This document shows, piece by piece, positions 1 through 64,000 of a DNA stretch of 64,000 bases. Each line of letters opens with the position of its first letter. Within the stretch, counting starts at the first letter, position 1. Source of the stretch: a virus; IMG/VR virus record IMGVR_UViG_3300046713_000096, positions 1 through 64,000 of that record; one strand, 5' to 3'. A program made the translations under genes and the position numbers. The notes beneath the pieces are model-generated. The model was not told the DNA's origin. It ran no database searches and saw only the letters and a list, made by a program, of their open reading frames with translations.

Positions 1-269
1 GAGAACATCGTCTTGCCGACACCGTTGTCGCCGACGAACAGAAGCGAATAGCCGCGTCGCAGGGCGCGACGAAGTCGCTTGCGGTAGCGCACCACGACAG
101 CACTGAACACCGCGGTGTTGTACGTGACGTCATCGCCGCGCACGTTCCAAAACGTGCGAGGTATGCACGCCTCGAAGCAAGCCACGCGATAGCCAACGCG
201 GGGATCGTCTTCGCCAAGCTGGTCGATCGTCGCCAGTTCAAACGCCGCACACTCTGCCTCACTTCGCAT
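1..269 (-). CDS. DnaC/IstB-like AAA+ ATPase (helicase loader), N-terminal part, runs off the window edge
   Basis: Translated by hand from ATG at 269: MRSEAECAAF...CIPRTFW...GYSLLFVGDNGVGKTMF. Walker A GxxGxGKT; overlaps the initiator stop codon. Confidence 0.8.
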   Translation of the reverse strand, partial: MRSEAECAAFELATIDQLGEDDPRVGYRVACFEACIPRTFWNVRGDDVTYNTAVFSAVVVRYRKRLRRALRRGYSLLFVGDNGVGKTMF

Positions 270-1755
270 ACAGGTTGCTCGCTGCCCACCGTGACATATC
301 TCGCAAGGCGCCCTTGCCGATGAAAATATCTCGACCCGCTGCCAATCCAAGCGCGTTCTTCTGCACGGTCAGCAGATACCGATCGTCGAGCTGACGCGTG
401 GAAAAACCCGCGCCGTCGAGCCCGGGGCGCAGTCGCGGATCGAGCCGGCCCGTGTCGCTGAAGCTGTTGCCGGCGCTCGGTCGCGGGCTATTCGCCTCTG
501 CGTCCGACGTGCCGATGCGCATGCCACCGGGCGCAGTCTCGTCGAGCACGAGCCCGCACGCGACAGTGTCGATGTTCGCGATGCCCGACAGGAACGCAAG
601 CGATGGAACCTGCATGCCAGCGGCCCGGCGAAAATGTTTGATGTTGGCGTGCCAAAACTGCATGAGCTGCCGCGGCGTGACACCGCGCTGCACGCACTGG
701 ATCGCAGCTGCCGCGGCATATTTTCGTTCCGGGGTGCTCACGTCGTACGTGACCGTTGCTCGCCCGTTCGCTCGCTCTGCCGCGCGACGGTAGCGCGAGT
801 AAAGCCGGCACATCTCGGTTTCGAGTCGCTTCACGAGCGCGACCCGTTCCGGGTCTTTGGACTTGCGCCCGAGCACTTTGCGCATGAGCCGGTGCTTGTC
901 GCTGCGAGGGTCGAACGTCACGAGGTCGAGATCATTCCAATCGAGCACGTCGATGCCCCGGGCGCGGTTGCGTGCGTTCCGAACATCGCGACGCTGGCGC
1001 GTACTACTGCGTAGTACTGATCTTCTCTTCTTCTCTTCTAATTTAATTGATCCAATTAGATCCCTGTAAGCAGCCGTTTTGTCGAAATACGCGTCTTCGG
1101 ATATGAACTTATGGCGAATAACACGCGACGTTGAAGCGCCCATTTTCCCCGGCTTCCTGTTGTTAGAAAACGCGCCGACGCCTATGGCCTGATAGGGGTC
1201 GTCCGAAATCGATTGGTAACTACATGGCGAAACGGGTAACTGATCGACCGAAGTGGGTAACTGCATGGCGTTTTTGGGTAACGACCTGACGCACCCTATA
1301 TCTCCATAGGCATAGGCGGGATCCAGCGACACAGATTTGCCCGCGACCTGTTCTCGAAAATGCATCTCTGAAATCGGCGAGAACAGGAACCGGGCGAATC
1401 TAGTGAAGCTGTGGCCACGCTCAAGAAGTGGCCGGCGCACGATCACGATCACCGTTCGACGCCACGGCCCGTGCGGAATGAACTGCACGAAGCCCTTGCG
1501 TTCGAGCTCGCGCAAGAGCTCGTCGCCCTGTCGCCGCGAGTAGCCGAGCATGAGCGACAGCTTCGCGCGCCCGACGCGCAGCTCGCGCCGCTCGGCCACG
1601 GCCATGCGGATCCAGACTGCGAACGCGCCCCGGGTCAGCTGTCCGTACGCTTCTGCGAGGGCGCACGGGCCCTCGTTTGGGAACAGGGCAGGTGAGGCCT
1701 TCGTGCGCTCGCGCTTGCTCTCAAGAGGCCGGCGCTTGCCTAGACGGCGTCGCAT
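259..1755 (-). CDS. phage replication initiator (N-terminal winged HTH, internal iterons)
   Basis: 498 aa; HTH-like RAKLSLMLGYSRRQGDELLRELERKGFV; phased repeats and an AT-rich tract inside the gene; lies between helicase and DnaC-like gene, as in lambda O-P. Confidence 0.7.
   Translation of the reverse strand: MRRRLGKRRPLESKRERTKASPALFPNEGPCALAEAYGQLTRGAFAVWIRMAVAERRELRVGRAKLSLMLGYSRRQGDELLRELERKGFVQFIPHGPWRRTVIVIVRRPLLERGHSFTRFARFLFSPISEMHFREQVAGKSVSLDPAYAYGDIGCVRSLPKNAMQLPTSVDQLPVSPCSYQSISDDPYQAIGVGAFSNNRKPGKMGASTSRVIRHKFISEDAYFDKTAAYRDLIGSIKLEEKKRRSVLRSSTRQRRDVRNARNRARGIDVLDWNDLDLVTFDPRSDKHRLMRKVLGRKSKDPERVALVKRLETEMCRLYSRYRRAAERANGRATVTYDVSTPERKYAAAAAIQCVQRGVTPRQLMQFWHANIKHFRRAAGMQVPSLAFLSGIANIDTVACGLVLDETAPGGMRIGTSDAEANSPRPSAGNSFSDTGRLDPRLRPGLDGAGFSTRQLDDRYLLTVQKNALGLAAGRDIFIGKGALRDMSRWAASNLYAK
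1001..1291. repeat. putative replication origin: four iterons plus AT-rich tract
   Basis: GGTAAC cores at 1215, 1235, 1256 and 1277 (spacing 20/21/21 bp), consensus about GGGTAACTRNNTGRCG; AT-rich TCTTCTCTTCTTCTCTTCTAATTTAATTGATCCAATTAG at about 1021-1059. Confidence 0.75.
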
Positions 1756-3215
1756 TCGAGCACCTCTGCGCTGAACTCGCCCTCGCTCTTGTAGACCTTC
1801 AGGCGCGCCCGTGAGTGCTTCTCGAACACGCGCGACATGCAGTCGTAGAAGTCGACCATCAGCGGCGCCTTCTTCGAGCCCTCGACCACCGTCAGATTAC
1901 GCTGACGCTGCCAAGTCTGCTTTTCATCCTTGCCGCCTTCGGCGTTCACGACGACCTCGACGTCAGGGATGTCGACGCCCTCACCGAGCACGTTGCCGAC
2001 GAGCACGTGCGGCCCGCGCTTGCTCGTGAAGTCGTCGACGTAATCCATGCGCTGATCGTGCGACGTCTTGCCCGTGAGCACCCGGAACGGTACATCGTTG
2101 CTGTCGAGCATTTCGCAGATCGCGCGGATGTGCGCGTGCTCGCGCGCGATGATGATCGTCTTGCGCGGTGCAAGGTCGCGCACGATGGCTGCGATCATCG
2201 CGTTGCGTCGCTCGTTCTCGGTGATGCAGCGCTTCTTGAGCGTCGCGCTGTAGCTCGCTTCGCGCACGTCGTCGGGCTCGTGTACGCGGTACATCTTGAC
2301 CGACTGTGCGAGCAGGTAACCGGCCTGAATCAGTCGCGACGCTGACACCTCGTAGCGAATCGGCCCGCACGTGCCGCGAAGCCAGATGATGCCGCTCTCT
2401 TGCTCTTTCGTGTTGTCGAAGAACACCGTCGCCGACACGCCGATCTTGAACCGCGCGTCGAGATCGACGAAGACGCGATACCAATCGCCGTCGCCGCGGA
2501 TGTGGTGCGCCTCGTCGAACACGCCCACGTCGAAGCTCTTCATCAGCGATGCGTAGTCAGGGTGCGCAGCGCGGCCCGTCTTCTTCGCCGTCTTGCGCAC
2601 AGGCGACATGCTCGACAGCGACTGAATCGTCGCGACTGTGAAGAACTTCACGTCGTAAACGCCGTCGCCAATCTGCCCGATCTCTGCATCGGGCATGCAC
2701 TCGCGCAGGCTCGCGATCGTCTGATGCAAGAGCCACTTGGACGGCACGACGAAGAGTGATCGACGCCCGATCACGTGCAGCACCTTCGCGACCGTCTTCG
2801 TCTTGCCCGAGCGGATCGGCATCTTCAGCACACCGCGCCCGGGCACTTGGCCACCGAGCAGCGCGCGCACGGCTTCGATCTGGTAGTCGCGCAAGACTAC
2901 GTCTGTGTTCCACGTGATGCGCCGCTCTTCCGAGTTGAAGGCCCGCGCGTGCACGACTTCGTAGTCGACCTTGCGTTTCTTCAGCGCGCGCGCGATGTCT
3001 TCGGCCATGCCAGCGGGCGCGTGATAGCCCCTCGCCTGCGTGAACTTGAAGAGATGCTCTTTGCCATCCCAGCGGCGCGACTTGTAGGCGGGCGAAAACC
3101 AGTAGCCCGCCACGCGATACGAGCAGATTTTGTCGAGCGCGCGCAGCGTCTTCAGGTCGGCCTTGTCGACGCGTACGAACCGGTTCGAGATTGTCAGAGT
3201 GACGGCCACGCGCAC
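1740..3215 (-). CDS. superfamily 2 DEAH-box helicase (UvsW/ResIII-like)
   Basis: LRDYQ, SGKT Walker A, DEAH, SAT and EGVDIP motifs. Confidence 0.9.
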   Translation of the reverse strand: MRVAVTLTISNRFVRVDKADLKTLRALDKICSYRVAGYWFSPAYKSRRWDGKEHLFKFTQARGYHAPAGMAEDIARALKKRKVDYEVVHARAFNSEERRITWNTDVVLRDYQIEAVRALLGGQVPGRGVLKMPIRSGKTKTVAKVLHVIGRRSLFVVPSKWLLHQTIASLRECMPDAEIGQIGDGVYDVKFFTVATIQSLSSMSPVRKTAKKTGRAAHPDYASLMKSFDVGVFDEAHHIRGDGDWYRVFVDLDARFKIGVSATVFFDNTKEQESGIIWLRGTCGPIRYEVSASRLIQAGYLLAQSVKMYRVHEPDDVREASYSATLKKRCITENERRNAMIAAIVRDLAPRKTIIIAREHAHIRAICEMLDSNDVPFRVLTGKTSHDQRMDYVDDFTSKRGPHVLVGNVLGEGVDIPDVEVVVNAEGGKDEKQTWQRQRNLTVVEGSKKAPLMVDFYDCMSRVFEKHSRARLKVYKSEGEFSAEVLECDAV

Positions 3216-3269
3216 TAGGTACCTATGCCCTCGCGTGCCCGCGCGTGATCGCCCGCCCCCGTGTGCGCA

Positions 3270-3767
3270 CTAGTGCGCGATGGCAATACCTGCGAGCGCC
3301 CCTGCAGCGGCGCCTACGGCCAGCCACACGATCGGCGAGCGCCACCATCGCCCGAGCTCGGCCCGCGCCTCGGTGGCGTCTGCAGTGGCCGCACTGGCCT
3401 CTTTCTCGCTCGCGACCACAGCGGCCGTCAGCTTGCCGTTCGCGGCCCGCTCAGCGTCGAGCGCGCCCCGAAGCGCCGTAACCTCGCTGGCGCGCGCGAC
3501 TTCCATTTTCCTGTAGGTTTCCAGCTGCAGTGTAAGCTCAACACCCAGCTTGACCGACCTCAAGAGCTCTTGGCCTTCGGCCAGCCTGAACCACGTGCCG
3601 CCGACGCCCCTGAACTTCATCGCGACGCACGTGCTCGTCGGCAGTGCGTTCGCCTCGGTGTCGCACGCGCGCGCCCGTGGCGCGCCCACAGCGAGCGCAA
3701 CGGCCACGAGCGCGCAGGTCGCCAGCCTACAAGCCAGCGTCCGAAAACAACTTTGCGATCTCTTCAT
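3270..3767 (-). CDS. spanin-like envelope protein (signal-like N-terminus, coiled coil, C-terminal TM)
   Basis: Hydrophobic N-terminus before ARAC, Ala/Glu-rich coiled coil, WWRSPIVWLAVG C-terminal TM; last gene of the lysis cassette; start uncertain. Confidence 0.45.
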   Translation of the reverse strand: MKRSQSCFRTLACRLATCALVAVALAVGAPRARACDTEANALPTSTCVAMKFRGVGGTWFRLAEGQELLRSVKLGVELTLQLETYRKMEVARASEVTALRGALDAERAANGKLTAAVVASEKEASAATADATEARAELGRWWRSPIVWLAVGAAAGALAGIAIAH

Positions 3768-4101
3768 CGGACGCCCCATCAGGTAACGGCTTAGCAGAAG
3801 CGAGCTCGACCGCACGCCGCTTGCTTTCCGTGATCTGTAGCTGAAGCTGCTTTACTTCGTCGCCGTGCACGTTTGCCTGCGCGGTCAAAATCTCGGCTTG
3901 CGCCTCGTCGCGCGCGACCGACGCCTTGATCTTCTGAACTTCGAGCGCGCCCTTCAGCGTCGAAACCTGATTCGTCTTCGAGCGCACCATCAGCACGGCC
4001 CCGGCGAGGGCGCCGATCGCGCCCGCGAGCGCAGCGGGGTGCGACCACAGCCACGCCCCGAAGCGCTTCAGCGCGGCCCAAGCGCCAGCGAGCCAGGTCA
4101 C
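3727..4101 (-). CDS. i-spanin-like membrane protein
   Basis: Single N-terminal TM followed by coiled coil; directly after the holin-like gene. Confidence 0.5.
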   Translation of the reverse strand: MTWLAGAWAALKRFGAWLWSHPAALAGAIGALAGAVLMVRSKTNQVSTLKGALEVQKIKASVARDEAQAEILTAQANVHGDEVKQLQLQITESKRRAVELASAKPLPDGASDEEIAKLFSDAGL

Positions 4102-4520
4102 GAATCGCCCTTCGGCGTCGCGCCTGCACCTGCAGGGGGTGGAACCTGCAGGGGTGGGGGTGGCAGTGTCTCAGCAAGCACGATGCCGCGCGACGTCATG
4201 AAGTGCTTGAATGCCGCGAACGTCCAGGCCGCCATGGCACCCGCGACGAAGTGATACAACGCGCGCGCAAGCCAGGTGTCATCAATGCCCGGCGATACTG
4301 GCATGCCGATCGCGCCCGCGAGCGCGCCCACGACAGGCGCGTGCAGCCCAAGCGACGAGTGCATGAAGGCCCAAAAGCCGCCCTTCTTCACGGCCCTGTC
4401 GAGCGTCCACACCTGTTTTTTGAAGAACTGCCCCACGATGCCAAGCGCGAACGACATGAACACGAACGGCCAGTGTGGCAATACGTATTGCTGCAAGAGC
4501 CCGAAGAAACCTTCGTCCAT
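4098..4520 (-). CDS. putative holin
   Basis: 140 aa with about 3 hydrophobic segments, immediately after the tail fibre gene. Confidence 0.55.
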   Translation of the reverse strand: MDEGFFGLLQQYVLPHWPFVFMSFALGIVGQFFKKQVWTLDRAVKKGGFWAFMHSSLGLHAPVVGALAGAIGMPVSPGIDDTWLARALYHFVAGAMAAWTFAAFKHFMTSRGIVLAETLPPPPLQVPPPAGAGATPKGDS

Positions 4521-4537
4521 TTCAGATCCTCACTTTC

Positions 4538-6685
4538 TTACACGCCGTGAATCGTGTTCGGTCGGAACGGCGAGCCGGTCAAAATGACCGCGTCGCCCGC
4601 TGCATTCTGGCCGAAGACATGCAAGGTCCCCTTGACGTTCACCCCGCCAGCCGGCACGCAGTCGACGATGTGAAAGATGTTTTGGTAGCCGCTGACGTTG
4701 TTCATCGGCGTCTGCGCCACATCTTCTGCAACGATCGCGCTGAAAAGCGTGCCGTTGCTGTAGAAATACGCGACCTGCCTGTCGAGCAACGCGAGCCGAA
4801 AGCCACTTGCGGGAATGACGCCCGTGAGCTTTGTCGATTGATGCGTCCAGGTGATCCCGTCGTCCGAATGCGACAAGCCAAGGTCGCCACCGAGCGTGTT
4901 GCGAAGGGCCACGAATCCGAAGCGCGCTGAATACTGCAGCATCCTCGACAGGTAGGTCGTCGACGCGACCGTGCCCGACGCCCGCGCCGTCCAGGTGATG
5001 CCGTCGGGGCTCGTCATGACCTTGCCCGAGGCCGTCATCACGACAAACAAGGTCCCGTTTGTCTCGATCGCGAGATAGTTCTCGGTGGTCATGCCGACAG
5101 CGCCCGTGCGCTGCGTCCAGGCCGTCAGGTTCGTCGACGTCCACACGTCGCCACTGTCGCCGACCGCGCAATAGGTGCCGCCCTTGTAGGCGACGTCGCG
5201 CAAGATGTTTCCGCCGTTGAGCCGACGCGTCATCGCGCCGCTGATATACGACTGAATCTCGCCCGCGTTGCCGACAAGCGCGAACCCAATCGCGCCATAC
5301 GCGACCGCATTGAAGCCGGCACTGAAGGCCGCGTCCGGCGTCACTGAAAGCCACTGCTGCCCGGGCGTGAATCTGGCGATCGTGTTCGTGTCGCCGACCG
5401 CGAGCATTTGCACGATGTAGTCGTTCGGATCGTCGCCGTTGAAGTGCGTCGCGATGTCTCTGAACGCGCCGCCGCCGACGTCGGTGTAAACGACTTCCAA
5501 GCTGCGAATGGCTTCGAACTCGCTGCGTCGTTCGTTGAAGACAGCCGTTTCATTGAGACTCGTCTGCAGGGCCGCGAGCTGCAGCACGAGCGAGCTCGAC
5601 CCCATCGCGTAGGGGCTGCCCCCGGCGAGGTCCACGCCGTAGATCTTGCCTGTGCCGCCTGCACCGGTAGTCGACGTCAGATCCGTAACCAGCTTCGCAA
5701 GCTGCAGCCGCAACTGTGTTGCGGGGTTCGTTGTGCCGTCCGCCCATGCGGGCAAGTCGTCGGACGTCAGATCCGTGATGATCTTTTCGAGCGAAGCTTG
5801 CACCGTGCCGCCCGGATTGGTCGTGCCGTCGGCCCAATCGGGCAACGGACTGACCGTCACGAAATCAGCCGATTGCGACTGAATGATCTGCTGCCCCGTG
5901 ATGTCGAACGTTACCGGTGTGCCAGCGTTGCCGAGCACGGTGCCGAGGAAGAAGACGCTTTCGGGCAGCTGCGACGGTCGATTCGACGCCCCGTTTGCGA
6001 GCACGGTCAGGCCAATCAGTTGCACGAGGTATGCGCTCGCAGTGGCTGATGCCGACGTCTGCCCGAGCAGGCCCGTCGTGGTGATCTTGTTGTGGCCGCC
6101 GCTGTAGAACACGGTACACGTCTCGATCGCAACGGCTTCAGACGTCGCCGCGTCGCCTGGCACAGACAGAAAGACGCGCACCTGTCGCCCCGCATGGTTG
6201 CCCGGGGTGATGCCTTGCTCGAACAGACTGTCGACCACAAAAGTCAGCGTCGAAGCGCCGACCGCCACGCTGTCAGGGGTGGCCGCGACGCCGATCCCTT
6301 CTCGCATGTGGTCGTATTCGAACTTGCCGGTGCGTGGGTTCGTGCGGATCCCGACGGGATATTCGATATACGCGGCGCCGACCTCGTACGTCTGACCGTT
6401 CACGTTGGGGAAGTACGCCACTCGGTCGATCTCTTCGAGGTCGAGAAGGCGGCCGCTGCCGTCGTGCGCCATGCCATCGAGCTCGGTAGGTTTCAGATCG
6501 GCCCTTACCCTTCCGGCACCGGGGCTTGACAGCGGCAGCCGCTCTAAGAACGCGCCCTGAATGAACAGGCGCTTGACGGCTTGGCTCGTGCGGTCGCTAA
6601 GATACTTCAGCGTCCACAGGTCGAAGTCGCGCACGCCCAAAAGCTTCTTGTCGGTCACGAGGGCGAAGTCTGATCCGGTCGGCAT
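4538..6685 (-). CDS. tail fibre/receptor-binding protein with C-terminal beta-propeller (BNR-like)
   Basis: 715 aa; repeated AVGD..G and S.DG.TWT blades; internal 30-aa tandem repeat LP.WADGTTNP. Confidence 0.75.
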   Translation of the reverse strand: MPTGSDFALVTDKKLLGVRDFDLWTLKYLSDRTSQAVKRLFIQGAFLERLPLSSPGAGRVRADLKPTELDGMAHDGSGRLLDLEEIDRVAYFPNVNGQTYEVGAAYIEYPVGIRTNPRTGKFEYDHMREGIGVAATPDSVAVGASTLTFVVDSLFEQGITPGNHAGRQVRVFLSVPGDAATSEAVAIETCTVFYSGGHNKITTTGLLGQTSASATASAYLVQLIGLTVLANGASNRPSQLPESVFFLGTVLGNAGTPVTFDITGQQIIQSQSADFVTVSPLPDWADGTTNPGGTVQASLEKIITDLTSDDLPAWADGTTNPATQLRLQLAKLVTDLTSTTGAGGTGKIYGVDLAGGSPYAMGSSSLVLQLAALQTSLNETAVFNERRSEFEAIRSLEVVYTDVGGGAFRDIATHFNGDDPNDYIVQMLAVGDTNTIARFTPGQQWLSVTPDAAFSAGFNAVAYGAIGFALVGNAGEIQSYISGAMTRRLNGGNILRDVAYKGGTYCAVGDSGDVWTSTNLTAWTQRTGAVGMTTENYLAIETNGTLFVVMTASGKVMTSPDGITWTARASGTVASTTYLSRMLQYSARFGFVALRNTLGGDLGLSHSDDGITWTHQSTKLTGVIPASGFRLALLDRQVAYFYSNGTLFSAIVAEDVAQTPMNNVSGYQNIFHIVDCVPAGGVNVKGTLHVFGQNAAGDAVILTGSPFRPNTIHGV

Positions 6686-6720
6686 GGCAAAATCCCCTTA
6701 TCGGCTAGCAGGGCTTAGGC

Positions 6721-7983
6721 CTAGCTAGCGCCTTGAATGTCGATGAAGTCTTCTTCGAGCGGCAGAAAGAACATTTCCACCTCGCGAACCTCGATCGCGT
6801 TCGATACGAAGCCGCCCAAAAAACCGAATGTGCCCTGCGCAAAAGTACTGTCGAGCACGCTCAGCATGAAATTGCCGTTCAGCCAGGCAGTGATCCTCGT
6901 CTGGCCGTTCTCTTCCACTGCCTGCACACGCAACGTATGCGCCTGCGCATCGTCGGTGAACCACACGTCAGGACCGATCGCGACCTCGGGATAGTCCGGC
7001 GCATAGGTCATCGCCACACCGAGCAGCGTCGGCACGCCAGCGACCAACACGTAGATCGCAACCTGCCCGGATTGATACGACACGAAGTAGCTATCGGTGT
7101 CGCTTTGTCGGTACACCTGAAACACCATGCCAGCCGCCTTGAACGTGACGCTGACGCAGTAGTTTTGCCACGCACTCGACGCGCTCGGATTCGCATGGAC
7201 CGTGTCGCTCGCCCCGTTCAGAAACATCGACCCGTCGTGCACGGCTGGCGAGGGCCCGCTTTCGGTCCATTGGCTCGCGTCGTCGTCGACCGTGAACAGG
7301 TCGAGAAACCCGAGGTAGCTGATCGTGATGCGCTCGCCACCGGGCCGCGTCAGCTTCACGAGGTTACGCACGAGCCGGCGATTGAGCGTGCCGTCGTCGA
7401 CGATGCGCACGTTCATTTGATTCTCGGGATGCTCGGACGTGCCCGGTAGTTCGAGCATCCATGAATCGAACCCCTCGTGCGTCTCGCCGACGCTCGTCTC
7501 GTCCGCGATATAGCGCAAGTCGAACCAGTCCAGCACCCGCGTGCGTGCCGCCGTGGTCAACTGAAGGATCTCGCCCAAAGCATCTTCCGTGCCCCGAACT
7601 TTCCAGAAGGGCACGCTCGTCGCGATGAGCCGGCGCAGTGTCGCCGCGTCGAGATCGTCTGTGATGAAGTCGAGCTCGCTTGTCCACCCCACGATCCATT
7701 TCAAAAACGGCAAGAAGCGGTCGGCGCATTTCGTGATCGACCACATGTCAGGCAGCGATCGAATCGAAGCGTCGATCCCTGCCCACACGCTTTGCGGCCC
7801 ATTGAGAAAGCGCTCGACGAAGCGATCGCCGTCGACTTGATCTGCCTCGCGAATGCCTTCGATCAGAAACGGATAGATGCGCAGCGAGAGTTGTCGCCGC
7901 GGTTCCGACGGCAGCACGAATCCGATCATCGGGCTCGAAGCCGAATGAAACGGATTGCCGGCGAGGTCTTGAATGGTGCTCAT
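6721..7983 (-). CDS. baseplate wedge protein (P2 gpI-like) with C-terminal lectin-like domain
   Basis: FLPFLKWIVGW...RRLI...WKVRGT N-terminal motif of tail protein I; beta-rich C-terminus. Confidence 0.7.
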   Translation of the reverse strand: MSTIQDLAGNPFHSASSPMIGFVLPSEPRRQLSLRIYPFLIEGIREADQVDGDRFVERFLNGPQSVWAGIDASIRSLPDMWSITKCADRFLPFLKWIVGWTSELDFITDDLDAATLRRLIATSVPFWKVRGTEDALGEILQLTTAARTRVLDWFDLRYIADETSVGETHEGFDSWMLELPGTSEHPENQMNVRIVDDGTLNRRLVRNLVKLTRPGGERITISYLGFLDLFTVDDDASQWTESGPSPAVHDGSMFLNGASDTVHANPSASSAWQNYCVSVTFKAAGMVFQVYRQSDTDSYFVSYQSGQVAIYVLVAGVPTLLGVAMTYAPDYPEVAIGPDVWFTDDAQAHTLRVQAVEENGQTRITAWLNGNFMLSVLDSTFAQGTFGFLGGFVSNAIEVREVEMFFLPLEEDFIDIQGAS

Positions 7984-8786
7984 GCAGCCACCCCGAATTG
8001 CTTGCGAGCATACATGTCATGCTCGCCCAAGAGCTCATCCGGCACGCACTTGTCGTCGATCCACATTTCGTAGAAGCGACCGGTGAAGTACGCGCCCCCG
8101 GTTGCGCTGCTAAAAAGCGTCAGGGGGAAGCCCGGATCCCCGGTGTTGTATGCTGTCACCGCGTCGCCCTGACGCACCATATATCGGCTTGTCGTGTCGC
8201 CATTGACCCGAAGCGCCATCATGCGTTCGTAGGGCTTCGAGAAGGTGTTTTGCGGATTCAAAAGACCGCGATGAACGCCGACGACGCTCATGATGTTCGT
8301 GTTGGGGCGCCGATCTTCTACACAGAGCACGTTGCCCGCCGCGCTGTTGTTGATCAACACCCAGGGACCCCACACCGTCGCGCTCGTCCAGCCAAAAAGA
8401 AACCACGCCTGCGTCACGGCACCGCCGCCCGTTCCGCAAATCGCAAGATACTGTGATCCGCTAGGCGCACTTGGATAGTGATAGATGGCTGCCCACGTCC
8501 ACTTGGATCCGTCGGTCAGGAACTTCCAATTCGTCGCCGCGCCAGCCTGATACAAGTGCGACGTCCCGTTCGGCTGCGCATAGACATTGCCGTTGCCGTC
8601 GGTCGCCAGCGGACATCGCAAGCTGGCGTTCGCTTGCGCAAAGGGCATCCCGCCGACGCGCCCGCTGTCATTGAACTGCGAGACGTTCGAAGAGCCATCG
8701 AGAACGACGTCGCTCGCACGCCAGCGATGACGAGGGTTGATGTTCTTCGCTACGTCGAAACACGCACGTCTTGGCAGATAGCTCAT
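7980..8786 (-). CDS. LamG/ConA-like tail-associated protein, paralog A
   Basis: 268 aa; RWRASD, YFTGRFYEMWIDD motifs; close paralog of the upstream gene. Confidence 0.6.
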   Translation of the reverse strand: MSYLPRRACFDVAKNINPRHRWRASDVVLDGSSNVSQFNDSGRVGGMPFAQANASLRCPLATDGNGNVYAQPNGTSHLYQAGAATNWKFLTDGSKWTWAAIYHYPSAPSGSQYLAICGTGGGAVTQAWFLFGWTSATVWGPWVLINNSAAGNVLCVEDRRPNTNIMSVVGVHRGLLNPQNTFSKPYERMMALRVNGDTTSRYMVRQGDAVTAYNTGDPGFPLTLFSSATGGAYFTGRFYEMWIDDKCVPDELLGEHDMYARKQFGVAA

Positions 8787-8801
8787 AAAGGGACCCCTTT
8801 C

Positions 8802-9611
8802 TTACGCAGCCGCCTTGAGCACGCTTCGGGCGTACAGATCGTGCTCGCCCAAGAGCTCGTCCGACACGCACTTGTCGTCGATCCACATTTCGTAGAGGCG
8901 CCCGCCGAAGTAGCTGCCCGGCGTTGCGGTGCTGAAAAGCGTCAAGGGGAAGCCAGGATCGCCCGAGCTGTAGTTATTCAACAAGCTATCGGCCTGTCGA
9001 AACAAATACTGACTCGTAGTGTCGCCATTATTCCGCAGCGCCAGCTGATGCCCGTAAGGCTTCACGAAGGTGTTTTGCGCAAGGATATAGCCGCGATGAA
9101 CGCCGACGACGCACGAGATGCTTGTGTTTGGACGCTGATCCTCGATCGAGATCACGTTGCCGCCGCCACTACTGTTGATCAGCAGCCAAGGGCCCCACAC
9201 CGTCGAGCTCACGCGGTTGATTACAAACCACGCCTGCGTCACGGCACCGCCGCCCGTTCCGCAAATCGCAAGATACTGCGATGCGCTAGGCGCACTCGGC
9301 ATGTGGTAGATGGCCGCCCACGTCCACTTTGACCCGTCGGTCAGAAACTTCCAATTCGCCGCCACGCCAGCCTGATAGGTATGCGACGTCCCGTTCGGCT
9401 GCGCATAGACGTTGCCGTTGCCATCAGTCGCCAGCGGACATCGCAGACTCGCGCTCGCTTGGGTGAATGGCATTCCGCCGACGCGCCCGCTGTCATTGAA
9501 CTGCGAGACGTTCGAAGAGCCATCGAGAACGACGTCACTCGCGCGCCAGCGATGACGAGGGTTGATGCTCTTCTGAACGTCGAAGCGGCCGACCTTAGTG
9601 AGATAGGTCAT
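8802..9611 (-). CDS. LamG/ConA-like tail-associated protein, paralog B
   Basis: Start reassigned to ATG 9611 (MTYLTKVGRF), which overlaps the upstream stop (ATGA); aligns end to end with 7980-8786. Confidence 0.6.
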   Translation of the reverse strand: MTYLTKVGRFDVQKSINPRHRWRASDVVLDGSSNVSQFNDSGRVGGMPFTQASASLRCPLATDGNGNVYAQPNGTSHTYQAGVAANWKFLTDGSKWTWAAIYHMPSAPSASQYLAICGTGGGAVTQAWFVINRVSSTVWGPWLLINSSGGGNVISIEDQRPNTSISCVVGVHRGYILAQNTFVKPYGHQLALRNNGDTTSQYLFRQADSLLNNYSSGDPGFPLTLFSTATPGSYFGGRLYEMWIDDKCVSDELLGEHDLYARSVLKAAA

Positions 9612-10894
9612 ACGAGCCCCCATGCCGTGCCGTTGTAGACCCAGTGCAACGACACACCAGCTGCGCCGATCGTGAAGCTCGCAGCGAAGGCTTCTGCGAC
9701 TGGATCCCAGATGTTGACCCCGTTGCCACTGACCGTGATCGCTCGTGTGCTGCCGCCCGTTTCCAGGACAGCGAACTGAGCGCCTGCCAATGGTGAGCCC
9801 GGCGCTGTCAGCGTGAAAGTGCTCGCTGTCGGGTTGTAGCCTTGCCGCACGCCGCTCGTGATAGTGGTGTTGCTTGTTACGACCCCTGCCCAAAACATAT
9901 CGTCATCGCTCCCTTCGGCCAAAACTACATCCGTAATAGCAATTGAATCGGTTCCGCGGACCGACTTGGTCAACGACGTCCTGCCCAAGTCGGAAACAGA
10001 AACGAAGTCAGTGGGGATCCTGAACGAGTAGCTGCATGCAATCGAGACAGCGTCCGCAGTGTCGACACTGTCTTGAAGCGTTTTCTTGAAGAAGTAGGCC
10101 GCGGCAATCGCAAGCAGATCGACAGCGTCGACAGCGTCTTGCATCGTTACGCTGTGAAAGAGTTTCGGATCTTCCACCGTGAGCGAGTAGAGCTGCCCCG
10201 GAATCTGTGAAGTCGTCTGCAGCGTGACCACGTTGGCGACAACACTGCGCACCGCAATCGTCGAAAGGCCGCCTGTCCAGGTGTAATTCAGGGGATCATT
10301 CGCTTCTGCGTTGTTCTCGATCGGCTCGTCAAAATGCACTTCGACTTCGGTTGCCGACACCGCGAGCACGACCTTTAGCTTCGGCGAGACGCCGATGCCG
10401 ACATAGGGCACCGGCACCGTGGAACCGACTTCGCCCGCGGCGCCACGAATCGACGAGGTCAAAGCTACTTCGTAGTCCGCCTCGTTCGTGTGCTCGGTAG
10501 TCTCAATTTCGACGTATAACGGGTTAGCCTGCCCCGGTGGCAGGCTAACGCTCAGCGGCACGACCTCGACGCTGCCCGATGAGACGTTTGTGAATCGGTA
10601 ACTCGAAGCGCGAGTCAGTGCCGTGTTGATCGTCGCAGGGCGCTCGAAGTCGATGCGAATGCGGGTTTCTGAGAACGCGCGGACTTGACTGATCTTCAAC
10701 GCGATCGAAATGGCTGCGATCAAAGAATCCGCGATCGCGACCGTGTCGGTCAGGCGACGAGCAGCATTCAACGCGCTCTGCAGGCGGTCGGCTACCGATA
10801 GCGTGTCGGTCGAGCTCGATGCCTGAAAAAGCCGCGAAGAGATCGCGTCTGTCACGCCAATCGTATCGCCTATGGTGGCGGTAAATTCGGACAT
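9608..10894 (-). CDS. fibre-like structural protein with D-x-h-x-h-x-D repeats and two Ig-like domains
   Basis: Start reassigned to ATG 10894 (MSEFTATIGD), coupled to the baseplate J stop; repeats DTIGVTD/DTLSVAD/DTVAIAD; two similar domains IRIDFERP and VEVHFDEP. Confidence 0.55.
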   Translation of the reverse strand: MSEFTATIGDTIGVTDAISSRLFQASSSTDTLSVADRLQSALNAARRLTDTVAIADSLIAAISIALKISQVRAFSETRIRIDFERPATINTALTRASSYRFTNVSSGSVEVVPLSVSLPPGQANPLYVEIETTEHTNEADYEVALTSSIRGAAGEVGSTVPVPYVGIGVSPKLKVVLAVSATEVEVHFDEPIENNAEANDPLNYTWTGGLSTIAVRSVVANVVTLQTTSQIPGQLYSLTVEDPKLFHSVTMQDAVDAVDLLAIAAAYFFKKTLQDSVDTADAVSIACSYSFRIPTDFVSVSDLGRTSLTKSVRGTDSIAITDVVLAEGSDDDMFWAGVVTSNTTITSGVRQGYNPTASTFTLTAPGSPLAGAQFAVLETGGSTRAITVSGNGVNIWDPVAEAFAASFTIGAAGVSLHWVYNGTAWGLV

Positions 10895-13065
10895 CAGGGC
10901 CTCACGAGTGTCACGTTGATCGTGCCTGCCACCGGAAGCTGACGCGTGCTCAGCGTCATGTCGCTGATCGGGTAGTCGACATCGACGTCGGTGATGAGAT
11001 CGTCGACCTTGAAGATTTCGTGCTGAACACGTGACAGCGGTACGCGCCCGCCAAAGTTCCACTCGTACGTGACGCCGTCAGCCTTGAGCGCTTCAGGCTG
11101 CACGACCTGCACGATCCCATTTTTGATCTGCGCTTCTGTCACGCCTTCGGGCGCTTCGACCGTCACGTTCAGATCGATGACGAACGGATCGAACGCGACC
11201 GCGTACACCTTTTGATTTCCGACGTAGTGAGAGCGCACCGGGGGCGTCGCGTACTTGTCGCCGTTGAAATACAGCTCGATCTCGCGCAGATGTGCCGAGG
11301 TCGGCACGACCCCACCGGACCCGCAAAGTATGAGCTCAAGCGTCTTCGGGCCGAATCCTTCTTCGACAAACGTTGCCCGGCTGAATGGCTTCGTGCCATC
11401 TCTCGCGACGAACGACTTCACGAGCACGATCGCGTCATCGCCATTCAGCGCGACCTCTTTCGTGCGCAGCGTTGCGGGGCCGGCGAGCTTGGCGCGTTCG
11501 AAGCTTTCAGGCGAGGCGCCTTCAGCTTCTGCCCATCCGCCCGCTTGCCGTGGGTTGTACAGGTCATTGACAAAGCTCAGCCCCGTCTTGTCGACGACGA
11601 TCGTGTTTGCGCCCGCGTTGCCGTCTTCTTCGGCGTTGAAGCGGTAGTCGATCGACACATTGCCCTGACCAAGTGGCGGAAGCCGCCCGGTCACGCCATC
11701 GCCGAAGCGCACCGTCGCCCGGTCGTTCTCACCGAGGATCAGCATGTAGTGCTTGTCTTGTGGGCTCGACTGCAGGAAGTTGCGCACGCGCGTCCAGGCT
11801 TCATCATCGACCGTCACGATCTCCGACCCGTCGATGAAGTGATCGCGCGACGTCTCGAATTCTTGAGACGGCCCGCCGTTCGACGAGCCGAGCGGGTCGT
11901 CACTGACCGAGCGCCCCTGCGTCACCGACGCGATCACGTACTGCGACCCCGTGTCGAGACGACAGCGGGTCAGCGTCGGCGAGGTCGGGCCACTCACTGT
12001 CACGATGCGGAAGCGAACCCAGAAGGCCGACAGGCCGTTCACAGCGGCCTTATTCCAGCTCGTCAGCTTCGTCTGTGGCAAGGCATACGTGACGTCGCCC
12101 GAGAGCGTCAGGCCTGTCGAAGCGTCCGCGAAGCTGAGCTCGGGTGAGAGCTTGAACTCGGTCCATTCCGAGCCGACTGTGTAGTCGGTCGTCACCACCG
12201 AGGGAGAGGTCTGCCCGAGCAGGCCCGTCGTCGCGATGTTCTTCGAACCGTTCCACGTTGACACCACGTCTTCGACCACGCCCGACTCGTTCAGAGACAC
12301 GCGCACGCTCGCCCCGCGCCTGTCCGAGGCCCCCAAGAGCGGGGTAAGGTCAAACTGAAGCGAGCCCCCGCCGATGTTCGTGACGTCGTCTGGCTGCGTG
12401 TCGAAGAGATCGCCGTCGTAGTACTCCCATGCGCCGACGATGTTCGCGAGCGGGGCCGTCAGCGTGATCGCGAGCACGTCCCACATGATCGAGTCGTGCC
12501 CGAAATACAGCGCGTCACCGCTCGCAGGCGATGGCCACGGGGTGAACGCGCTGCCAACGTTCGCCGCGGTCGTGTGATCCGTGAAGACGCCGCCGTCGGA
12601 CGATTGCACGCTCGTGAATTGATCCGTGCGCGACACCGTGACGCCCGTCAGTGCCTCGTAGAAAACCACCGGGGTCGTGCCGTCGCTGCGCGTCGCACAC
12701 TGCGCTTTGGCCGGCACGACTTCGAACGACGAAGCGAAAACCCGTGAGAGCTCGTACACGACTTCAGCGCTTGCGGGCGATGCCGAAGCGAGGTTGTAGT
12801 CGATCAGCTGCAGCATGTTGCGCACACTCTCGACGAGCTGCGCCGTGGGCAAGGTGTTCTCGTTTGCCACGACGTCGAGCAAGACGTTATTCAGATGGCC
12901 CACGAGCGCGAAGCTGCGCAAGAGCTGAATGAACGGCTCGAAGTCGCTTTCGTCGGTGAGCTCGGGAACGTCGATGCGTTTGCGCACGAGCAATGCTTCG
13001 AGGATCTGCCCGTAGTAGAAGGCGCTGAACTCGAACGAAGGAACTTCGATATTCTTGGATGCCAT
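10894..13065 (-). CDS. baseplate J-like wedge protein
   Basis: 723 aa; PELTDESDFEPFIQLL, LGSSNGGPSQEF, VRFGDGVTGRLPP motifs of large baseplate J proteins. Confidence 0.85.
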   Translation of the reverse strand: MASKNIEVPSFEFSAFYYGQILEALLVRKRIDVPELTDESDFEPFIQLLRSFALVGHLNNVLLDVVANENTLPTAQLVESVRNMLQLIDYNLASASPASAEVVYELSRVFASSFEVVPAKAQCATRSDGTTPVVFYEALTGVTVSRTDQFTSVQSSDGGVFTDHTTAANVGSAFTPWPSPASGDALYFGHDSIMWDVLAITLTAPLANIVGAWEYYDGDLFDTQPDDVTNIGGGSLQFDLTPLLGASDRRGASVRVSLNESGVVEDVVSTWNGSKNIATTGLLGQTSPSVVTTDYTVGSEWTEFKLSPELSFADASTGLTLSGDVTYALPQTKLTSWNKAAVNGLSAFWVRFRIVTVSGPTSPTLTRCRLDTGSQYVIASVTQGRSVSDDPLGSSNGGPSQEFETSRDHFIDGSEIVTVDDEAWTRVRNFLQSSPQDKHYMLILGENDRATVRFGDGVTGRLPPLGQGNVSIDYRFNAEEDGNAGANTIVVDKTGLSFVNDLYNPRQAGGWAEAEGASPESFERAKLAGPATLRTKEVALNGDDAIVLVKSFVARDGTKPFSRATFVEEGFGPKTLELILCGSGGVVPTSAHLREIELYFNGDKYATPPVRSHYVGNQKVYAVAFDPFVIDLNVTVEAPEGVTEAQIKNGIVQVVQPEALKADGVTYEWNFGGRVPLSRVQHEIFKVDDLITDVDVDYPISDMTLSTRQLPVAGTINVTLVRP

Positions 13066-13076
13066 GCCTCGCCCTC

Positions 13077-13466
13077 TTAGGTGTTGCGCGATGCCGCGCT
13101 GAAGCTCTCGCGAAAGGTCTGCTCGCTCTCGCTCTCAAGCGACAGATATTTGAACTGCAGGATCAGATCTTGTGTCTCGCTGTCGCGCGACCACAGGATC
13201 GTCTCGCGCTTGATGATGTATCGCCGCTGCGCCTCGAAGCGTTTGAACACCTCGCCAAGCCGGCGCATGATCGACGCCTGCAAGAGCTCGTCGGACTGAC
13301 CGAACACCATGTCAGCGCCGACGCCTACATTCTGCTGAAAGGCGTTTTCGTTGCTGTCGTCACCGAGCGACAGCCGGATGATCTTGTCATCGTTCGCGTC
13401 GCCCACTGCGAGGCGCGCACCGCCATCAGGACCGACGCCGACGGGCACGGCTAGACCGGTAGGCAT
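13077..13466 (-). CDS. gp25/GPW-like baseplate wedge subunit
   Basis: Size and position between spike and baseplate J genes. Confidence 0.6.
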   Translation of the reverse strand: MPTGLAVPVGVGPDGGARLAVGDANDDKIIRLSLGDDSNENAFQQNVGVGADMVFGQSDELLQASIMRRLGEVFKRFEAQRRYIIKRETILWSRDSETQDLILQFKYLSLESESEQTFRESFSAASRNT

Positions 13467-13720
13467 CAGCTCAGCCCTCCCGGTGGCAGGGTCAGAGGCC
13501 CGCCTGTGAGCGGCACTGGCGCGGGATTCGGAACGCCCGCGGTCGCAGAAACTAGGAACGTTCCAGCCGGAACGTACACGGTCGCAAGCGCCGTCTTCAC
13601 GTACGCGTCGATCGCGTCCGAAATCTGCGTCGCTGCGTCTTCGGCCGAGATGCCGTCGCCGTCGATGTTCTCGAAGATGCCTTGCAGAGTCGTCTTCAGG
13701 CTCGTCTTGTTGAGTGACAT
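13466..13720 (-). CDS. small baseplate-associated protein
   Basis: 84 aa, coupled to the spike gene; ISDAIDAYVK motif. Confidence 0.5.
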   Translation of the reverse strand: MSLNKTSLKTTLQGIFENIDGDGISAEDAATQISDAIDAYVKTALATVYVPAGTFLVSATAGVPNPAPVPLTGGPLTLPPGGLS

Positions 13721-14418
13721 CATCCCACCTTCGACTTTGTGCTCAGGGTGCTTGTTGGCATCGGCACGATCGGCGCGCCGCTCGGCCCCACGCCTGTCGG
13801 ATGCGTGTGTGTGTCGAAGTACGCCTTGAACAGGTCGCCCAAGATCATCGACTCTGCGCCGCCGTTGGCCTCGATCGTGTCGGCCGTGATCACGATCTTG
13901 CTCGTCGTTGAATCCATCACGATCGTCGCGCCCGCTTTGTTCTTCAGCGTCACCGTGCCCTTCGAGTCGAACGTCAGCAGTGCGCTACCGTCCTTCCACG
14001 ACAGCGTGATCTCTTCCTGTCCCTCGGTATCGTCGAACATGAACACGTGCCCGGCTGGCGTCGCGAAGCCCCGGCGCTTGCCGTAGTTCTTCGAGGTGAA
14101 AGCCGCATTGATGGGCGTCGGCGTCTCGCCCTCGTCGTTGCCGTAGTGGCGCGCGCTGCGCCACTTGAGATCGAGATTGTCGATCGAAGCCTGCCCGTTT
14201 TGCTCGTCTTCCGACGACCCTTCGATGCACTCGATCTCGACGAGCTCGCCAATGTCGGGCACGAAGAACCATCCCCAATCGTGCACAGGCAACACGTCGA
14301 GCGGGATCTCTGTCTCGTCGTCGCCGATGATTCCGACGCACGCCACGCGAATCGCGCCCCGCTTCTTGGGGTCTTTGTTGAAAGTAACTTTCGCTGGGTA
14401 GGTCGCGGTGTAGAGCAT
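13720..14418 (-). CDS. baseplate spike (gpV/gp5 OB-fold)
   Basis: DPKKRGAIRV, GWFFVPDIGELV, TPAGHVFMFDD and C-terminal HTH His motif. Confidence 0.85.
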   Translation of the reverse strand: MLYTATYPAKVTFNKDPKKRGAIRVACVGIIGDDETEIPLDVLPVHDWGWFFVPDIGELVEIECIEGSSEDEQNGQASIDNLDLKWRSARHYGNDEGETPTPINAAFTSKNYGKRRGFATPAGHVFMFDDTEGQEEITLSWKDGSALLTFDSKGTVTLKNKAGATIVMDSTTSKIVITADTIEANGGAESMILGDLFKAYFDTHTHPTGVGPSGAPIVPMPTSTLSTKSKVG

Positions 14419-14424
14419 GTGGCC

Positions 14425-15801
14425 TCACGCCATCTCGGGCACAGATTTGCGCATCGTGCAGTCGAGCTCGTAGCCCGAGCCATTCTGCATGACGTGCCTC
14501 ACGTTCGTGAAGTAGTAGTCGCCATCGAGGCCCATGCCGACGCCGCTGATCTTGTGGTGCTGGCGAGCCATGACGGTTTCGATGCCGATGATCGTGCCGT
14601 GCGACAGCACGAAGTTTTCGCGATGCCGCCTGAACCACTGGCGCGCCCATTGGATCAGCTCGGCCTCGCTGCGAAAGCGCCGATTCGTGTTCGCGAAGAA
14701 GCTGAAGTCGTCCAAGAAGATCCGGACACTCGCAGCTGACTTGTACTCGCCCGTCATTACGTTGCCTGCGACGTCGAGCTCGACGTCATCGAACGCCACA
14801 GCGAGCGGGTCGGGCGTCTCTTCGTTGTCTTCGTCGAAGACGGCCTCGAACTTCTTGCCCGATGCAGGATCGACGACCTGTGCTTGCAGGCGCGTCGTCG
14901 CCCCCTGCAGCACGAGCTCAGGCTCGAACTCAAGCAGTGAGCTCGTCGCCCCTTGATCGTATTTGAACGTATAGTACTTGTCCTGAACGATCTTCCGGCG
15001 CAGCGTGTCGGGATTCTTGAAGTGCAGCCACCATTGCAGAGGGTCATATGCGCCGTCGGGATCGCGCGCATCGACCCAGAAAAAATAGCCCGTCAGATTC
15101 GACAGGCCCTTCACGAAGTCGTAGTCGCTCAGTCCGATCTTTTGCGTGAAGTCTGACGGTGCGTCCATCGAGTCGTCGACGTCGAGCTCGAAATTGTATT
15201 CGAGCGCGCGCGTGCGCACGGCGTCAGCGAAAGTCGTTTGCTTGAAAACGCGCGTGCCAGCCGGTGGCACCTTCTCGGCACCCTTCTTGCGCTTCTTTTT
15301 CTGTGGCGGGTTCTTCGGCTTCTGTGGGCTGTTGTCCATCATGGCCGAGTCTTTGGTGTAGCCAATGACCACGACCGATGGCATCTCGTCGCGCGGATAG
15401 TTCGGGCGCACCTTGCGGATCACCACGCGCCCGATGCACTTGAGCGCCGTTCCGTAGCCGAGCCAAAGTGCCATCTCATTACCCGGCTGAAACACCTTCA
15501 GGTCGCGCAGCGACAGCGCGCTTCCGCTGCCGCCCCCGCCCGGACCGAGGCCGCGCAGCGGGCCCTTCGCGATCAGGCCCTTCGGGGGAATGTAAAGCGG
15601 GTCGCGAAAAGTGACTTTCATCACGTCGGCCATGCCGTCAGACGACTCGTATTCGACCTTTTCGGCGAGCTGCCGAATGCCAGCCGGCACGAACGAGCCA
15701 CCGACCGAGATCTTGAAGTCGGGCGCGTTGAAGCCGACGTCGTTCGTGAACGGCTTGTCGACCGTGGAAATGTCCGGGGGTGAGCGCCTGAACAGGGTCA
15801 T
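14425..15801 (-). CDS. baseplate hub (late control D-like)
   Basis: LWLGYG, Q.GLSDYDFVKGL, DGDYYFTNVRH motifs; position upstream of the spike. Confidence 0.8.
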   Translation of the reverse strand: MTLFRRSPPDISTVDKPFTNDVGFNAPDFKISVGGSFVPAGIRQLAEKVEYESSDGMADVMKVTFRDPLYIPPKGLIAKGPLRGLGPGGGGSGSALSLRDLKVFQPGNEMALWLGYGTALKCIGRVVIRKVRPNYPRDEMPSVVVIGYTKDSAMMDNSPQKPKNPPQKKKRKKGAEKVPPAGTRVFKQTTFADAVRTRALEYNFELDVDDSMDAPSDFTQKIGLSDYDFVKGLSNLTGYFFWVDARDPDGAYDPLQWWLHFKNPDTLRRKIVQDKYYTFKYDQGATSSLLEFEPELVLQGATTRLQAQVVDPASGKKFEAVFDEDNEETPDPLAVAFDDVELDVAGNVMTGEYKSAASVRIFLDDFSFFANTNRRFRSEAELIQWARQWFRRHRENFVLSHGTIIGIETVMARQHHKISGVGMGLDGDYYFTNVRHVMQNGSGYELDCTMRKSVPEMA

Positions 15802-16628
15802 CAGAAGCCGCCCCTTCTTGACGTCATCGCCGTCGACATCCGATGCGAGACATACGAGCTCGACCGCTTGTCGAAGAACTTCAGGCGAAGCTCGCGCTGT
15901 GCCGTATCCTTGCGACCGAAAGCTGTCTTCAAAGGGACCGAAGTCTGTGTCACCTGCACCGTGCGCACGCCTTCGATCGAGGGTAGCTTGACGATGTCGC
16001 CCGTTTCTAAGCTCTGCAGCTGCGGGTGCGCCTTCCGGATGACGTCGCCGATCATCGGGTTGCCGTATTCTTCGAACGCCAAAAGCTCGAAGTAGTCGCG
16101 CTCGCGCGCGTGCGCGTAGCGCGTATCTGTCTCGACCTCGTCGTCGATCGAGAACGTCGTGAACTCTAAGAGCGAGATGCTGAAGCCCACGTCGCGCAGC
16201 TCGCCGAAGAAGTCGGGCCGCTTATACGTGGCGGTCAGGCCCGAGATGACGCAGTTCATCTGTATGTGGCCATCGCCGACCCAAAATTGCAGCACCGGGG
16301 GTCGTCGCACCTTGTCGTAAATCTTCGTCCACGAGATGAGCTTTTCGAGCTTGACCTTTGGCGAGCTGTCGAACGCGTGGTCGCGGAAGAAACGCCCGTC
16401 GAACGACAGCGTTTCCTGTGCCCCGTTCAGGAACTGCAGGATCGCATTCTGCCGATTCAGCGAGGTGAACTGCCCCCAATTTGCGCCCACGTCACGCGTC
16501 ACGTTCTCGGGCTCGAACTGGCCTTGCAACACCTCGCCCGTGTCGAGGTTCTTCATCTGCCAAACTTTGAAGTTCGGAATAAACGTGGTCGCTGCAGCCG
16601 CGCCAGCGCTCAGAAGCGGACTGACCAT
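15801..16628 (-). CDS. tail tube initiator (gpU/CIS tube-like) with LysM-like C-terminal region
   Basis: QFEPE, LQFLNGAQETLSF, RRPPVLQFWVG; LLAFEEYGNP...LKLP-type C-terminus. Confidence 0.75.
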   Translation of the reverse strand: MVSPLLSAGAAAATTFIPNFKVWQMKNLDTGEVLQGQFEPENVTRDVGANWGQFTSLNRQNAILQFLNGAQETLSFDGRFFRDHAFDSSPKVKLEKLISWTKIYDKVRRPPVLQFWVGDGHIQMNCVISGLTATYKRPDFFGELRDVGFSISLLEFTTFSIDDEVETDTRYAHARERDYFELLAFEEYGNPMIGDVIRKAHPQLQSLETGDIVKLPSIEGVRTVQVTQTSVPLKTAFGRKDTAQRELRLKFFDKRSSSYVSHRMSTAMTSRRGGF

Positions 16629-16629
16629 A

Positions 16630-19185
16630 TCAACCCCCCACCGGGGCAGCGCCGTGCTCGACAGCGGCCCTACGCTGCCACGGTGTGGCCTTCACACCGG
16701 CCCGTTCGCTGAGCTCTTGCTGATGCGTCGCGGTCGCCTTCGCGATCGTCTTGCCGTCGACGCACACCTTCGACTCGACGTTGATCGTCTTGGGCATGTT
16801 GTCCGCGACGGCTTGCCCGACCTGCATGGCTAGCGCCTCGTTCTTTGCCTGATCGATCAACTCTTGGCTGACCGTGGTGTCGATCGCGTCTTCGGCCATC
16901 TGGTTACCCATGCCGCGCTCGACACCGACCTGCACGTGAAACTCGTTCTGTCCGAAGTCCTGCATCGCTGCGCCCCAATCGAAACCCAGCTTTTCGCCGA
17001 TGTAGCCGATGCCAAACGACAGCGTCTTGATGAAGTTCACGACCGACTCGACCACCGAGAGAATGATGTTTTTGACGACGTTCATCACGCCCTTGATCAC
17101 GTCGAGCAACTTCGTAAACGCGAGGCCGATGCCGGCCACGATGACGCCGACAATGTTGCCGATGAACGTGAAGAGCACGCGGAAGAACGGGGCGAGCTCA
17201 CGGAACGCGCTCATGATCCCGACGATCAGATCGTTGAAAATCACCTTCATGTTGAAGGCGAATTCTTTGATCTTCTCCCATACGTAAAGGAACACGTTCG
17301 GGATGTACTGAAACCCGCTGATGAACGGTTGCACCACGTTCGCCATGATCCAATTGAAGCCGTCGGTAAACGACGTGACGACCGTGGCCATCATGCGCGC
17401 CAGCGTCTGCCCGACCGACTCGCCCTCGTTCCGGAACATCAAAAAGGCGCCCACTGCGATCGCCACAGCGGCAAGCACCGGGGCGCTGAAGACGAACGCG
17501 AAGACTGACCCGACCGCTGCGACAGCCGGCACGATCACGCTTGAGATGAAAAACGCCAGCGCGCCGAACGCAGCCATGACCGGGGCGAGTGCGGCTGCGA
17601 TAAGCACGATCACCGTAGCGATCTTCGCGAAGTTGTAGATCATCGGGCCCGATTGGCTGCCGACAAAGTCGCTGATGAAATCGGTCACCTGCTTTCGAAG
17701 CGCCTTCCACGCGTCGATCACCATGTGGATCCCGTCCAGGATGCCGATCGCGACCTGCGTGCTCGTGTCGCCGACCTTGTTGGCTGTCTCTTCCGAGAGG
17801 TAGCCCTGTGCATTGAGGTCGGTCATCGCGAGCACGACGTCGCTCAGAACGTCGCCATACATCGCGACCGATTCCTTCGCAGGCCCCAAGAAGAGCCCGG
17901 TCGTTTCGAGCGCGAAGCCCTCGACTGCGCCCTTCAGCTGTTCCATGGCGCCCGCGAAGTTGTCGAGGCGCGCCTTTGCCATCTCGTCGGCTGCGCCCTT
18001 CGCATCGTACAGAGACTGCACGAGGGTATCTGCCTTGTGCGCGGGGTCATTGATCGCTGTCGCGACCGCCGAAAACGCTTTCGATCCTTGCGTGCCGAAG
18101 AGCGCAGTCGTGATGCGCGCGCGTTCCATGACGTCAGGGATCCCGCTCACCTTCGCGTTGACCTGCTTGAACACGTCCATGATGTCGAGCCCGCCCTTGT
18201 TTGGGCCGTCGGCGAACTTCGTCATCTTGATCCCGAGCTGCCCGATCAGCTCGCCCGCTTCCTTCGAGGGCTTCGCGAGCTCTTGCAGCGCGTGCGCGAA
18301 CGATGTGCCGCCCGCCGATCCCTTGACGCCTGCGTCCGCGACCAAGCCGAGAATGCCCGCGGTCGTCTCGACGCTGATGCCAAGCGTCTTCGCGAGCGGC
18401 GCTGCGTATTTGAAGCCCTCGCCAAGATCCGCGATGCTTGTAGCCGTAGTCGCGCTCGTTTTCGCGAGCACGTCGGCCACACGGGTCGCGTCGCTCGCAG
18501 GTAGCGCCATGCCCTTGAGCGCAGCGCCGACGATCTCGGCTGCCTGCCCGAGGCCAATGCCGTCGGCTGCCGCGGCGCTCAGCACCGGACCGATCGCGGT
18601 GATCGACTCGTCGACCGAGAAGCCAGCCAGGGCCAAAAACTCAAGGCCCTGACCGGCTTCAGTCGCGCTGAACGCCGTCGAGGCGCCCTGTTGTTTGGCC
18701 ACGATCGTCAGGCGAGCCATGTCTTCGGCGCTCGCGTGCGCCACAGCGCCGACCGCCGACATTTGCTTCTCGAACGTCTGTGCTGTGTTGAAGCCCGAGG
18801 CGAACGCGATCGTGACCGGGGCTGTCGCGACCGCGAGGCCAGCGGCCGCAATGCCCGCTTGTTTGAACCCTGCGCTGATGTTTTGCGTCGCGCCTTCGAG
18901 CGACATCATGTCGCCCGCGAGCCCCTTCGCTGCGCCGCCCCCGTCGAGAAAACGGCCATTGGCGTCGCGCATTCTGCCGCTTGCATCTTTGTAGGGGCCC
19001 GACGCCTTCTTGACCCCCTCGACCCCCTCGCGCATGCGCGTGTCTGTCTTCTTGGCTGACACACCGATGCCGGCCCAATCGCGCGCGAACTTCTTCGCAA
19101 CGCCTGAAGCCGATTCCATGCCGGAAACAGCATCCTTGTAGGCGAAGTCTAGAACGCCGCCTAAGCCGAGATTTTCGAGGGCCAT
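16630..19185 (-). CDS. tail tape measure protein (TP901-type core)
   Basis: 851 aa, Ala-rich; FEKQMSAVGAV, GVKGSAGGT; hydrophobic C-terminal repeats. Confidence 0.92.
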   Translation of the reverse strand: MALENLGLGGVLDFAYKDAVSGMESASGVAKKFARDWAGIGVSAKKTDTRMREGVEGVKKASGPYKDASGRMRDANGRFLDGGGAAKGLAGDMMSLEGATQNISAGFKQAGIAAAGLAVATAPVTIAFASGFNTAQTFEKQMSAVGAVAHASAEDMARLTIVAKQQGASTAFSATEAGQGLEFLALAGFSVDESITAIGPVLSAAAADGIGLGQAAEIVGAALKGMALPASDATRVADVLAKTSATTATSIADLGEGFKYAAPLAKTLGISVETTAGILGLVADAGVKGSAGGTSFAHALQELAKPSKEAGELIGQLGIKMTKFADGPNKGGLDIMDVFKQVNAKVSGIPDVMERARITTALFGTQGSKAFSAVATAINDPAHKADTLVQSLYDAKGAADEMAKARLDNFAGAMEQLKGAVEGFALETTGLFLGPAKESVAMYGDVLSDVVLAMTDLNAQGYLSEETANKVGDTSTQVAIGILDGIHMVIDAWKALRKQVTDFISDFVGSQSGPMIYNFAKIATVIVLIAAALAPVMAAFGALAFFISSVIVPAVAAVGSVFAFVFSAPVLAAVAIAVGAFLMFRNEGESVGQTLARMMATVVTSFTDGFNWIMANVVQPFISGFQYIPNVFLYVWEKIKEFAFNMKVIFNDLIVGIMSAFRELAPFFRVLFTFIGNIVGVIVAGIGLAFTKLLDVIKGVMNVVKNIILSVVESVVNFIKTLSFGIGYIGEKLGFDWGAAMQDFGQNEFHVQVGVERGMGNQMAEDAIDTTVSQELIDQAKNEALAMQVGQAVADNMPKTINVESKVCVDGKTIAKATATHQQELSERAGVKATPWQRRAAVEHGAAPVGG

Positions 19186-19200
19186 CGACTGTCAACCTCC

Positions 19201-19434
19201 CTACTTGCGCCGTCGCTTTGCGCGCGCTTGAGCGGCGCGCATTGCTTCGGCTTCTTCTCTCTTTTGCTGCGAGATCCGCTTCAGATTCCAGTGCCGCTCT
19301 GAAGCTTCCATATCCTGCACGTCGCCGTATGTGATCCCGCCGCCGCCTTCGTGTGTCGAGTAGTAGTAAAGCGCGAACGTCTCTTCCCGAAGTTCCTCGA
19401 CATCGCCTATTGGGAAGAACCGCCGAAAAAATTT
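19201..19434 (-). CDS. -1 frameshift extension of the tail assembly chaperone (gpGT equivalent)
   Basis: CGA AAT TTT TTC at 19425-19436; the -1 frame reads FFRRFFPIGDVEELREETFALYYY...RRRK to the stop at 19201. Confidence 0.75.
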   Translation of the reverse strand, partial: KFFRRFFPIGDVEELREETFALYYYSTHEGGGGITYGDVQDMEASERHWNLKRISQQKREEAEAMRAAQARAKRRRK

Positions 19435-20327
19435 CGGTAGTTCCAATCGATCGGCAGCTTGAACTCGACCCCGCCCTGTCGATAGCGCGTGCACACTTCC
19501 GGGGTGCACTTGCCTTCGAGCCCCATCTTCGGGCCCAAAAAGTTGCGGTTGATGTTCTCTTGCAGGCCCTCGAAGTCGCGTTTCGAGAGCTCGTCGATCT
19601 CGTTCAGCGTGAGGTACACAGGCTCTTCGTCGTCGTTGATGCCGACGATCGTGCCTTGCAGAACAAACGCCTTGATGTCGGCTTCGTTGTCCGAGCCCTT
19701 GCCCTGATCCATCACGGACCACTTCGGGGCAGCGAGCATGAAGTGCGTCACGAGCTTCTTGCGGATCGTGACCGGATCGGCGAGATCGACCTTGCGCAAG
19801 ATGCTGTCGATCTCGTCGACAGCCATGACCTCGGTCGTGCGCAGGTCGCCCGTGTAGGGGAAGCTCACGCCGCAATGCGCCCTCGGGCACGACACCTGCA
19901 GCTGTAGCCTGTGGCCCATCGTCTTTGTACGCAGCAACGTGTACGCATAGAAGACGTCGGCCATGTACATCGTCGACAGGATCACCGACTTCTCGCCGTC
20001 GGGGATCGCGTCCATGTTGTGCGGGCCAATGCGCGAACACATGTTCGCCACGACGAGCGGCACGTGTTCGATCATGCCGGCGTCAGCTGCGAGCTTCTTG
20101 CCGAGCTCGCGCTCGTCGCGCGTCTTCCACGGCTTGCACACGATGTCTTTGTGCAAGTTGCCATCCTTGTCGAGGATGCCGATCGGCAGCTTGTCGCCGT
20201 ACTCGCCGATCGTGGTTTTGATCCGCGTCGCCATGGCCGCCACCTTGGGTGGCGCCACTTCGGCCGGTGGCGGTGTTGCCTGTGCTGCGCGTCCGACTCT
20301 TCGTTCTGCTGTTGTTTGCTGTGTCAT
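19407..20327 (-). CDS. tail assembly chaperone (gpG equivalent)
   Basis: 306 aa between tube and tape measure; ends at a slippery site. Confidence 0.7.
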   Translation of the reverse strand: MTQQTTAERRVGRAAQATPPPAEVAPPKVAAMATRIKTTIGEYGDKLPIGILDKDGNLHKDIVCKPWKTRDERELGKKLAADAGMIEHVPLVVANMCSRIGPHNMDAIPDGEKSVILSTMYMADVFYAYTLLRTKTMGHRLQLQVSCPRAHCGVSFPYTGDLRTTEVMAVDEIDSILRKVDLADPVTIRKKLVTHFMLAAPKWSVMDQGKGSDNEADIKAFVLQGTIVGINDDEEPVYLTLNEIDELSKRDFEGLQENINRNFLGPKMGLEGKCTPEVCTRYRQGGVEFKLPIDWNYRNFFGGSSQ

Positions 20328-20453
20328 CTGTCACGGGTCCCTTCAATCGGCCGTGTGGGCCTTGATAGGTCAACCAACTTCGTCCGGTGAGGCCGTCGCG
20401 TCGTGAGCGCGAAGAAGCTTCGTAAGGCTTCGGCCCCTGTGCGCCTCGCCGCG

Positions 20454-20891
20454 CTACAGCGGCAAGACGTCGTCAGCCGAGAACGTCCACTCGACTTGAG
20501 CGAGCTCGCCCTCGTTCTTTCGTTCGAGGTCGGGCAGCTTGCGCTTCTTCGGGAACACGCCCGCCAAGCTGAATGTGCGGTTGTTGTTGCCCGACAAGCT
20601 GTGATGCGTGAGCGTCACGGGCTTCTTGTAGCCGGGGCTAACTGGGTCCTGGCTCTCGCGATACCAGATTTCGAGCGCAGCTTGCTCGGCCGTGTGGTGC
20701 ATCGGCACCATCGCCGTAAACTCGGTCGCCTTTCGATTGCCGCCGCTCGCGACTGTGCGGTCGGGCAGCTCTGTCGTTTCGAGCTCGTCTTCGATGCCCG
20801 ACACCTCGGTCGCTGTAAACGGGATCAACCCGATCACTGCGAAGGTGTACTTGTTGACTGGCATGTGGTCGGGTTGAATCTCGCCCTTCAC
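20454..20891 (-). CDS. tail tube protein (T4 gp19-like)
   Basis: 145 aa; FTATEVSGIE, YKKPVTL, FSLAGVFPKK; downstream of the sheath. Confidence 0.8.
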   Translation of the reverse strand: MKGEIQPDHMPVNKYTFAVIGLIPFTATEVSGIEDELETTELPDRTVASGGNRKATEFTAMVPMHHTAEQAALEIWYRESQDPVSPGYKKPVTLTHHSLSGNNNRTFSLAGVFPKKRKLPDLERKNEGELAQVEWTFSADDVLPL

Positions 20892-20939
20892 TGTCGATCC
20901 CTTTCGTTGAAGTCCTGTTTGCGCGCCCGGGCGGGCCCG

Positions 20940-21386
20940 CTACGCCTCGACCGTGACGGGCTTGAGCCGCACGGTTGCCACGAGGTTCGCGGCGCCTGTG
21001 GCGACCGCTGTGACTGACAGGTCGACCTGATCGCCCGCTGCGACCGGCAGATTGATCGCGAGGCCCTTCGAGGTGCCGTCGGCTTCGGCGTTGTCGATGC
21101 TGAGCGTCCCCTTCGACACGCCATTGACGAGCACCGCGACCGTGCTCACGCCAGCCGTGCCAGCCGTGCCAGCCTTGATGTACAGCGTCGCCAGCGTGTT
21201 CGGACTGTCAGCGAGCGTGCTCGCCTTGACGCCCGTGGTCGGGGTCGCTTGGTTGTAGCTCAGTGCCTCGCCCGATGACGCTGCGAGCGCTAGAAGCACC
21301 GCATACAGATTGCTCGGTGCGCCGTTCGATTCGTCGAGGAACGCGCCGCCCTCGCCTAGTGACCGCTTCAAAGTAGCTCTTGACAT
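20940..21386 (-). CDS. small beta-rich virion protein
   Basis: 148 aa Ala/Thr/Gly-rich, between sheath and tube. Confidence 0.5.
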   Translation of the reverse strand: MSRATLKRSLGEGGAFLDESNGAPSNLYAVLLALAASSGEALSYNQATPTTGVKASTLADSPNTLATLYIKAGTAGTAGVSTVAVLVNGVSKGTLSIDNAEADGTSKGLAINLPVAAGDQVDLSVTAVATGAANLVATVRLKPVTVEA

Positions 21387-21452
21387 GATCCGTTTTCCTT
21401 CCCTGCATTGGCGCGCAGAGCGCCTGTATTTGTGCCCGTGTTCGCCCGTTCG

Positions 21453-23771
21453 CTACGCCACTGCTTCGAAGATTCCTTGCTTGCCGATCTTGATGATGAA
21501 CCGCTCGACGGTGTCGGCCAGACGCAAGCTGACCTGCGCGTACTTGTCCGCGTCGCCGCGGGTCGCATCGGTGTTGATCTCTTCGTCGACCTTGATGATC
21601 GCCGCTTCCTTGAAGGTCTTTCCGCGCAGCGCACGCTTGACGAACTCGGGCTGAAAGAATGTGATCAGCGCCGTCTCTGCCTTCTTGTCGCTTTGCTGGT
21701 CGTTGATATCGAAGATGATGAAGTCGAACGACTCTTCGAGCACCTGCTCGTAGTAGCTCATCTGCTCGCGCTGATGCTTGAAGCGCCACGTCGAGTCACG
21801 ATGCACCGTGCGATCGCCCCAAATCACGAAGTTGCCCGACTTCTTTCTGATGACCGCGATGCCAGCCGGATTGAGCAGTTCGTCGTTCAGTCTGCGATCG
21901 AGCGTCGGGATCTTGAGCACTCGGGGCAGCGTCGCGTCGACGCCCGCCTCTGCCTTGTGGTAGCCAGTGAAGTCGACCGCGATGCGTGCTTCGCGCCCGT
22001 GAACCTGACCCGTCAGCGGAATCAGCTTCAGCCGGCCCTCGCGCGCGAATGCGGGGTCGGGGTCGGGCACGTAGCCGTAGGATGGCCACGCGATCACTGC
22101 GTAGTCCGAACGCCCGAGCGTGTCATTCACGAGCTGCAACACTGCTTGCTCGGTCGTGACGTTCGCGCCCGCCTCGTACCGATATTGATGGTTCTTGGCT
22201 TCGACGTACGCGACGCCCGCCTTCTGCACCGCCGTCGATGTCACACCCGGGGTCGCGAACTTCACGAGCCCGAGGCCCTGCCCCTTGATGTCGTTGAATG
22301 GCGACGAGTCGACATCCCACGCCTGATTGACGTAGTCGGCGTCGAGCACGTCTGCGTTGCCGTCTACGCCGCCCGACAACTGCATCGCAACGGACACCAT
22401 GAATTTGTCGTTCGCTGTGCCGCTCACGGTCAGATCCGATCCGGCTGCGACCGTGATCGTCTTGTGGTCGTTCGCGGTGATCCGATACGACTCTAGCTTC
22501 GCGTTGACCTTGTCGGGGTAAAGCGAGCCGCCGATCAAAGCGTCTTTCGTGAACGGCTTGTAATGTACGGTCAGCACGTCGGCCGCAGCCAGCGCACCGC
22601 CGCCAGCGGTCACAGTGAAAGGTGGCACCCATTTATTGGCGGTTGCACCGCCTGCGCCCGTGGTCGTGTTGAAGAGCGTGCCGAGCGTCACGGTACCGAG
22701 TGCGCCGAAACGATCCGACACGGCTGTGCCGACCGTCGCCGACGACATCGTGATCGTGATCGTCTGCGCTTGATGTGCGTCGGTCGTGGTGCCGAGCGCG
22801 AAGGTCGGCGTGCCGAGTGCGCTCGCGATCTGGAAGTCGTGGATCTTCGCGGTCAGAATGGTCGCGAGCACCGAGGCGATCCGCCCGTACACATTCGCGG
22901 GCCGAACGGCTGCGACGTGTGCGCCCGTCCAAAGATCTTCGGCCTTCACGTAGAAGTTTGAAGAGTCGTTGTTGATGATGTTGACCCAGTAGCGCGCATT
23001 GTCCGGATCGGTGTGCAGGTTTCCCCATTTGCGCGCGCTCGCGCCGTCGAGAAGAACCTCGATCGCGAACTCGGAATCGGGCGACTCTTCGCCGTCGCTG
23101 ATGCGAAACGACACTGCCTTGCCCGCGTTTTCGAGCGTGATGTAGAAGCGCAACGACGCACCTGACACCGCCTCGTAATCGCTTTCCATCGTCTGATCGC
23201 TGGCCACCGAGATCAGCCCTGTGGCCGTGCTGCCCACGATCGGATAGCGCGTGTTCGAGACTTCGGGCAGCTCGATGTAGCCACCTTTGAAGTAGTCGGT
23301 CGGGTAGTTGCTGTCGATCACACCGGGCAGCTGCAAGGTCGTCTCGTCGAGGTCGGCGATGTTGTCGAGCGTTGCCACTACCTTCGCGGCCTTGCCACCC
23401 CATCGCCCGCCGTTGTCTGCCTTCAGCGTGCCCATGGGTGTCAGCACATCGGCATTGCGCGCGTACAGCGTGGCGCTCGCCTGCACTTCGTTGCCGTCGG
23501 TCACGCGCACGAGCGCGAGCCCGCCTGCGCCATTGGCAAGGCTGAAGTAATCTTGCGCGGCGTCAGGCAAGAAGCTGTCCGAAATGATGCCGCCCGTGCG
23601 CGCGAACAGATCCGTCTTGGAACTGATCAGCATGAGCTCGCGCACTCGCCCACGTTCCAAGATGCCGGCATAGCCTGCCCATCCCAACGCACCGGGCGAG
23701 ATCGTCTTGTCGCCCTCTTGTTCTTCGATCACCGTGCCAGCGCCACGGGTCGGGCCAAATCTCTTCACCAT
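21453..23771 (-). CDS. contractile tail sheath protein with large insertions
   Basis: 772 aa; LSGGVDG, LNPAGI, IWGDRT, FDIND C-terminal sheath motifs. Confidence 0.92.
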   Translation of the reverse strand: MVKRFGPTRGAGTVIEEQEGDKTISPGALGWAGYAGILERGRVRELMLISSKTDLFARTGGIISDSFLPDAAQDYFSLANGAGGLALVRVTDGNEVQASATLYARNADVLTPMGTLKADNGGRWGGKAAKVVATLDNIADLDETTLQLPGVIDSNYPTDYFKGGYIELPEVSNTRYPIVGSTATGLISVASDQTMESDYEAVSGASLRFYITLENAGKAVSFRISDGEESPDSEFAIEVLLDGASARKWGNLHTDPDNARYWVNIINNDSSNFYVKAEDLWTGAHVAAVRPANVYGRIASVLATILTAKIHDFQIASALGTPTFALGTTTDAHQAQTITITMSSATVGTAVSDRFGALGTVTLGTLFNTTTGAGGATANKWVPPFTVTAGGGALAAADVLTVHYKPFTKDALIGGSLYPDKVNAKLESYRITANDHKTITVAAGSDLTVSGTANDKFMVSVAMQLSGGVDGNADVLDADYVNQAWDVDSSPFNDIKGQGLGLVKFATPGVTSTAVQKAGVAYVEAKNHQYRYEAGANVTTEQAVLQLVNDTLGRSDYAVIAWPSYGYVPDPDPAFAREGRLKLIPLTGQVHGREARIAVDFTGYHKAEAGVDATLPRVLKIPTLDRRLNDELLNPAGIAVIRKKSGNFVIWGDRTVHRDSTWRFKHQREQMSYYEQVLEESFDFIIFDINDQQSDKKAETALITFFQPEFVKRALRGKTFKEAAIIKVDEEINTDATRGDADKYAQVSLRLADTVERFIIKIGKQGIFEAVA

Positions 23772-23782
23772 GTGATCCTCCT

Positions 23783-25003
23783 TTAGGGGACTTCGATTGA
23801 TAGGCCGCCTGTCACTACGAAGCTCGAAACCCCTGTGATCGGCCGGGCATCTTCGGGGTAGAATACAGCGTTGCGGATCCGCGCCTGCACTCTTGCGCTG
23901 TGCATCTCTTTCTGCGACGCACTCGACACGTCGTCAAACACGCCGTCGTCGCAGATGGGATAGAACTCATCTTGTCCGCGCACACGAATCAGCGGATTGT
24001 TGGCGAAGAACCTCGAAGCTTCTTCGCTCATGACGTGCAGGTCGCGCGAGCTGGCGCAAAGCAGCTTCAGCGGCACGTCGAGGTCGGCCTGATAGCCGTT
24101 GTCGAACGCGAAGCCCTGCATCGTGCCCTTGTTCAAAACGTAGGGTCGCTCGCGAATGACCGAGCGGTTTACGACGTCGACCCCATCGACAACGATGGCC
24201 GGGATTCGGGGGATCTCTGTATAGTCTTGCGACTGCATCAGGACCACGTGAGGCCGCCACGCAAACCGGACATCGAGCGTGTTGCCGACCGGTTGTGCCG
24301 GGATCGAAAGTAGCTTCGTGCCCGCGTCATACGAGCACCCCGCGAGCGGGTGCATGTGCATCGGGTCGGCTGCGTTGTTGTAGACCGCGTCGACGTCGAC
24401 GATGTCGTAGGGCGTCTGAAGCTTTCCGAGGTCGATGCTCGTTTGACCGGTCGACTTGACGGCGTAGATCGACACGCCCCGGAAGTTCTCGCGCAGTGCC
24501 TCAATGTACGAACGCACGACGTAGTCTTCGAGCGACACGAGATCGGTGTCGAAAAGCAAGCGCACTTCGCTCACCCATGGCGTGACCGTCGGGTCAGTCG
24601 TCGACAGCATGATCACCACGCTGAGCGCCTGCGTCGGCCAAGCGTCGATGTGATCGGCGATCTCGATCTCGGTGTTCCAATTGTTCGGGGCAGCTGGCAC
24701 CCAGTCATTGGCGCCGCTGTTCCAATACCGATCGATCACGCCGTCATTCAGCCGGAAGCGCACGTCAGTGCCCGGGGGCGTCTTCGAGATCGCCATGAAG
24801 CCGCACCACTTGCGACAGGCCTCGGGCGTCGTCACACGCGTGCGCGCGTGCAGGTCAGGCGCGATCGGATATACCCCGCCCAATGGGCGCGCGAGCTCAA
24901 GTCGATGGCGCTCAGGGTGCAGCGCCACACCCACGAATTGCATGCTGCGTCGCGCGGGTTCTTCGAACAGAAAACTCTTCGGCCATTTGCGATAGCGTGG
25001 CAT
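23783..25003 (-). CDS. putative tail terminator/neck protein
   Basis: 406 aa directly upstream of the sheath; call from synteny only. Confidence 0.45.
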   Translation of the reverse strand: MPRYRKWPKSFLFEEPARRSMQFVGVALHPERHRLELARPLGGVYPIAPDLHARTRVTTPEACRKWCGFMAISKTPPGTDVRFRLNDGVIDRYWNSGANDWVPAAPNNWNTEIEIADHIDAWPTQALSVVIMLSTTDPTVTPWVSEVRLLFDTDLVSLEDYVVRSYIEALRENFRGVSIYAVKSTGQTSIDLGKLQTPYDIVDVDAVYNNAADPMHMHPLAGCSYDAGTKLLSIPAQPVGNTLDVRFAWRPHVVLMQSQDYTEIPRIPAIVVDGVDVVNRSVIRERPYVLNKGTMQGFAFDNGYQADLDVPLKLLCASSRDLHVMSEEASRFFANNPLIRVRGQDEFYPICDDGVFDDVSSASQKEMHSARVQARIRNAVFYPEDARPITGVSSFVVTGGLSIEVP

Positions 25004-25006
25004 GGG

Positions 25007-25645
25007 TCATCCTTCTTCTTCGTCGACGGGGCCCGCGCTCTTCTTCTGTTCTCGGAACGAGGCCGCGATCGCCTTCGACCAGTTGTCGCGCACTAACTTT
25101 TTGAACTGTGGATCTGAGAACGCGATCCGCATAAAGGGCCGCGCAGGAATCACGATAACCTGCGTGTCTTCGCGCAGCGGATACCAGCCACCGGGCTTGC
25201 GCTTCCACAGCTCGGCTGCGCGCCCGGTCAGCTTGCTCGAATCGATCTCGCCGATGCTGGCGCGCCATAGGTTGAAGAACATGCCGCGCATAGCTGGCGT
25301 GACCCTGATGGTTTCGCCCTCGTGAAGCGTCACGACCAAGTGATATTTTTCCGACGTTCGCAGCACGCCGATAAACACCGTGAAGTCGTCTTGCACCTTC
25401 GAAGTGATCGCCTGAAAGGTCAGGCCGCTGTCGACGAGCGGCTTCGAGCTGCCCTTGATCGACTTCGTCAGCGGGGCGTTCGGCTTCAGCTTGCCGCCGC
25501 TCTGAATCACCTTGCGCAAAACGGCCTCGCCGATCTTGCCGTTCAGCGTGGTCGCGACGCGCACGTTCTTTCGCAAGGCGGTCGTGAACCCTTGCGGGTC
25601 GAGAGCCTTCAGCCAGCGTTTGATCCCCTTGCTCTTGAACCCCAC
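25007..25645 (-). CDS. tail completion/virion morphogenesis protein
   Basis: KGSSKPLVDSG, LHEG, IPARPFM motifs. Confidence 0.7.
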   Translation of the reverse strand: MGFKSKGIKRWLKALDPQGFTTALRKNVRVATTLNGKIGEAVLRKVIQSGGKLKPNAPLTKSIKGSSKPLVDSGLTFQAITSKVQDDFTVFIGVLRTSEKYHLVVTLHEGETIRVTPAMRGMFFNLWRASIGEIDSSKLTGRAAELWKRKPGGWYPLREDTQVIVIPARPFMRIAFSDPQFKKLVRDNWSKAIAASFREQKKSAGPVDEEEG

Positions 25646-26068
25646 CTATGCCCCGGGTTTCTGTCGCTCGGGGGCTCGGTCGTTGAAAAACGCTTTCACG
25701 AGCCCGGGCCCGTGCTGATCGGGGTAGTGCCCCTCGTAGCGAAGCTTGGTCACGTACACGTCGAGCTCGGTGCGCGCGACGCCCGAGCCATACGCCACGA
25801 TGCGATCGCCCGTCTTGATCCTCTTGCCGAGCGCGCGCAAGTCCGACATGCGAAAGAGCACATAGCCCGTCGAGTATTCGACTGCGCCGATGTCCTGCGC
25901 GCGCAGCTCTTTGTCGGATAGCCATTTCCACTGACCCGGCACCGTGTAGACGTCGTCGTATTGCACGAGCTGCACGGGTTCGCTGTAGCCAGCATCTTGG
26001 ATCGTCATGTCGCGATTCACCGACTGCACGTCAGTCGGTAGCGGGTGAATGAGTCGGGGTAAGACCAT
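25646..26068 (-). CDS. head closure (stopper) protein
   Basis: 140 aa; IKTGDRI motif; position in the neck module. Confidence 0.6.
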   Translation of the reverse strand: MVLPRLIHPLPTDVQSVNRDMTIQDAGYSEPVQLVQYDDVYTVPGQWKWLSDKELRAQDIGAVEYSTGYVLFRMSDLRALGKRIKTGDRIVAYGSGVARTELDVYVTKLRYEGHYPDQHGPGLVKAFFNDRAPERQKPGA

Positions 26069-26071
26069 GGC

Positions 26072-27178
26072 TCACGTCCAGGTTGGATTTGCAGGTGCAG
26101 CCATTCCGATCGGCGCCTTGTAGAGCTTCACGATCATCTGCACTTCGGGGTCGTTGATCAGGCCCGACAAGCCGGGCGCACGCGCCCTGATGTCGCCGCC
26201 TGCGATGTCGTACTTGATCGAGTGCCCGTCGGTGACTTCTTCGCGCACGAGGCCGGCTGTGATCGGTGGCGGGGTGAGGCCGCCGCCTGCGCCCGACACG
26301 AGGGGACTGGACAGGTCAGCGATCACGAGCTTGAGCGTCGCGCGCTTGATCAGCGCTGGCGTCGAGCCGTCCTGTTCGATGTAGCCGAACACGCCTCTGA
26401 TGAATTGATTTTGACGCCCCTTGAAAAAGCGACTTCGCGACGTGCGGTCTGATGCCGTGTAGATGTCGCGACCGTAGCCGTCGAAGTTGTCGACGAGCTT
26501 GATGCGCGGGTTCTTCCGGTCGTCCGGAAGCTGTCGCCCTGCATAGACTCTGTACCTTGCGGCTGTCAGCGCGTTCGAGTCGGTGTTGATCCGAAGCTCG
26601 CTGACCGAGATGATCGGCACGGGCAGGTGCAGCGTGTCGCTGTCGGTGCCGTCGAGACGAAACTCGCACGCGATCGGCCTGAACCACTGGCGCGTCACGC
26701 GTTCGAGCACTTGTTGCCACAGCATGATTGACGCGAAGATCGTTGCGTCGTCGGGCGGATTTGCGTTCAGGCCCGCGGCTCGCACGTCCGCGACGCTGAT
26801 GTACAGATCGCCCGAGCCGATCGAGACATCCGACAGCACCTCGAACTCTTCCGTGTAGGACTGCTCGGGACTCGTGAGCAGGTACCTCGAAAACCAGCGG
26901 ATCTCATGCGTCCCGATCAGCTCGACGAGCGGCACTTCGTAGTCGGCCACGTAGTGGCCGGTGTCCAAGCGCCCGCCTGTCGGGTATGGGTTCAGGTTGA
27001 CGGTCTGCCGACCGCTCGAAGGATAGACCTGCACGGGCACGCCCGGGGTCGACACCTTCTCGAAGATCTGAAACGACAGTTCAGCCACATTGATCGGTGT
27101 GCCTGCGCTGCTTTTCATGAACACATCGAGCTTCGGATTGTCGCCGTCGCTCACTTCGCCTCGCGTCATTGCTGGCAT
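26072..27178 (-). CDS. head-tail adaptor with N-terminal Ig-like domain
   Basis: Start reassigned to ATG 27178 (TAATG overlap); YISVADVR, LERVTRQWF, TPALIKRATLKL. Confidence 0.7.
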   Translation of the reverse strand: MPAMTRGEVSDGDNPKLDVFMKSSAGTPINVAELSFQIFEKVSTPGVPVQVYPSSGRQTVNLNPYPTGGRLDTGHYVADYEVPLVELIGTHEIRWFSRYLLTSPEQSYTEEFEVLSDVSIGSGDLYISVADVRAAGLNANPPDDATIFASIMLWQQVLERVTRQWFRPIACEFRLDGTDSDTLHLPVPIISVSELRINTDSNALTAARYRVYAGRQLPDDRKNPRIKLVDNFDGYGRDIYTASDRTSRSRFFKGRQNQFIRGVFGYIEQDGSTPALIKRATLKLVIADLSSPLVSGAGGGLTPPPITAGLVREEVTDGHSIKYDIAGGDIRARAPGLSGLINDPEVQMIVKLYKAPIGMAAPANPTWT

Positions 27179-27645
27179 TACCCTATCGCCTCCACGTTGT
27201 CGGTCAGCACGACCGTAATGCTCGCGCTCGACACGAGCTGATCTGTCACCGCGACGAAGTCGCCCGATCTCGTCACGAAAACGACCGGGCCCGGGCCGGT
27301 CGAGATGTCGGGCCCGCCTGACATCGACAGGGGCCCCGCGCCGTCGACGCTCGCAAAGCTGATCGGACCGATGCCTACTGCGTCGTCCGCGCCCTGCAAG
27401 ACGAGAACGAGGTCGCCTTCGTTCGCGGCGTCTTCCACTGCGAGAACGTCGCTGACGACACGCGCGAACCAAGTCATGCGCCCAAACAGATCCGACGCAG
27501 TGACGGCGTCAGTCGACAGCGAGAGCACGTCAACGGTCAGCGCATCGCCGACCGTCGCTACATCACTCGCGCCGGCCCCGAGCACGCGCTGCACGCGCAG
27601 CTCGTCAAGCAGTGTAACGTTCTCGCTGAAATCATAGGCTGCCAC
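27178..27645 (-). CDS. short fibre-like protein with D-x-h-x-h-x-D repeats
   Basis: GTG at 27645 after GAGGTG; DVATVGD/DAVTASD/DVLAVED repeats resembling 9608-10894. Confidence 0.5.
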   Translation of the reverse strand: MAAYDFSENVTLLDELRVQRVLGAGASDVATVGDALTVDVLSLSTDAVTASDLFGRMTWFARVVSDVLAVEDAANEGDLVLVLQGADDAVGIGPISFASVDGAGPLSMSGGPDISTGPGPVVFVTRSGDFVAVTDQLVSSASITVVLTDNVEAIG

Positions 27646-27700
27646 GTCAACACCTCGGGCTGCGCCCGAGCGCACGAAGTGGCGCGACTCGGGCAGACTT

Positions 27701-28045
27701 TCAGAGCTCGAAAACGTTTCGGCACACTGGATCCGAGCACACGCGCTGCGTCGTTGCGCCCGCTCGACCCGACTGAAGCACCTTAGTCTCGCGCCCGCAC
27801 TGCGGACACGGAAAGTGCGGGCGCGGGTCGAACGGTCCGGTGCGCTCGGCCTCTTGTTGCGCGGTGTGGATGAGACGGCATCCATGCCATGAGCATATGC
27901 GCTGCGACTCGTCATGACGTGGCGGCTCGCCATGCTCGCGCGACTCTGCGCCGCAACTTGGACAGGGGAAGACGGGATCGACGGGCACAGCCTCGATTGT
28001 GGCTGCGACCCCGTCTTCGACCTGCGCTCGATCTTTCGCTGCCAT
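27701..28045 (-). CDS. tandem zinc-ribbon protein
   Basis: ATG 28045 coupled to the upstream stop; two copies of FPCPxCG...QR[IV]CSxxxCR. Confidence 0.6.
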   Translation of the reverse strand: MAAKDRAQVEDGVAATIEAVPVDPVFPCPSCGAESREHGEPPRHDESQRICSWHGCRLIHTAQQEAERTGPFDPRPHFPCPQCGRETKVLQSGRAGATTQRVCSDPVCRNVFEL

Positions 28046-28539
28046 CAGGTGATCCGCACGTTGTAGGTCAGCTTGAGCTTGTCCGCCGTCGTCTTGTTGA
28101 CCGACGAGAACACCGCGCGCATGAGCGCAGACCCGCCCGGGCTCGTGTTTTGATTGAGCACCACGACTTCTTTGATGCCCGTCGCCGACTTCGAGCCGAC
28201 GCCCGAGGGGTAGCTCACGACGAGCTGAAATGTGCGGGTGCCAGCCAATAGCGTCTTGAGATCGGCTGTGTTGATCGTGCCGGTCACAGGCGACACCACG
28301 TTCGTTTGACCGCTCGCAGCGGCCACGCCACACGTGCCGATGCGTAGCTGATCCCAGTCGTTCGCGTTCAAGCCGCATGCTTGACGCCACGTCTGGCGCT
28401 TGCCCGTGTTCACGACCAAGTTGTGCGTGCGCACGTGCTTGATCACCTTTGGACCATCGCCGCTGTCGCGAATCACTTCGATGTCCACCCATCCACCGAA
28501 GTCGCGATTATCGAGAACGTCTTGAATGCCCTGCGTCAT
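28045..28539 (-). CDS. virion structural protein (collar/fibre anchor-like)
   Basis: HNLVVNTGK...IGT, IKEVVV, VNKT motifs typical of fibre-attachment domains. Confidence 0.55.
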   Translation of the reverse strand: MTQGIQDVLDNRDFGGWVDIEVIRDSGDGPKVIKHVRTHNLVVNTGKRQTWRQACGLNANDWDQLRIGTCGVAAASGQTNVVSPVTGTINTADLKTLLAGTRTFQLVVSYPSGVGSKSATGIKEVVVLNQNTSPGGSALMRAVFSSVNKTTADKLKLTYNVRIT

Positions 28540-28545
28540 GTCGAC

Positions 28546-30390
28546 TTAGTCCTCTCGTGCTGAGCGCCCGTTGAGCGCCCCTTCGATCAGTGTAACGTTG
28601 GCCCTCGCTTCGGCGAAAGCTTCGGCCGGGGCGTCGTCTGGCAAGAGCTCGACGACGCGCTTGCACCATGCCAGCGCCTCGGAATAAAGCCCGAGCTCAC
28701 CACAGACCATCGCCAGCCGCTGCGCTGGCAAGTACGAATAGAACGAGAGGTCGATCCACCACACGGTCACCGGGGGCTCGCCAATCGCCGTTGCCCCGAG
28801 CGTGTAGAATCGGCGCGCCTTCTCGTGGTCCTTCGCAAGGTACGCGATGTCACCCAACCATACGAAGTGTTCCGAACGCGACCAGTCATCCCGCGTGCAC
28901 TCGTGAAGCGCAGCGGAAGCTTCTTTCATGCGACCTTGGATCATGTACTCTTTGGCCAGCACGAGGCGCGCCTGATACTTCTGCACGCCGTTGTTGCTCA
29001 CGACGAGAAACTCTTCGAGCCGTTCGAGCGAGCGAGCGACGTCGAGGTCGCGCCATTCTTGTCCGAGGTAGAACAGGCTGGCCTCTGACTTGCGCGAAAG
29101 CCAGTCATCAAGTAGCGCGCTTCTGTTCTGGGCCTTGCGTTGTTTGGCGCGGGTCGCGCCCCGTTCGGGGTGGCGATCGTGGTACGTCTTGACCTGTGCG
29201 AGGGTCACCGCGAAGGTGCCCTCGGGGAAGTCGAGCACGTTGTGCACCGGGCGACTGAAGCGGATGTCGGATGCGTTCTGAAAGAGCCAAGGAAACGCCC
29301 ACTGCTGACCGTTGCCCTGACGTAAAACGAAGCCGACGCGAGCGGCCTTCGGCATGATCACGTCGAGCGCGCGCAGCACATCGTGTCCCGCGACTACGCG
29401 CTCGTGACCTTCAGTCATGAAGATCCAGTCGCCCGAGCACTGTTCGATGCACTGGTTACGGGCCCATGCGAAGTTGATCCCAGCCTCGCCCATGTACTCT
29501 TTGCACGCGCCCTTGCAGATCTCGCACTCAGCGATCGAGTGCCCATCGGGCGGGCCCATCGGGTCGCGCAGAAAGAACACCTTGTCGGCGTACGCTGCAG
29601 CGACGTCCCACGTGTTGTCAGTCGTGCGCGGATCGATGCCGACGACGAGCTCGTCGGCGAAGCCGCGCAGCGACGCAAGGGTCGGTTCGAGGTCGTGCCC
29701 TTCGTCGCGCACGGGCAGCGTCGCCGAAAGCCGATAGGACTTCTGCGCAAGCGGCCCGCACACCGCGAGCAGGAAGGGTCCGAGCACTTCGATCCGCACG
29801 TCGGCGAAGTGCGCTTGCAGCTCTTGCTTGAGCGATACCGCCGTGAACTTGACCGCGTGCTGTGGCTCTTCGTCCGGACCGAGCCGGTTATTCGGGACGC
29901 TGATCAACGCGCCAGCATGACGCCCCGTGTTATGGGTCATGGCGTCGAGCACGACGTTACGCGTATGCGACGACAAGTGCTCGAAGCACTCGGTCGACAC
30001 GAACAGATCGACGCGCTCGAAGGCGACATACAGGCTGTCGCTTTCGAGGTCGAGGCGCTGCGCGATGGGTCGACGTAGCCCGGCCCCGCGTTGCCGGGCT
30101 AGTTCGAGCGCTACTTCGCTGTTGTCGACGATCGTGACCTCGCCTACTTTGGGCAGGTCGAGCAGCTTTTCGGCAAGCACACCGACGCCGCCCCCGATAT
30201 CCATCACGCGCATGCCGTCGACGCGAACGCCGCCTACGAGCGCCTGCACGCGCGCGTACACACGCGCAAGCGCCTGCGCGCGCCACGTGTCTTCGCCCTC
30301 CCTTTCCCAAAGGTGATCCCACAGATCCGCCGCGTTGTGCCTTCGGGCTTGCTCTTCGTCGCGCTCTTGTTGGGCAATGGCTTCGACCAT
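28546..30390 (-). CDS. SAM-dependent methyltransferase + GT2 glycosyltransferase + TPR fusion
   Basis: VMDIGGGVG, ECFEHL, ISVPN; then LPVRDE, DELVVGID..TTDNT, FAWARN, GDWIF; helical TPR-like C-terminus. Confidence 0.85.
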   Translation of the reverse strand: MVEAIAQQERDEEQARRHNAADLWDHLWEREGEDTWRAQALARVYARVQALVGGVRVDGMRVMDIGGGVGVLAEKLLDLPKVGEVTIVDNSEVALELARQRGAGLRRPIAQRLDLESDSLYVAFERVDLFVSTECFEHLSSHTRNVVLDAMTHNTGRHAGALISVPNNRLGPDEEPQHAVKFTAVSLKQELQAHFADVRIEVLGPFLLAVCGPLAQKSYRLSATLPVRDEGHDLEPTLASLRGFADELVVGIDPRTTDNTWDVAAAYADKVFFLRDPMGPPDGHSIAECEICKGACKEYMGEAGINFAWARNQCIEQCSGDWIFMTEGHERVVAGHDVLRALDVIMPKAARVGFVLRQGNGQQWAFPWLFQNASDIRFSRPVHNVLDFPEGTFAVTLAQVKTYHDRHPERGATRAKQRKAQNRSALLDDWLSRKSEASLFYLGQEWRDLDVARSLERLEEFLVVSNNGVQKYQARLVLAKEYMIQGRMKEASAALHECTRDDWSRSEHFVWLGDIAYLAKDHEKARRFYTLGATAIGEPPVTVWWIDLSFYSYLPAQRLAMVCGELGLYSEALAWCKRVVELLPDDAPAEAFAEARANVTLIEGALNGRSARED

Positions 30391-30417
30391 GATCCCCTCG
30401 CTTCTGTCGCAGGTGGT

Positions 30418-30825
30418 TTACAGAACGTTGTGCCAAAGCGACTTCAGCACCATCGTCACCGTTTCGGCTTCCGCTTTCGCCTTCGCGACGCTCGCGGATT
30501 CCTTCGGCTGGTAGCTAACTACCTGCTCGACCTCGGTCAGCGTGCTGAACTCGAAGGGGCCGGTGTCTTTGCGCGTGTACGCCGCTGCGAAGTAGCGATA
30601 CCGCTGCGACTCTTCGACGTTCGCGCCGTACTGCGAGACGCTGAAGATCACCGACTTCGAAAACACTTCGACCGGGTAGCAATACGAATCCTTCGTCGGC
30701 AGATTCAGCTTCTGCTTGACGTACTTGCAGCCGGCATCACGCACCTTCTGTACGTACGCCCCCAAGCTCTCGCCCGTTGACAGCGCGATGTCCTTCTGAA
30801 CTCTGATCGTTTCTGTCCGTTCCAT
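30418..30825 (-). CDS. hypothetical head-module protein with scaffold-like C-terminus
   Basis: 135 aa with RBS GAGG; ends VLKSLWHNVL. Confidence 0.65.
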   Translation of the reverse strand: MERTETIRVQKDIALSTGESLGAYVQKVRDAGCKYVKQKLNLPTKDSYCYPVEVFSKSVIFSVSQYGANVEESQRYRYFAAAYTRKDTGPFEFSTLTEVEQVVSYQPKESASVAKAKAEAETVTMVLKSLWHNVL

Positions 30826-31237
30826 GTGCCTCTGCTTTCAGTGCGTTGAAGGTTTGCTTGCCAACCTTGGCGAACGTCACGCGCGCAGCGGGTTGCCCCG
30901 CGTGCGCCATCAGCGTCAGCCGATGATCGTCGGCGAACACGGTTATGCGCTCGCCCCCTTTGATCTTGCCGTCGGGCTCGACCCATTCGGCGTGCATGAA
31001 GACACGTCGAGCGTCATCGGGGCGCGTCACCGAGTACTGAACCCCGATGTCGCGCCCCGATGACTCACCACACGCCGTGCACCTCACGCGCACACAGTGA
31101 CGCTCGACAAGCGAGATGCCCTGCATCGTTGCTTGAAACTCGTCGCGCGAGAGTTTGGCTAGCCACATCTTCGCCTGCTTGCTGTCTTGCAGGTCGATGC
31201 TGTGAGTCTGGCCATCGGCTGTGTGGATTTTCAGCAC
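30737..31237 (-). CDS. hypothetical protein with CxxC
   Basis: Probable GTG start at 31237; CTAC motif. Confidence 0.5.
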   Translation of the reverse strand: MLKIHTADGQTHSIDLQDSKQAKMWLAKLSRDEFQATMQGISLVERHCVRVRCTACGESSGRDIGVQYSVTRPDDARRVFMHAEWVEPDGKIKGGERITVFADDHRLTLMAHAGQPAARVTFAKVGKQTFNALKAEAHGTDRNDQSSEGHRAVNGRELGGVRTEGA

Positions 31238-31253
31238 ATCCACCCCGAATAAG

Positions 31254-31577
31254 TTACTTTTCTTCGTCCTCGCCCTGTGCGCCTTCAGGTTGCCCGCCAC
31301 CGAAGGGGGAAGCCGGAATGCCGGGCAAGGTTCTCAGGGGCGTCTCTGCAGCTGGCGCGGGGTCTGTCGGGGCCTCGCTGAGCGGCGCGGGCTTCGCCTT
31401 GCCCACGACGCTGTACTTGATGCCCCTCGACGTCAGGTGCGCCGCCTCGCCGTCGCTCAGAACGTACGTAGCACCGGGGCGAATGTGCAGCGACCCCTCG
31501 ATGGTCCGTTCGACCGTGTCGGGGAAGTCGTCTAGTTGCTGCAGCTGCGCCGTCGGCGAAATGATGATGGTCGGCAT
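31254..31577 (-). CDS. hypothetical protein
   Basis: 107 aa with RBS AAAGGA; Pro-rich C-terminus. Confidence 0.55.
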   Translation of the reverse strand: MPTIIISPTAQLQQLDDFPDTVERTIEGSLHIRPGATYVLSDGEAAHLTSRGIKYSVVGKAKPAPLSEAPTDPAPAAETPLRTLPGIPASPFGGGQPEGAQGEDEEK

Positions 31578-31605
31578 TGGATCCTTTCAGGCTTGAATCG
31601 ATCGG

Positions 31606-32064
31606 TCAGTCTTCGTCGCCGCCACCCTTTTGCGCGTCGAGGATCAGGTCGATGATCTCTTTCTTGCCCGCTTCCGTGGGAACGTCGCGCTTCTTCAGGG
31701 GCAGCTCTTTGTCGCCCTTGATCAGATCGAGCAGGGCTTTCTTCGACATCTTCTTCAGGTCGGCCCGTTCGTAGCCGCCCGTGACCTCGGATGGGCGCAC
31801 GTCTTCTTCGCCCTCGTCTTCGTCGCCACTGCCCGACTCTTCGTCGTGCTCGACGGGTTCTTCGGGCTCTTCTTTGGGCTTGCTGTGAAGCTTGCCCTTC
31901 TTGAGCGTCACCGAGAACCCGGGTTGCGCCTCGTAGTACGAAGCCTCTTCCGGGTTCGTGGTCGTGAAGCTCTCGCCCTTCTTCATCACACGGCCCTGAA
32001 AGCCGGTATGCGTCAGAGGGCCCTTCTTCGATGGTCCGAGTTTGATCGTTGCTTGAAATGCCAT
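31606..32064 (-). CDS. post-capsid protein with C-terminal HeH/Rho-N-like helices
   Basis: LKKMSKKALLDL...KKEIIDLILDAQ; acidic linker; RBS AGGAGG. Confidence 0.6.
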   Translation of the reverse strand: MAFQATIKLGPSKKGPLTHTGFQGRVMKKGESFTTTNPEEASYYEAQPGFSVTLKKGKLHSKPKEEPEEPVEHDEESGSGDEDEGEEDVRPSEVTGGYERADLKKMSKKALLDLIKGDKELPLKKRDVPTEAGKKEIIDLILDAQKGGGDED

Positions 32065-32133
32065 TTCTTGGGCCTCCTATTGGCCAATCAAAACGTGCCT
32101 CGCTTAGTGGCACTGCCACAAGCTAACTACCGA

Positions 32134-33330
32134 TCAGACACCCTTGCCGATGTTTCGCACCTTGACGATCGCGCTCAGCTCTTCGAACTGCACGTCGACC
32201 TTCGAGGTGATGGCGTACTGATTCACGCCTTTGTAGATGTCGCGATCCTTCTCGATTCGAACGTCGCGACCGATGCCCACGACGAAGTTGTTCTGATGCG
32301 TGAGCAGGATTTGCGGGCTCGAACGGTAGGTCACCTTGACGACCTCGCCGCTCGCGATGGCGCCGCCACCGTTGCGCGCGATGGTGCCTGCAGCTGCGTC
32401 GAGTACGTAGTCGGTGGTCAAGATGTACGCTTCGGTTGGCGAGGCACCGAGCTCGTCGACGTGCACCGTGACGTCGGTGATCGCGCTGTTCTTGAGCGCC
32501 ACGACAGTCGTACCAGTCAGCGTCACGTGCTCGACAGTCAGGGGCTCGAACTCCCAAAGGGGCACGGGCACGGCTGTAATCCCGAACGGGCCGGGCATGC
32601 CGCCGCCGCCCTGCGCAGCGTTGTCACCGAGCGAAGTGCCGCGCGTCGCCAACTTTTCGAGGTACAGCTGCCACAGGTCGGGCGAGATGAACCAGCGTAG
32701 CGCGCTACGGTTGCGCCGGAACTTCGTAGGCAACGCGCGGATCGCTTTGCTGAACACCGACAGGCCGATGTTTTGGCCGAGTGCGTCGACCACATTCGCA
32801 CTGTCACCGAGCAATGACCAGCCGTCGGACAGCGCAAGGAACGAATCCTTGATCGCGTCACTCGAACCGCCTTCGAGAATGTCGCTTTGCGGCACAGCCG
32901 GGCCGAGCTTGTTGCCGTTGATGTAGAGATCTTCGAGATCGTTCGCGAGCTGTGTTGCCATCAGGCGAATGATCGTCTCTTCGACGTTGTCGCCTTCGAT
33001 GTTCAGCTCGCGGAAGTTGTCGCCGATCTCGAACGGCACGATCAGCTCGTGCGGGGTGATCGTGATCTTCGACGTGGTGATCCCGCGACGCACTTGCGGA
33101 TCGACGCCCTCGGACTTCGGCATAGCGACGCGCCGACCGACGCCGATTTTGTCGATGTCGAGGTTCTCATTGCGGAACCGCACGATTCGCGCGTTGTCTT
33201 TCAGAACCGTCTCGTCGATCACGTAGTCGAGGAAGCGATCGGACTGCGCATCGTTCAGCTTGCCGCCCGTCGCGAGATTGTCCGCGACGATTGTGGCCTT
33301 CCTGACGAGCTCTTCGTTTGCGATGGTCAT
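32134..33330 (-). CDS. major capsid protein (HK97 fold, XkdG-like)
   Basis: 398 aa; GGKLNDAQSDRFLD, ANDLEDLYINGN, LPTKF, IRIEKD-like C-terminus; follows protease and scaffold. Confidence 0.9.
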   Translation of the reverse strand: MTIANEELVRKATIVADNLATGGKLNDAQSDRFLDYVIDETVLKDNARIVRFRNENLDIDKIGVGRRVAMPKSEGVDPQVRRGITTSKITITPHELIVPFEIGDNFRELNIEGDNVEETIIRLMATQLANDLEDLYINGNKLGPAVPQSDILEGGSSDAIKDSFLALSDGWSLLGDSANVVDALGQNIGLSVFSKAIRALPTKFRRNRSALRWFISPDLWQLYLEKLATRGTSLGDNAAQGGGGMPGPFGITAVPVPLWEFEPLTVEHVTLTGTTVVALKNSAITDVTVHVDELGASPTEAYILTTDYVLDAAAGTIARNGGGAIASGEVVKVTYRSSPQILLTHQNNFVVGIGRDVRIEKDRDIYKGVNQYAITSKVDVQFEELSAIVKVRNIGKGV

Positions 33331-33390
33331 CTTCTTGTCTGTCTCCGTTGAAAGTTGCTTTCGGTTAGCCGTCGTCGTGGGGTTCGCGCG

Positions 33391-34359
33391 CTACAGCACG
33401 CCCTTCCACATGCTGGACTTCTGCACGTTGCTGTCGGTGCCACCTTCGTCGGTGACGCTGTTCGAGCCCGGACGGGCTTTCTCGATCGCTTGCACGCGGT
33501 CGACGAGGCCAGTCACCGCACCGGCCAGCGACTTGATCGTCTTCACGATCTCTTGATCGCTGTCCGACTTCATCGTCGGCACGCTCGGCTTCGTGTTGGG
33601 CTTCGTCAGGTCGTCGATGCCGCTTGCATTGCTGTGCGACGACACGGCCGGCACCTTCGAGTCGGGCGACGTGCCCGGGGCCACCGCTTCGAGAACCAAC
33701 TTCAAGATCTCTTGCGCGTCGGTCAGCGCCTTGATGCGCGCTGGCGTGAACGCAGCGGCCTTCTGCACTGCAGCCGCGAGTGCGGCCATCGTCAACGGTG
33801 CGTCGGCTTCGTCGACGAGCACGGCGCTCTTCTTCGTCTTGGCCGGCTTCTCTTCTTCGTCGTCATCCTCGGGCGCCTTGCCGCCCTTCGGTGGCGGGAA
33901 CGGATTCTTGCCCGCTGCCTTCGCGCTCAGGTCGAAGCCCGCCGCCTTGAGCGACGAGTAAACCTGCTTGCTCATCGCAGCGTCCATGCCGCACTTGGCC
34001 AAGACGGCCTTGAGGCTCTTCGCTGCCTTCTCGGTCGGCGTCTCTGTGTCTTCTTCGTCGTCGTCGCCTTCGCCACCTTCAGCCGGGGGCGCCGGGTGCT
34101 CGCTCTTGTTGGTCACGAGCTGCGTGATCTTGGCGACGATACCGTCGACGTGCGCGAGTGCTTTGGAAACGTCCGACGACTCGTCGGTGTCGTCGCCTTC
34201 GGCTTCGCGCTGTTTCTTTGCTGCAGCTGTTGCGCTCATTTTCTGATCCTCCGTGTCGTTCTTCACGACTAGAAATTCGACTTCGTTAGCGGGGCTGTCG
34301 ACCAAGCTTACTTCTTGAGTGTCGAGCCCAACGAATCTGCGCTTTGCGTCCTTCGGCAT
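33391..34359 (-). CDS. capsid scaffolding protein with N-terminal EVSLVDSPAN motif
   Basis: Start reassigned to ATG 34359 (RBS AAAGGGAAG); acidic low-complexity, coiled coil, ends KSSMWKGVL. Confidence 0.75.
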   Translation of the reverse strand: MPKDAKRRFVGLDTQEVSLVDSPANEVEFLVVKNDTEDQKMSATAAAKKQREAEGDDTDESSDVSKALAHVDGIVAKITQLVTNKSEHPAPPAEGGEGDDDEEDTETPTEKAAKSLKAVLAKCGMDAAMSKQVYSSLKAAGFDLSAKAAGKNPFPPPKGGKAPEDDDEEEKPAKTKKSAVLVDEADAPLTMAALAAAVQKAAAFTPARIKALTDAQEILKLVLEAVAPGTSPDSKVPAVSSHSNASGIDDLTKPNTKPSVPTMKSDSDQEIVKTIKSLAGAVTGLVDRVQAIEKARPGSNSVTDEGGTDSNVQKSSMWKGVL

Positions 34360-34376
34360 GCTTCGCTTCCCTTTTG

Positions 34377-34952
34377 TCACTTCGCGATCGGTACGACCTT
34401 CGCCTTGCCGCCGATCGAGAAGCCCGTGATCTTGCCGGCCTTGACCTTCTTCCAAACCTCAGCGTCGAGAACCTTGACGGTCATGATCCAGCTGCCTTGC
34501 TTGACGGTCTTTGCACCGAGCACGATCCCGTTGGGCGCGATGTACGACTCACACAGCGCGAGCTTTCCCTTCGGGAAAGTGGCGTGTTGCAAGCCGAGCT
34601 TCGTCGACTTGTTGATCCCTGACAGGAAGTCGTAAGCTGCCTGCTTGATGACGTCGGCCGACATGATGTCGCCTTGCGCGTCGACCACTTCCGGTTGCAG
34701 CACGACGCCGCTGACGGTCTGCTCTTCGTCGGCCTTGACGACGATAGCTACCTCGAACCGTTTTTCGACGCGCTTCTGTTTGTCGTCGTCGTCTTCTGCG
34801 TAGCCCTCTGCGTCGTCATCGGCTTCGTTTTCGAAGCCGGCCCGGGGCTTGGCGGTCGACACCGGGGCACCCGAAAGCTGGTTTCGGGCGCCCCGTTTTC
34901 CGCTGCGCTTAGCGAGAAGTGCGATCGACTCGACGTGCTCTTTGATTTCCAC
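34377..34952 (-). CDS. XkdF-like prohead serine protease
   Basis: GVVLQPEVVDAQGD, LQH, ESYIAP, GSW, KITGFSIGG. Confidence 0.88.
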   Translation of the reverse strand: MEIKEHVESIALLAKRSGKRGARNQLSGAPVSTAKPRAGFENEADDDAEGYAEDDDDKQKRVEKRFEVAIVVKADEEQTVSGVVLQPEVVDAQGDIMSADVIKQAAYDFLSGINKSTKLGLQHATFPKGKLALCESYIAPNGIVLGAKTVKQGSWIMTVKVLDAEVWKKVKAGKITGFSIGGKAKVVPIAK

Positions 34953-34996
34953 GCCACGATTTTATCGTGGTGTGGTTCAAGCACTTACGATCGAGG

Positions 34997-35152
34997 TCAG
35001 CGCGTGCGTTTCGTCTTCGGCTTCGTCTTGCCCGACGACATGGGCTTCGACGGTGTGCCGGACACGAGCTTGCCCGCCTTGTCGAACACGAGATCGGGCA
35101 GCTTGTCGGCTGCACTTTCCAGCGTTACGGCGAGATCGACGGGGTCTTTCAT
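34997..35152 (-). CDS. 51-aa ORF translationally coupled to MuF-GNAT (not in the supplied track)
   Basis: ATGA overlap with the MuF stop; MKDPVDLAVTLESAADKLPDLVFDKAGKLVSGTPSKPMSSGKTKPKTKRTR; GC3-rich codons. Confidence 0.55.
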   Translation of the reverse strand: MKDPVDLAVTLESAADKLPDLVFDKAGKLVSGTPSKPMSSGKTKPKTKRTR

Positions 35153-37038
35153 AGCTTCTTGATCCTAGCTGGCGTTTGGGACATTTCAAGGTGCGGCTGC
35201 GCAGCGCCGATGTCGGCGCGGTACTGGATCAAGAAGTCTTTGCCGATCCGCTTCTTGCCAACGACCACGCGCGAAAGATCCTGTGGTGTCTTGACGTTGG
35301 TCATGATTTCCGCCGCGGCTTCAGCACCGACTTCGCGCTTCAGGCGCGCCGTGAACTTGTCGAACACCTTCTTGATCTGCTCGGGGTTCGTCCATTCGAA
35401 ACCCGCTTTCGTCCAAACGTACTTGCCGACCTCTGCAGCTTCGAGCCGCACCTTGTCTACGCCGTGCCTCATGTAAGCGTCGATCTGCGCGTTGAAGATC
35501 TCGCGCCCGATGCCCGCGTTCTGCACCTTCTTGTCGAGGAAGAACGCGGCGTGATGCACGTTCAGCTTGCCGCCGTCGCGCGTGTAGTCGCGCCCGAATG
35601 TGCCGACGACGTTGTTCTTCTTGTCCATGATGCCGGCACCGATCGTCACGCGCCCGTGCTTCTCGCTCTCGCGCACCGTCACGACCATCCGATGATCGGG
35701 CGGTAGCTTCGCCTTCAGCCCTGCGAGATCTTCGATTTCGGCGTCTGTGAGCCGTTTGCCGAACACCTTTTCGCCAATATCTCCCAAGCGCGTCGAGGGC
35801 ACGCGAGGCTTCTTCGCCTCGGGCGGTATCGGGGGCGGTGCCTTCGGCGTCTTCGGCGCCTTCGGGGCAGCGTCTGGCGTCTGTGGCGTCTGCTTGGGTG
35901 CTGCAGCGCGCGGCGTCTTCTTCGGCTCGGCCTCGGGCGCTTCTGGCGCAAGGCGATCGAACGACATCGACTCGGTCGACACGTCGACCGTCGAGCGACA
36001 CCGGAAGTGGTAGGGCGGAAGTGCTAAACCTGCTTTCGCGAGGCCCTTCGTTCCGCCCTTCGAGAAGATCGCGCTGACCTTTTCGGCGCCAAGCCAGGGG
36101 TGCGCGCTCTTCACGTCCGCGGGTGTCTTCGCTGCAGACGTCCGAGCGATCTGATCGTTCGCTTGTTTGACCTCGAACACCTTGCCGTTCATCGTTCGAC
36201 AGATCGGCGTCGTCCGTTCGTCCATCGGATTGACGATTTCGTACTTCGTGATCCCGATGTCGCTGAACGATCGTATCTGTCCGCGCACGCGCGCGTTGGT
36301 CGAGACGTTTGCCGCGATGCCTTCGAAATATTTCGCGTCCGAGCCGCTGAAACCTTCGGGCACAACGACCTTGCCGAGCGTTCCGGCCACAGCGTCGCGC
36401 ACGACGACGCCCGCTTTGTCGTGGCCGATGCCCTTGATCATGCCGGGCTCGACCGCTTGCCTCACTGCATCGCGCAGATTCGCGCCGTAGTGCCGCCCGA
36501 TCCACAGCATTTGATCGGCCTGCAGGTCGGCGACTGCTTTTTCGTCACCGAGATCGAAGCTCGGCAAAACTTCGGCGACCTTGCGCGCTTTGGCTACCGA
36601 CTCGTCGCCCGCTTCCAACGACTCGGTGAGATTGGGCACGATGTACTGCAGCGACGCCTTCGTTTTGCCCGTGCCCTTCTTCCACCCCGCTTTTCGGGCC
36701 AAATAATAGACGTTTTCGAGGTCCTTTTTTGCACGTGACTCAACCTCGCTTGCCCATTTCCCCATCACTTTGTCGACCGCTGCGTATGCTGTCGCGAGGT
36801 TTCCCCCGCCCGACACCACTGCGCCGGCACGAGCGGCCGCTTCCTTCGCCCGATTGCGCCACTTGCCGAGCAAGTAGTCGCGCATTCGCATCTCAGTGCG
36901 TGCGATCTGCGCGACGTCGCTGATCATCAGCGCCTTTGCGATTGAAACATCGCTCAGCCTGATGACGTCGTGCAAGACGTCGAGCCGCTGCGCGCAGCAC
37001 TCGCACGCGAGCTCGTGTTGCAGCGCCGCGAGTCTCAT
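35149..37038 (-). CDS. MuF/SPP1 gp7-like minor head protein with C-terminal GNAT-like domain
   Basis: DERTTPICRTMNGKVF and LPPYHFRCRS MuF motifs; Pro/Ala/Lys linker; QNAGIG...VWTKAGF acetyl-CoA-binding signature; start reassigned to ATG 37038. Confidence 0.85.
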   Translation of the reverse strand: MRLAALQHELACECCAQRLDVLHDVIRLSDVSIAKALMISDVAQIARTEMRMRDYLLGKWRNRAKEAAARAGAVVSGGGNLATAYAAVDKVMGKWASEVESRAKKDLENVYYLARKAGWKKGTGKTKASLQYIVPNLTESLEAGDESVAKARKVAEVLPSFDLGDEKAVADLQADQMLWIGRHYGANLRDAVRQAVEPGMIKGIGHDKAGVVVRDAVAGTLGKVVVPEGFSGSDAKYFEGIAANVSTNARVRGQIRSFSDIGITKYEIVNPMDERTTPICRTMNGKVFEVKQANDQIARTSAAKTPADVKSAHPWLGAEKVSAIFSKGGTKGLAKAGLALPPYHFRCRSTVDVSTESMSFDRLAPEAPEAEPKKTPRAAAPKQTPQTPDAAPKAPKTPKAPPPIPPEAKKPRVPSTRLGDIGEKVFGKRLTDAEIEDLAGLKAKLPPDHRMVVTVRESEKHGRVTIGAGIMDKKNNVVGTFGRDYTRDGGKLNVHHAAFFLDKKVQNAGIGREIFNAQIDAYMRHGVDKVRLEAAEVGKYVWTKAGFEWTNPEQIKKVFDKFTARLKREVGAEAAAEIMTNVKTPQDLSRVVVGKKRIGKDFLIQYRADIGAAQPHLEMSQTPARIKKL

Positions 37039-38906
37039 GCTGCCTCGACGCTCTTGCGCCACATCATTTCGGCAGCCTTGTTCAGCGCGAAAAGCTTCTT
37101 CGCCACGTCGATCACGCTGTCCGGATCGTCTTCGTCGAGATCTTCGAGGTCGAGCACGCTTAGATCGAGCTCGTTCTCGTCACTGAGTAGGCCGAGAGCC
37201 TTCAACGTCTTGATCGCGGTCACTTGCTGACCGGGCTCGGTCGGCTCGGCCTGATTCTTGACCGCTTCCGCCATCGTCAGACTGAACGGAATGTCGGCCG
37301 GGAAGCCGCCTGCGAAGTCGGGCAGGTCGATCCCGAGAATGTCTTCGAGCATGTAGCGCGCGATCCGGGGCGTCATGCCGCCCGTTTTCTCGCTGCCACC
37401 GAGGATCTTCACGAGCTGCGTGTTATCGGTCGTGTTGGGCGTGTTGCTCTTGAACTTGTGGAAGATCACCCCCATCTCGGGGAAGATGAAGCGGTTCATG
37501 ATCTCGTCGAACTCGGTTCGCTCGGGGGAAAAGAGTTGCTCGTCGGCCAGCCGGCGCGATGACTCTGCTGTCGAGCGTGAATAGTCGCTCGACTGCCCGA
37601 CGAAGATGGGCGGCAAGCGGAACGAGCGCCGGATCTTGTCGTGGTTCTTCTCGCTGTAGTTTTGAAAGAGCGCATCGGCGTGCTGCTCTTTCGTCAGCGG
37701 CTTGATGTCGATCTTCACTTGGCCGCCGTCTTCGCCCGTGTCTTCGCCCATGGGCTCGGCTTCGACGATCAGAAACTTGCTGTAGTTGTCCGAGCCCTGA
37801 ATCTGCGACTCGACGAAGGACTCGATACGCTCGATCGTGCCCTGCGTCAGCTGACCGTTCGACACCGCGACGACCATTGACGGGATGTTGTTGTTCTTGA
37901 ACGTGATCCAATTGATTTCTTCAGCTGCGCGGTCACCGAAGATCGAAAGCAAGTTCCCGATGAAGCGCGGCATGCCGTACGGACTGCGCGGGCTATACAG
38001 CTTCATGTGGATGATCTCGCTCGCGCGATCGCTCACCTTGAGCTTGTCCTTCAGCTCGCCGTCGCGCTTCGACCAGAAGCGCGGATCGCCGAACTCTTTG
38101 AACCACACGACCTTATGCCCGCTGATCGACGACGTCGTGCGGCCCTGATGGATCGAGCGAGACTGCACGAAGGTCCGGAAGCGACGCATCACTCGCTGCG
38201 TTTTGATCTGCACGCTGCCGTCAGGCTGCAGCTCAGCGATTTTGCGAGGCACCTCGATCGCGTCGTCTTCGACCTTGCCAAGACGCATTTGATAGCTCGG
38301 AATGTGCGTGAACCCCTGAATCTCGTTCGCGCTGTTCCGGATCACTTCGAAATACGCATTGCCGGTCGTCTCAAGATCGCGTCGCAGGCGACGACGAAAC
38401 GAGATGAACGACTCGTCGGTGCAGTACGTGAAGAAGTTCGTCAGCGCGACCTTCTCAGCGTGCGAACGATCGAGCAACTTGCGCTGTTCCGGGGTGAGGT
38501 CCTTCGTGTCTTGCCCCGCGTCGTCTTCGGTGCGCGTGACTTCGTCGAGGCGCAAGCGCGAAACGAAGCGATAGCCGGTCGCCTCGATGTTCGTTTCCAT
38601 GGCTTCGATGCACTGATTCAGCTCGCTCGAATTTTCGGGCAGCATCGCGAGCGTGAGCAGGTCGAACGGCGGCAAGATCACGCGGCCCTTGTGGCCGAGT
38701 GCGCTGAATGGTTCCTCGGGCAGCGCCTCTGTCTGCCCCGGCTTGATGTTGGGATCGTCCGACCGACCGTTCGCGCCCGTGCCCTTGCGAACGTCGATCA
38801 CGAGGGCCCGCACCTTGTTCAGCGCGCGCTTGTTGACCGTGTTCGAGTGAGCTGCAGCGGCGCGTTGACTGTCGATCGAGAGAACGTTTGCGTTTGCTGT
38901 TGACAT
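37035..38906 (-). CDS. portal protein (PBSX-like)
   Basis: DLETTGNAYFEVIRN, EIIH..YSPRSPYGMPR, FRLPPIFVG. Confidence 0.92.
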   Translation of the reverse strand: MSTANANVLSIDSQRAAAAHSNTVNKRALNKVRALVIDVRKGTGANGRSDDPNIKPGQTEALPEEPFSALGHKGRVILPPFDLLTLAMLPENSSELNQCIEAMETNIEATGYRFVSRLRLDEVTRTEDDAGQDTKDLTPEQRKLLDRSHAEKVALTNFFTYCTDESFISFRRRLRRDLETTGNAYFEVIRNSANEIQGFTHIPSYQMRLGKVEDDAIEVPRKIAELQPDGSVQIKTQRVMRRFRTFVQSRSIHQGRTTSSISGHKVVWFKEFGDPRFWSKRDGELKDKLKVSDRASEIIHMKLYSPRSPYGMPRFIGNLLSIFGDRAAEEINWITFKNNNIPSMVVAVSNGQLTQGTIERIESFVESQIQGSDNYSKFLIVEAEPMGEDTGEDGGQVKIDIKPLTKEQHADALFQNYSEKNHDKIRRSFRLPPIFVGQSSDYSRSTAESSRRLADEQLFSPERTEFDEIMNRFIFPEMGVIFHKFKSNTPNTTDNTQLVKILGGSEKTGGMTPRIARYMLEDILGIDLPDFAGGFPADIPFSLTMAEAVKNQAEPTEPGQQVTAIKTLKALGLLSDENELDLSVLDLEDLDEDDPDSVIDVAKKLFALNKAAEMMWRKSVEAA

Positions 38907-38908
38907 GG

Positions 38909-40432
38909 TCAGATGACTCCCGGTTCTTTGCGGTTGCTGCGCCCACGGCGTCGCATCTTGCTCGTCGTAACGGCGAGATCTAGCGCGTCGAAAAGGTCTT
39001 TGTATTTGTGGTTGGGGAAGAGCACTAAGTGCTCGATCAAAAGTGCTTGGGTACCCTTGCGAAAGAACATGCGCTTGTCTTCAAATAGCGCGCTGAGCTT
39101 CCATGCGCGGGTGATCTTGTCCTTATCGGTCTGCTGACGACGAAGCCGAATGTCTTTGTCGACCTCTCGCAGCGTCTGGTATTGCGCCGCTTGATACTGA
39201 TTCGTCTCGATGCCACAGCGGATCGGCTTCCAGCGCTTGTAATATTCGAGAATCTTTTTCGTCTGCGCGCTGAAGCGCAACTGATCCTCGAAGTAGTCGA
39301 GCACGTAGTATGCGCTGCGATCCTTGTTGATCCCGATGACGACGATCGCGAACTTGTCGGCCTTCTCTTCTTCGCTGATCGCGAGGTCGACGCCCATGAA
39401 GATGCGAAGCGACTTCGGGTCGGGCCAATCTTCTTCGACGAGCTGTTGACAGTAGTCGTACTGAAAGATCTCGCCCTTCATCGCCTCCGTGTCGCACTGA
39501 TATTGGGCGTTGAAGATGATCAGGCCGGCGCGTTTCCTGCGCTCTGCGAACCACTTCGCGGGGTACTTCTTCGGCCACGGGCTTCGCCCCTTGCGATCGA
39601 GCGCAGGAATCACTTGATGGTGCTTGCGCAGCTCGCTCTTCAGCAAGTGCCCATACAGATCGTCGTAGTGGTAGCGCGTGCCCAGCATGTGATGCTCGCC
39701 CCGGTGCGGCACATTGACGTCGGGCGGTTCGAGCGTCGGCATGAGCGTATTGTAAAACCACGTCTTCGTCTTCTCGCGCTGCAGCTTCGTCGAGCTGTTG
39801 TCTTCGTCGACCAAGTCGTCGCTGATGATCACGTCGTAGTGCTTCGAAACAACCGTGCCCTCACGCCCGACGCACGTGACAGAAGCTTCTTTCGCGACCA
39901 CGGTGCGCGGCAGCACCTCGATCTCGCGCTCGTCCCATTTGCCGACGCGCTTGCTGTCGTAGTACTGACCGAAGATCTCTTGCAGGCGCGTGTTCGTTTC
40001 GAAGTGCGACTTGATGTTCTTCAAAAAGCCGCACGCGTTCTGCAGCGTCTTCGACGCGATCAGAATCCGTAGATTCGGATTCTTGAGCAGAAGGTGAATG
40101 ACCTTCAGCTCTGTGCACGTCGTCGACTTACCGGCGCCACGAAAGCAGAGCTGCAAGCTTTCCGGGTGCTCGAACTGCCACTGCAGCATGGCAAGGTGAA
40201 AGGGTTCTATCTTGAGCCCGAGCACCTCTGTCGCGAGAATGTCGATGCGATCGTTGTTGAGAACCTGATCGCGAATCCAGTCGTTGCGCAGCTTGTAACT
40301 GTTCTCGTAGTACCCGATCAGCTCTGCACGGTCTGCCCGCCGAAGTTGCTTCGACGTGGGAATGACTAGTGCCAAGTGCGATCGCTTTTTGCTGCGCGCC
40401 CGTTCCTTGTCTTTGGTTGCAAGCGCTGTCAC
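38909..40432 (-). CDS. terL: terminase large subunit
   Basis: RGAGKST Walker A, IISDD Walker B, GTRYHYDD, GVDLA and DLFDAL nuclease motifs; probable GTG start at 40432. Confidence 0.93.
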   Translation of the reverse strand: MTALATKDKERARSKKRSHLALVIPTSKQLRRADRAELIGYYENSYKLRNDWIRDQVLNNDRIDILATEVLGLKIEPFHLAMLQWQFEHPESLQLCFRGAGKSTTCTELKVIHLLLKNPNLRILIASKTLQNACGFLKNIKSHFETNTRLQEIFGQYYDSKRVGKWDEREIEVLPRTVVAKEASVTCVGREGTVVSKHYDVIISDDLVDEDNSSTKLQREKTKTWFYNTLMPTLEPPDVNVPHRGEHHMLGTRYHYDDLYGHLLKSELRKHHQVIPALDRKGRSPWPKKYPAKWFAERRKRAGLIIFNAQYQCDTEAMKGEIFQYDYCQQLVEEDWPDPKSLRIFMGVDLAISEEEKADKFAIVVIGINKDRSAYYVLDYFEDQLRFSAQTKKILEYYKRWKPIRCGIETNQYQAAQYQTLREVDKDIRLRRQQTDKDKITRAWKLSALFEDKRMFFRKGTQALLIEHLVLFPNHKYKDLFDALDLAVTTSKMRRRGRSNRKEPGVI

Positions 40433-40496
40433 GCAAACCTTCTTTCGCGCAGCAACCCGGGCCCTGCGTGGCCACAAGACCCGGGCCAGCTAGCGC

Positions 40497-40955
40497 TTAC
40501 AGTGCTTCGGCGTTGTATCCCTGTGCCGAAATGGCGACCACGCCAGCGGGTGTGCTCGTCACGAAGCAAGCGACGATCGATCCGTTCGCGTTCGGCACGT
40601 CGATCACGTGCGGCACGCCAACGCCTGCAGCTGTATGCGTGATCGGCGTCGACATCGGCACGAACGTGCGCGACTCGTCTGACCACACACGGATCTCGGT
40701 CGCAGGATTTGCGAGGCCTCCCACGACTGCAGCGGGGCTCGTTCTCGGGTCGGCCGTCATCGGCACCACCGAGAAGCGCACCCCTGTGAAGCCGCCCGCG
40801 TTGACGCCTTCAGTGCGCTTCGTGTAGGCGGCATCGGCTGCGGACACCACGCGCGAGAGCTGCCAATCTGGCGCCTTCGCGGGTGACACATCCAACGTCG
40901 TCCGCGGGTCGGACCTTCGCCGCCCGTCTAGATTCGAAAAAAAGGGCTCGGTCAT
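40497..40955 (-). CDS. hypothetical beta-rich protein, possibly virion-associated
   Basis: 152 aa with RBS AAAGGA. Confidence 0.5.
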   Translation of the reverse strand: MTEPFFSNLDGRRRSDPRTTLDVSPAKAPDWQLSRVVSAADAAYTKRTEGVNAGGFTGVRFSVVPMTADPRTSPAAVVGGLANPATEIRVWSDESRTFVPMSTPITHTAAGVGVPHVIDVPNANGSIVACFVTSTPAGVVAISAQGYNAEAL

Positions 40956-41050
40956 GTTCGTTCGATCCTTTCCCGGTTGTTAGATGCGACAAGGGCGAGC
41001 CCGCTTCTTGTTGACAGCAGTGCTCGCCCTTGCCACGCGTGTTGTCCGAC

Positions 41051-41353
41051 CTACTCGTGCGCGACCCAATGCACCTTTTCGCCGTCGACGTTCACATCGG
41101 TGTCGGCACCGATGCGAAACCCGTTCGACAACGGGGTGACCCCGAGGCCCGCTGCGATCTGTGTCATGTCGCCAGCTGTCACGCGCTTGAAGCCGCGCCC
41201 CTCGGTCATGCTGTCGGTCCAGATGGCAGTAACGAGCCCGCCTTCGTTCACGAGCTCGACGCGACGGGGGCGATAGCCGACCGTGCGCACGTCGAGATTG
41301 GCGCCCGTGCCGATGACGGCGCCATTCTTAGATAGCTGTGTTCCGGATGACAT
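41051..41353 (-). CDS. putative head decoration/cement-like protein
   Basis: 100 aa; VGYRPRRVELVN...W...M pattern; RBS GGGAG. Confidence 0.4.
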   Translation of the reverse strand: MSSGTQLSKNGAVIGTGANLDVRTVGYRPRRVELVNEGGLVTAIWTDSMTEGRGFKRVTAGDMTQIAAGLGVTPLSNGFRIGADTDVNVDGEKVHWVAHE

Positions 41354-41454
41354 GTGCGTTTTCTCCCTGACCCTTGACAGATCGCGGCATTGCTCGCGGC
41401 CCTGCTTTCGCTCGGGTCAAAATTACGTAACGCACGAAGAGTAGCCGGGCGCGT

Positions 41455-41959
41455 TCAGGGCTTGCTATTTCCAGCCGCGAGCGCGTAGGCCGCTTCTTCA
41501 TTCGCCGATCCGCTGTACGCGTCGTCACCGCGCAGCCACGCGACGACGTTGCCACCGAGCATGTACAGCCACGGGGTGACGATCCAAGTCGCAAGACTCA
41601 CGTGCAGCGGCGCGCCGAACGCGAGGCCGCACAGCGCGAGCACGAAGCCCGTCAGGCTTGCGCCTTCGTATTGCTTGCAGTGCACGTGTTCGTGCTCTTG
41701 CAGCATCGACCACCCTTGCGGGAAGTGGCACCCCCTTCTTGTAGACGATGACGTGCGGCGCAATCGTGATCGCGACGAACGACCCGAAGAGCTTGTCGAC
41801 GTCGACGGTCAGCGACCATGGCCCGGTCGCGTTGGGCTTGTGCTCGAATCGCAACCCGAGGCCCGACTGAAACGGGGCGAGCAAAATTGCGACAACTGTG
41901 GCGAGCACGTCTGCCGGTAGCCCGAACAGATACAGTAGCCAGCTGCGCGCCTTGATCAT
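41455..41959 (-). pseudogene. frameshifted membrane HExxH zinc-peptidase-like gene
   Basis: N-half (MIKARSWLL...AITIAPHVIVYKKG) and C-half (CHFPQGWSMLQEHEHVHCKQYE...NEEAAY) lie in different frames, joined at a G5 run (41731-41735). Confidence 0.65.
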
Positions 41960-42080
41960 ATTTCCCCCGATCTCTGTTCGCGTGAAGCGACTTTTGCCGG
42001 TTCGTGAACCCTGCAAGCAAGAAGCCCCGGCCCGCGTGGAAGCGCGAACCGGGGCCCTTGGGTGGTCAGCCGATGAAGCT

Positions 42081-42893
42081 CTAAACGAGGCCGTCAGGTG
42101 CGAGCACGCCATGCAACTCGGCTATCGTCATGAACGGGGCTGCAAATCGCAAGTGTTTGCGTTCCATGGGGCCTGGCACGCCTCGCTTGCCCGCGAACCA
42201 TGCGGCCGGCTGCAGCATCGTGCCCCTGTCGAAGGGCGCCTTTCCGGCACAGCCAGCGACCCACAATGACCAAAGCGGGTTCTTCGGTGGCGGCTGGCGC
42301 ACAAGCACTTCGCCGCCCATCCCGCCGACCGTCGAGCCCTTGCCCTCGAACACCCTGACCTGTGGATTCATCGTCGTATGGCCCGCCGTGGTGTGCGCGT
42401 AGACACGCACCCATGGCGTGCCTTGCTGACAGAACGCGTCGCGCATTGTGTCGGCGAAGCCGCCGTCGCCGCCCGTCTCTGAAGCGGCTTCGGGCACGCT
42501 GCCCTTGGCTGCAGTCGAGCAGCAATACAGCGGCACGTGCAACACGCTGCGCGCGTCAGTGCCGATCTTTGTCGCGGCGTTCACGAGGTTGACGAAATCG
42601 GGGATCTGCGCGTTCCCGATCCCTGCTTGAATGCCGTTGTGCCAACCATGGCAGAAGAATGCGACGCCGCCATAGTCGAGGCCCTTCAGCTTGCCGAGCT
42701 CGTCGAACACATAGGCCCGACGCGCAAGCGGGCCCTTCGACGCGTCGAACTTGATCAGCGTGTGCTTGCCGGGCACGAGCGACATGAAGGTCAGCGACTC
42801 GGGCTCGAACGCGCCCTTGAAGTCGGTCGAATGGATGTTTCGGTCGGGTGTGATCACGATCATGTTTGGCATTGGGTGTCGATCCTTTTTCAA
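42081..42893 (-). CDS. putative His-Cys (caspase-like fold/DUF4347-like) protein
   Basis: VAFFCHG and VPLYCCST motifs about 40 aa apart. Confidence 0.45.
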   Translation of the reverse strand: MKKDRHPMPNMIVITPDRNIHSTDFKGAFEPESLTFMSLVPGKHTLIKFDASKGPLARRAYVFDELGKLKGLDYGGVAFFCHGWHNGIQAGIGNAQIPDFVNLVNAATKIGTDARSVLHVPLYCCSTAAKGSVPEAASETGGDGGFADTMRDAFCQQGTPWVRVYAHTTAGHTTMNPQVRVFEGKGSTVGGMGGEVLVRQPPPKNPLWSLWVAGCAGKAPFDRGTMLQPAAWFAGKRGVPGPMERKHLRFAAPFMTIAELHGVLAPDGLV

Positions 42894-43579
42894 TCGCGCA
42901 CGCGCCGTCTGCCCGCGGCGCGCTTACCCGACTTCGCCCGGTTCTTCTTGTCGCTCGAAGCCTTCGTCATTGAAGGCTCACCGAGCGACGGGGCAGTCGC
43001 TACTTCGCCGATACCTTCGCCGTGATGAAGCGGGCCGGGCGACAGCTGGCGCACGTTCGCGCCCGTGCCGTACCGTTCGATCATCTGGCTAAGTCCGCCG
43101 ATCGCGGCCAGAACACCCTTACGCAAGTCGGTTTCGCTCATCTCGGTGATCGAGATACCGCCTAAGAGCAGGCGCCGCTCAGGCTCTTTCGCGATTACCC
43201 CGAGCGTTTGACCTGTCTTGATGACCGCGTCAGCGATTTCTGTGCGAATGCGAATCGCGCCGACCACGGCGCTGTATTGTTTCTTGTGGTCGAGGTTCGC
43301 GACGAGGTCGTTCAGATCGGCGATGTTCCGTTCCTGATCGATCAGATACCGGGCGAAGCGTTGTTCGGGCGTGAGCTCGCGCTCTTCGTTGCCCTTCGAC
43401 GTGAGCAAAAACTTCTTGGCGATCTGGTAGTGCTGCGCCGTGAGCCCGAGATCGTCGATGATCTCTTCTTCGGTGCTGCCGTCGACAAGCTGTTGATAGA
43501 TCGTGGTCGCGAGCTCGATCTTCTGCTTGCGCGTCAGAGGCAGATCATCGTCGCGATCGCGTGTCTTCTTTTTCTTCAC
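42890..43579 (-). CDS. putative terminase small subunit
   Basis: N-terminal HTH-like (EEEIIDDLGLTAQHY), helical core, basic tail; upstream of terL. Confidence 0.5.
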   Translation of the reverse strand: MKKKKTRDRDDDLPLTRKQKIELATTIYQQLVDGSTEEEIIDDLGLTAQHYQIAKKFLLTSKGNEERELTPEQRFARYLIDQERNIADLNDLVANLDHKKQYSAVVGAIRIRTEIADAVIKTGQTLGVIAKEPERRLLLGGISITEMSETDLRKGVLAAIGGLSQMIERYGTGANVRQLSPGPLHHGEGIGEVATAPSLGEPSMTKASSDKKNRAKSGKRAAGRRRVRD

Positions 43580-43865
43580 GTGCAATCCCCAATCGAGCAC
43601 ACACTTCGCGTGCGGCTTCAGGTTCGAGCGCCTTCAAGATCGCGTCGCGCAAGTCGGGCCGGCACCGTGCATAGAACGCGATCGACCCGAGACAGTTCTC
43701 GCGCGCTTCTTCGATGGTGTTGCCGCTCTGCACGAACCACTTGAACACGAGGTCGCCCATTTCCGCGTCACCGTCGACGATGTGGATCAGCTTCACGTTC
43801 AGCTTGAGCTCGTCGGTTGACTCGACCCCGACGATCACAGACGCGTGCGGGCGGGGCGGCTTCAT
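43545..43865 (-). CDS. hypothetical protein with HicB-like GxTxEEA motif
   Basis: QSGNTIEEARENC; ATG 43865 after GGGAG. Confidence 0.35.
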   Translation of the reverse strand: MKPPRPHASVIVGVESTDELKLNVKLIHIVDGDAEMGDLVFKWFVQSGNTIEEARENCLGSIAFYARCRPDLRDAILKALEPEAAREVCARLGIAREEKEDTRSRR

Positions 43866-43986
43866 CGTCGATGCTCCCATGTGATTTGCGTTCGCCATAG
43901 GCGCAGCACGCGCGTGCGCGAGTGCGATTGATACGAGAAGGCTGGCCTGACGAATGCCCCGAGCTGCGAAATGCAGATCGTGATCG

Positions 43987-44259
43987 TCATTCGTCCGACC
44001 TCGCATATGGCCGATAGAACATTCGAAAGAGCATCGCGGTTTCCGCGAACCACGTGAACGCCCCGTGCGCCGAATGAAACAGGGGCGTGTAGATCTGCGA
44101 GCCGTCCGCGCACGTCACGCGCGTGCGCCACATGCCGCCACGATCCGGGAAGGTGTGCGAGGTGATGCCGGCTGGATCGGTGAACACCGCACACCACCTT
44201 TCTTTGTCTTCGTCGCTGATCTGCGTGATGAACCGGGCGCGGTCGTCTTGATCAAGCAT
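43987..44259 (-). CDS. hypothetical protein
   Basis: 90 aa with RBS AAGGAGG. Confidence 0.55.
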   Translation of the reverse strand: MLDQDDRARFITQISDEDKERWCAVFTDPAGITSHTFPDRGGMWRTRVTCADGSQIYTPLFHSAHGAFTWFAETAMLFRMFYRPYARSDE

Positions 44260-44794
44260 CGCCGTCGACCTCCTTGCGGATCCATTCTGGCACGTTCTTC
44301 TTCGCGCCCCGAATCAGATCCTCGACCTCGTCGTCGGTGAGTTCCATGCGCAGCTGCGCCGCCTTCAACGTGCCGCGCACCATGTGCCCGTGCAGTCGCA
44401 AGCCCAAGACGGCCCGCCCTTGTTCGATGGCACGACGCACGGTCGATTCGGACACGCCGAGCTTCAGCGCGATGCGCCGGTTCGAAAGTCGCTTTCGAAC
44501 CTTCACGAGCGCGATCGCCTGACACTTCGCGAGGGGCAGCGCGCGCGTCGAGCTGTAGTCGCGCGTCCCGATCAGGCGACCCCGGGGCTTGACCGTCTTC
44601 CACGTGGCGCCCGTGGCGATCTTGTAAATCGTCATGTAGCCGACGCGATATTCTTTCGCGATCGGCTTCAAGGGTTCTTTCTTGACGATGCGCTTCTTGA
44701 TCGAACGCACATCGTCGCGGGACAGCTTAGGCTCGCCTACTGGCACGCCCCTATGTATCGCGTCAGCGGGCCCGCCGCTGAAGTTTTCGGTCAA
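44252..44794 (-). CDS. multi-HTH DNA-binding protein (possible late regulator)
   Basis: IAKEYRVGYMTIYKIATGATWK and SNRRIALKLGVSESTVRR. Confidence 0.7.
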   Translation of the reverse strand: MTENFSGGPADAIHRGVPVGEPKLSRDDVRSIKKRIVKKEPLKPIAKEYRVGYMTIYKIATGATWKTVKPRGRLIGTRDYSSTRALPLAKCQAIALVKVRKRLSNRRIALKLGVSESTVRRAIEQGRAVLGLRLHGHMVRGTLKAAQLRMELTDDEVEDLIRGAKKNVPEWIRKEVDGDA

Positions 44795-44818
44795 ACAGTT
44801 TCCCGAGAAAGCTAGCGC

Positions 44819-45118
44819 TTAGTGGGCAGGTTCGAGCGATGACGCGATGTTATCGTAACCGTTCGCACGCATGCGCATGTCGGCTGCGAGCTCTCGCAGC
44901 TCTCGCGCAAACGCCTTTCGCAAGCTGTCATCGCTCGGCAGCAACGCCGACAAGTCGGGAATGTCTTGACGATTGGCGATGTACCCGAGCAACTTGATAA
45001 CGTCCAGGCGCGTAGCGGCCACGAGCTGCGCCTTCAACAACTCGCCCTGCGTAGCCATCATGGCCCGCTTGACCTCGATCAGGTCGGCTCGTAACTGCTC
45101 GTCGCCTTCGTTGCTCAT
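44819..45118 (-). CDS. hypothetical helical protein
   Basis: 99-aa ORF within the operon. Confidence 0.5.
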   Translation of the reverse strand: MSNEGDEQLRADLIEVKRAMMATQGELLKAQLVAATRLDVIKLLGYIANRQDIPDLSALLPSDDSLRKAFARELRELAADMRMRANGYDNIASSLEPAH

Positions 45119-45125
45119 GCTGTAA

Positions 45126-45524
45126 TTACCGCTTTCGGGCCGGCTTCGATGAATCTTCTTTCGGCAACGTGTCTTCGAAGTGCAAGTGTTGCTCGCCGTC
45201 GATCACGTAGTCGCCGCCACCGAGCCGGCCCAATCGAACGAGGTAGCGCACGAGCACATTGTCGCCGTCGGTCAGCTGATTGTGAAGCCAGCCAATGCAC
45301 GGCCTCTCGCGACCGACTGGCGACTCGTGACAGGCCATGATGTGCAGCGCGTCAATGTCGAGATTCGCCTCGCCGACTCGCGCGATCGTGTTCGTGAGTC
45401 GACGATGCGCAGCGCGGTCATAGCCGAGCGGGATCTTCGTTGGATCGGCGCCGACCTTCCACGGGCATTTGCGACACTGGCGTCGGCGCGTGCGTGACGG
45501 CGGCTCTTTGTCGTCGTCGGTCAC
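45126..45524 (-). CDS. DUF6283-like Cys/His protein
   Basis: CRKCPWK, MACHES, CIGWL. Confidence 0.6.
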   Translation of the reverse strand: MTDDDKEPPSRTRRRQCRKCPWKVGADPTKIPLGYDRAAHRRLTNTIARVGEANLDIDALHIMACHESPVGRERPCIGWLHNQLTDGDNVLVRYLVRLGRLGGGDYVIDGEQHLHFEDTLPKEDSSKPARKR

Positions 45525-45526
45525 GT

Positions 45527-46180
45527 TCAGGCCTTCGGGATGTTCGTCAGGTCGCGCTTCAAGTTGTCGATGAAGATGCGCATCAGCTCGATCGTGTTGT
45601 CGAGCGTGTCGCCCACGAGCTCGGCTTGCATCCGAACGATCAGGCCGGCGACTGCGAGCGCTGTCACTCGTCGCTGACTGTTCCGCTCCATGATCGACAT
45701 AACAGCTCGCACCGCTTCGACGACGGTCAGCGGATTGTAAGCGACTGCTTTGATCCCGTGCTTCTTGAAGCTGTCACCGAGTGCCGGCTCGTGGGGCGTG
45801 CCGCCCTCGCTCACGAGCTCGGCTTCGTAGATGCCGGCGAACTCTCGAAGCGCGAACGTCAGCGCGGTCAGCACGTTGACCTTCGACGTCGTCTTGTTGT
45901 TGAAGACACCGTGCGCCTGCACGTCGATGCACTGCTCACTCGTCGGTCGGATCTCGACGATGAAGATCGTCGACTCGCCACGCAGGTCAGAGATCGCCTT
46001 GCTCAGCTTGTCGATCGGCATCGTCTTCAGTCGATCGATGAACTCGCCGTCGCTCTTCGCTTCGTCGTCCATGGCTTTCCTTTTCGCGCGCACGCGTTCG
46101 AGCGCACGCGTCACATCGGCGACCGTGAAGCCCCCGTTTCGGATCGCATGTGCGCCCTTGATGAAGTCGTCGGTCGTCAT
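45527..46180 (-). CDS. hypothetical protein
   Basis: ATG 46180 (MTTDDFIKG) overlaps the upstream stop. Confidence 0.55.
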   Translation of the reverse strand: MTTDDFIKGAHAIRNGGFTVADVTRALERVRAKRKAMDDEAKSDGEFIDRLKTMPIDKLSKAISDLRGESTIFIVEIRPTSEQCIDVQAHGVFNNKTTSKVNVLTALTFALREFAGIYEAELVSEGGTPHEPALGDSFKKHGIKAVAYNPLTVVEAVRAVMSIMERNSQRRVTALAVAGLIVRMQAELVGDTLDNTIELMRIFIDNLKRDLTNIPKA

Positions 46181-46503
46181 CGCTTCACGTCCAGGTAGGC
46201 GCGCTTGAGCCGAGCGCGTGTGAGCTCGTCGAGCGACCCGACGGCCTTCAGCAGCGCGACGAACGACTCGCACCACAGGCAGCCACTCAAGGTGTCGTCG
46301 GTCGGCTTCGTGACGGCCCTCACGCCCCGGGCACGCAAGAGAGGGCCTTCGGGGTCGAGCTTGAACCCGGCGAGTGCAGGGCACGCGCAGCGGTCGTGCA
46401 CGAGGCACCCCGCGGTCAGGATGAAGTCGAGCCCGAGGGGCTTCGACTCGCACGTGCACAGCATCTCGATCAGGGTCGTCGCGGTCGTCGCATCGTCGGC
46501 CAT
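46177..46503 (-). CDS. Cys-rich hypothetical protein
   Basis: 108 aa; CTC, CLVHDRCAC, CLWC. Confidence 0.5.
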   Translation of the reverse strand: MADDATTATTLIEMLCTCESKPLGLDFILTAGCLVHDRCACPALAGFKLDPEGPLLRARGVRAVTKPTDDTLSGCLWCESFVALLKAVGSLDELTRARLKRAYLDVKR

Positions 46504-46578
46504 CCCGTCACCTGCCTTCCGCGCGGAAAGCTACCGTGCCCTGCTCGCCGTCGCGCGCCCCAAAGCACTGAACATCGC

Positions 46579-46864
46579 GGGCACTGTCTGGGTGACTGTC
46601 TGGGCTTCAGTCGCCCGCGATGCTCTTCGGCCCCGTCATTCGCGTCGAAAACAGCTTGTTTTTCAGTCTTAGTAGCCGAGGTGAGACTCGAACTCACACG
46701 ACCCGAAGGTCACCGGATTTTGAGTCCCGTCGAATACCATGCTAGGGTGCTCTTCGGCGAGTTTAGAAGGGTCTGACCTTCCAAAACTTCACTGAACAGA
46801 CCCACCCAGACAGTAACCCAGACAGTTGCCCGAAGGACCCAGACAGTCGGGCACTGTCTGGGTG
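46579..46864. mobile_element. attP with integrase arm-type sites
   Basis: Six copies of CCCAGACAGT or its reverse complement at 46583, 46595, 46805, 46817, 46838 and 46853, flanking the tRNA fragment, just upstream of the integrase. Confidence 0.85.
46670..46727 (-). tRNA. 3' half of tRNA-Leu(CAA) (att core; not a complete tRNA)
   Basis: Minus strand GGA-CTCAAAA-TCC anticodon arm, long variable arm GACC-TTCG-GGTC, T arm GTGAG-TTCGAGT-CTCAC, 3' acceptor strand; no D arm or 5' acceptor strand upstream. Confidence 0.88.
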
Positions 46865-46892
46865 CAGCGATAGCCTACAAAACAAGAGGTAT

Positions 46893-48233
46893 TTGATGTC
46901 GAAAGCACAGGGAAAAGCACCGATCGTCGAGGCCCGCGCACGCGGCACCGTCGAATGGCGTCCCGAAAAAGGGGGGCGCTACATTGCCAAGATCAGCGCC
47001 CCCGGTGGTCGGCGCGTGTATGAAGAAATGGTCGACGACGATGGGGCCTTTCTGTTCACCGACAGAGAGAAGGACGAAGACGCGGCCCGTCGATGCGCTG
47101 CCGAGTATTCGGCAGCGGTGCGCAACACCGACGCGCCCATGCCCGACCGGCTTCGGTTCGAAACGACCGTGCGCATGTTCGGCGAAGAGTGGACGTCGGG
47201 AAAACTTCTGCTGAAGCACGGCAAGGTCAAACGGCTGAAGGCCAAGAAGTCGGTCGACGACGACGTGCGCCGACTCGAACAACACGTCTACCCGTACATC
47301 GGAACGCTGGCCGTCTCGGCCGTGACTGAGCAGCACATCGAACAAGCTTTCGCGAAGGCATGGGTCGCCTTCGAAAAGCGATACGGCTACGAGCCTTCAT
47401 CTGGTACGCGACGTCAGGTGTACATGGTGACGCACCGGCTCTTCGACCTGTCGGTCAGGCCCGGGCGCTTGCGCAAAGACAACCCGGTCGACATCGGGCT
47501 CTTGCCCGAGCCCGATCCCGAGAAGCTCTACAGCTATTTGTACCCGAGCGAGCTTTTGATGTTGCTGAAGTGCGTCGAGATCCCGATCGAGCGTCGCGTT
47601 TACTACGCGCTCGCGACGTACACCGGCCTGCGCAAGGGCTCGATCCTTGTCGCGTCGAAAAGGAAACGGGGCAACGCGAACGAAGACGATAACCTGATCA
47701 AGCGCTACCTGTGGTCGTCGATCGACCTCGAACACTCGACCGTGCTCAGCTTGATCAACAAGAACGGCAGACCACAACTTTTCGATCAGCTCGACGACAC
47801 ACTGCCCGGGCTCGGCTCGCTGATCGAGTTGCTTCGTCGCTGGCGTGAATACAGCGGATGGCCACCTGACTCGGCACCGATCATCGAGACGCTTCACTGT
47901 CGACGACGCAACGAAGCCGCGACGCTTCGACAAGATCTGCTCGTCGCTGGCGTCACGCGCGGCATACTCTTCTCGAACACCGACGAGATCCAAGCGCTGC
48001 GCTTTCACGACTTGCGCGCGACGTTCGTCACGTGGGCAAAGCGCGCAGGCAAACACGACGGCTGGATCAAGCATCGGACCGGCCACATCACCGACACGAT
48101 CATGGAACGATACAACCGCGCAGCGAGCAACGTCAGCGAGCTGCGCATGAAGCCCGGCCCGTTCCCTGACATCTCGCTTGCGATTCCCGAGCTCGTCGAC
48201 GTCAACGTGACTCGGCTGAAGCGTCGACGCTAG
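46893..48233 (+). CDS. int: tyrosine integrase
   Basis: TGLRKG, FHDLRAT, TGH and RY catalytic motifs; adjacent att site. Confidence 0.93.
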   Translation: MMSKAQGKAPIVEARARGTVEWRPEKGGRYIAKISAPGGRRVYEEMVDDDGAFLFTDREKDEDAARRCAAEYSAAVRNTDAPMPDRLRFETTVRMFGEEWTSGKLLLKHGKVKRLKAKKSVDDDVRRLEQHVYPYIGTLAVSAVTEQHIEQAFAKAWVAFEKRYGYEPSSGTRRQVYMVTHRLFDLSVRPGRLRKDNPVDIGLLPEPDPEKLYSYLYPSELLMLLKCVEIPIERRVYYALATYTGLRKGSILVASKRKRGNANEDDNLIKRYLWSSIDLEHSTVLSLINKNGRPQLFDQLDDTLPGLGSLIELLRRWREYSGWPPDSAPIIETLHCRRRNEAATLRQDLLVAGVTRGILFSNTDEIQALRFHDLRATFVTWAKRAGKHDGWIKHRTGHITDTIMERYNRAASNVSELRMKPGPFPDISLAIPELVDVNVTRLKRRR

Positions 48234-48628
48234 GCCAGGCCGTTGCGCTTGAGCATGCGCTGAACGGTATCGCCGAACTCGCCCTTTGGTTTCGGCTTCG
48301 CATCGGCCTCGGGTTTCACCTTCTTGGGGCCGATGCGTCGCGCGGCCAAAAACTTCGCGAGCTCTGACCGCTGCATCATGAGTCGACGACCGACCCGGCT
48401 GACTTCGCATTCGCCTCGCTCGGCAGCTGCGACGATGCGCTTCCACGGGTAGTCATCGCTGCGGATGTTGATCCAGTCGCCGTCATTCGCGGGCAACGCT
48501 CGCTCGGTGAGCGCGCCCAAGAGCTCGCGCACGGTCATGTCGAGCGGGTCGCCGCCCGAGAAAAGCGACGGCGCAGGCCGTGGTGCTTCTTGAACCGCTT
48601 CGACTCGGGGCGGGTGCTTCTTCGACAT
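48230..48628 (-). CDS. excisionase-like winged-helix protein
   Basis: AAERGECEVSRVGRRLMMQRSELAKFL; convergent with and overlapping the integrase stop. Confidence 0.65.
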   Translation of the reverse strand: MSKKHPPRVEAVQEAPRPAPSLFSGGDPLDMTVRELLGALTERALPANDGDWINIRSDDYPWKRIVAAAERGECEVSRVGRRLMMQRSELAKFLAARRIGPKKVKPEADAKPKPKGEFGDTVQRMLKRNGLA

Positions 48629-49373
48629 GCCGATCAGATACCGGCTCGTCGGGCTTCCGCTGAAGTTTTTAGAGTGAGGCGCGCGCCCGTTTGGGGGCTT
48701 CAATGGGGCCGACCCCGAGGGCGGGTCGGAAGGGCGCGCGCCGATCCCGGGTTACCGCCTCTCGCGCGCGCACGCAAGGGGGTCGGCATGGATCGGGCAC
48801 GACGTCGCCAGCCTGTGACTCGCTTCGGCGTCCCGTCGCACGCGCGCTGCCTGTAGCCCTGCATGATCCACGGGCAGCGCAGTGCTTGGGTCGTACACCA
48901 TTGTGCGCGCGTATTTGTTTTCTTCCCTACGAACGCGATCCGCGCGCACGCACGCGAGGGCGACTTGTCTTTCGTCGTGGTTCATCCGGCCAGCATGGTT
49001 CACAGAGGGTCACGACGCCAGCTTGCCAACACGGCAAGCACCACATGCCCATGCGCCCGTCGACGAGCTCTGCATAGAATGGCATCGGCTGCGCGTGCCC
49101 CGCGGGGCACCTGAAGTGCTGGGTCACTTCACTTCCGCCGTTTCTCGATGAACTGATCGACGACAGCGTATGCGAGCACCGGCCAAACCAGCGCCACGAG
49201 AAACCACGTGTAAAGCCCCATGCCCGAGTAGTAGCCGCCGCCGTCACCGTAGCCCTGTCGGCGGCGCTTCATCGCTGCGAGGTGTCGCCGTTCCGAGCCC
49301 GTCATGTAGATGACGTGCGCGAAGCCAATCGCAAGCCAGACGCACGCACCGGTCAGGACCCATCGCATCGCCG

Positions 49374-49673
49374 TCATCTCCAAACCTCGCAAGCCGCTTC
49401 CCATGCCTTCAGCGCGAGAACACCTTCGCGCGTCGCATAGTACATCCGACGAGAGGGACCGATCTCGCCGACGGGCGGAAGCTCTCGACGCGACCACAGG
49501 AAGCCGCTCTTGACCAGTCGCCCAAGTAGCACGTACATCGTGCCTCGCTTCACGTCGGCAGCTCGACAGAGCTGCAACCCATACGAGCCACCGAGATCCA
49601 CGATCATCGAAAGGATCTTCTGCTCGGTCGAACTGAGTCGCGTCGCGTTGCAGTTGTTCGCTTGTGGCGGCAT
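49374..49673 (-). CDS. PadR-family transcription regulator
   Basis: SYGLQL...GTMYVLLGRL...G...RRMYYATREG; start at ATG 49673. Confidence 0.8.
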   Translation of the reverse strand: MPPQANNCNATRLSSTEQKILSMIVDLGGSYGLQLCRAADVKRGTMYVLLGRLVKSGFLWSRRELPPVGEIGPSRRMYYATREGVLALKAWEAACEVWR

Positions 49674-50296
49674 CAAACCTTCTTCGGCGCCACGCGCTGC
49701 AGCTGCGTCGTCGGCGAATAGAGATCGCGAAAGGTCACGACCGCTGCGTTCTGCACGAAATCCCAAGCCTGCCCGGTGTGATCCTTGTTGCCGGACGCGT
49801 CGGGCGTGAAGTGATTTAGCAGCGCATGCAGAAGCTCGTGCATGAGCGGCTGCCCCGTGCCGATCATCTCTTTCGCGAGCGACTTGCGGATGATCGCCAG
49901 CGGCACGCGCTCGAAGGCGCTCGACACGTCGGTCAGGTAGGCCGCGATGCGCTTGCCGAACATCGCTGCGCCGATTTGATCGACGAGCTCGTCGTCAGCG
50001 AAGTGCACCCCGATCCTCGGGAACACGGTTTCGGCGCCAGCGTCCCCCGGGCGCCACGAGCGCCACGCTGTGAAGATTGCAGTCGTCGCGGTCTGACACG
50101 CGTCGAGAAGCAAAAGCCTCTCGCCGTCCGAGCCAGGCGGGTCGATCACGATGACGTCGACCCCGAGCACGCTTGTGCGGATCAGCTGTGCGCCCTTCGG
50201 CCACGAGAGCCGGCGCATGTTGATCCATCCGACCACGCCGACCACGCTGAAGCCGATCATCGTTGCCACGACCACAAACCAAGCTTGTGTGCTCAT
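49673..50296 (-). CDS. membrane-anchored HExxH zincin-like protein
   Basis: N-terminal TM; LMHELLHALL...DH; start at ATG 50296. Confidence 0.55.
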   Translation of the reverse strand: MSTQAWFVVVATMIGFSVVGVVGWINMRRLSWPKGAQLIRTSVLGVDVIVIDPPGSDGERLLLLDACQTATTAIFTAWRSWRPGDAGAETVFPRIGVHFADDELVDQIGAAMFGKRIAAYLTDVSSAFERVPLAIIRKSLAKEMIGTGQPLMHELLHALLNHFTPDASGNKDHTGQAWDFVQNAAVVTFRDLYSPTTQLQRVAPKKV

Positions 50297-50301
50297 ACAC
50301 A

Positions 50302-50829
50302 CTAGGCTAACCGAAGAAATGACCACTCGGGCCCGTCGTACCCTCGCCACATTTCGAGCTGCGCGCTGTAGGGCAACATGAGCGGGCGCCTCGGGTGCCC
50401 GTCTTTGGACATGCCCAAGCACCACGGCTCGACGTCGAGCTCGTCCGATGCCTCTGCAAGCCAGCGCAGCGACCGCGCACGGGGGTCAGGTGGCACCTGC
50501 AGTATCGACGCACCCCATGCGAAGACGACGGCGTCTGTGTCCTGCAGGCGCGCGCGCACGGCTGCGATGTTCGACAGCACGCGCCCTGTTCTGTGGCGCA
50601 GTTCTTTGGGGTCGGTCGCGCGCAAAGAAAACAGGTTCACGACATACATGCGCCCATATCCGAGGCGCTGTGCGAATCCGATGCATTTGCGAATCGTAGG
50701 GTCGTCGACCTCGCCGTCTGCGACCGACGGATTCAGCATTACAAACGTAATCGTTCGCAAGCCATGCCAGTCGCGTAGCAGCCAAAAGCGGTTTTCGCCC
50801 GCGCGATCGATATATGCTTTTCGGATCAT
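50302..50829 (-). CDS. DUF1643 family protein
   Basis: FVMLNPSVAD...DDPTIRKC, VVNLFSLRATDP, AWG, GHPRRPL. Confidence 0.88.
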   Translation of the reverse strand: MIRKAYIDRAGENRFWLLRDWHGLRTITFVMLNPSVADGEVDDPTIRKCIGFAQRLGYGRMYVVNLFSLRATDPKELRHRTGRVLSNIAAVRARLQDTDAVVFAWGASILQVPPDPRARSLRWLAEASDELDVEPWCLGMSKDGHPRRPLMLPYSAQLEMWRGYDGPEWSFLRLA

Positions 50830-50848
50830 CGCTTCCGCACCCGGATCG

Positions 50849-51568
50849 TCATGAGCACAACCTCTTGATCACGTGACCCACGACCTCGCCGCATTTCGGC
50901 ACAACCGCATTGCCTAGCGCTTTACGGCGCGACGAAGGCTTGTCCAATCTTCCGGAAAGCCCATGAACCACTCGCACCATCTTGGGTTCAGCGGCCCGCC
51001 AGCAATCGCCTGAAGCGACAAGCGAATCTTTCCAACGCGACCCGCCGCCCCCCCCCTGTTCGAACCGTACGATTGAGCTGTTAGCGTGGGCAGCAATGAT
51101 GAAGACGCGAGCGCGCCTATGTTTCGCGCCAACATATCGCGCCGCAATCGGGATCGGTAGACACGCATAGCCGTCCCGTGCCAGGGCCCTGCATACAGCG
51201 TCGACCCACTTACGCGCGCCGCTGGCGACATTTTCCACCACGACCCACGACGGGCGAAGCTCTTGAACGATTCGTCGGAACTCAACCCATAAGCCGCTTT
51301 TAGAACCAGCAAGGCCAGCGCGCTTGCCGACGCTGCTGATGTCTTGACACGGGAATCCGCCACAGATGAGATCGACTCGCGCGAGGTTCTTTTTGCCGAC
51401 TGTTTTGACATTTCTGTATCTCTCAACGTCTGGCCAACGTCGAGCAAGAACCGCTCGGCAGTAGGCGTCTCGCTCGACCTGCCACACTGTTTCGCCGATG
51501 CCGGCGCGTTCTAGCCCCAATTCGAGCCCGCCGACGCCCGAAAACAACGACCCGATCTTCATCGTCAT
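50849..51568 (-). CDS. C5 DNA cytosine methyltransferase, alpha polypeptide
   Basis: SLFSGVGG, GGFPCQD, VENV, HRRARVF, ALGNAVV; motif IX absent from this frame. Confidence 0.92.
   Translation of the reverse strand: MTMKIGSLFSGVGGLELGLERAGIGETVWQVERDAYCRAVLARRWPDVERYRNVKTVGKKNLARVDLICGGFPCQDISSVGKRAGLAGSKSGLWVEFRRIVQELRPSWVVVENVASGARKWVDAVCRALARDGYACLPIPIAARYVGAKHRRARVFIIAAHANSSIVRFEQGGGGGSRWKDSLVASGDCWRAAEPKMVRVVHGLSGRLDKPSSRRKALGNAVVPKCGEVVGHVIKRLCS
50914..51447 (-). CDS. nested alternative-frame methyltransferase beta polypeptide (motif IX)
   Basis: LNPRWCEWFMGFPEDWT in the +1 frame, wholly inside the MTase gene; start uncertain. Confidence 0.7.
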   Translation of the reverse strand: MLDVGQTLRDTEMSKQSAKRTSRESISSVADSRVKTSAASASALALLVLKAAYGLSSDESFKSFARRGSWWKMSPAARVSGSTLYAGPWHGTAMRVYRSRLRRDMLARNIGALASSSLLPTLTAQSYGSNRGGAAGRVGKIRLSLQAIAGGPLNPRWCEWFMGFPEDWTSLRRAVKR

Positions 51569-52140
51569 GACTTGAGTCGCTGCCTACCGAGGTGGCCGCG
51601 CAAAACACGCAGGTAGTAGAACACGCGAAGCTTGGCCTTCTTCCACCATGGAAGCGCCGAGTACAGCGCACGGGCGTGATCCGTCACGACCTGCTTCGTC
51701 AGCAACACGACCACGCCCGTGCGCATGAGCTGCGTCTGCAGCCGGGCGAAGCGCTTGGCTTCGTTCGGTTTCAGCTTCCGCGCCGACGATGTCGTCACGA
51801 GCTGCGTGAACTCTTGAACCGACCGGGCATTCAGACGATTGACCCGGGCGTCGACTACAGCGAATCGCATTGGTTGACCGCTCATGCCCATAGGTACGCG
51901 ACGACCCGGGCCGGCGCTGACTCGACCACAGCACCCGCCACCTTGCCCGGGCGTTTCCAAGCGTCGCCGCCACAGGATACGATCGAGCCACATCCGATCG
52001 CCGTCACAGTAAAGGGAAGACGTCGAGCGCATGACGACTACAGCCGGGGCAGTGTGCGGCTTCTGCCATCGCCCGCGATGCCGCGCAGCTTCGTCTTACT
52101 TTCTTCGGATCGCGACCTCACACCGAAAGGCCCGCAACGA

Positions 52141-52410
52141 ATGACGAACGAGCGGCACGCACAGATCAGGGTTCGACTGCGAGAGATGACCTGCAAACGA
52201 GTAAGCGTGCCGATCGACTTGTATTTCGTGGGATGGGGCCCGAACGAAGACGGCACAAAGACGTTTTGGTGTGTTGGACCGGGGCTGCAGCTCGTCGAAG
52301 GTACGACGCTGCGCGCTGACACCGATGTCGCCGACTTCGAAACGCTTCACGAATTTCTTGGCATGGTTACATCCGACCACGAATCGATGCTAAACGACTT
52401 GATGCGTTGA
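52141..52410 (+). CDS. hypothetical protein
   Basis: ATG 52141 coupled (ATGA) to a 37-aa CxxC ORF starting at 52031. Confidence 0.45.
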   Translation: MTNERHAQIRVRLREMTCKRVSVPIDLYFVGWGPNEDGTKTFWCVGPGLQLVEGTTLRADTDVADFETLHEFLGMVTSDHESMLNDLMR

Positions 52411-52462
52411 AGCGTTCATCCGATACTTATGGTGTCACGTTTCAACAAGAGGACAAAACGCC

Positions 52463-52915
52463 GTGAAGTTTGTATCGACACTGTTCGCCGCTGCCCTGCT
52501 ACTGACCGCAAACGTCGCCGAAGCCAAGAAGCCAGAAGCCAAAGCGACTTTCACCTGTGCGATCGTCGACCTGAAGGTCGTTACCGAGCTCGATGGCCGT
52601 GGTTGGGAACGCTTCAATGCCCTCGTGCGCATGAGCTGCACGAACACGGGCCCCAACGTCGCGAGCATCGACGTCGCACATGTATTCTTAGAGGATCAAG
52701 AGTACGAATGGGACCCATCGAGTGATATCGACGTCTTCAATTCCTACTACGGCAACGACCCCTCGGTCGACTTCGCGCGGCGCACCATCAAGACGGCACC
52801 TGGCAAATCGTCCGACTTCGTCTTTTTCTTCGAAGACGTAAACAGCAAGTACGGCGTCGACCTCGTACTTGACGCCGACGGCACGAAGTATCCCTTGCCA
52901 GTGTTGCCACACTGA
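52463..52915 (+). CDS. secreted beta-sandwich protein (DUF4352-like)
   Basis: Signal peptide MKFVSTLFAAALLLTANVAEA; beta-rich mature part. Confidence 0.6.
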   Translation: MKFVSTLFAAALLLTANVAEAKKPEAKATFTCAIVDLKVVTELDGRGWERFNALVRMSCTNTGPNVASIDVAHVFLEDQEYEWDPSSDIDVFNSYYGNDPSVDFARRTIKTAPGKSSDFVFFFEDVNSKYGVDLVLDADGTKYPLPVLPH

Positions 52916-52948
52916 TATGACGATGTGGTGACATAACCCACCCACACA

Positions 52949-52990
52949 AAAAAGTTTGCGCGTTGAAGCAAACGGGACTAGGTTATAGCC
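52949..52990 (+). promoter_or_regulatory. sigma70-like promoter for a leaderless transcript, with CGTT-N6-AACG palindrome
   Basis: A-tract, TTGCGC-17-TAGGTT, ATG 6 nt later, no SD. Confidence 0.6.
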
Positions 52991-53386
52991 ATGGACGCGA
53001 CGAGCAACGGTTACCGCTTCGCAGAGCTCGCTCTCGGTGAGAGTTTGCAGTCGCCGACAGTGTGTGATCATTGTGGACGAGAGGATCTCAAGCGCACGAT
53101 AAAGCTGATCAATCCAGAAGGTCGCGCCATGTGGATAGGTGGCGGCTGCGCCGCTCGGTTGATGGGCGTCGAAGTGAAAGTCGTACGTGCCGCCAAGAAG
53201 GTCGCAGAGGATCGCGCCTACGAAGCCGAGCAAGCTGCCAAGCGCGCGGCGCACAGGCTCGAAGACGCTGCCTGGCAAGCCTTTCTCGACCGCAACGCGC
53301 CTGGCCTCGACCGCTACGATCAGATCCGTGCGTTGGGCGGCATGGCCAAAGCGCGCGAGCTCTTGCGCCAACAGTCGGCCAGCTGA
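52991..53386 (+). CDS. zinc-binding hypothetical protein
   Basis: CDHCGR...GGGCA. Confidence 0.6.
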   Translation: MDATSNGYRFAELALGESLQSPTVCDHCGREDLKRTIKLINPEGRAMWIGGGCAARLMGVEVKVVRAAKKVAEDRAYEAEQAAKRAAHRLEDAAWQAFLDRNAPGLDRYDQIRALGGMAKARELLRQQSAS

Positions 53387-53488
53387 TGTAAGTGGAAGCT
53401 GACGAAGGACATGCGCTCACAGTACGCCTGACAGCTTCGACTTTCCCACATGCGGCGCCGATCACCTGGAAGAAGTAAAACAGGGTGA

Positions 53489-53956
53489 GTGAAGAAGTTG
53501 TTTCTGTTGCTCGTTTTCGCCGCGGCATGCGCACCGCTTGGCGAGAATCAAGCCGCGAAATATCGGGCCGAGATGAAGCTGATCGTGCAGTCGATGGCCA
53601 TCGACGGCCACCACGTCGACGCGAACGAGCTCGGGGGCATCGACGTCATCGAGTTGCCGCTCGACGAGCTGCACGAGCACTGCAAGCGCAATGCCTACGG
53701 CTGCACGACGGGCTACGTGTCAGGTGTTACGATCCTCTTGCCTGATCGACGCGCATGGGTGTGCACGGGTGAACCGGGCACGCGCAAGGGTCAAGGATGC
53801 TGGTACACACAGGGCGAGATCGCGCTTCACGAATACACACACGCCGCCTATCGCCAGCTCGGGATCGAAACGGGCGACCATCCTGATTTTTTCAAAAAGA
53901 CCTTCAAGCGCGCCTATGACGAATGGGCCTTGTGGAATCACCCCGACGAAGAATAG
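53489..53956 (+). CDS. lipoprotein with HExxH zincin motif
   Basis: MKKLFLLLVFAAAC lipobox-like; IALHEYTHA...DH..FF (SprT-like). Confidence 0.65.
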   Translation: MKKLFLLLVFAAACAPLGENQAAKYRAEMKLIVQSMAIDGHHVDANELGGIDVIELPLDELHEHCKRNAYGCTTGYVSGVTILLPDRRAWVCTGEPGTRKGQGCWYTQGEIALHEYTHAAYRQLGIETGDHPDFFKKTFKRAYDEWALWNHPDEE

Positions 53957-53968
53957 AAGGCGAACCCA

Positions 53969-54286
53969 ATGGATCCGAACGCAGCCCTTGACGGCATTCT
54001 CTCGAACTTCATGATCTCCGATCACGCAGAGGCGCTCGCGGGATGGCTCGCAAAAGAGGGCTTCGCGCCTGACGAACGCACATTGCCCGAGCACGACAGG
54101 TGCCCGGCGTTTATCCGCCAGCACGTCGCGCGCCATTACCCGGGCGCTGACTTCGAGTCGATTCGTGTGCGCGCGGATCGCGCGGGCTTGTGGACTGCCC
54201 CGCCCGCGGGGCAGTGGTTGTCACTCGCGATCTGGCCTGACCTCATGAGCGCCGACGACGACGAGTGCGACGAGCAGTCAGAATAG
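53969..54286 (+). CDS. hypothetical protein
   Basis: MDPNAAL...LAGWLAKEGFAP. Confidence 0.55.
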   Translation: MDPNAALDGILSNFMISDHAEALAGWLAKEGFAPDERTLPEHDRCPAFIRQHVARHYPGADFESIRVRADRAGLWTAPPAGQWLSLAIWPDLMSADDDECDEQSE

Positions 54287-54293
54287 CTTACCT

Positions 54294-54337
54294 AAAAAGT
54301 TGTTGCGTTGAAGCGAACGCCTGCTAGTCTAGTTCTC
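54294..54337 (+). promoter_or_regulatory. second copy of the leaderless promoter/operator
   Basis: AAAAAGTT...GCGTTGAAGCGAACG, TTGCGT-16-TAGTCT, ATG 7 nt later. Confidence 0.6.
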
Positions 54338-54739
54338 ATGGACGCACGCCGCTTCATTCTCGCTGGAAACGCAACGTTCACGATCACGAGTGCCAAGTCG
54401 GGCACGCGGTTCACGTACAAGATCAAGGCGAAAGAGCTCGACGGCGGCCGCACGTTGCACTTCGTCTCGGTGCTGACCGGCGACGACAACGAATCCGACT
54501 ACACGTTTTTGGGAACGATCTTCGAGGGCCGCGAGTTTCGCCACAGCTCGAAGTCGCGGATCGGTCGCGAGGCCCCTTCGGCGCGCGCCTTCGCTTGGTC
54601 GTTCACGCGGATCATGGGCGAGTCGCTGAACGGTCAGGCGACCGTGCACCACGAAGGCCGGTGCGGACGCTGTGGCCGCAAGCTGACCGTGCCGAGCTCG
54701 ATTGAACTCGGCCTCGGGCCCGAGTGCGCTGGCGCGTGA
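54338..54739 (+). CDS. DUF6011 zinc-finger protein
   Basis: GNATFTITS..SGTRFTYK; HEGRCGRCGRKLTVPSSIELGLGPEC. Confidence 0.85.
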   Translation: MDARRFILAGNATFTITSAKSGTRFTYKIKAKELDGGRTLHFVSVLTGDDNESDYTFLGTIFEGREFRHSSKSRIGREAPSARAFAWSFTRIMGESLNGQATVHHEGRCGRCGRKLTVPSSIELGLGPECAGA

Positions 54740-54753
54740 CCGCTTTTGGCAAA

Positions 54754-54785
54754 GCGCCCCGAGGCGAGACTCGCTTTCGGGGCGC
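54754..54785. terminator. hairpin between convergent transcription units
   Basis: GCGCCCCGA...TCGGGGCGC stem; AAA on the left gives a short U-tract on the minus strand. Confidence 0.55.
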
Positions 54786-56703
54786 CTGTCGCTCATCTTG
54801 CGAGACGGATCTCGCAGACACGTGCCAGCACGAAAGTCTCAAGCCCCGGGGCGGCTTACGATTTAGTCACAGGCCCTTGCAGGCCAGCAAGCTTTGGCTA
54901 ACTGTGGCCCCGCTTTCGTGTTTCCGAGGGCTTGCGATCTCGGGGGGACACACGAGGGTCGCGCGGCAGCGGGCCGCTAACCCGCTGTGCCGCGCTTGCG
55001 AACTTCGCGGTCGACTTCGGCCCGGGCACGTCGACGAGCTCGACGATTGCCGCCGTACTCGGCTGCGAGCTTCTTGTATTTCGCCTCGGTCGCGTCGAGC
55101 TCTTGCCGCTTGGCCAGCAAGGCCGCTGACCGCTCGCGTGTCGGGCTCGACGCTGGCGCCTGGCCTGCGACGGCCTGCTCGTCGAATGGCGGCTTGCCCG
55201 GGCGCTCAGTGTCCATTGCGCGGGTCGTTCTCGACCGCGTCGTCGGTCAGCTTGACGACGGGCCCGGGGTGGCCCTGCACGACCGGTGCGATGGGTAGGC
55301 TTCCGACCGAGCTCGTAAGTGCGAGCTCGACCCGGTTCATAGATGCCTTCATGTCGTCGAGATCACGAAGTAGCGCGTCGCGGTTCGACTCGCACGTCGA
55401 CACGTCGACAGCACCGAGGCCCCATCGCATGACGCGACCGACCGCTGTTTGCACTCTGCCGCTCGCCTCGACCAATAGACCGAGCTGCACACCGAATCGT
55501 TCTTCTTCGATCGTCATCATCTTGGAATCCCTCACTCGCGCCGACGATGGCGCTTGCAGAAGATCTGTGTCGCTGACTTTTCGCTCACCCATCCCCACGA
55601 CCACCCCTCGGGCAAAACGACTTTGACCGGGGCAAGTGCGATCGGATGCTGCATCCCGTGAAGCGCGGGCTTCATGCGAAACAGCACAAGCGCGCGCGTG
55701 CGCGCTCGACAACCGGGCACGTCACACAGCGCTATGAACCGCTGCGCGAGCATCGCCTTCGACCTTACGTCGCTCGCTGAAGTTTCGTAACGCATCGCCG
55801 CACGTCGCTGCATCGTGCGGAATGCGGCAGAACGTATCGGCACAAACGTACTTTCGGCAGTGCTCGCACTTGGACACGACGAAGTGATCTTTGCGAACAC
55901 GGCTGCAACACTCACAACTAGGTTTTTTCACGTTTCCTTTTCCTTGCGAGCTTCGCGAGCGCGCTATCGCGCGAGCTCTGCAGCACGCGCAAATCGACTT
56001 CGAGCTTCGAGAGCTTCTTCTCGACCTGTTCGAGCCGGGCAGCTGCACAGATCGGGCACATGCCGTGAAACTCGAATTCGCAGGCCCAAAAACGCGCGCA
56101 CTCGGGGCAGCGTCGCTCGCGTAGTCGGACGATGATCGGTTGAATCTCGATCGCCACGACGAGAGTTACCGCAAACGATCAGACGCCGCTGACTACTTCT
56201 TTCGTTTCCCGCCGCCGCCTTCGTCGCCTTGTCCCCGATCTTTGGGCGGCGGGACGATCGGTGTCGGCAGCTTGCTCGATCGCATCTTCCGACCGTGTGG
56301 CCCTACAATCGGTGTAGCGTCAGTCGACGACGCTACGTTTTCATTTCTCAGCGCCGCCGACACGTTGCCGAAGCGAACCATCGTGTCGCGAACGCCCGCG
56401 TGATAGTGGGCATTGCTCAGCGCGCGCAGCGTCGCGATGACTCGATCACGAATCGAGTCGGGTAGCACTGCGAGCTCGACGCGAAACTCTGCCGCGATCG
56501 AAGCGAGCGCGAGGTGTATGTCGCCGTTGCGGTTCGTCGTCTGAGACACCACGGCTACAGCTTACCCGATCGACTCACCTGCACACTCGACACCGATGGG
56601 GCTGCGCCACGCAAGCGACTTCACGGCCTGCGCTCAAGCCCCGACTTCTGCGACATTTCCCCCTGTTTCGTGCCGAAACTTGCCGCGTTCCTGTTCTCAG
56701 GCG

Positions 56704-57159
56704 TCACTTGTTTGCCCCGCCCTTCACACGCGCCACCATGGCGGCGAACGCGGCCCGGTTGCCGTAGCAGTCGAACACCGTCATAGGGCCCTCGTCGAAG
56801 CGCACGAGGCGCTTGTTGTACGTGATCGCAGTCCGACGCACTTCGGCCCGGCCCCGAAGCCACTCGGCACCGAGAGGCGTCAGGCGCCAGCGCCCATACT
56901 CGACCTGCTCGACGAGCCCCCAATGACGCAACTTGGCATAGTCGCCGTTGCCGTCGCGCAGGCCCTTCGTCGACGTCGTGTGCTGCAGATACATCTTGAC
57001 AAGCGTCACGCACATCTTTCGCGTGATGTGCCTGCGACTCTTGTGCGCTGGCTTCCTGCAGCACGGGCACTTCACTGCGATCTTGCGTTCGAGCCGAGCT
57101 TCGAGCCAGCGCCTACAGAACGCGAGCGTGACTTTCTCGGGGTCATGCTTCGAAGTCAT
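56704..57159 (-). CDS. winged-helix/zinc hypothetical DNA-binding protein
   Basis: CPCC; YAKLRHWGLVE...WRLTPLG. Confidence 0.55.
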   Translation of the reverse strand: MTSKHDPEKVTLAFCRRWLEARLERKIAVKCPCCRKPAHKSRRHITRKMCVTLVKMYLQHTTSTKGLRDGNGDYAKLRHWGLVEQVEYGRWRLTPLGAEWLRGRAEVRRTAITYNKRLVRFDEGPMTVFDCYGNRAAFAAMVARVKGGANK

Positions 57160-57895
57160 CGATCGGAACTACCGAATCGCGCGCGTCGTCGCTGACCTCG
57201 TCGTCATCGTCGTCGCCCTTCGCTTTCTTGAGCCAATCGGCAAACGCTTCGATGTCGATCACGCGCAGCAAGCTCAGCGACGTGTACACGTCACGCGGCA
57301 TCGTCGCGCCGACGGCGCGCTCGATGCGCCGAAGCGCCTTTTGCTTTTTCGTGTTCGGTGACATCTAGCTTGCGACGAAGCGCCTTTCGACCTTGGCGCC
57401 AACCGTCGCGCCACAGCTCGTACATGTACAAGTATAGTCCGGCGCTCATCACCGGGCGACCTTTTACGAGGTACGCGCGAGCCCGCAACGTGCGAACGAA
57501 CCTCTTGCAGTCTTGCCAGCGCTTGGGGTGGCAATCTGCTTTCGAGGCGTCTGCGCTGATCTTCGTGCTCTTCTTCATCGCGTCTCGCATTCCCTTGGCT
57601 AGGTCGCCCATGTCTTTCGTCTGCTGATCGGGGGTGCCTTCGTCGAGATGGTGCTCGCCAGCCGAGACGACGCGCACCGCTGCGCGCGCGACGTGGCGCC
57701 CGTTCGGGCGCTCAAGACAGACGTGGCGCCCGAGCTGACAGAGATCGCAGGCGCACGCCGAAATGACGAAACGTGCTTGACCGGCCAATCCGACTGACTG
57801 CCCCATCGCTCGCAACGCCTTGCCCGTGTACATCACCACGGCACCCGGTCGCAGCTCGCCCGCGAACCGACGAGAGCTCTCGTCGCGCGTGCGCT

Positions 57896-58357
57896 TCAAG
57901 TTCCCTGCATAGGTGTCGGGCTGCATGCCGCCTTCTTTCGCGCGCGCACCGCGCGCCGATTGCATTTGACCGAGCAGTAGATCGCGTCGACGCGACGACC
58001 CTTCACGCAACGACCACAGACCGAGCATGTGCGAGCCGTCTGCTTTCGAGCCTTCTTGCGCCGATAGTAAGCCTGCAGCGAAAGGTGTCGAATCCGGCAC
58101 GCGTCCGAACAATAACGCGTGTTGCCACGGTACGGGCAGAACTGCACCTCGCACCCTTTTCGCTTGCAGGTGATCAGGCCCCGACGAAACATGCGCGTGC
58201 GAAGAGCGCGCAGCGAATGGCGCCTTTTCGCATCGCGTTTGCGCTCGACGTAGTCGCTGTGCCGATGCCAGCCGATGGCCCGCAATCGTTCGGCATGATG
58301 CGACTGTGCATCGCAGAACACCTCGATCACGTCGGCAGTTAGATCAAGCCATGTCAT
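57896..58357 (-). CDS. double zinc-finger protein
   Basis: C...C...YCSDACR and CSVC...YCSVKC. Confidence 0.55.
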   Translation of the reverse strand: MTWLDLTADVIEVFCDAQSHHAERLRAIGWHRHSDYVERKRDAKRRHSLRALRTRMFRRGLITCKRKGCEVQFCPYRGNTRYCSDACRIRHLSLQAYYRRKKARKQTARTCSVCGRCVKGRRVDAIYCSVKCNRRAVRARKKAACSPTPMQGT

Positions 58358-58803
58358 TTTGTGGATCTCGGCACGCGATGCACTCGCCTGTCACAAGACT
58401 GATCGGGCCCGCTTCATGATCGGTCGCGCCGCAGTTGCAACAACAAGGCAGACAGGTCGCGCACCAAAAGATCTCTTCTGGATCGAGCGGACCGGCACAT
58501 GCTGCGCATTCGAGCACGGCCACTCTCACCGCTTCCGCTTCCGCTCGGTCGAGCTCGCGAGCACATGCCGGCGAACGTTCTTCCGGACGTCGACGACCTC
58601 TCGCTTCACTTCGCCCGGATACGGCGGCGGCGGCAAGCGAACCTCGCTCAGCGCGCGCTCAAGCGCCTTGTGCAGCGTCGAGCCTTCGAGCTCGGTCGCG
58701 ACAAACGAGTACAGAGCACACAGCCCTTGCTTGCCGGCTTCGTTCGGATCGCATTCGCTGTTCAGTAGCGCTGCCTGCACTTCTTGAAAAACGGTGTTGT
58801 CGC

Positions 58804-59253
58804 TCATGCTGCACCCTTGTTGTTTTTCACGATGCGAAGATGACCCTTCATCTGTCGCGCCTGATTGCGATCGGCTTTCGCTTTCGCGTTGGCTCGGTGG
58901 CCAGCGTTCGCCAAGATCTCGCGCTGCACTTCGATCGGCGCATCGGGCAACCACACCCGGCCAATGTCTAGCACTGGCGAAGACAGCGCATAGACGAACG
59001 GCCACGGGATGCTGCACCACATGCGCAGGCTCGCGCCCTCGCCAAACGACAGAGTGCCGCTCAGCGCTTCGCTGTCGCACTTCAAGTCATGGATCGGCCG
59101 TGGCAGGTCGAAGCCCCATTCGAGCACGAGGCTAGGCGTCGCGCGCAGGTAGCCCGGCACGACGACTTGTTTCGGGCGCGGATCAAGATGAACTCTCAAG
59201 AGGCCGTGACCCATCCAATTGATCGCGATCTCTGACTTGCTCGGCTGATCCAT
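58804..59253 (-). CDS. sspB: SspB-like ClpXP adaptor
   Basis: VHLDPR...VVVP, DL...LSGTLSF, CSIPWPFVYAL and C-terminal HLRIVK ClpX-binding-like motif. Confidence 0.72.
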   Translation of the reverse strand: MDQPSKSEIAINWMGHGLLRVHLDPRPKQVVVPGYLRATPSLVLEWGFDLPRPIHDLKCDSEALSGTLSFGEGASLRMWCSIPWPFVYALSSPVLDIGRVWLPDAPIEVQREILANAGHRANAKAKADRNQARQMKGHLRIVKNNKGAA

Positions 59254-59607
59254 TGCCGGAAGTACCGGGCGGGCTCGATGGTCGCTGACCGCCCTTCGCG
59301 TTCTCGATCAGCTTCGCGTATTCGCTGCCCGAAAAGACCTCGGGCGCCATTGCGAGCGCGACGACAATCAGGGTGCGGAAGCGCGCAGCCTTCGGCAGCG
59401 CCCCGAGGATCGCGGACACGTGCGTCATGGCCTGCAGCTCAAGCACAAGCATTCCGGGCTCGGCAGCTGGCGGCACGTGCGAGAACAAAGGTGCTTCGAG
59501 CACTTTGCGCAGGCGCTCGACGGCCTGACAAAAGGCCATCATGCACAGCTCATCACGGAACCTGTGATCGTAGGCCGCGACGACGGCGAGTGCGAGCTCG
59601 CGCAAAG

Positions 59608-59940
59608 TCACTTCGCACCTTCTTCTGTCGGTCGAGCGCGCTCGAACTTCCGCTTGTAGTATTCGCTTTGCACTTCGTGCTCGCAGGCGATCGCTGCGTT
59701 CGCGGTCATGAGCGCCTCGCGCACCTTGCGGATCGCTGCCATCTGATCGGCACCGGGCGGTGTGAACTCTGCAATGTACGTCGCGAGTTGCTTGCTCAGC
59801 CGACGAGTCTCTTCGTAGCGCGCTGTTTGGCCCGGTCGTGGCGGATGGTGCATGAACCAGTTGTCGAGATCGATCGCGTCGACGATCGGAACGAACGGGC
59901 GGTCAAGATCACCTTCTTCGGTCGTGTTGCGTGCCTTCAT
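59608..59940 (-). CDS. Acb2/Tad1-like helical hairpin protein
   Basis: NWFMHHPP..GQ..RY..TR...A..I...P....AIRKVREALMTANAAIA. Confidence 0.6.
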   Translation of the reverse strand: MKARNTTEEGDLDRPFVPIVDAIDLDNWFMHHPPRPGQTARYEETRRLSKQLATYIAEFTPPGADQMAAIRKVREALMTANAAIACEHEVQSEYYKRKFERARPTEEGAK

Positions 59941-60764
59941 TGTCAGGGCTCTCGGTGTTGGGGGTTGCCACATCACTTCCACTAGCTACCCGGTCCGGGC
60001 CGCTGTGGCTGAAACTCTCTTGCGGCGCGGTCGGGCCCCGTGCGATACCGAGCCAGCCAAGAGCTCTATGACGATGACATTCGAACAGGCCAAAGCTCGC
60101 GCCTATGGCGTAGCGTTCGGCGCATTTTTTCGTGTGATGCGACGACTCGTCGGCGAGACAGGTATCGCCCGCCTCGCAGGCGACAGCGACGATCACTTCA
60201 CGCTGATCAGCGTCGGCGACGGCAAGGCGTTCGCGGTGCACGTGATGGTCAAGTGCGGCCCGATCTTCAACGCGTCCGAGCTCGACGCAATCATCGACCC
60301 GCCGTCGACGCTCGACCCCACGAAGAACTAAGAGGTGACACTGTGGCCATCACGACGCGGCCCTATATTCGCTGCAACACGTGCCAGCGGAAGAGCTACA
60401 GCGAAAACGACATTCGGCATCGTTTTTGTGGGGCATGTGACAAATTCCACGATGACCCGAGCAGCTACACGCTTGGATCGACCGACCGCGTAGCGTCACC
60501 TGACGAGCTGCATCAGATGGCCAATGCATGCGCGCTGTACCTGACGCAGGCCGAGCTCTCGACCGTGGTGAAAGCGTTTCTCGAATGCAATGACGAGCTC
60601 ATGCGAGAGCTCTCCCTGCAGCACGGCAACGACGCACCGATCACGCCGCTCGATTGGGCGCGGATAATGTTCACGAGCGCACACGCGGCGCTCGCGTCGC
60701 GAGAAGTCGATAACGCGATCAGGCTGTGCTTCGGGGCGCGCAAAGACAAAAAGGAACCGACACC

Positions 60765-61205
60765 ATGACAGAGACGGCCACGCTGAAGTCATATCGCCAC
60801 TACAAAGGGGGCACGTACACGCTTCTGCACGTCGCGCGTAGCAGCGAAGAGCGCGAAACGCTGCTCGCTGTCTACGTCTCGCATCAGACGCAAGCCGTAT
60901 GGGTGCGCCCATGGGTGATGTTCAATGAACCGGTGCGCTGGCCTGACGGCGAGATCCGCGCGCGCTTCTCCGAAATGGCGCCCAAGCGCTGGCGCCTGAT
61001 CGGTCACGACACGCTCGAAGGCGCCGACTATCCATTGACCGAACACGACAGCGAAGAAGCGGCGCAGCGAGCTGCAAGTGAACGAATGCGCATGCTCGAA
61101 AGCACACAGCCCTCGCGCTCGTCGGGCGGGCAAGACGGCATACAAGATCGCGTGTACATCGAGCGCCCTGACGGTTCGCGCTTCCGCTTCGGTGGCACCC
61201 CATGA
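60765..61205 (+). CDS. DUF1653 domain protein with C-terminal extension
   Basis: YRHYKGGTY...SE...VY...WVRP..MF...RF. Confidence 0.85.
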   Translation: MTETATLKSYRHYKGGTYTLLHVARSSEERETLLAVYVSHQTQAVWVRPWVMFNEPVRWPDGEIRARFSEMAPKRWRLIGHDTLEGADYPLTEHDSEEAAQRAASERMRMLESTQPSRSSGGQDGIQDRVYIERPDGSRFRFGGTP

Positions 61206-61639
61206 CGCACACCTATGCCTTCCTCGAAGTGCTTCCCTCGACGTGGCATGACGTCCGCAAGCGTCTCGAACAGGCCGACTACGTTCACGCCTTCCACGAC
61301 AACGCGATCGACATGCACGGGCTCGCGCTGATCGAAATGCGTCGACCGCCATACGAGGGCGAGAGCATCTTCGCGCGAATCGAGCGTGGCGACTATGACT
61401 ACCCAATCGACGACGTCACGGGCGAGGTCGACACGAACGCGATCGAACGCTTCAACCGCGAGGCGCTGCACTTCGTCGGCCTCACCGATCACCCGAAGGC
61501 GACCGAGATCTTCAACTTCTGCACGGGGCTCGTCGCGCACCACGTCGATCTCGACATCAAAGACACCGTCGGGTTTATGCGCAAATACAAGACAGAGATC
61601 GTGCGGAAGCTCGAAACGATCGCCTCGTTCATGCAGTGA
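61202..61639 (+). CDS. hypothetical protein
   Basis: 145 aa, ATGA-coupled; THTYAFLEV...IDMHGLAL. Confidence 0.55.
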   Translation: MTHTYAFLEVLPSTWHDVRKRLEQADYVHAFHDNAIDMHGLALIEMRRPPYEGESIFARIERGDYDYPIDDVTGEVDTNAIERFNREALHFVGLTDHPKATEIFNFCTGLVAHHVDLDIKDTVGFMRKYKTEIVRKLETIASFMQ

Positions 61640-61677
61640 CGCGAACAGGGCGCCTTGCGATGAACGAGGCGCCCGCC

Positions 61678-62118
61678 TCACTGCACGTCGAGTGCGCCAC
61701 CCAAGAGCGCGCGAACTTCAGCGCGCACCGACTGCCGCACCATAAGGCGCAAGCTAAGCGCCAATCGATCCGCGACCTCTTTCTCGTCATTCGGATCAAG
61801 AGCTTCGTGTGTCTTCTGCATGCCGGGATACTTCGCGAGCACAGCGGACGGCACCTTGACGTTGCTCTTCGCGTGCCCATTCGTCGCCGTCTTCGCAACA
61901 ACCTTCGCAGTTGCCGCCTTCTTCGCGGCCTTGCGCTTCTTGCCCTTGGCTTTCAGCTGCGCCTCGAACCTCGCTTGGTGACGAACCTGATGAACGGCCT
62001 GTCGCGAGATGTCGATGCCTTCAGCCTTGCCAGCCGCGATGACCTCGTCGACCGAAGCCGTGGGCCGTGCTCTCACGAAAGCAGCTTTCGACACTTTGCT
62101 TTTTTGCTTCTGCGTCAT
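61678..62118 (-). CDS. basic Lys/Ala-rich putative nucleoid/DNA-binding protein
   Basis: SKAAFVRA.P...EVIAAGKAEGIDIS...VHQVR followed by a histone H1-like tract; start at ATG 62118. Confidence 0.55.
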   Translation of the reverse strand: MTQKQKSKVSKAAFVRARPTASVDEVIAAGKAEGIDISRQAVHQVRHQARFEAQLKAKGKKRKAAKKAATAKVVAKTATNGHAKSNVKVPSAVLAKYPGMQKTHEALDPNDEKEVADRLALSLRLMVRQSVRAEVRALLGGALDVQ

Positions 62119-63370
62119 AACTCTTGGCCTATCCTTTCTAGGGTTTCGGTGTCTATCATTTTGCGCCACGGCTGACAACTTTGCCCCGGGGAACCGACGC
62201 ACATGGCTGAAGACGCTCGCACGATGAAGCTCTACATCCTGCACACCGCAGCAACGCATGAAGAAGTCACCGAGTGCGGCGCATGGCTCGCGACGAAAAC
62301 CGGGCAGCTTGCTGTGTTCGACGAAGCGCCAAGCGGCTACGTCGTCGCAGCGCCCGCCGATACGGTGTGGACGCAGACGCGTTGGCTCGCCGCGATCGCG
62401 GTGCTGAGCGCTTCGCCCTTCGTCTTTCGCTTCGCGCAGCACTTCGCGCCCGGCTTGACGCCGCTGCAAGGCTTCGGCGTCGGATGGATCGCCGCCGTGC
62501 TCGTGTTGCTTCTCGGGCGTAACGCTATGAGAGCGCCATGACCGAACGCTTCTATCGCGACGCCCCCGAGTATCGCGCGGCCGTGCGAGCTCGAAAGCTG
62601 AAGCTCGCAGGTGCCATCGCCTTCGCGTTCATTCTCGGGGGCGCGCTGTGCGCGCTCGGCTTCGCCGCGCTGCGCTTTGGATGGCCATGACGGGCCCCGA
62701 TTGGATCAAGGTCGCTTTTTTGCTTTGGCTCGTCGCGCGGGACTTTTTCGACGGGCCCGCGGACTGGCCTGACGAGCCGGAAGAGTGACGGCGGGGTTAT
62801 ACTGTGACAGCTCGAACGTGTCGCCCGAGAACGCTGCCATCGCCGACACCGCGCCGATCTCGAAGAGCCGTGCGAGCGAATGCGGGTGCGCCGTGATGAA
62901 CTTCAGCAAGCGATCGTAAAAGTCTTCGCTGAAGAGCGCTTGCTCTCGCAGCTCGCCGATCTCAATCACGACTCTCGTTTTCATGACCTTCGTGCGCTTC
63001 ATGGTGTTCCGCCTTTCGGACGACCGATCAGTCATCGTCATCGTCGTCTTGGTGGCGCCCGAACAGATTGTAAACGTTGAGCGCGAAATTCGTGAAGCGC
63101 TCGACCTTTTCGCGTGCCGTGTGCTCGTTCGATGCGTTGCCGGTCATTGCGATGACGGGTTCGCTCTCGACGTCATTGTCGTCGACGTGAATCGTCAACG
63201 ACCAACGATATCGGCTCGTGTTCGGATTCGGCGACTGAGTCTTCGACGCTCGCTCGCCCGATGTCGGTGCCAGCGTCGCGAGCTCAATAGTCTGATTGAT
63301 TCGGTATTTCTTCGACGCCATGTGCGAGCCTTTCACGAACCCGGGGCGGCCCGAGCAGTCTGCAGTTTTC

Positions 63371-63920
63371 GGGTAACTACCTGAACGAGGGTAACTGTAT
63401 GAACGACCGGGCCGACCTCGTCGCGCCAAAGGGGTCGACGGTTCTTCGGGTAACTGCCTGACGGGTCATGCGCCAGCCGTCGACCACTCGCTCAGTAGGG
63501 CAAGCAGGTCGGGGCTCGTGCCGCACGCGGCCCGCCATTCGTGCCACCGGTCGACCAGTGCCGAGACATCGTCGCGCGACGTGACCGGGCACGGTGTCTC
63601 GTTCCACCAAAACCACGTGACGACGAGCACGCTCGACATCTTCGCGCGCGTGTCGAGACAGATGGCCGCTGCATCGTTGACAGTGCCGCCCTTCTTCGCT
63701 TTCCCGCGCCAGTGCCAAACGCCCGCCCGGTCCTGCATCCATTTGTTTACGCCGCCCATTCGGCGAACAGTGCCACGGGCCCGGGGACAGTGCCAAGTCA
63801 TCTGCGTCGCGCGGCCCGACCGACGGCGGACCGAGGTGTCAGCGGTAACGGGTAACTGTTTGAACGAAGGCGCCTTTCGGGTAACTGTTTGAATGACACC
63901 CCGTGGGTAACTGATTGGCG
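63371..63920. repeat. second cluster of iteron-like GGGTAACT repeats
   Basis: GGGTAACT at 63371, 63389, 63448, 63850, 63879 and 63905, all in the same orientation as the origin copies. Confidence 0.8.
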
Positions 63921-64000
63921 GAAAACAGGCCCCGGGGCGGCTTCGGGTTTCATACCCGGGGCCATGCCTGGCACTGTCGCTCGGATTCCCGAACGCGCGT

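What the first reader, a model, noticed from the sequence alone, without database searches (positions are those of the whole stretch)
30418..30825. Orphan protein copies the scaffold's C-terminal peptide: possible capsid-targeting signal for internal cargo
Seen: the scaffold (33391-34359) ends NVQKSSMWKGVL* and this otherwise unrelated 135-aa protein ends MVLKSLWHNVL*, sharing V-x-K-S-x(1,2)-W-x-x-V-L at the extreme C-terminus. Known: scaffold C-termini bind the coat protein in P22 and herpesviruses, and encapsulin cargos load through short terminal peptides. Inference: the protein is loaded into procapsids by scaffold mimicry and may be released by cleavage at VAKA or LKS. This would be an encapsulin-like addressing system in a phage head.
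Basis: partly seen in the sequence, partly recalled or inferred. Interest (0 to 1): 0.72.

Follow-up and report, generated by a model that had tools for sequence, protein, structure and literature searches.

The report
Scaffold-tail address tag on small phage protein
A small protein in the head-gene cluster of an uncultured 101-kb tailed phage ends in the same eight-residue peptide as the phage's head-scaffolding protein. Hundreds of relatives keep this peptide, so it is probably an address label that docks the protein inside the young capsid, though neither binding nor packaging has been measured.

Summary
The 135-aa protein (30418-30825, minus strand) and the scaffold (33391-34359, minus strand) are the only two reading frames in the whole 100,854-bp genome that end K-S-(x)-hydrophobic-W-x-x-V-L.

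- All 27 close homologues and 128-150 of 176 family members keep the tail. All 39 scaffold homologues keep it too.
- In every related contig that covers both genes, both proteins carry it.
- The protein is not an orphan: 158 clusters match it. It has no Pfam family and only two marginal PHROG matches; no cultured-phage or solved-structure match was found.
- Its layout is a 100-residue helix-plus-sheet domain, then a [VI]-[TS]-K-[AS] motif at a fixed distance, then a linker of 0-165 residues, then the tail.
- Motif scans of viral contigs found the tail on only three kinds of protein: the scaffold, this family, and a second small 'NEHAAR' domain. All are in phages with the same capsid-protein family. 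The tail therefore behaves as a portable module.

Best reading (about 0.6): the tail is the scaffold's coat-binding end, reused to load small proteins into procapsids. Trimming by the XkdF protease is plausible but not shown. The closest precedent is the 80alpha scaffold and SaPI1 CpmB. This scan had already noted the same tag in another genome (e1-5955883).

The parts
30418..30825 (-). Gene for the 135-aa tail-bearing small head-module protein (p135)
   Evidence: ORF. GAGG ribosome-binding site 6 nt upstream of the ATG. 27 close homologues and 158 clusters. Conserved position between the p187-like gene and the neck genes.
30517..30813 (-). Folded domain, residues about 5-103: one helix packed on a four-stranded sheet
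   Evidence: AlphaFold2 model with pLDDT 85-92 across the domain. Only generic cystatin/NTF2-like matches, Z up to 7.3. E19 is invariant across 112 diverse members.
30478..30489 (-). V113-A-K115-A116, the local form of the family motif [VI]-[TS]-K-[AS]; candidate protease or binding site
   Evidence: K115 is invariant in close homologues. The motif is present in 129 of 134 members, mostly 13-14 residues after the last strand. It lies in the low-confidence, probably disordered stretch.
30445..30477 (-). Variable linker, residues 117-127
   Evidence: Linker length from motif to tail runs from 0 to 165 residues across the family, with a median of 16. Some members carry whole inserted domains here (P0021; L026).
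30421..30444 (-). C-terminal tail K128-S-L-W-H-N-V-L135
   Evidence: pLDDT about 31-35, so predicted unstructured when alone.
33391..34359 (-). Scaffolding protein, 322 aa
   Evidence: Sits between the protease and the capsid gene. Its C-terminal part matches the C-terminal part of the protease-scaffold fusion family phrog_3017. The model shows helical segments joined by disordered linkers. 39 homologues.
33394..33420 (-). Scaffold tail K314-S-S-M-W-K-G-V-L322
   Evidence: W318 and L322 are invariant and G320 is at least 90% conserved in 32 aligned scaffolds. Disordered after the last helix, which ends at I-E-K-A295.
34377..34952 (-). XkdF-type prohead protease; candidate enzyme for trimming, with no tail of its own
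   Evidence: PF14550 at E 7e-30. Ends ...KVVPIAK.
32134..33330 (-). Major capsid protein, the presumed partner of the tail
   Evidence: phrog_1623 at E 9e-73. Every contig with a tail-bearing scaffold for which capsid sequence was fetched encodes a capsid protein of this family, 52-88% identical.

Best explanation
The last eight or so residues, K-S-[L/F]-W-x-G-V-[L/I/V]-COOH, are the end by which this phage lineage's scaffold holds on to the inner face of the capsid protein during procapsid assembly. The 135-aa protein carries its own copy on a flexible tether. It is therefore co-assembled inside the procapsid as a passenger or helper.

Shown here: the tail is shared, is under strong selection in both proteins, is portable between unrelated domains, and is confined to phages with one capsid-protein family.

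Inferred by analogy with 80alpha SP/CpmB, P22 gp8 and HK97 gp4: the partner is the capsid protein and the result is encapsidation.

More speculative (about 0.35): the XkdF protease then cuts at the conserved [VI]-T-K-[A/S] site and frees the 12-kDa domain. The domain's own job is not known. Candidates are an internal or ejected protein, or a small assembly helper.
For: Specificity in this genome:
- Only two tail-bearers in 100,854 bp, both in the head operon.

Selection:
- The tail is kept across 176 family members, while the body falls to about 30% identity and the linker varies from 0 to 165 residues.
- The tail is kept in all 39 scaffold homologues, and W318 and L322 are invariant in the 32 aligned.
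- The codons differ between the two genes.

Co-occurrence and portability:
- Both genes carry the tail in every contig that covers both.
- Three motif scans of IMG/VR gave 58 stretches. Every hit in a real gene was the scaffold, this family, or a small NEHAAR-domain protein.
- The NEHAAR domain also occurs fused to the p135 domain, and inside a 986-codon reading frame that runs into the protease in L064.

Link to the capsid protein:
- Every tail-scaffold contig for which capsid sequence was fetched has the same capsid-protein family.
- In L064 the scaffold and the cargo both end F-W-D-G-V-I. In L062 both end G-V-I.

Structure and precedent:
- Both tails are predicted disordered after a structured body, as expected for a docking peptide.
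- The 80alpha scaffold and SaPI1 CpmB share a C-terminal helix-and-hook that binds the capsid protein's N-arm (PMC5644958).
Against: - There is no binding, structural or proteomic evidence.
- Within-genome matching of the two tails is only weakly above shuffled pairs (3.8 against 3.5 identities of 6, P about 0.03, not corrected for relatedness). Several pairs differ, for example L018 with F-W-N-G-V-L against I-F-K-G-L-I.
- The [VIL]-x-K-[AS] motif is barely enriched in the scaffold (P 0.047) or in p135 (P 0.067), so the cut site is a guess.
- Some phages with the same capsid and scaffold lack p135 in the fetched stretch (L014, L019, L022). It is therefore not needed for assembly as such.
- The fold gives no functional lead.
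Confidence: 0.6

Rival explanations
1. p135 is not passive cargo but a small auxiliary scaffold of the CpmB type. Its NTF2/cystatin-like domain would oligomerise, so two or more tails bridge neighbouring capsid subunits and tune nucleation, curvature or protease timing.
For: - It has the same layout as CpmB: a small folded domain, a linker and a scaffold-like tail (PMC5644958).
- It sits in the phage's own head operon with conserved gene order.
- NTF2/VirB8-like folds, the best matches at Z 6-7, are often dimeric assembly factors.
Against: - It is absent from the fetched stretch in sister lineages with the same capsid protein, scaffold and similar contig sizes of about 100 kb.
- The tail also sits on an unrelated NEHAAR domain, which fits a general tag better than a dedicated scaffold.
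- Oligomerisation was not tested. The fold matches are in the generic range.
Confidence: 0.2
2. The shared tail docks to a partner other than the capsid protein, such as the XkdF prohead protease (as a substrate-recruiting site) or the portal.
For: - Both tail-bearers are plausible protease substrates, and both have a conserved x-K-[AS] site 13-19 residues upstream of the tail.
- The protease itself has no tail.
Against: - In fused protease-scaffold proteins (phrog_3017) the matching C-terminal part lies on the same chain as the protease. A protease-docking role would then be redundant.
- The scaffold already carries the protease-type motif E-V-S-L-V-D-x-P-A-N at its N-terminus. That motif aligns within the fused Karimac head maturation protease and is a candidate contact with the protease.
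- The tail tracks the capsid-protein family.
Confidence: 0.12
3. The tail is a C-terminal degradation tag read by a host protease, or a coincidental hydrophobic ending, and has no role in capsid loading.
For: Hydrophobic C-termini can be degrons.
Against: - Coincidence is excluded by the scoring test and by conservation.
- From my own knowledge, the motif does not resemble known ClpX tags (LAA-COOH).
- A degron does not explain why the tail is confined to head-operon proteins, or why it tracks one capsid-protein family.
Confidence: 0.04

Closest known systems
Staphylococcal phage 80alpha scaffolding protein gp46 and SaPI1 CpmB (C-terminal helix-and-hook, RIIK motif; PMC5644958)
   Same: A small, otherwise unrelated protein made of a folded domain and a linker ends in the same C-terminal peptide as the scaffold. 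In 80alpha that peptide is seen bound to the capsid protein's N-arm, and the two tails can be swapped.
   Different: - The motif here is K-S-[L/F]-W-x-G-V-L, not RIIK, and no helix is predicted.
- p135 is encoded by the phage itself, not by a satellite.
- Size redirection is not indicated.
- The tail is also found on a second domain family.
HK97 gp4 protease C-terminal capsid-targeting tail (Duda, Oh & Hendrix 2013, listed as ref. 35 of PMC9024508; content from my own knowledge), and lambda gpC/Nu3 nested genes
   Same: A C-terminal segment brings a non-shell protein into the procapsid interior.
   Different: In those systems the shared end comes from one gene, or belongs to the protease. Here the protease has no tail. 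The tail is on the separate scaffold and on independent genes about 2.6 kb downstream.
T4 and P1 capsid targeting sequences (IPI-III, Alt; DarB; PMC9024508)
   Same: A short portable peptide loads unrelated proteins into the head. In T4 the prohead protease removes it, and the cargo is injected into the host.
   Different: Those tags are N-terminal and do not copy the scaffold's end. The proteases belong to other families.
Encapsulin cargo-loading peptides
   Same: A C-terminal peptide on a flexible linker docks cargo to the inner face of an HK97-type shell.
   Different: This is a complete myovirus with portal, sheath and tape measure. The motif is unrelated, and the peptide is primarily the scaffold's own end.
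   Same: It reports the same K-S-[F/L]-W-x-G-V-L ending on the scaffold and small proteins in uncultured phages of about 100 kb.
   Different: That note comes from other DNA and I could not read its details. Here there is one cargo gene per genome, plus a second cargo class in relatives.

Membership tests
80alpha SP / SaPI1 CpmB scaffold-tail mimicry | The scaffold and a small unrelated protein share the extreme C-terminal peptide | tested here: met
   in this genome. in relatives.
80alpha SP / SaPI1 CpmB scaffold-tail mimicry | Amphipathic helix followed by an RIIK hook | tested here: not met
   The tail reads K-S-[L/F]-W-x-G-V-L. It is predicted coil with low confidence.
80alpha SP / SaPI1 CpmB scaffold-tail mimicry | The tail binds the N-arm of the capsid protein inside the procapsid | not testable with these tools
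   No multimer prediction or structure was available. The only indirect evidence is that the tail is restricted to one capsid-protein family.
80alpha SP / SaPI1 CpmB scaffold-tail mimicry | The mimic is encoded by a satellite and competes with the helper's scaffold to make small capsids | tested here: not met
   p135 lies in the phage's own head operon, with gene order conserved in L001, L002, L004 and L008.
T4-type capsid targeting sequence | An N-terminal tag of about 10 residues, removed by an S77 (gp21-type) protease | tested here: not met
   The tag is C-terminal. The protease is PF14550, the XkdF type.
Encapsulin cargo-loading peptide | The shell is a stand-alone compartment without portal, packaging or tail genes | tested here: not met
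   Portal, MuF, adaptor, sheath, tape measure and baseplate genes are present.
Lambda gpC/Nu3-type nested genes with a shared C-terminus | The shared end arises from in-frame nested translation of one gene | tested here: not met
   The two are separate genes about 2.6 kb apart, with unrelated bodies and different codons in the tail.
Cystatin / NTF2-like fold | A helix packed on a curved antiparallel sheet, plus the family-specific functional loops | tested here: inconclusive
   Best Z was 7.3 (4r80_A) and 6-7 for cystatins and VirB8/NTF2-like proteins. This is within the range the tool calls common. Foldseek found no match at E <= 0.001.
Peptidase_S78_2 (XkdF) prohead protease, for the neighbouring gene 34377-34952 | Match to PF14550 above its curated cut-off | tested here: met
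   104 bits against a cut-off of 24.

The most novel reading that the evidence does not exclude
K-S-[L/F]-W-x-G-V-L-COOH is a general, transferable capsid-loading address in a large lineage of uncultured myophages of about 100 kb. It is a phage counterpart of the encapsulin cargo peptide, derived from the scaffold's own coat-binding end. p135 and the NEHAAR-domain proteins would be dedicated cargoes. The XkdF protease would free them at [VI]-T-K-[A/S], and they would be delivered into the host with the DNA, for example as early-acting or anti-defence proteins.
Probability: 0.3. Interest if true: 0.7.

Novelty: new variant of a known kind. Interest (0 to 1): 0.55.

Why it matters
If the tail is a true docking peptide, it defines a simple and very well conserved C-terminal address for putting proteins inside an HK97-type phage head.
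- It offers a natural handle for studying scaffold-coat recognition in XkdF-protease phages, where nothing has been solved.
- It offers a possible tool for loading foreign proteins into capsids.
- It gives a first functional lead for two widespread protein families that have no annotation: more than 150 clusters for p135, plus the NEHAAR domain.
- It adds a phage-encoded case to the idea, so far shown for a satellite (CpmB), that copying the scaffold's end is a general route into the capsid.

Tried and rejected
Searches that found nothing:
- Cultured phages (INPHARED): blastn of the head region, and tblastn with p135, two distant family members and the scaffold, gave no match.
- Pfam gave no match for p135. 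PHROGs gave none for p135 and only two marginal single-member matches across 112 family members. A profile search of the PDB found nothing credible.
- The ESM Atlas gave unnamed look-alikes only.
- Ten family clusters carry no source name beyond 'hypothetical protein'.
- Fused forms longer than 416 aa: none found, which is weak evidence. Pfam on long members found nothing relevant.

Ideas tested and dropped:
- p135 is related to the XkdF protease domain, prompted by 'prohead protease' rows in the viral fold search. Rejected by profile comparison, probability 0.2%.
- p135 is a head-tail connector. Rejected because the adaptor (26072-27178) and the Neck1 protein (25007-25645) are separate genes further downstream.
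- A protease-scaffold fusion made by frameshift. The junction shows a TGA stop, a ribosome-binding site and an ATG, and the split is conserved in relatives.
- Strict covariation between the scaffold tail and the cargo tail. Only a weak signal was found. Eight of the 20 pairs were matched by equal contig length alone, which is an inference.
- Enrichment of the candidate cut motif. It was marginal.

Tools and scans that did not help:
- The broad alignment was too diverse for a locus scan.
- Two single-protein locus scans found nothing.
- Several motif hits in low-GC contigs were chance matches in non-coding frames.

Full report
**Setting.** The window is the first 64 kb of a single 100,854-bp contig. 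All head and tail genes lie on the minus strand, in this order:
- portal (37035-38906)
- MuF-like protein with a GNAT domain (35149-37062)
- XkdF-type prohead protease, PF14550, E 7e-30 (34377-34952)
- scaffold (33391-34359)
- major capsid protein, phrog_1623 (32134-33330)
- three small genes of 152, 107 and 187 codons
- the 135-aa protein of the finding (30418-30825)
- a methyltransferase-glycosyltransferase-TPR protein (28546-30390)
- a 164-aa protein
- head-tail adaptor, Neck1, sheath, tape measure and baseplate

It is therefore a myovirus. The 135-aa gene (p135) has a GAGG ribosome-binding site before its ATG. It is not one of the connector genes.

**Observation.**
- Of 1164 six-frame ORFs in the window, only these two end W-x-x-[VIL]-[LIVM].
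- I built a scoring matrix from the last eight residues of 176 homologues of p135. The scaffold scores 19.0 bits, 5.8 SD above the mean. It ranks second after p135 itself in the window and among 2095 ORFs of the whole genome. The next ORF scores 10 bits.
- No third protein in this genome carries the tail.
- The two tails use different codons, so the likeness is held at the protein level and is not a recent copy.

**Conservation of p135.** p135 is not an orphan.
- A word-indexed search gave 27 homologues at 50-94% identity. An exhaustive HMMER search gave 158 clusters at E <= 0.001.
- In the close set the tail reads P-G-W-x-x-T-x-K-S-L-W-x-G-V-L, with K128 invariant and W131 and L135 at least 90% conserved.
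- Across all 176 sequences, 128 end [WFY]-x-x-[VILM]-[LIVMF], and 150 do so if up to four extra residues are allowed. The folded body meanwhile drops to about 30% identity.
- The family has no Pfam family and only two marginal PHROG matches. No solved-structure or cultured-phage relative was found, and no source names it beyond 'hypothetical protein'.

**Anatomy of p135.**
- AlphaFold2 gives a confident domain at residues 5-103 (pLDDT 85-92): one helix on a four-stranded sheet. Residues 104-135 have low confidence.
- Fold searches return only generic cystatin, NTF2 and VirB8-like matches, with Z up to 7.3. These give no function.
- A motif [VI]-[TS]-K-[AS] (V113-A-K115-A116 here) follows the last strand by 13-14 residues in most of the 129 of 134 members that have it.
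- The stretch between that motif and the tail varies from 0 to 165 residues. In some members it holds a whole extra domain (P0021; L026).
- The layout is therefore domain, fixed short motif, expendable tether, conserved tail.

**The scaffold.**
- All 39 homologues found with its C-terminal third end ...I-E-K-A-R-P-x-S-N-S...E-G-x-T-D...K-K-S-x-x-[IML]-W-x-G-V-L.
- In an alignment of 32 of them, W318 and L322 are invariant and G320 is at least 90% conserved. Much of the middle is poorly conserved.
- The model is a string of helices. The last one ends at I-E-K-A295 and is followed by a disordered 27-residue end that carries the tail.
- Both proteins therefore end the same way: a structured body, an x-K-A site, a disordered spacer, then the tail.

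**Related genomes.**
- Loci fetched from viral and metagenome collections with the p135 alignment show the same gene order from portal to the 164-aa gene.
- The capsid protein is 80-88% identical, while p135 (48-68%) and the scaffold (45-61%) evolve faster. The tail is kept in both.
- Three back-translated scans of IMG/VR for K-S-[L/F]-W-x-G-V-[L/I/V]-stop returned 58 stretches. After removing chance hits in tiny or non-coding frames, every hit was one of three things:
  1. a scaffold;
  2. a p135-family member;
  3. a small protein of about 95-135 codons built from a different domain (P-F-P-N-E-H-A-A-R...W-L-K-E-H-G-F-K) followed by a short linker and the tail (L064, L065, L066).
- That 'NEHAAR' domain is also fused in front of the p135 domain in L013, L039 and L069. 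It also occurs inside a 986-codon reading frame that runs into the protease in L064.
- Every contig with a tail-bearing scaffold for which capsid sequence was fetched encodes a capsid protein of the same family, 52-88% identical to the window's.
- The tail is thus a portable module, confined to head-operon proteins of one capsid lineage.

**p135 is accessory.** In L014, L019 and L022 the capsid, scaffold and p187-like genes are present with 6-9 kb of downstream sequence. No p135 homologue and no other tail-bearing ORF was found there. p135 is therefore not required to build this kind of capsid.

**Covariation.** In L064 the scaffold and the cargo both end F-W-D-G-V-I, and in L062 both end G-V-I. 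Over 20 genome pairs, within-genome identity of the last six residues is 3.8 against 3.5 for shuffled pairs (P about 0.03, uncorrected for relatedness). Eight of these pairs were matched only by equal contig length. This is weak support at most. Mostly both tails simply stay at the consensus.

**Cleavage.** The [VIL]-x-K-[AS] motif occurs at these places:
- V113-A-K-A and V126-L-K-S in p135;
- residues 64, 198, 292 and 312 of the scaffold;
- V9-R-K-A12 in the conserved N-terminus of the capsid protein.

Enrichment over shuffled sequence is marginal (P 0.047 and 0.067). I found no paper that treats the XkdF-type protease together with scaffold and capsid, and none of the listed XkdF papers has cleavage specificity as its subject. 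Cutting at these sites is a reasonable hypothesis, not a result.

**Mechanism.**
- Established precedent: the last 16-21 residues of the 80alpha scaffold form a helix-and-hook on the capsid protein's N-arm. SaPI1 CpmB is a small dimeric protein with an almost identical tail. It binds the same way, and the two tails can be exchanged (PMC5644958).
- Portable N-terminal capsid-targeting sequences are known in T4 and P1 (PMC9024508). From my own knowledge, the HK97 protease is targeted by its C-terminus (Duda et al. 2013, cited there).
- By analogy, I read the tail as the scaffold's coat-binding end, and p135 as a protein that reaches the procapsid interior by carrying a copy (confidence about 0.6).
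- Whether p135 is passive cargo, an ejected protein or a small assembly helper cannot be decided here.
- Rivals: a CpmB-like auxiliary scaffold (0.2), docking to the protease or portal (0.12), and a degradation tag (0.04).

**Side point on the protease.** It has no tail. The scaffold begins with R-F-V-G-L-D-T-Q-E-V-S-L-V-D-S-P-A-N, which aligns to residues 142-162 inside the fused head maturation protease of Streptomyces phage Karimac. The scaffold's C-terminal part also matches the C-terminal part of the fused family phrog_3017. It also suggests that the protease rides in on the scaffold's N-terminus while the C-terminus holds the coat.

**Earlier notes of this scan.** Note e1-5955883 describes the same K-S-[F/L]-W-x-G-V-L ending on the scaffold and small proteins in another genome of about 100 kb. 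This tag has therefore been found before on other DNA. That note led me to run two more motif scans, which turned up the NEHAAR class. Several other notes report scaffold-tail tags with different motifs in other phage groups. I did not test them.

**Verdict.**
It passes every sequence-based test I could run, but docking, packaging and cleavage are untested.
- It is a new variant of a known kind, scaffold-tail mimicry or capsid targeting. It has a new motif, new cargo families, and a phage-encoded rather than satellite-encoded mimic.

Noticed in passing
window 33391-34952 (minus strand): The XkdF protease ORF stops nine residues after G-F-S-I-G-G. The next gene, the scaffold, starts with R-F-V-G-L-D-T-Q-E-V-S-L-V-D-S-P-A-N, which aligns to residues 142-162 inside the fused Karimac head maturation protease. 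The split, with a TGA stop, a ribosome-binding site and an ATG, is conserved in relatives.
   Followed up: partly
L064:2034-2324, L065:5363-5773, L066:997-1287; fused forms at L013:9148-9945, L039:9600-10352 and L069:1605-2249: A second unannotated small domain (P-F-P-N-E-H-A-A-R...W-L-K-E-H-G-F-K) carries the same tail on its own, or is fused in front of the p135 domain. It also lies inside a 986-codon reading frame that runs into the protease in L064. Pfam gave no match for the fused L013 form.
   Followed up: partly
P0021; L026:2387-3169: Some p135 homologues carry an inserted domain of about 90 residues (..N-D-L-P-D-S-A-F-A...L-P-H-L-R-N-A-L-A-R..) in the linker between the V-T-K-[AG] motif and the tail. 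Pfam gave no match.
   Followed up: no
window 30737-31300 (minus strand): The 187-codon ORF upstream overlaps the p135 gene by 89 nt. Its homologues match only residues about 18-159, and in L018 the homologue stops just before the p135 start. The window copy therefore seems to have a read-through extension.
   Followed up: no
window 35149-37062 (minus strand), compared with L001 and L004: The GNAT half of the MuF-GNAT protein is not matched in L001 and L004, where the match covers residues 1-374 only. It is matched in L002 and L008. The acetyltransferase module is therefore variable among close relatives.
   Followed up: no
window 32134-33330 (minus strand): The major capsid protein has an Ig-like insertion at residues about 271-340 (phrog_807 match). 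Its first 227 residues are 39% identical to the capsid proteins of Streptomyces phages such as Karimac and Birchlyn, genomes of about 126-134 kb.
   Followed up: no
L014:4599-6131 and the matching gene in L019: In lineages without p135, the slot between the p187-like gene and the neck genes holds a 510-632-aa protein of unknown function. This slot therefore looks like a variable region of the head operon.
   Followed up: no

Follow-up and report, generated by a model that had tools for sequence, protein, structure and literature searches.

A phage MuF head protein with a GNAT-fold C-terminal domain and a translationally coupled 51-residue peptide predicted to bind over its acetyl-CoA cleft

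Fusions of MuF head proteins and of portal proteins have been read as injected effectors, with GNATs, kinases and ADP-ribosyltransferases (ARTs) named as their protein-modifying payloads (Iyer et al., 2017, PMC5512222). The small ORFs that follow MuF toxins have been read as immunity genes (Jamet et al., 2017, PMC5576092). The locus described here is therefore of a known kind, with precedents in the MuF polymorphic toxins (Jamet et al., 2017) and in the GNATs of polyvalent proteins (Iyer et al., 2017). An earlier prediction made from the DNA of this locus (the original prediction) had left open whether the fusion was undescribed; GNATs on MuF polyvalent proteins are already in print (PMC5512222), while a description of this GNAT family or of its peptide partner was not found in the literature searched. 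Because they are active before any phage gene is expressed, phage proteins that are co-injected with the DNA are strong candidates for a role in counter-defence or in taking over the host. T4 Alt, P1 Dar and N4 vRNAP are, to our knowledge, among the few injected phage proteins characterised so far. The locus is read here, with a modest lean in favour, as encoding a MuF-carried, head-delivered GNAT effector together with a co-made plug peptide.

The window is a stretch of 64,000 nucleotides (positions 1 to 64,000 of IMG/VR record IMGVR_UViG_3300046713_000096), and its source record is a 100.9-kb metagenomic phage contig, free viral and 98% complete. The features needed for the argument are as follows, in window coordinates:

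38909-40477, TerL gene (context)
37035-38906, minus strand, portal gene (Pfam Phage_portal, E 1.5e-16, 61 bits against a cut-off of 39.1)
35149-37038, minus strand, MuF-GNAT fusion gene P0001 (629 aa, ATG start, stop codon included)
35950-37038, minus strand, MuF / SPP1 gp7-like head-morphogenesis module (residues 1-363)
35791-35949, minus strand, Pro/Ala/Lys-rich linker (residues 364-416)
35152-35790, minus strand, GNAT-fold acyltransferase domain (residues 417-629, 213 aa)
35162-35189, minus strand, weak sigma-70-like promoter match TTGAAA-16-TAGGAT within the 3' end of the GNAT gene
34997-35152, minus strand, peptide gene P0002 (51 aa, ATGA overlap with the MuF-GNAT stop codon)
34377-34952, minus strand, XkdF-type prohead serine protease gene (Peptidase_S78_2, E 7.4e-30)

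The head module has the order TerL-portal-MuF/GNAT-peptide-protease-scaffold-capsid, and the layout that had been claimed, namely a MuF module, a Pro/Ala/Lys linker, a GNAT domain and an ATGA-coupled 51-aa ORF, is present in all its parts on the minus strand. The stop codon of the portal gene overlaps the start of the fusion gene (ATGA at 37035-37038); an alternative GTG start at 37062 would give 637 aa, and the ATG start is used by all homologues. Between the end of the peptide ORF and the protease gene lie 44 nt. The sole hint of a possible separate promoter for the peptide gene is the one weak consensus match, which stops 9 nt upstream of the peptide ATG (one found against 0.4 expected from shuffles) and in which conserved (A/D)-(K/R)-I codons partly dictate the -10-like hexamer.

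The N-terminal module matches NCBIfam TIGR01641 (phageSPP1_gp7) above threshold (46 bits against a cut-off of 39.65) and belongs to a gene placed directly after that of the portal within the head module, which bears out the predicted MuF identity. Pfam Phage_Mu_F (PF04233) scores just below its cut-off of 29.6 (26.9 bits, E 9e-6), the precomputed PF04233 assignment agrees for P0001 and many homologues, and several PHROG minor-head-protein families match the module with E-values of 1e-12 to 1e-14. It contains the motifs YEIVNPMD and PPYHFRCRS, and the homologue alignment shows conserved Cys and His positions at C12, C14, C15, H23, C280, H344 and C347. The MuF/gp7 module is presumably a capsid-internal carrier that sits with the portal. 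The linker behind it holds 17 Pro, 11 Ala and 8 Lys in 53 residues and varies in length and sequence among the homologues, its alignment columns being gapped and poorly conserved.

A phmmer search of PDB sequences returned nothing significant for the query, and the fold of the C-terminal domain was therefore recognised via a model. The AF2 model (pLDDT 95.9, pTM 0.89) gave 134 Foldseek matches in the PDB at E<=1e-3, each of the matches listed being a GNAT, and VIA-align Z-scores of 9.6-11.0 across dozens of GNATs, the best being NatD (4ua3_A; Z 11.0, rmsd 2.7, 119 residues); the isolated domain also scores above the cut-off with Pfam Acetyltransf_10 (28.2 bits against 23.6). The acetyl-CoA loop Q-x-x-G-x-G is intact (QNAGIG, residues 506-511), with both Gly invariant and the Gln near-invariant in 19 close members, and has the consensus QGxGxG across 68 family members, in which Y540 and W542 of the VGKYVWTKAGF motif (residues 537-547) are invariant. 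Y540, on alpha4, is presumably a candidate for the general acid, by analogy with RimI-type enzymes. Model, Pfam score, structural matches and cofactor motif agree with the predicted GNAT identity, and the domain is probably catalytically competent. In the model, the conserved tail EMSQTP (residues 616-621) closes the GNAT sheet as its last strand, and the suggestion that the tail (EMSQTPxIKxL) is conserved solely as a ribosome-binding site or promoter of the peptide gene was set aside on this ground.

The structural scores of toxin GNATs (TacT1 Z 9.8, AtaT 9.7 and KacT 9.7; PDB entries 7ak8, 6gtq and 5zgn of the TacT, AtaT and KacT group are among the structural matches) are no higher than those of NatD, GCN5, Elp3 and RimI, so that tRNA acetylation of the TacT/AtaT type is no better supported than protein acetylation. 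As these scores do not separate protein acetyltransferases, tRNA-acetylating toxins and other GNATs, the acylation target is a guess, with a protein lysine or N-terminus as the first and aminoacyl-tRNA as the second. A family-specific helical insert of about 60 residues (about 552-611), with an invariant G599 and a near-invariant K600, suggests an unusual substrate, which would suit a GNAT that acts on the phage's own material in the producer or procapsid, either acylating capsid, scaffold or portal during maturation or modifying the packaged DNA as GNAT-fold Mom-type enzymes do, with the peptide as a regulatory or targeting subunit. The enzyme would be tethered in the head beside portal, protease and scaffold, and DNA-modifying phage GNAT-fold enzymes exist (Mom, PMC7261163; PMC13219725). 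However, the closest relatives of this phage lack a C-terminal module or carry a kinase-like or ADP-ribosyltransferase module instead, and a partner predicted over the cofactor cleft fits an inhibitor better than a targeting subunit, hence action on the phage's own material is considered quite unlikely.

The GNAT domain of the proposed head-delivered effector belongs to a family in which 1,099 representative clusters match at E<=1e-3. Phage_Mu_F is carried by 55 of the 128 representative proteins examined and Portal_Mu by one, and a portal-GNAT fusion is found in P0084; judged by these architectures, the family appears to be a habitual passenger of head-internal carriers. Gln_amidase, PemK/MazF and ART, all of them toxin domains, also occur alongside it. 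Giant proteins can contain as many as nine copies of the family domain in tandem, which is unusual for an enzyme. Cultured phages seem to hold no close relative: in tblastn searches of 50,697 GenBank phage records, the GNAT domain gave no match and the whole protein gave only remote MuF matches and no GNAT. A profile scan of genome contigs with alignment A3 gave a single distant match, from a Lichenihabitans MAG (23% identity). In IMG/VR, the L001 contig alone matched a degenerate DNA pattern for VGxYVWxKxGF, and the clusters found in the ESM Atlas either had no name or carried a weak GNAT label.

Eight full-length homologues of the MuF-GNAT fusion were found (58-73% identity). In the closest MuF relatives, which reach 82% identity, the protein stops near residue 366 and has no C-terminal module, and other sister MuFs bear PI3_PI4_kinase-like, ADP-ribosyltransferase (ADPrib_exo_Tox) or unidentified modules; because the closest relatives omit or swap it, the module is dispensable for assembly and behaves as interchangeable cargo. 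At the MuF-only loci, the protease gene follows the MuF gene directly with no plausible ORF between (9 of 9 sampled). The extended MuFs are each followed by a small ORF of 51-87 aa (window, L001, L008, L009, L011, L012, L016/18, L020 and L031), the sequence of which differs by payload type (GNAT, kinase-like, ADP-ribosyltransferase or unidentified). GNAT and peptide are co-inherited, and the C-terminal payloads swap as modules. The small ORFs of the sister loci matched no known immunity family in Pfam, the best hit being CdiI_4 at a non-significant E of 0.059.

MuF toxins are defined by payload polymorphism paired with a small ORF that is specific to each payload (PMC5576092), and this pattern would favour an interbacterial-competition toxin in the sense of Jamet et al. 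(2017) over a takeover or anti-defence effector, namely a growth-arresting GNAT, for example a TacT/AtaT-like aminoacyl-tRNA acetylase, that would be delivered by the virion to non-lysogenic competitors, with the peptide serving as immunity for lysogens and for the producer. Such a toxin would also fit the presence of TacT1, AtaT and KacT among the structural matches (Z 9.7-9.8), the antitoxins of which likewise act via a short peptide on the toxin, as well as the company that the family keeps with PemK/MazF and glutamine-deamidase toxin domains and the weak promoter-like site just upstream of the peptide ATG. The same toxin GNATs are, however, tied with or outscored by NatD, GCN5, Elp3 and RimI, and the peptide lacks a DNA-binding domain and is encoded downstream, not upstream, coupled to a late structural gene, which argues against its expression in lysogens; as a late-operon gene that would not be expressed there, a downstream coupled 'immunity' gene would not protect them. 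Temperate status is a further difficulty, as the integrase-like ORF of the window (46893-48233, plus strand) scores 21.2 bits with Phage_integrase, below the Pfam cut-off of 27.1. A competition toxin is thus regarded as unlikely.

The putative plug of the head-delivered effector consists of a 37-residue core, which is conserved, and a basic tail, which varies; no family in Pfam, PHROG or NCBIfam matches it. The peptide gene lies directly after the GNAT in about ten distinct metagenomic loci, with GNAT identities of about 27-58%: peptide homologues are found directly 3' of the GNAT stop codon in L001, L083, L084, L086/87, L088 and L089, and also in the more distant loci L102, L106, L108 and L110, the GNAT subfamilies of which have 27-36% identity. 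The peptide is 40-67 aa long in most loci, and a TATGA overlap is present in 7 of 7 aligned loci (GNAT identity 41-58% to the window). With a dN/dS of 0.19-0.65 and pS above pN in 21 of 21 pairs, the peptide gene is under purifying selection, and the conserved position in other loci together with this excess of synonymous over non-synonymous change means that the 51-aa ORF is not a chance ORF. The claim that a small ORF starts on the MuF-GNAT stop codon held, and the refuting condition set by the original prediction, a lack of conservation next to homologous fusions, was not borne out: the ORF recurs with such fusions, whereas MuF-only relatives have none. The gene after the peptide varies: a ClpP-like protease follows in L084, where the MuF carrier is divergent, unrelated genes follow in L086, and in L088 the GNAT and peptide stand upstream of a MuF-like gene. 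Membership of the ORF in a protease/scaffold system was rejected, as the peptide tracks the GNAT in these three loci despite other next genes.

Co-folding of the C-terminal domain with the 51-aa peptide, the check that the original prediction had put forward, placed the peptide on the cofactor cleft, with an ipSAE of 0.88, 0.86 and 0.88 in three runs against 0.01 for the best of three controls. At least 90% of contacts are common to the runs, and the partner has a pLDDT of 75-78. Of 80 solved complexes, 58 reach this ipSAE mark, as do 2 of 110 mismatched pairs, a calibration that is only roughly valid here because the alignments were self-built and held only seven rows for the peptide. Residues 1-37 of the peptide make the contacts, and the GNAT side comprises residues 61-65, 82-88, 90-96, 99, 118-129, 154-184 and 211-213 (counted within the domain; full-protein numbers are higher by 416), spanning beta4, beta5, the Q-x-x-G-x-G loop, alpha4 and the family-specific helical insert. 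A helix of the peptide (residues 4-17) is predicted to rest against alpha4 and the Q-x-x-G-x-G loop, and a strand (residues 20-24) against residues 590-593. In GNATs, acetyl-CoA is held by the Q-x-x-G-x-G loop, the ends of beta4 and beta5, and alpha4. The peptide is hence a predicted binder over the acetyl-CoA/active-site cleft and, by extension, a candidate inhibitor of the GNAT domain, the predicted interface by itself saying nothing on inhibition.

Since a co-fold gives contact and not effect, a peptide that binds might just as well activate the enzyme, act as its chaperone or be its substrate. Eukaryotic Nat enzymes, which are among the top structural matches, need auxiliary subunits, and the peptide might accordingly be a subunit that the enzyme requires for its structure or activation, a chaperone for folding or packaging, or a substrate; or else the GNAT might be a catalytically dead binding module, a role that the tandem domain repeats in giant proteins could mean. 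The predicted contacts with the Q-x-x-G-x-G loop, the beta4/beta5 ends and alpha4 speak against the former, and the conservation of the cofactor motifs across the GNAT family against the latter, and a non-inhibitory peptide or a dead module is judged very unlikely.

For the head-delivered effector with its plug peptide, the following course of events is proposed. A flexible Pro/Ala/Lys tether would join the MuF/gp7 carrier to the GNAT acyltransferase, and the ATGA overlap would couple synthesis of the 51-aa peptide to that of the fusion. The peptide core would bind the acetyl-CoA/active-site cleft and, because this is the surface that it covers, would keep the GNAT silent in the producing cell. 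The enzyme would be built into the head and exit with the DNA; as the fusion unfolds through the portal and tail channel, the non-covalent plug would be lost and the enzyme would be switched on in the new host, where acylation of a host target could begin as soon as infection starts. Those parts of the predicted injected effector that can be computed held, that is, the GNAT fold, the MuF carrier, the conserved small ORF and the co-fold. Domain identities, fold, intact cofactor motif, payload swapping, co-inheritance, peptide selection and the predicted interface were computed; packaging, ejection, enzymatic activity, inhibition, plug release and the target are inferred. A more far-reaching version, which is put forward tentatively and is on the doubtful side, would see a large undescribed family of MuF- or portal-carried GNAT effectors in many uncultured phages, each with an acetyl-CoA-cleft plug of about 35 residues that is stripped mechanically by tail threading and so acts as an ejection-triggered switch, the target being a component of host defence or translation for which control of this kind is not known. 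With an enzyme of 213 aa, a peptide of 51 aa and a specific interface predicted between them, the locus offers a small system for testing, and as the GNAT family is widespread, one biochemical result would annotate many phage genes. If true, such a natural blocker of a GNAT cofactor site would be useful as a tool.

Like the MuF toxins of Jamet et al., the fusion has a MuF N-terminus encoded after the portal gene and a variable C-terminus, and a small ORF (<150 aa) follows extended but not short MuFs (PMC5576092). Unlike in those toxins, the payload is a GNAT, an acetyltransferase or GNAT payload being named 0 times in PMC5576092, and the downstream ORF has 40-67 aa in most loci and a predicted site on the cofactor cleft; the MuF toxins are also those of temperate phages, whereas the integrase-like ORF here scores 21.2 bits against the Pfam cut-off of 27.1. 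With the polyvalent proteins (PMC5512222), the sister MuFs share the same three payload types (GNAT, kinase and ART), yet the architecture here is the simplest one, with one carrier and one payload, and PMC5512222 has no partner peptide ('immunity protein', 0 occurrences). The GNATs of polyvalent proteins form two families, found with an ART in gammaproteobacterial prophages or on T4SS elements (PMC5512222). Kinship with the polyvalent GNAT exemplar, mycobacteriophage Alice gp113, was not seen by hhalign of the GNAT family profile A3 (probability 0.4%, for a single-sequence template).

As in TacAT, AtaRT and KacAT, the GNAT would be neutralised by a short toxin-binding stretch of its partner, here predicted to lie over the acetyl-CoA cleft. 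The antitoxins of these systems have an N-terminal RHH DNA-binding domain and are encoded upstream in an autoregulating operon, all of which the present partner lacks, being a free peptide of 40-67 aa encoded downstream and inside a late structural operon, and the GNAT itself differs in its fusion to a head protein and its helical insert of about 60 residues. Another phage GNAT, Rac of phiKMV-like phages, shuts off transcription in the host (PMC7552054); unlike the fusion, it is soluble and newly expressed, not a virion component, and has no dedicated plug peptide. T4 Alt differs in being an ART, in its other route into the head and in having no dedicated plug peptide, but like the GNAT proposed here, the delivery of which is presumed, it is a head-carried enzyme that is injected with the DNA and modifies host proteins (PMC5512222).

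The fusion of a MuF minor head protein to a GNAT acetyltransferase and its coupled small ORF are confirmed, and computation, within its limits, supports their interpretation as an effector/immunity pair. The virus record (IMG/VR, 100,854 bp) is 98% complete according to CheckV, and the phage has genes for a tape-measure protein and a sheath, hence the tail is contractile. GNAT and peptide gene are each present once in the phage genome and are found among the head genes:

38909-40477, minus strand: large terminase (Terminase_6C)
37035-38906, minus strand: portal (Phage_portal)
35149-37038, minus strand: MuF-GNAT fusion gene
34997-35152, minus strand: ORF of the 51-aa peptide
34377-34952, minus strand: XkdF-type prohead protease (Peptidase_S78_2, E 7e-30)
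33391-34455, minus strand: scaffold-like acidic protein
32134-33330, minus strand: presumed major capsid protein

Two ATGA stop/start overlaps link portal, MuF-GNAT and peptide gene in a chain, and the 51-aa ORF does start on the MuF stop codon, as had been claimed. The structural module also contains a 614-aa ORF (28546-30390, minus strand) with SAM-methyltransferase, GT2 glycosyltransferase (marginal match) and TPR repeats (Pfam). An integrase-like ORF at 46893-48233 (plus strand) scores 21.2 bits with Phage_integrase and 19.8 bits with Phage_int_M, both under the Pfam cut-offs, and a temperate lifestyle is on this basis plausible rather than established.

In the fusion protein (P0001, 629 aa), residues 1-363 form a MuF/SPP1-gp7 module that is recognized by TIGR01641 (46 bits vs a cut-off of 39.65), by PHROG minor-head families (1e-12 to 1e-14) and, slightly below cut-off, by Phage_Mu_F of Pfam (E 9e-6). 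A linker with P, A or K at 36 of 53 positions follows (residues 364-416), and residues 417-629, scanned alone, match Pfam Acetyltransf_10 (28.2 vs a gathering score of 23.6), so that the proposed order of MuF head protein, Pro/Ala/Lys linker and GNAT holds. Within the MuF module, Cys/His positions in the pattern C-x-C-C, H, C, H-x-x-C (P0001 12-15, 23, 280, 344, 347; window 35998-37005, minus strand) vary little or not at all among 12 homologues, which suggests a possible metal site spanning the N-terminus and the PPYHFRCRS motif.

The C-terminal domain was modeled with AlphaFold2 from a 68-row GNAT-family alignment, built from the hits of an exhaustive HMMER search among 1.84 billion representative proteins (mean pLDDT 95.9, pTM 0.89). 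Foldseek against the PDB gave 134 matches at E<=1e-3, and all among those listed are GNATs, with NatD/Naa40, Naa50 and NatC on top. VIA-align superimposes the model on many GNATs with Z 9.6-11.0, while GCN5, Elp3, RimI, TacT1, AtaT and KacT lie within 1 Z unit of each other, and substrate classes are not separated. The cofactor loop QNAGIG (residues 506-511) is conserved and agrees with Q/R-x-x-G-x-G/A; together with the model it bears out the original prediction of a GNAT with this motif. Y540 and W542 of helix alpha4 are invariant throughout the family. Unlike the canonical fold, the family has a helical stretch of ~60 residues inserted after beta6, ahead of the last strand, with G599 invariant and K600 near-invariant; the last strand itself is, in the model, formed by the strongly conserved EMSQTP at the very C-terminus.

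Among 5.8 billion proteins, a word-indexed search found, besides P0001, seven full-length MuF-GNAT proteins (58-73% identity), dozens of closer or equal MuF relatives of 356-420 aa (<=82% identity) that terminate where the linker starts, and another group with different C-terminal extensions. At same-lineage IMG/VR loci, these alternatives are PI3/PI4-kinase-like (L009, L016/18), ADP-ribosyltransferase (L020) or of unidentified type (L008, L011, L012, L031). The kinase-like domain (PF00454, 29-31 bits vs 27.1) occurs on orthologous MuFs at L009:1509-3605 and L016:776-2872 and in the proteins P0047 and P0062, and related small ORFs of 76-82 aa follow at L009:3605-3835 and L016:2913-3161, an arrangement suggestive of a head-delivered kinase paired with a dedicated partner. 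At L020:4001-6859, a sister MuF carries a polyproline region and an ADP-ribosyltransferase (ADPrib_exo_Tox, E 1e-9), whose stop codon is overlapped by an 80-aa ORF (L020:6859-7101). Inteins (Hint / Intein_splicing) split the MuF gene in some relatives (L033:3840-6545, L034; P0062, P0107).

The small ORF accompanies the payload. None of the nine MuF-only loci examined has a plausible ORF between the MuF stop and the protease gene that directly follows it, and at all extended-MuF loci examined a small ORF of 51-87 aa intervenes, in many cases overlapping the stop codon. The sequence of this ORF varies with payload type, one family being common to the two kinase-type loci and another to the GNAT loci. 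Clear peptide homologues lie immediately 3' of the GNAT stop at six distinct loci, whose GNAT domains are 41-58% identical to that of the window:

L001 and L083: head-module context as in the window
L084: divergent MuF, next gene ClpP-like
L086/87: next genes unrelated
L088 (L088:1-1777): GNAT-peptide pair upstream of a MuF-like gene
L089: peptide homologue after the GNAT

Distant subfamilies (L102, L106, L108/109, L110; 27-36% to the query used) show a small ORF at this position too, following the GNAT stop and in three of them overlapping it by 4 nt, and these ORFs hold recognizable parts of the peptide motif. Conservation beside homologous fusions, on which the original prediction had been staked beforehand, is thus seen at the six loci and in the distant subfamilies. 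The conserved core of ~37 residues reads approximately V-D-hydrophobic-A-x-T-L-x-x-A-A-D ... L-V-F-D-x-x-G-x-L-V, and the variable tail is basic or acidic. Synonymous differences exceed non-synonymous ones in 21/21 pairs, with dN/dS 0.19-0.65 wherever dS is unsaturated. Synteny and this pattern (pS>pN) mark the ORF as a genuine gene, one that moves with the GNAT rather than with the protease or a particular MuF. No family match to the peptide was found in Pfam, PHROG or NCBIfam. A weak sigma-70-like site (TTGAAA-16-TAGGAT, window 35162-35189, minus strand; a single consensus match) lies with its end 9 nt from the ATG of the peptide gene, which could thereby be transcribed separately from the late operon and almost without a leader.

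Co-folding of the GNAT domain with the 51-aa peptide, a check proposed at the outset, used own alignments and three controls and predicted an interface (ipSAE 0.88, 0.86 and 0.88; top control 0.01). The co-fold mark is attained by 58/80 solved complexes and 2/110 mismatched pairs, counts that are only rough here because of the own alignments. At least 90% of contacts are common to the runs, and the pLDDT of the partner is 75-78; the model supports, and does not show, that the domain binds the peptide. The predicted contacts are made by peptide residues 1-37, the conserved core, without the tail, and fall on the following parts of the GNAT (numbered within the domain; full-protein positions are 416 higher):

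82-88: end of beta4
90-96: Q-x-x-G-x-G loop
118-122: end of beta5
124-129: alpha4, including Y124 and W126
154-184: helical insert, including K184
211 and 213: C-terminal residues

Since the acetyl-CoA site of the GNAT fold is built from beta4, the loop after it, beta5 and alpha4, the peptide is predicted to cover the cofactor/active-site cleft, a prediction of position and not of effect. Short segments of the antitoxins TacA and AtaR are considered to silence their GNAT toxins by covering this cleft, and these toxin-antitoxin complexes occur among the structural matches of the domain.

Searched alone against the 1.84 billion representative proteins, the GNAT domain matches 1,099 clusters at E<=1e-3, of which 178 also pass E<=1e-10; it usually forms the C-terminal part of proteins 400-1,000 aa long. 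Among 128 matching representatives scanned with Pfam, Phage_Mu_F was found in 55, PemK/MazF in three, inteins in three, and Portal_Mu, ART and topoisomerase IB in one each. In P0084 (968 aa) the domain is joined to a portal protein of the Mu type (Portal_Mu, E 3e-49), an architecture that the L088 arrangement probably resembles; the GNAT payload therefore uses at least two head-internal carriers. Giant proteins of ~2,000-7,600 aa contain 3-9 tandem copies (nine in P0074, 7601 aa; six in P0081, 3212 aa; four in P0090, 1961 aa), and the two giants scanned, P0081 and P0090, add Abhydrolase_8 and a Gln_amidase papain-fold toxin domain. The best matches in the BFVD viral-structure library are C-terminal parts of uncharacterized phage proteins (TM 0.5-0.66 over the whole domain), among them proteins from the Bacillus phages JL and CP-51 as well as one with the annotation 'Phage head morphogenesis domain'; tblastn against GenBank phages found no match to the GNAT domain.

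We infer that the GNAT is delivered to the host and acts catalytically on a target, and that the peptide inhibits it until the plug is released. The kind of system is already known, as MuF toxins were defined by Jamet et al., with the downstream small ORF as their immunity argument, in a text without mention of an acetyltransferase (Jamet et al., 2017; PMC5576092), and GNATs were listed among the payloads of MuF/portal fusions regarded as injected effectors (Iyer et al., 2017; PMC5512222), which justifies the original caution about novelty. Among the papers listed in the literature searched, only the latter study and an unrelated one of the Aravind group combine MuF, GNAT and phage. The two GNAT families of Iyer et al. 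(2017) are described in other contexts, with no mention of a partner peptide, and the one exemplar compared, Alice gp113, has no profile similarity to the present family. What appears to be new is the regular association of this GNAT family, as a passenger, with MuF/portal proteins, the peptide dedicated to it and the predicted plug of the cofactor site. Kinases, ARTs and GNATs, all of which occur here, make up three of the four classes of protein-modifying payload listed for polyvalent proteins (Iyer et al., 2017; PMC5512222).
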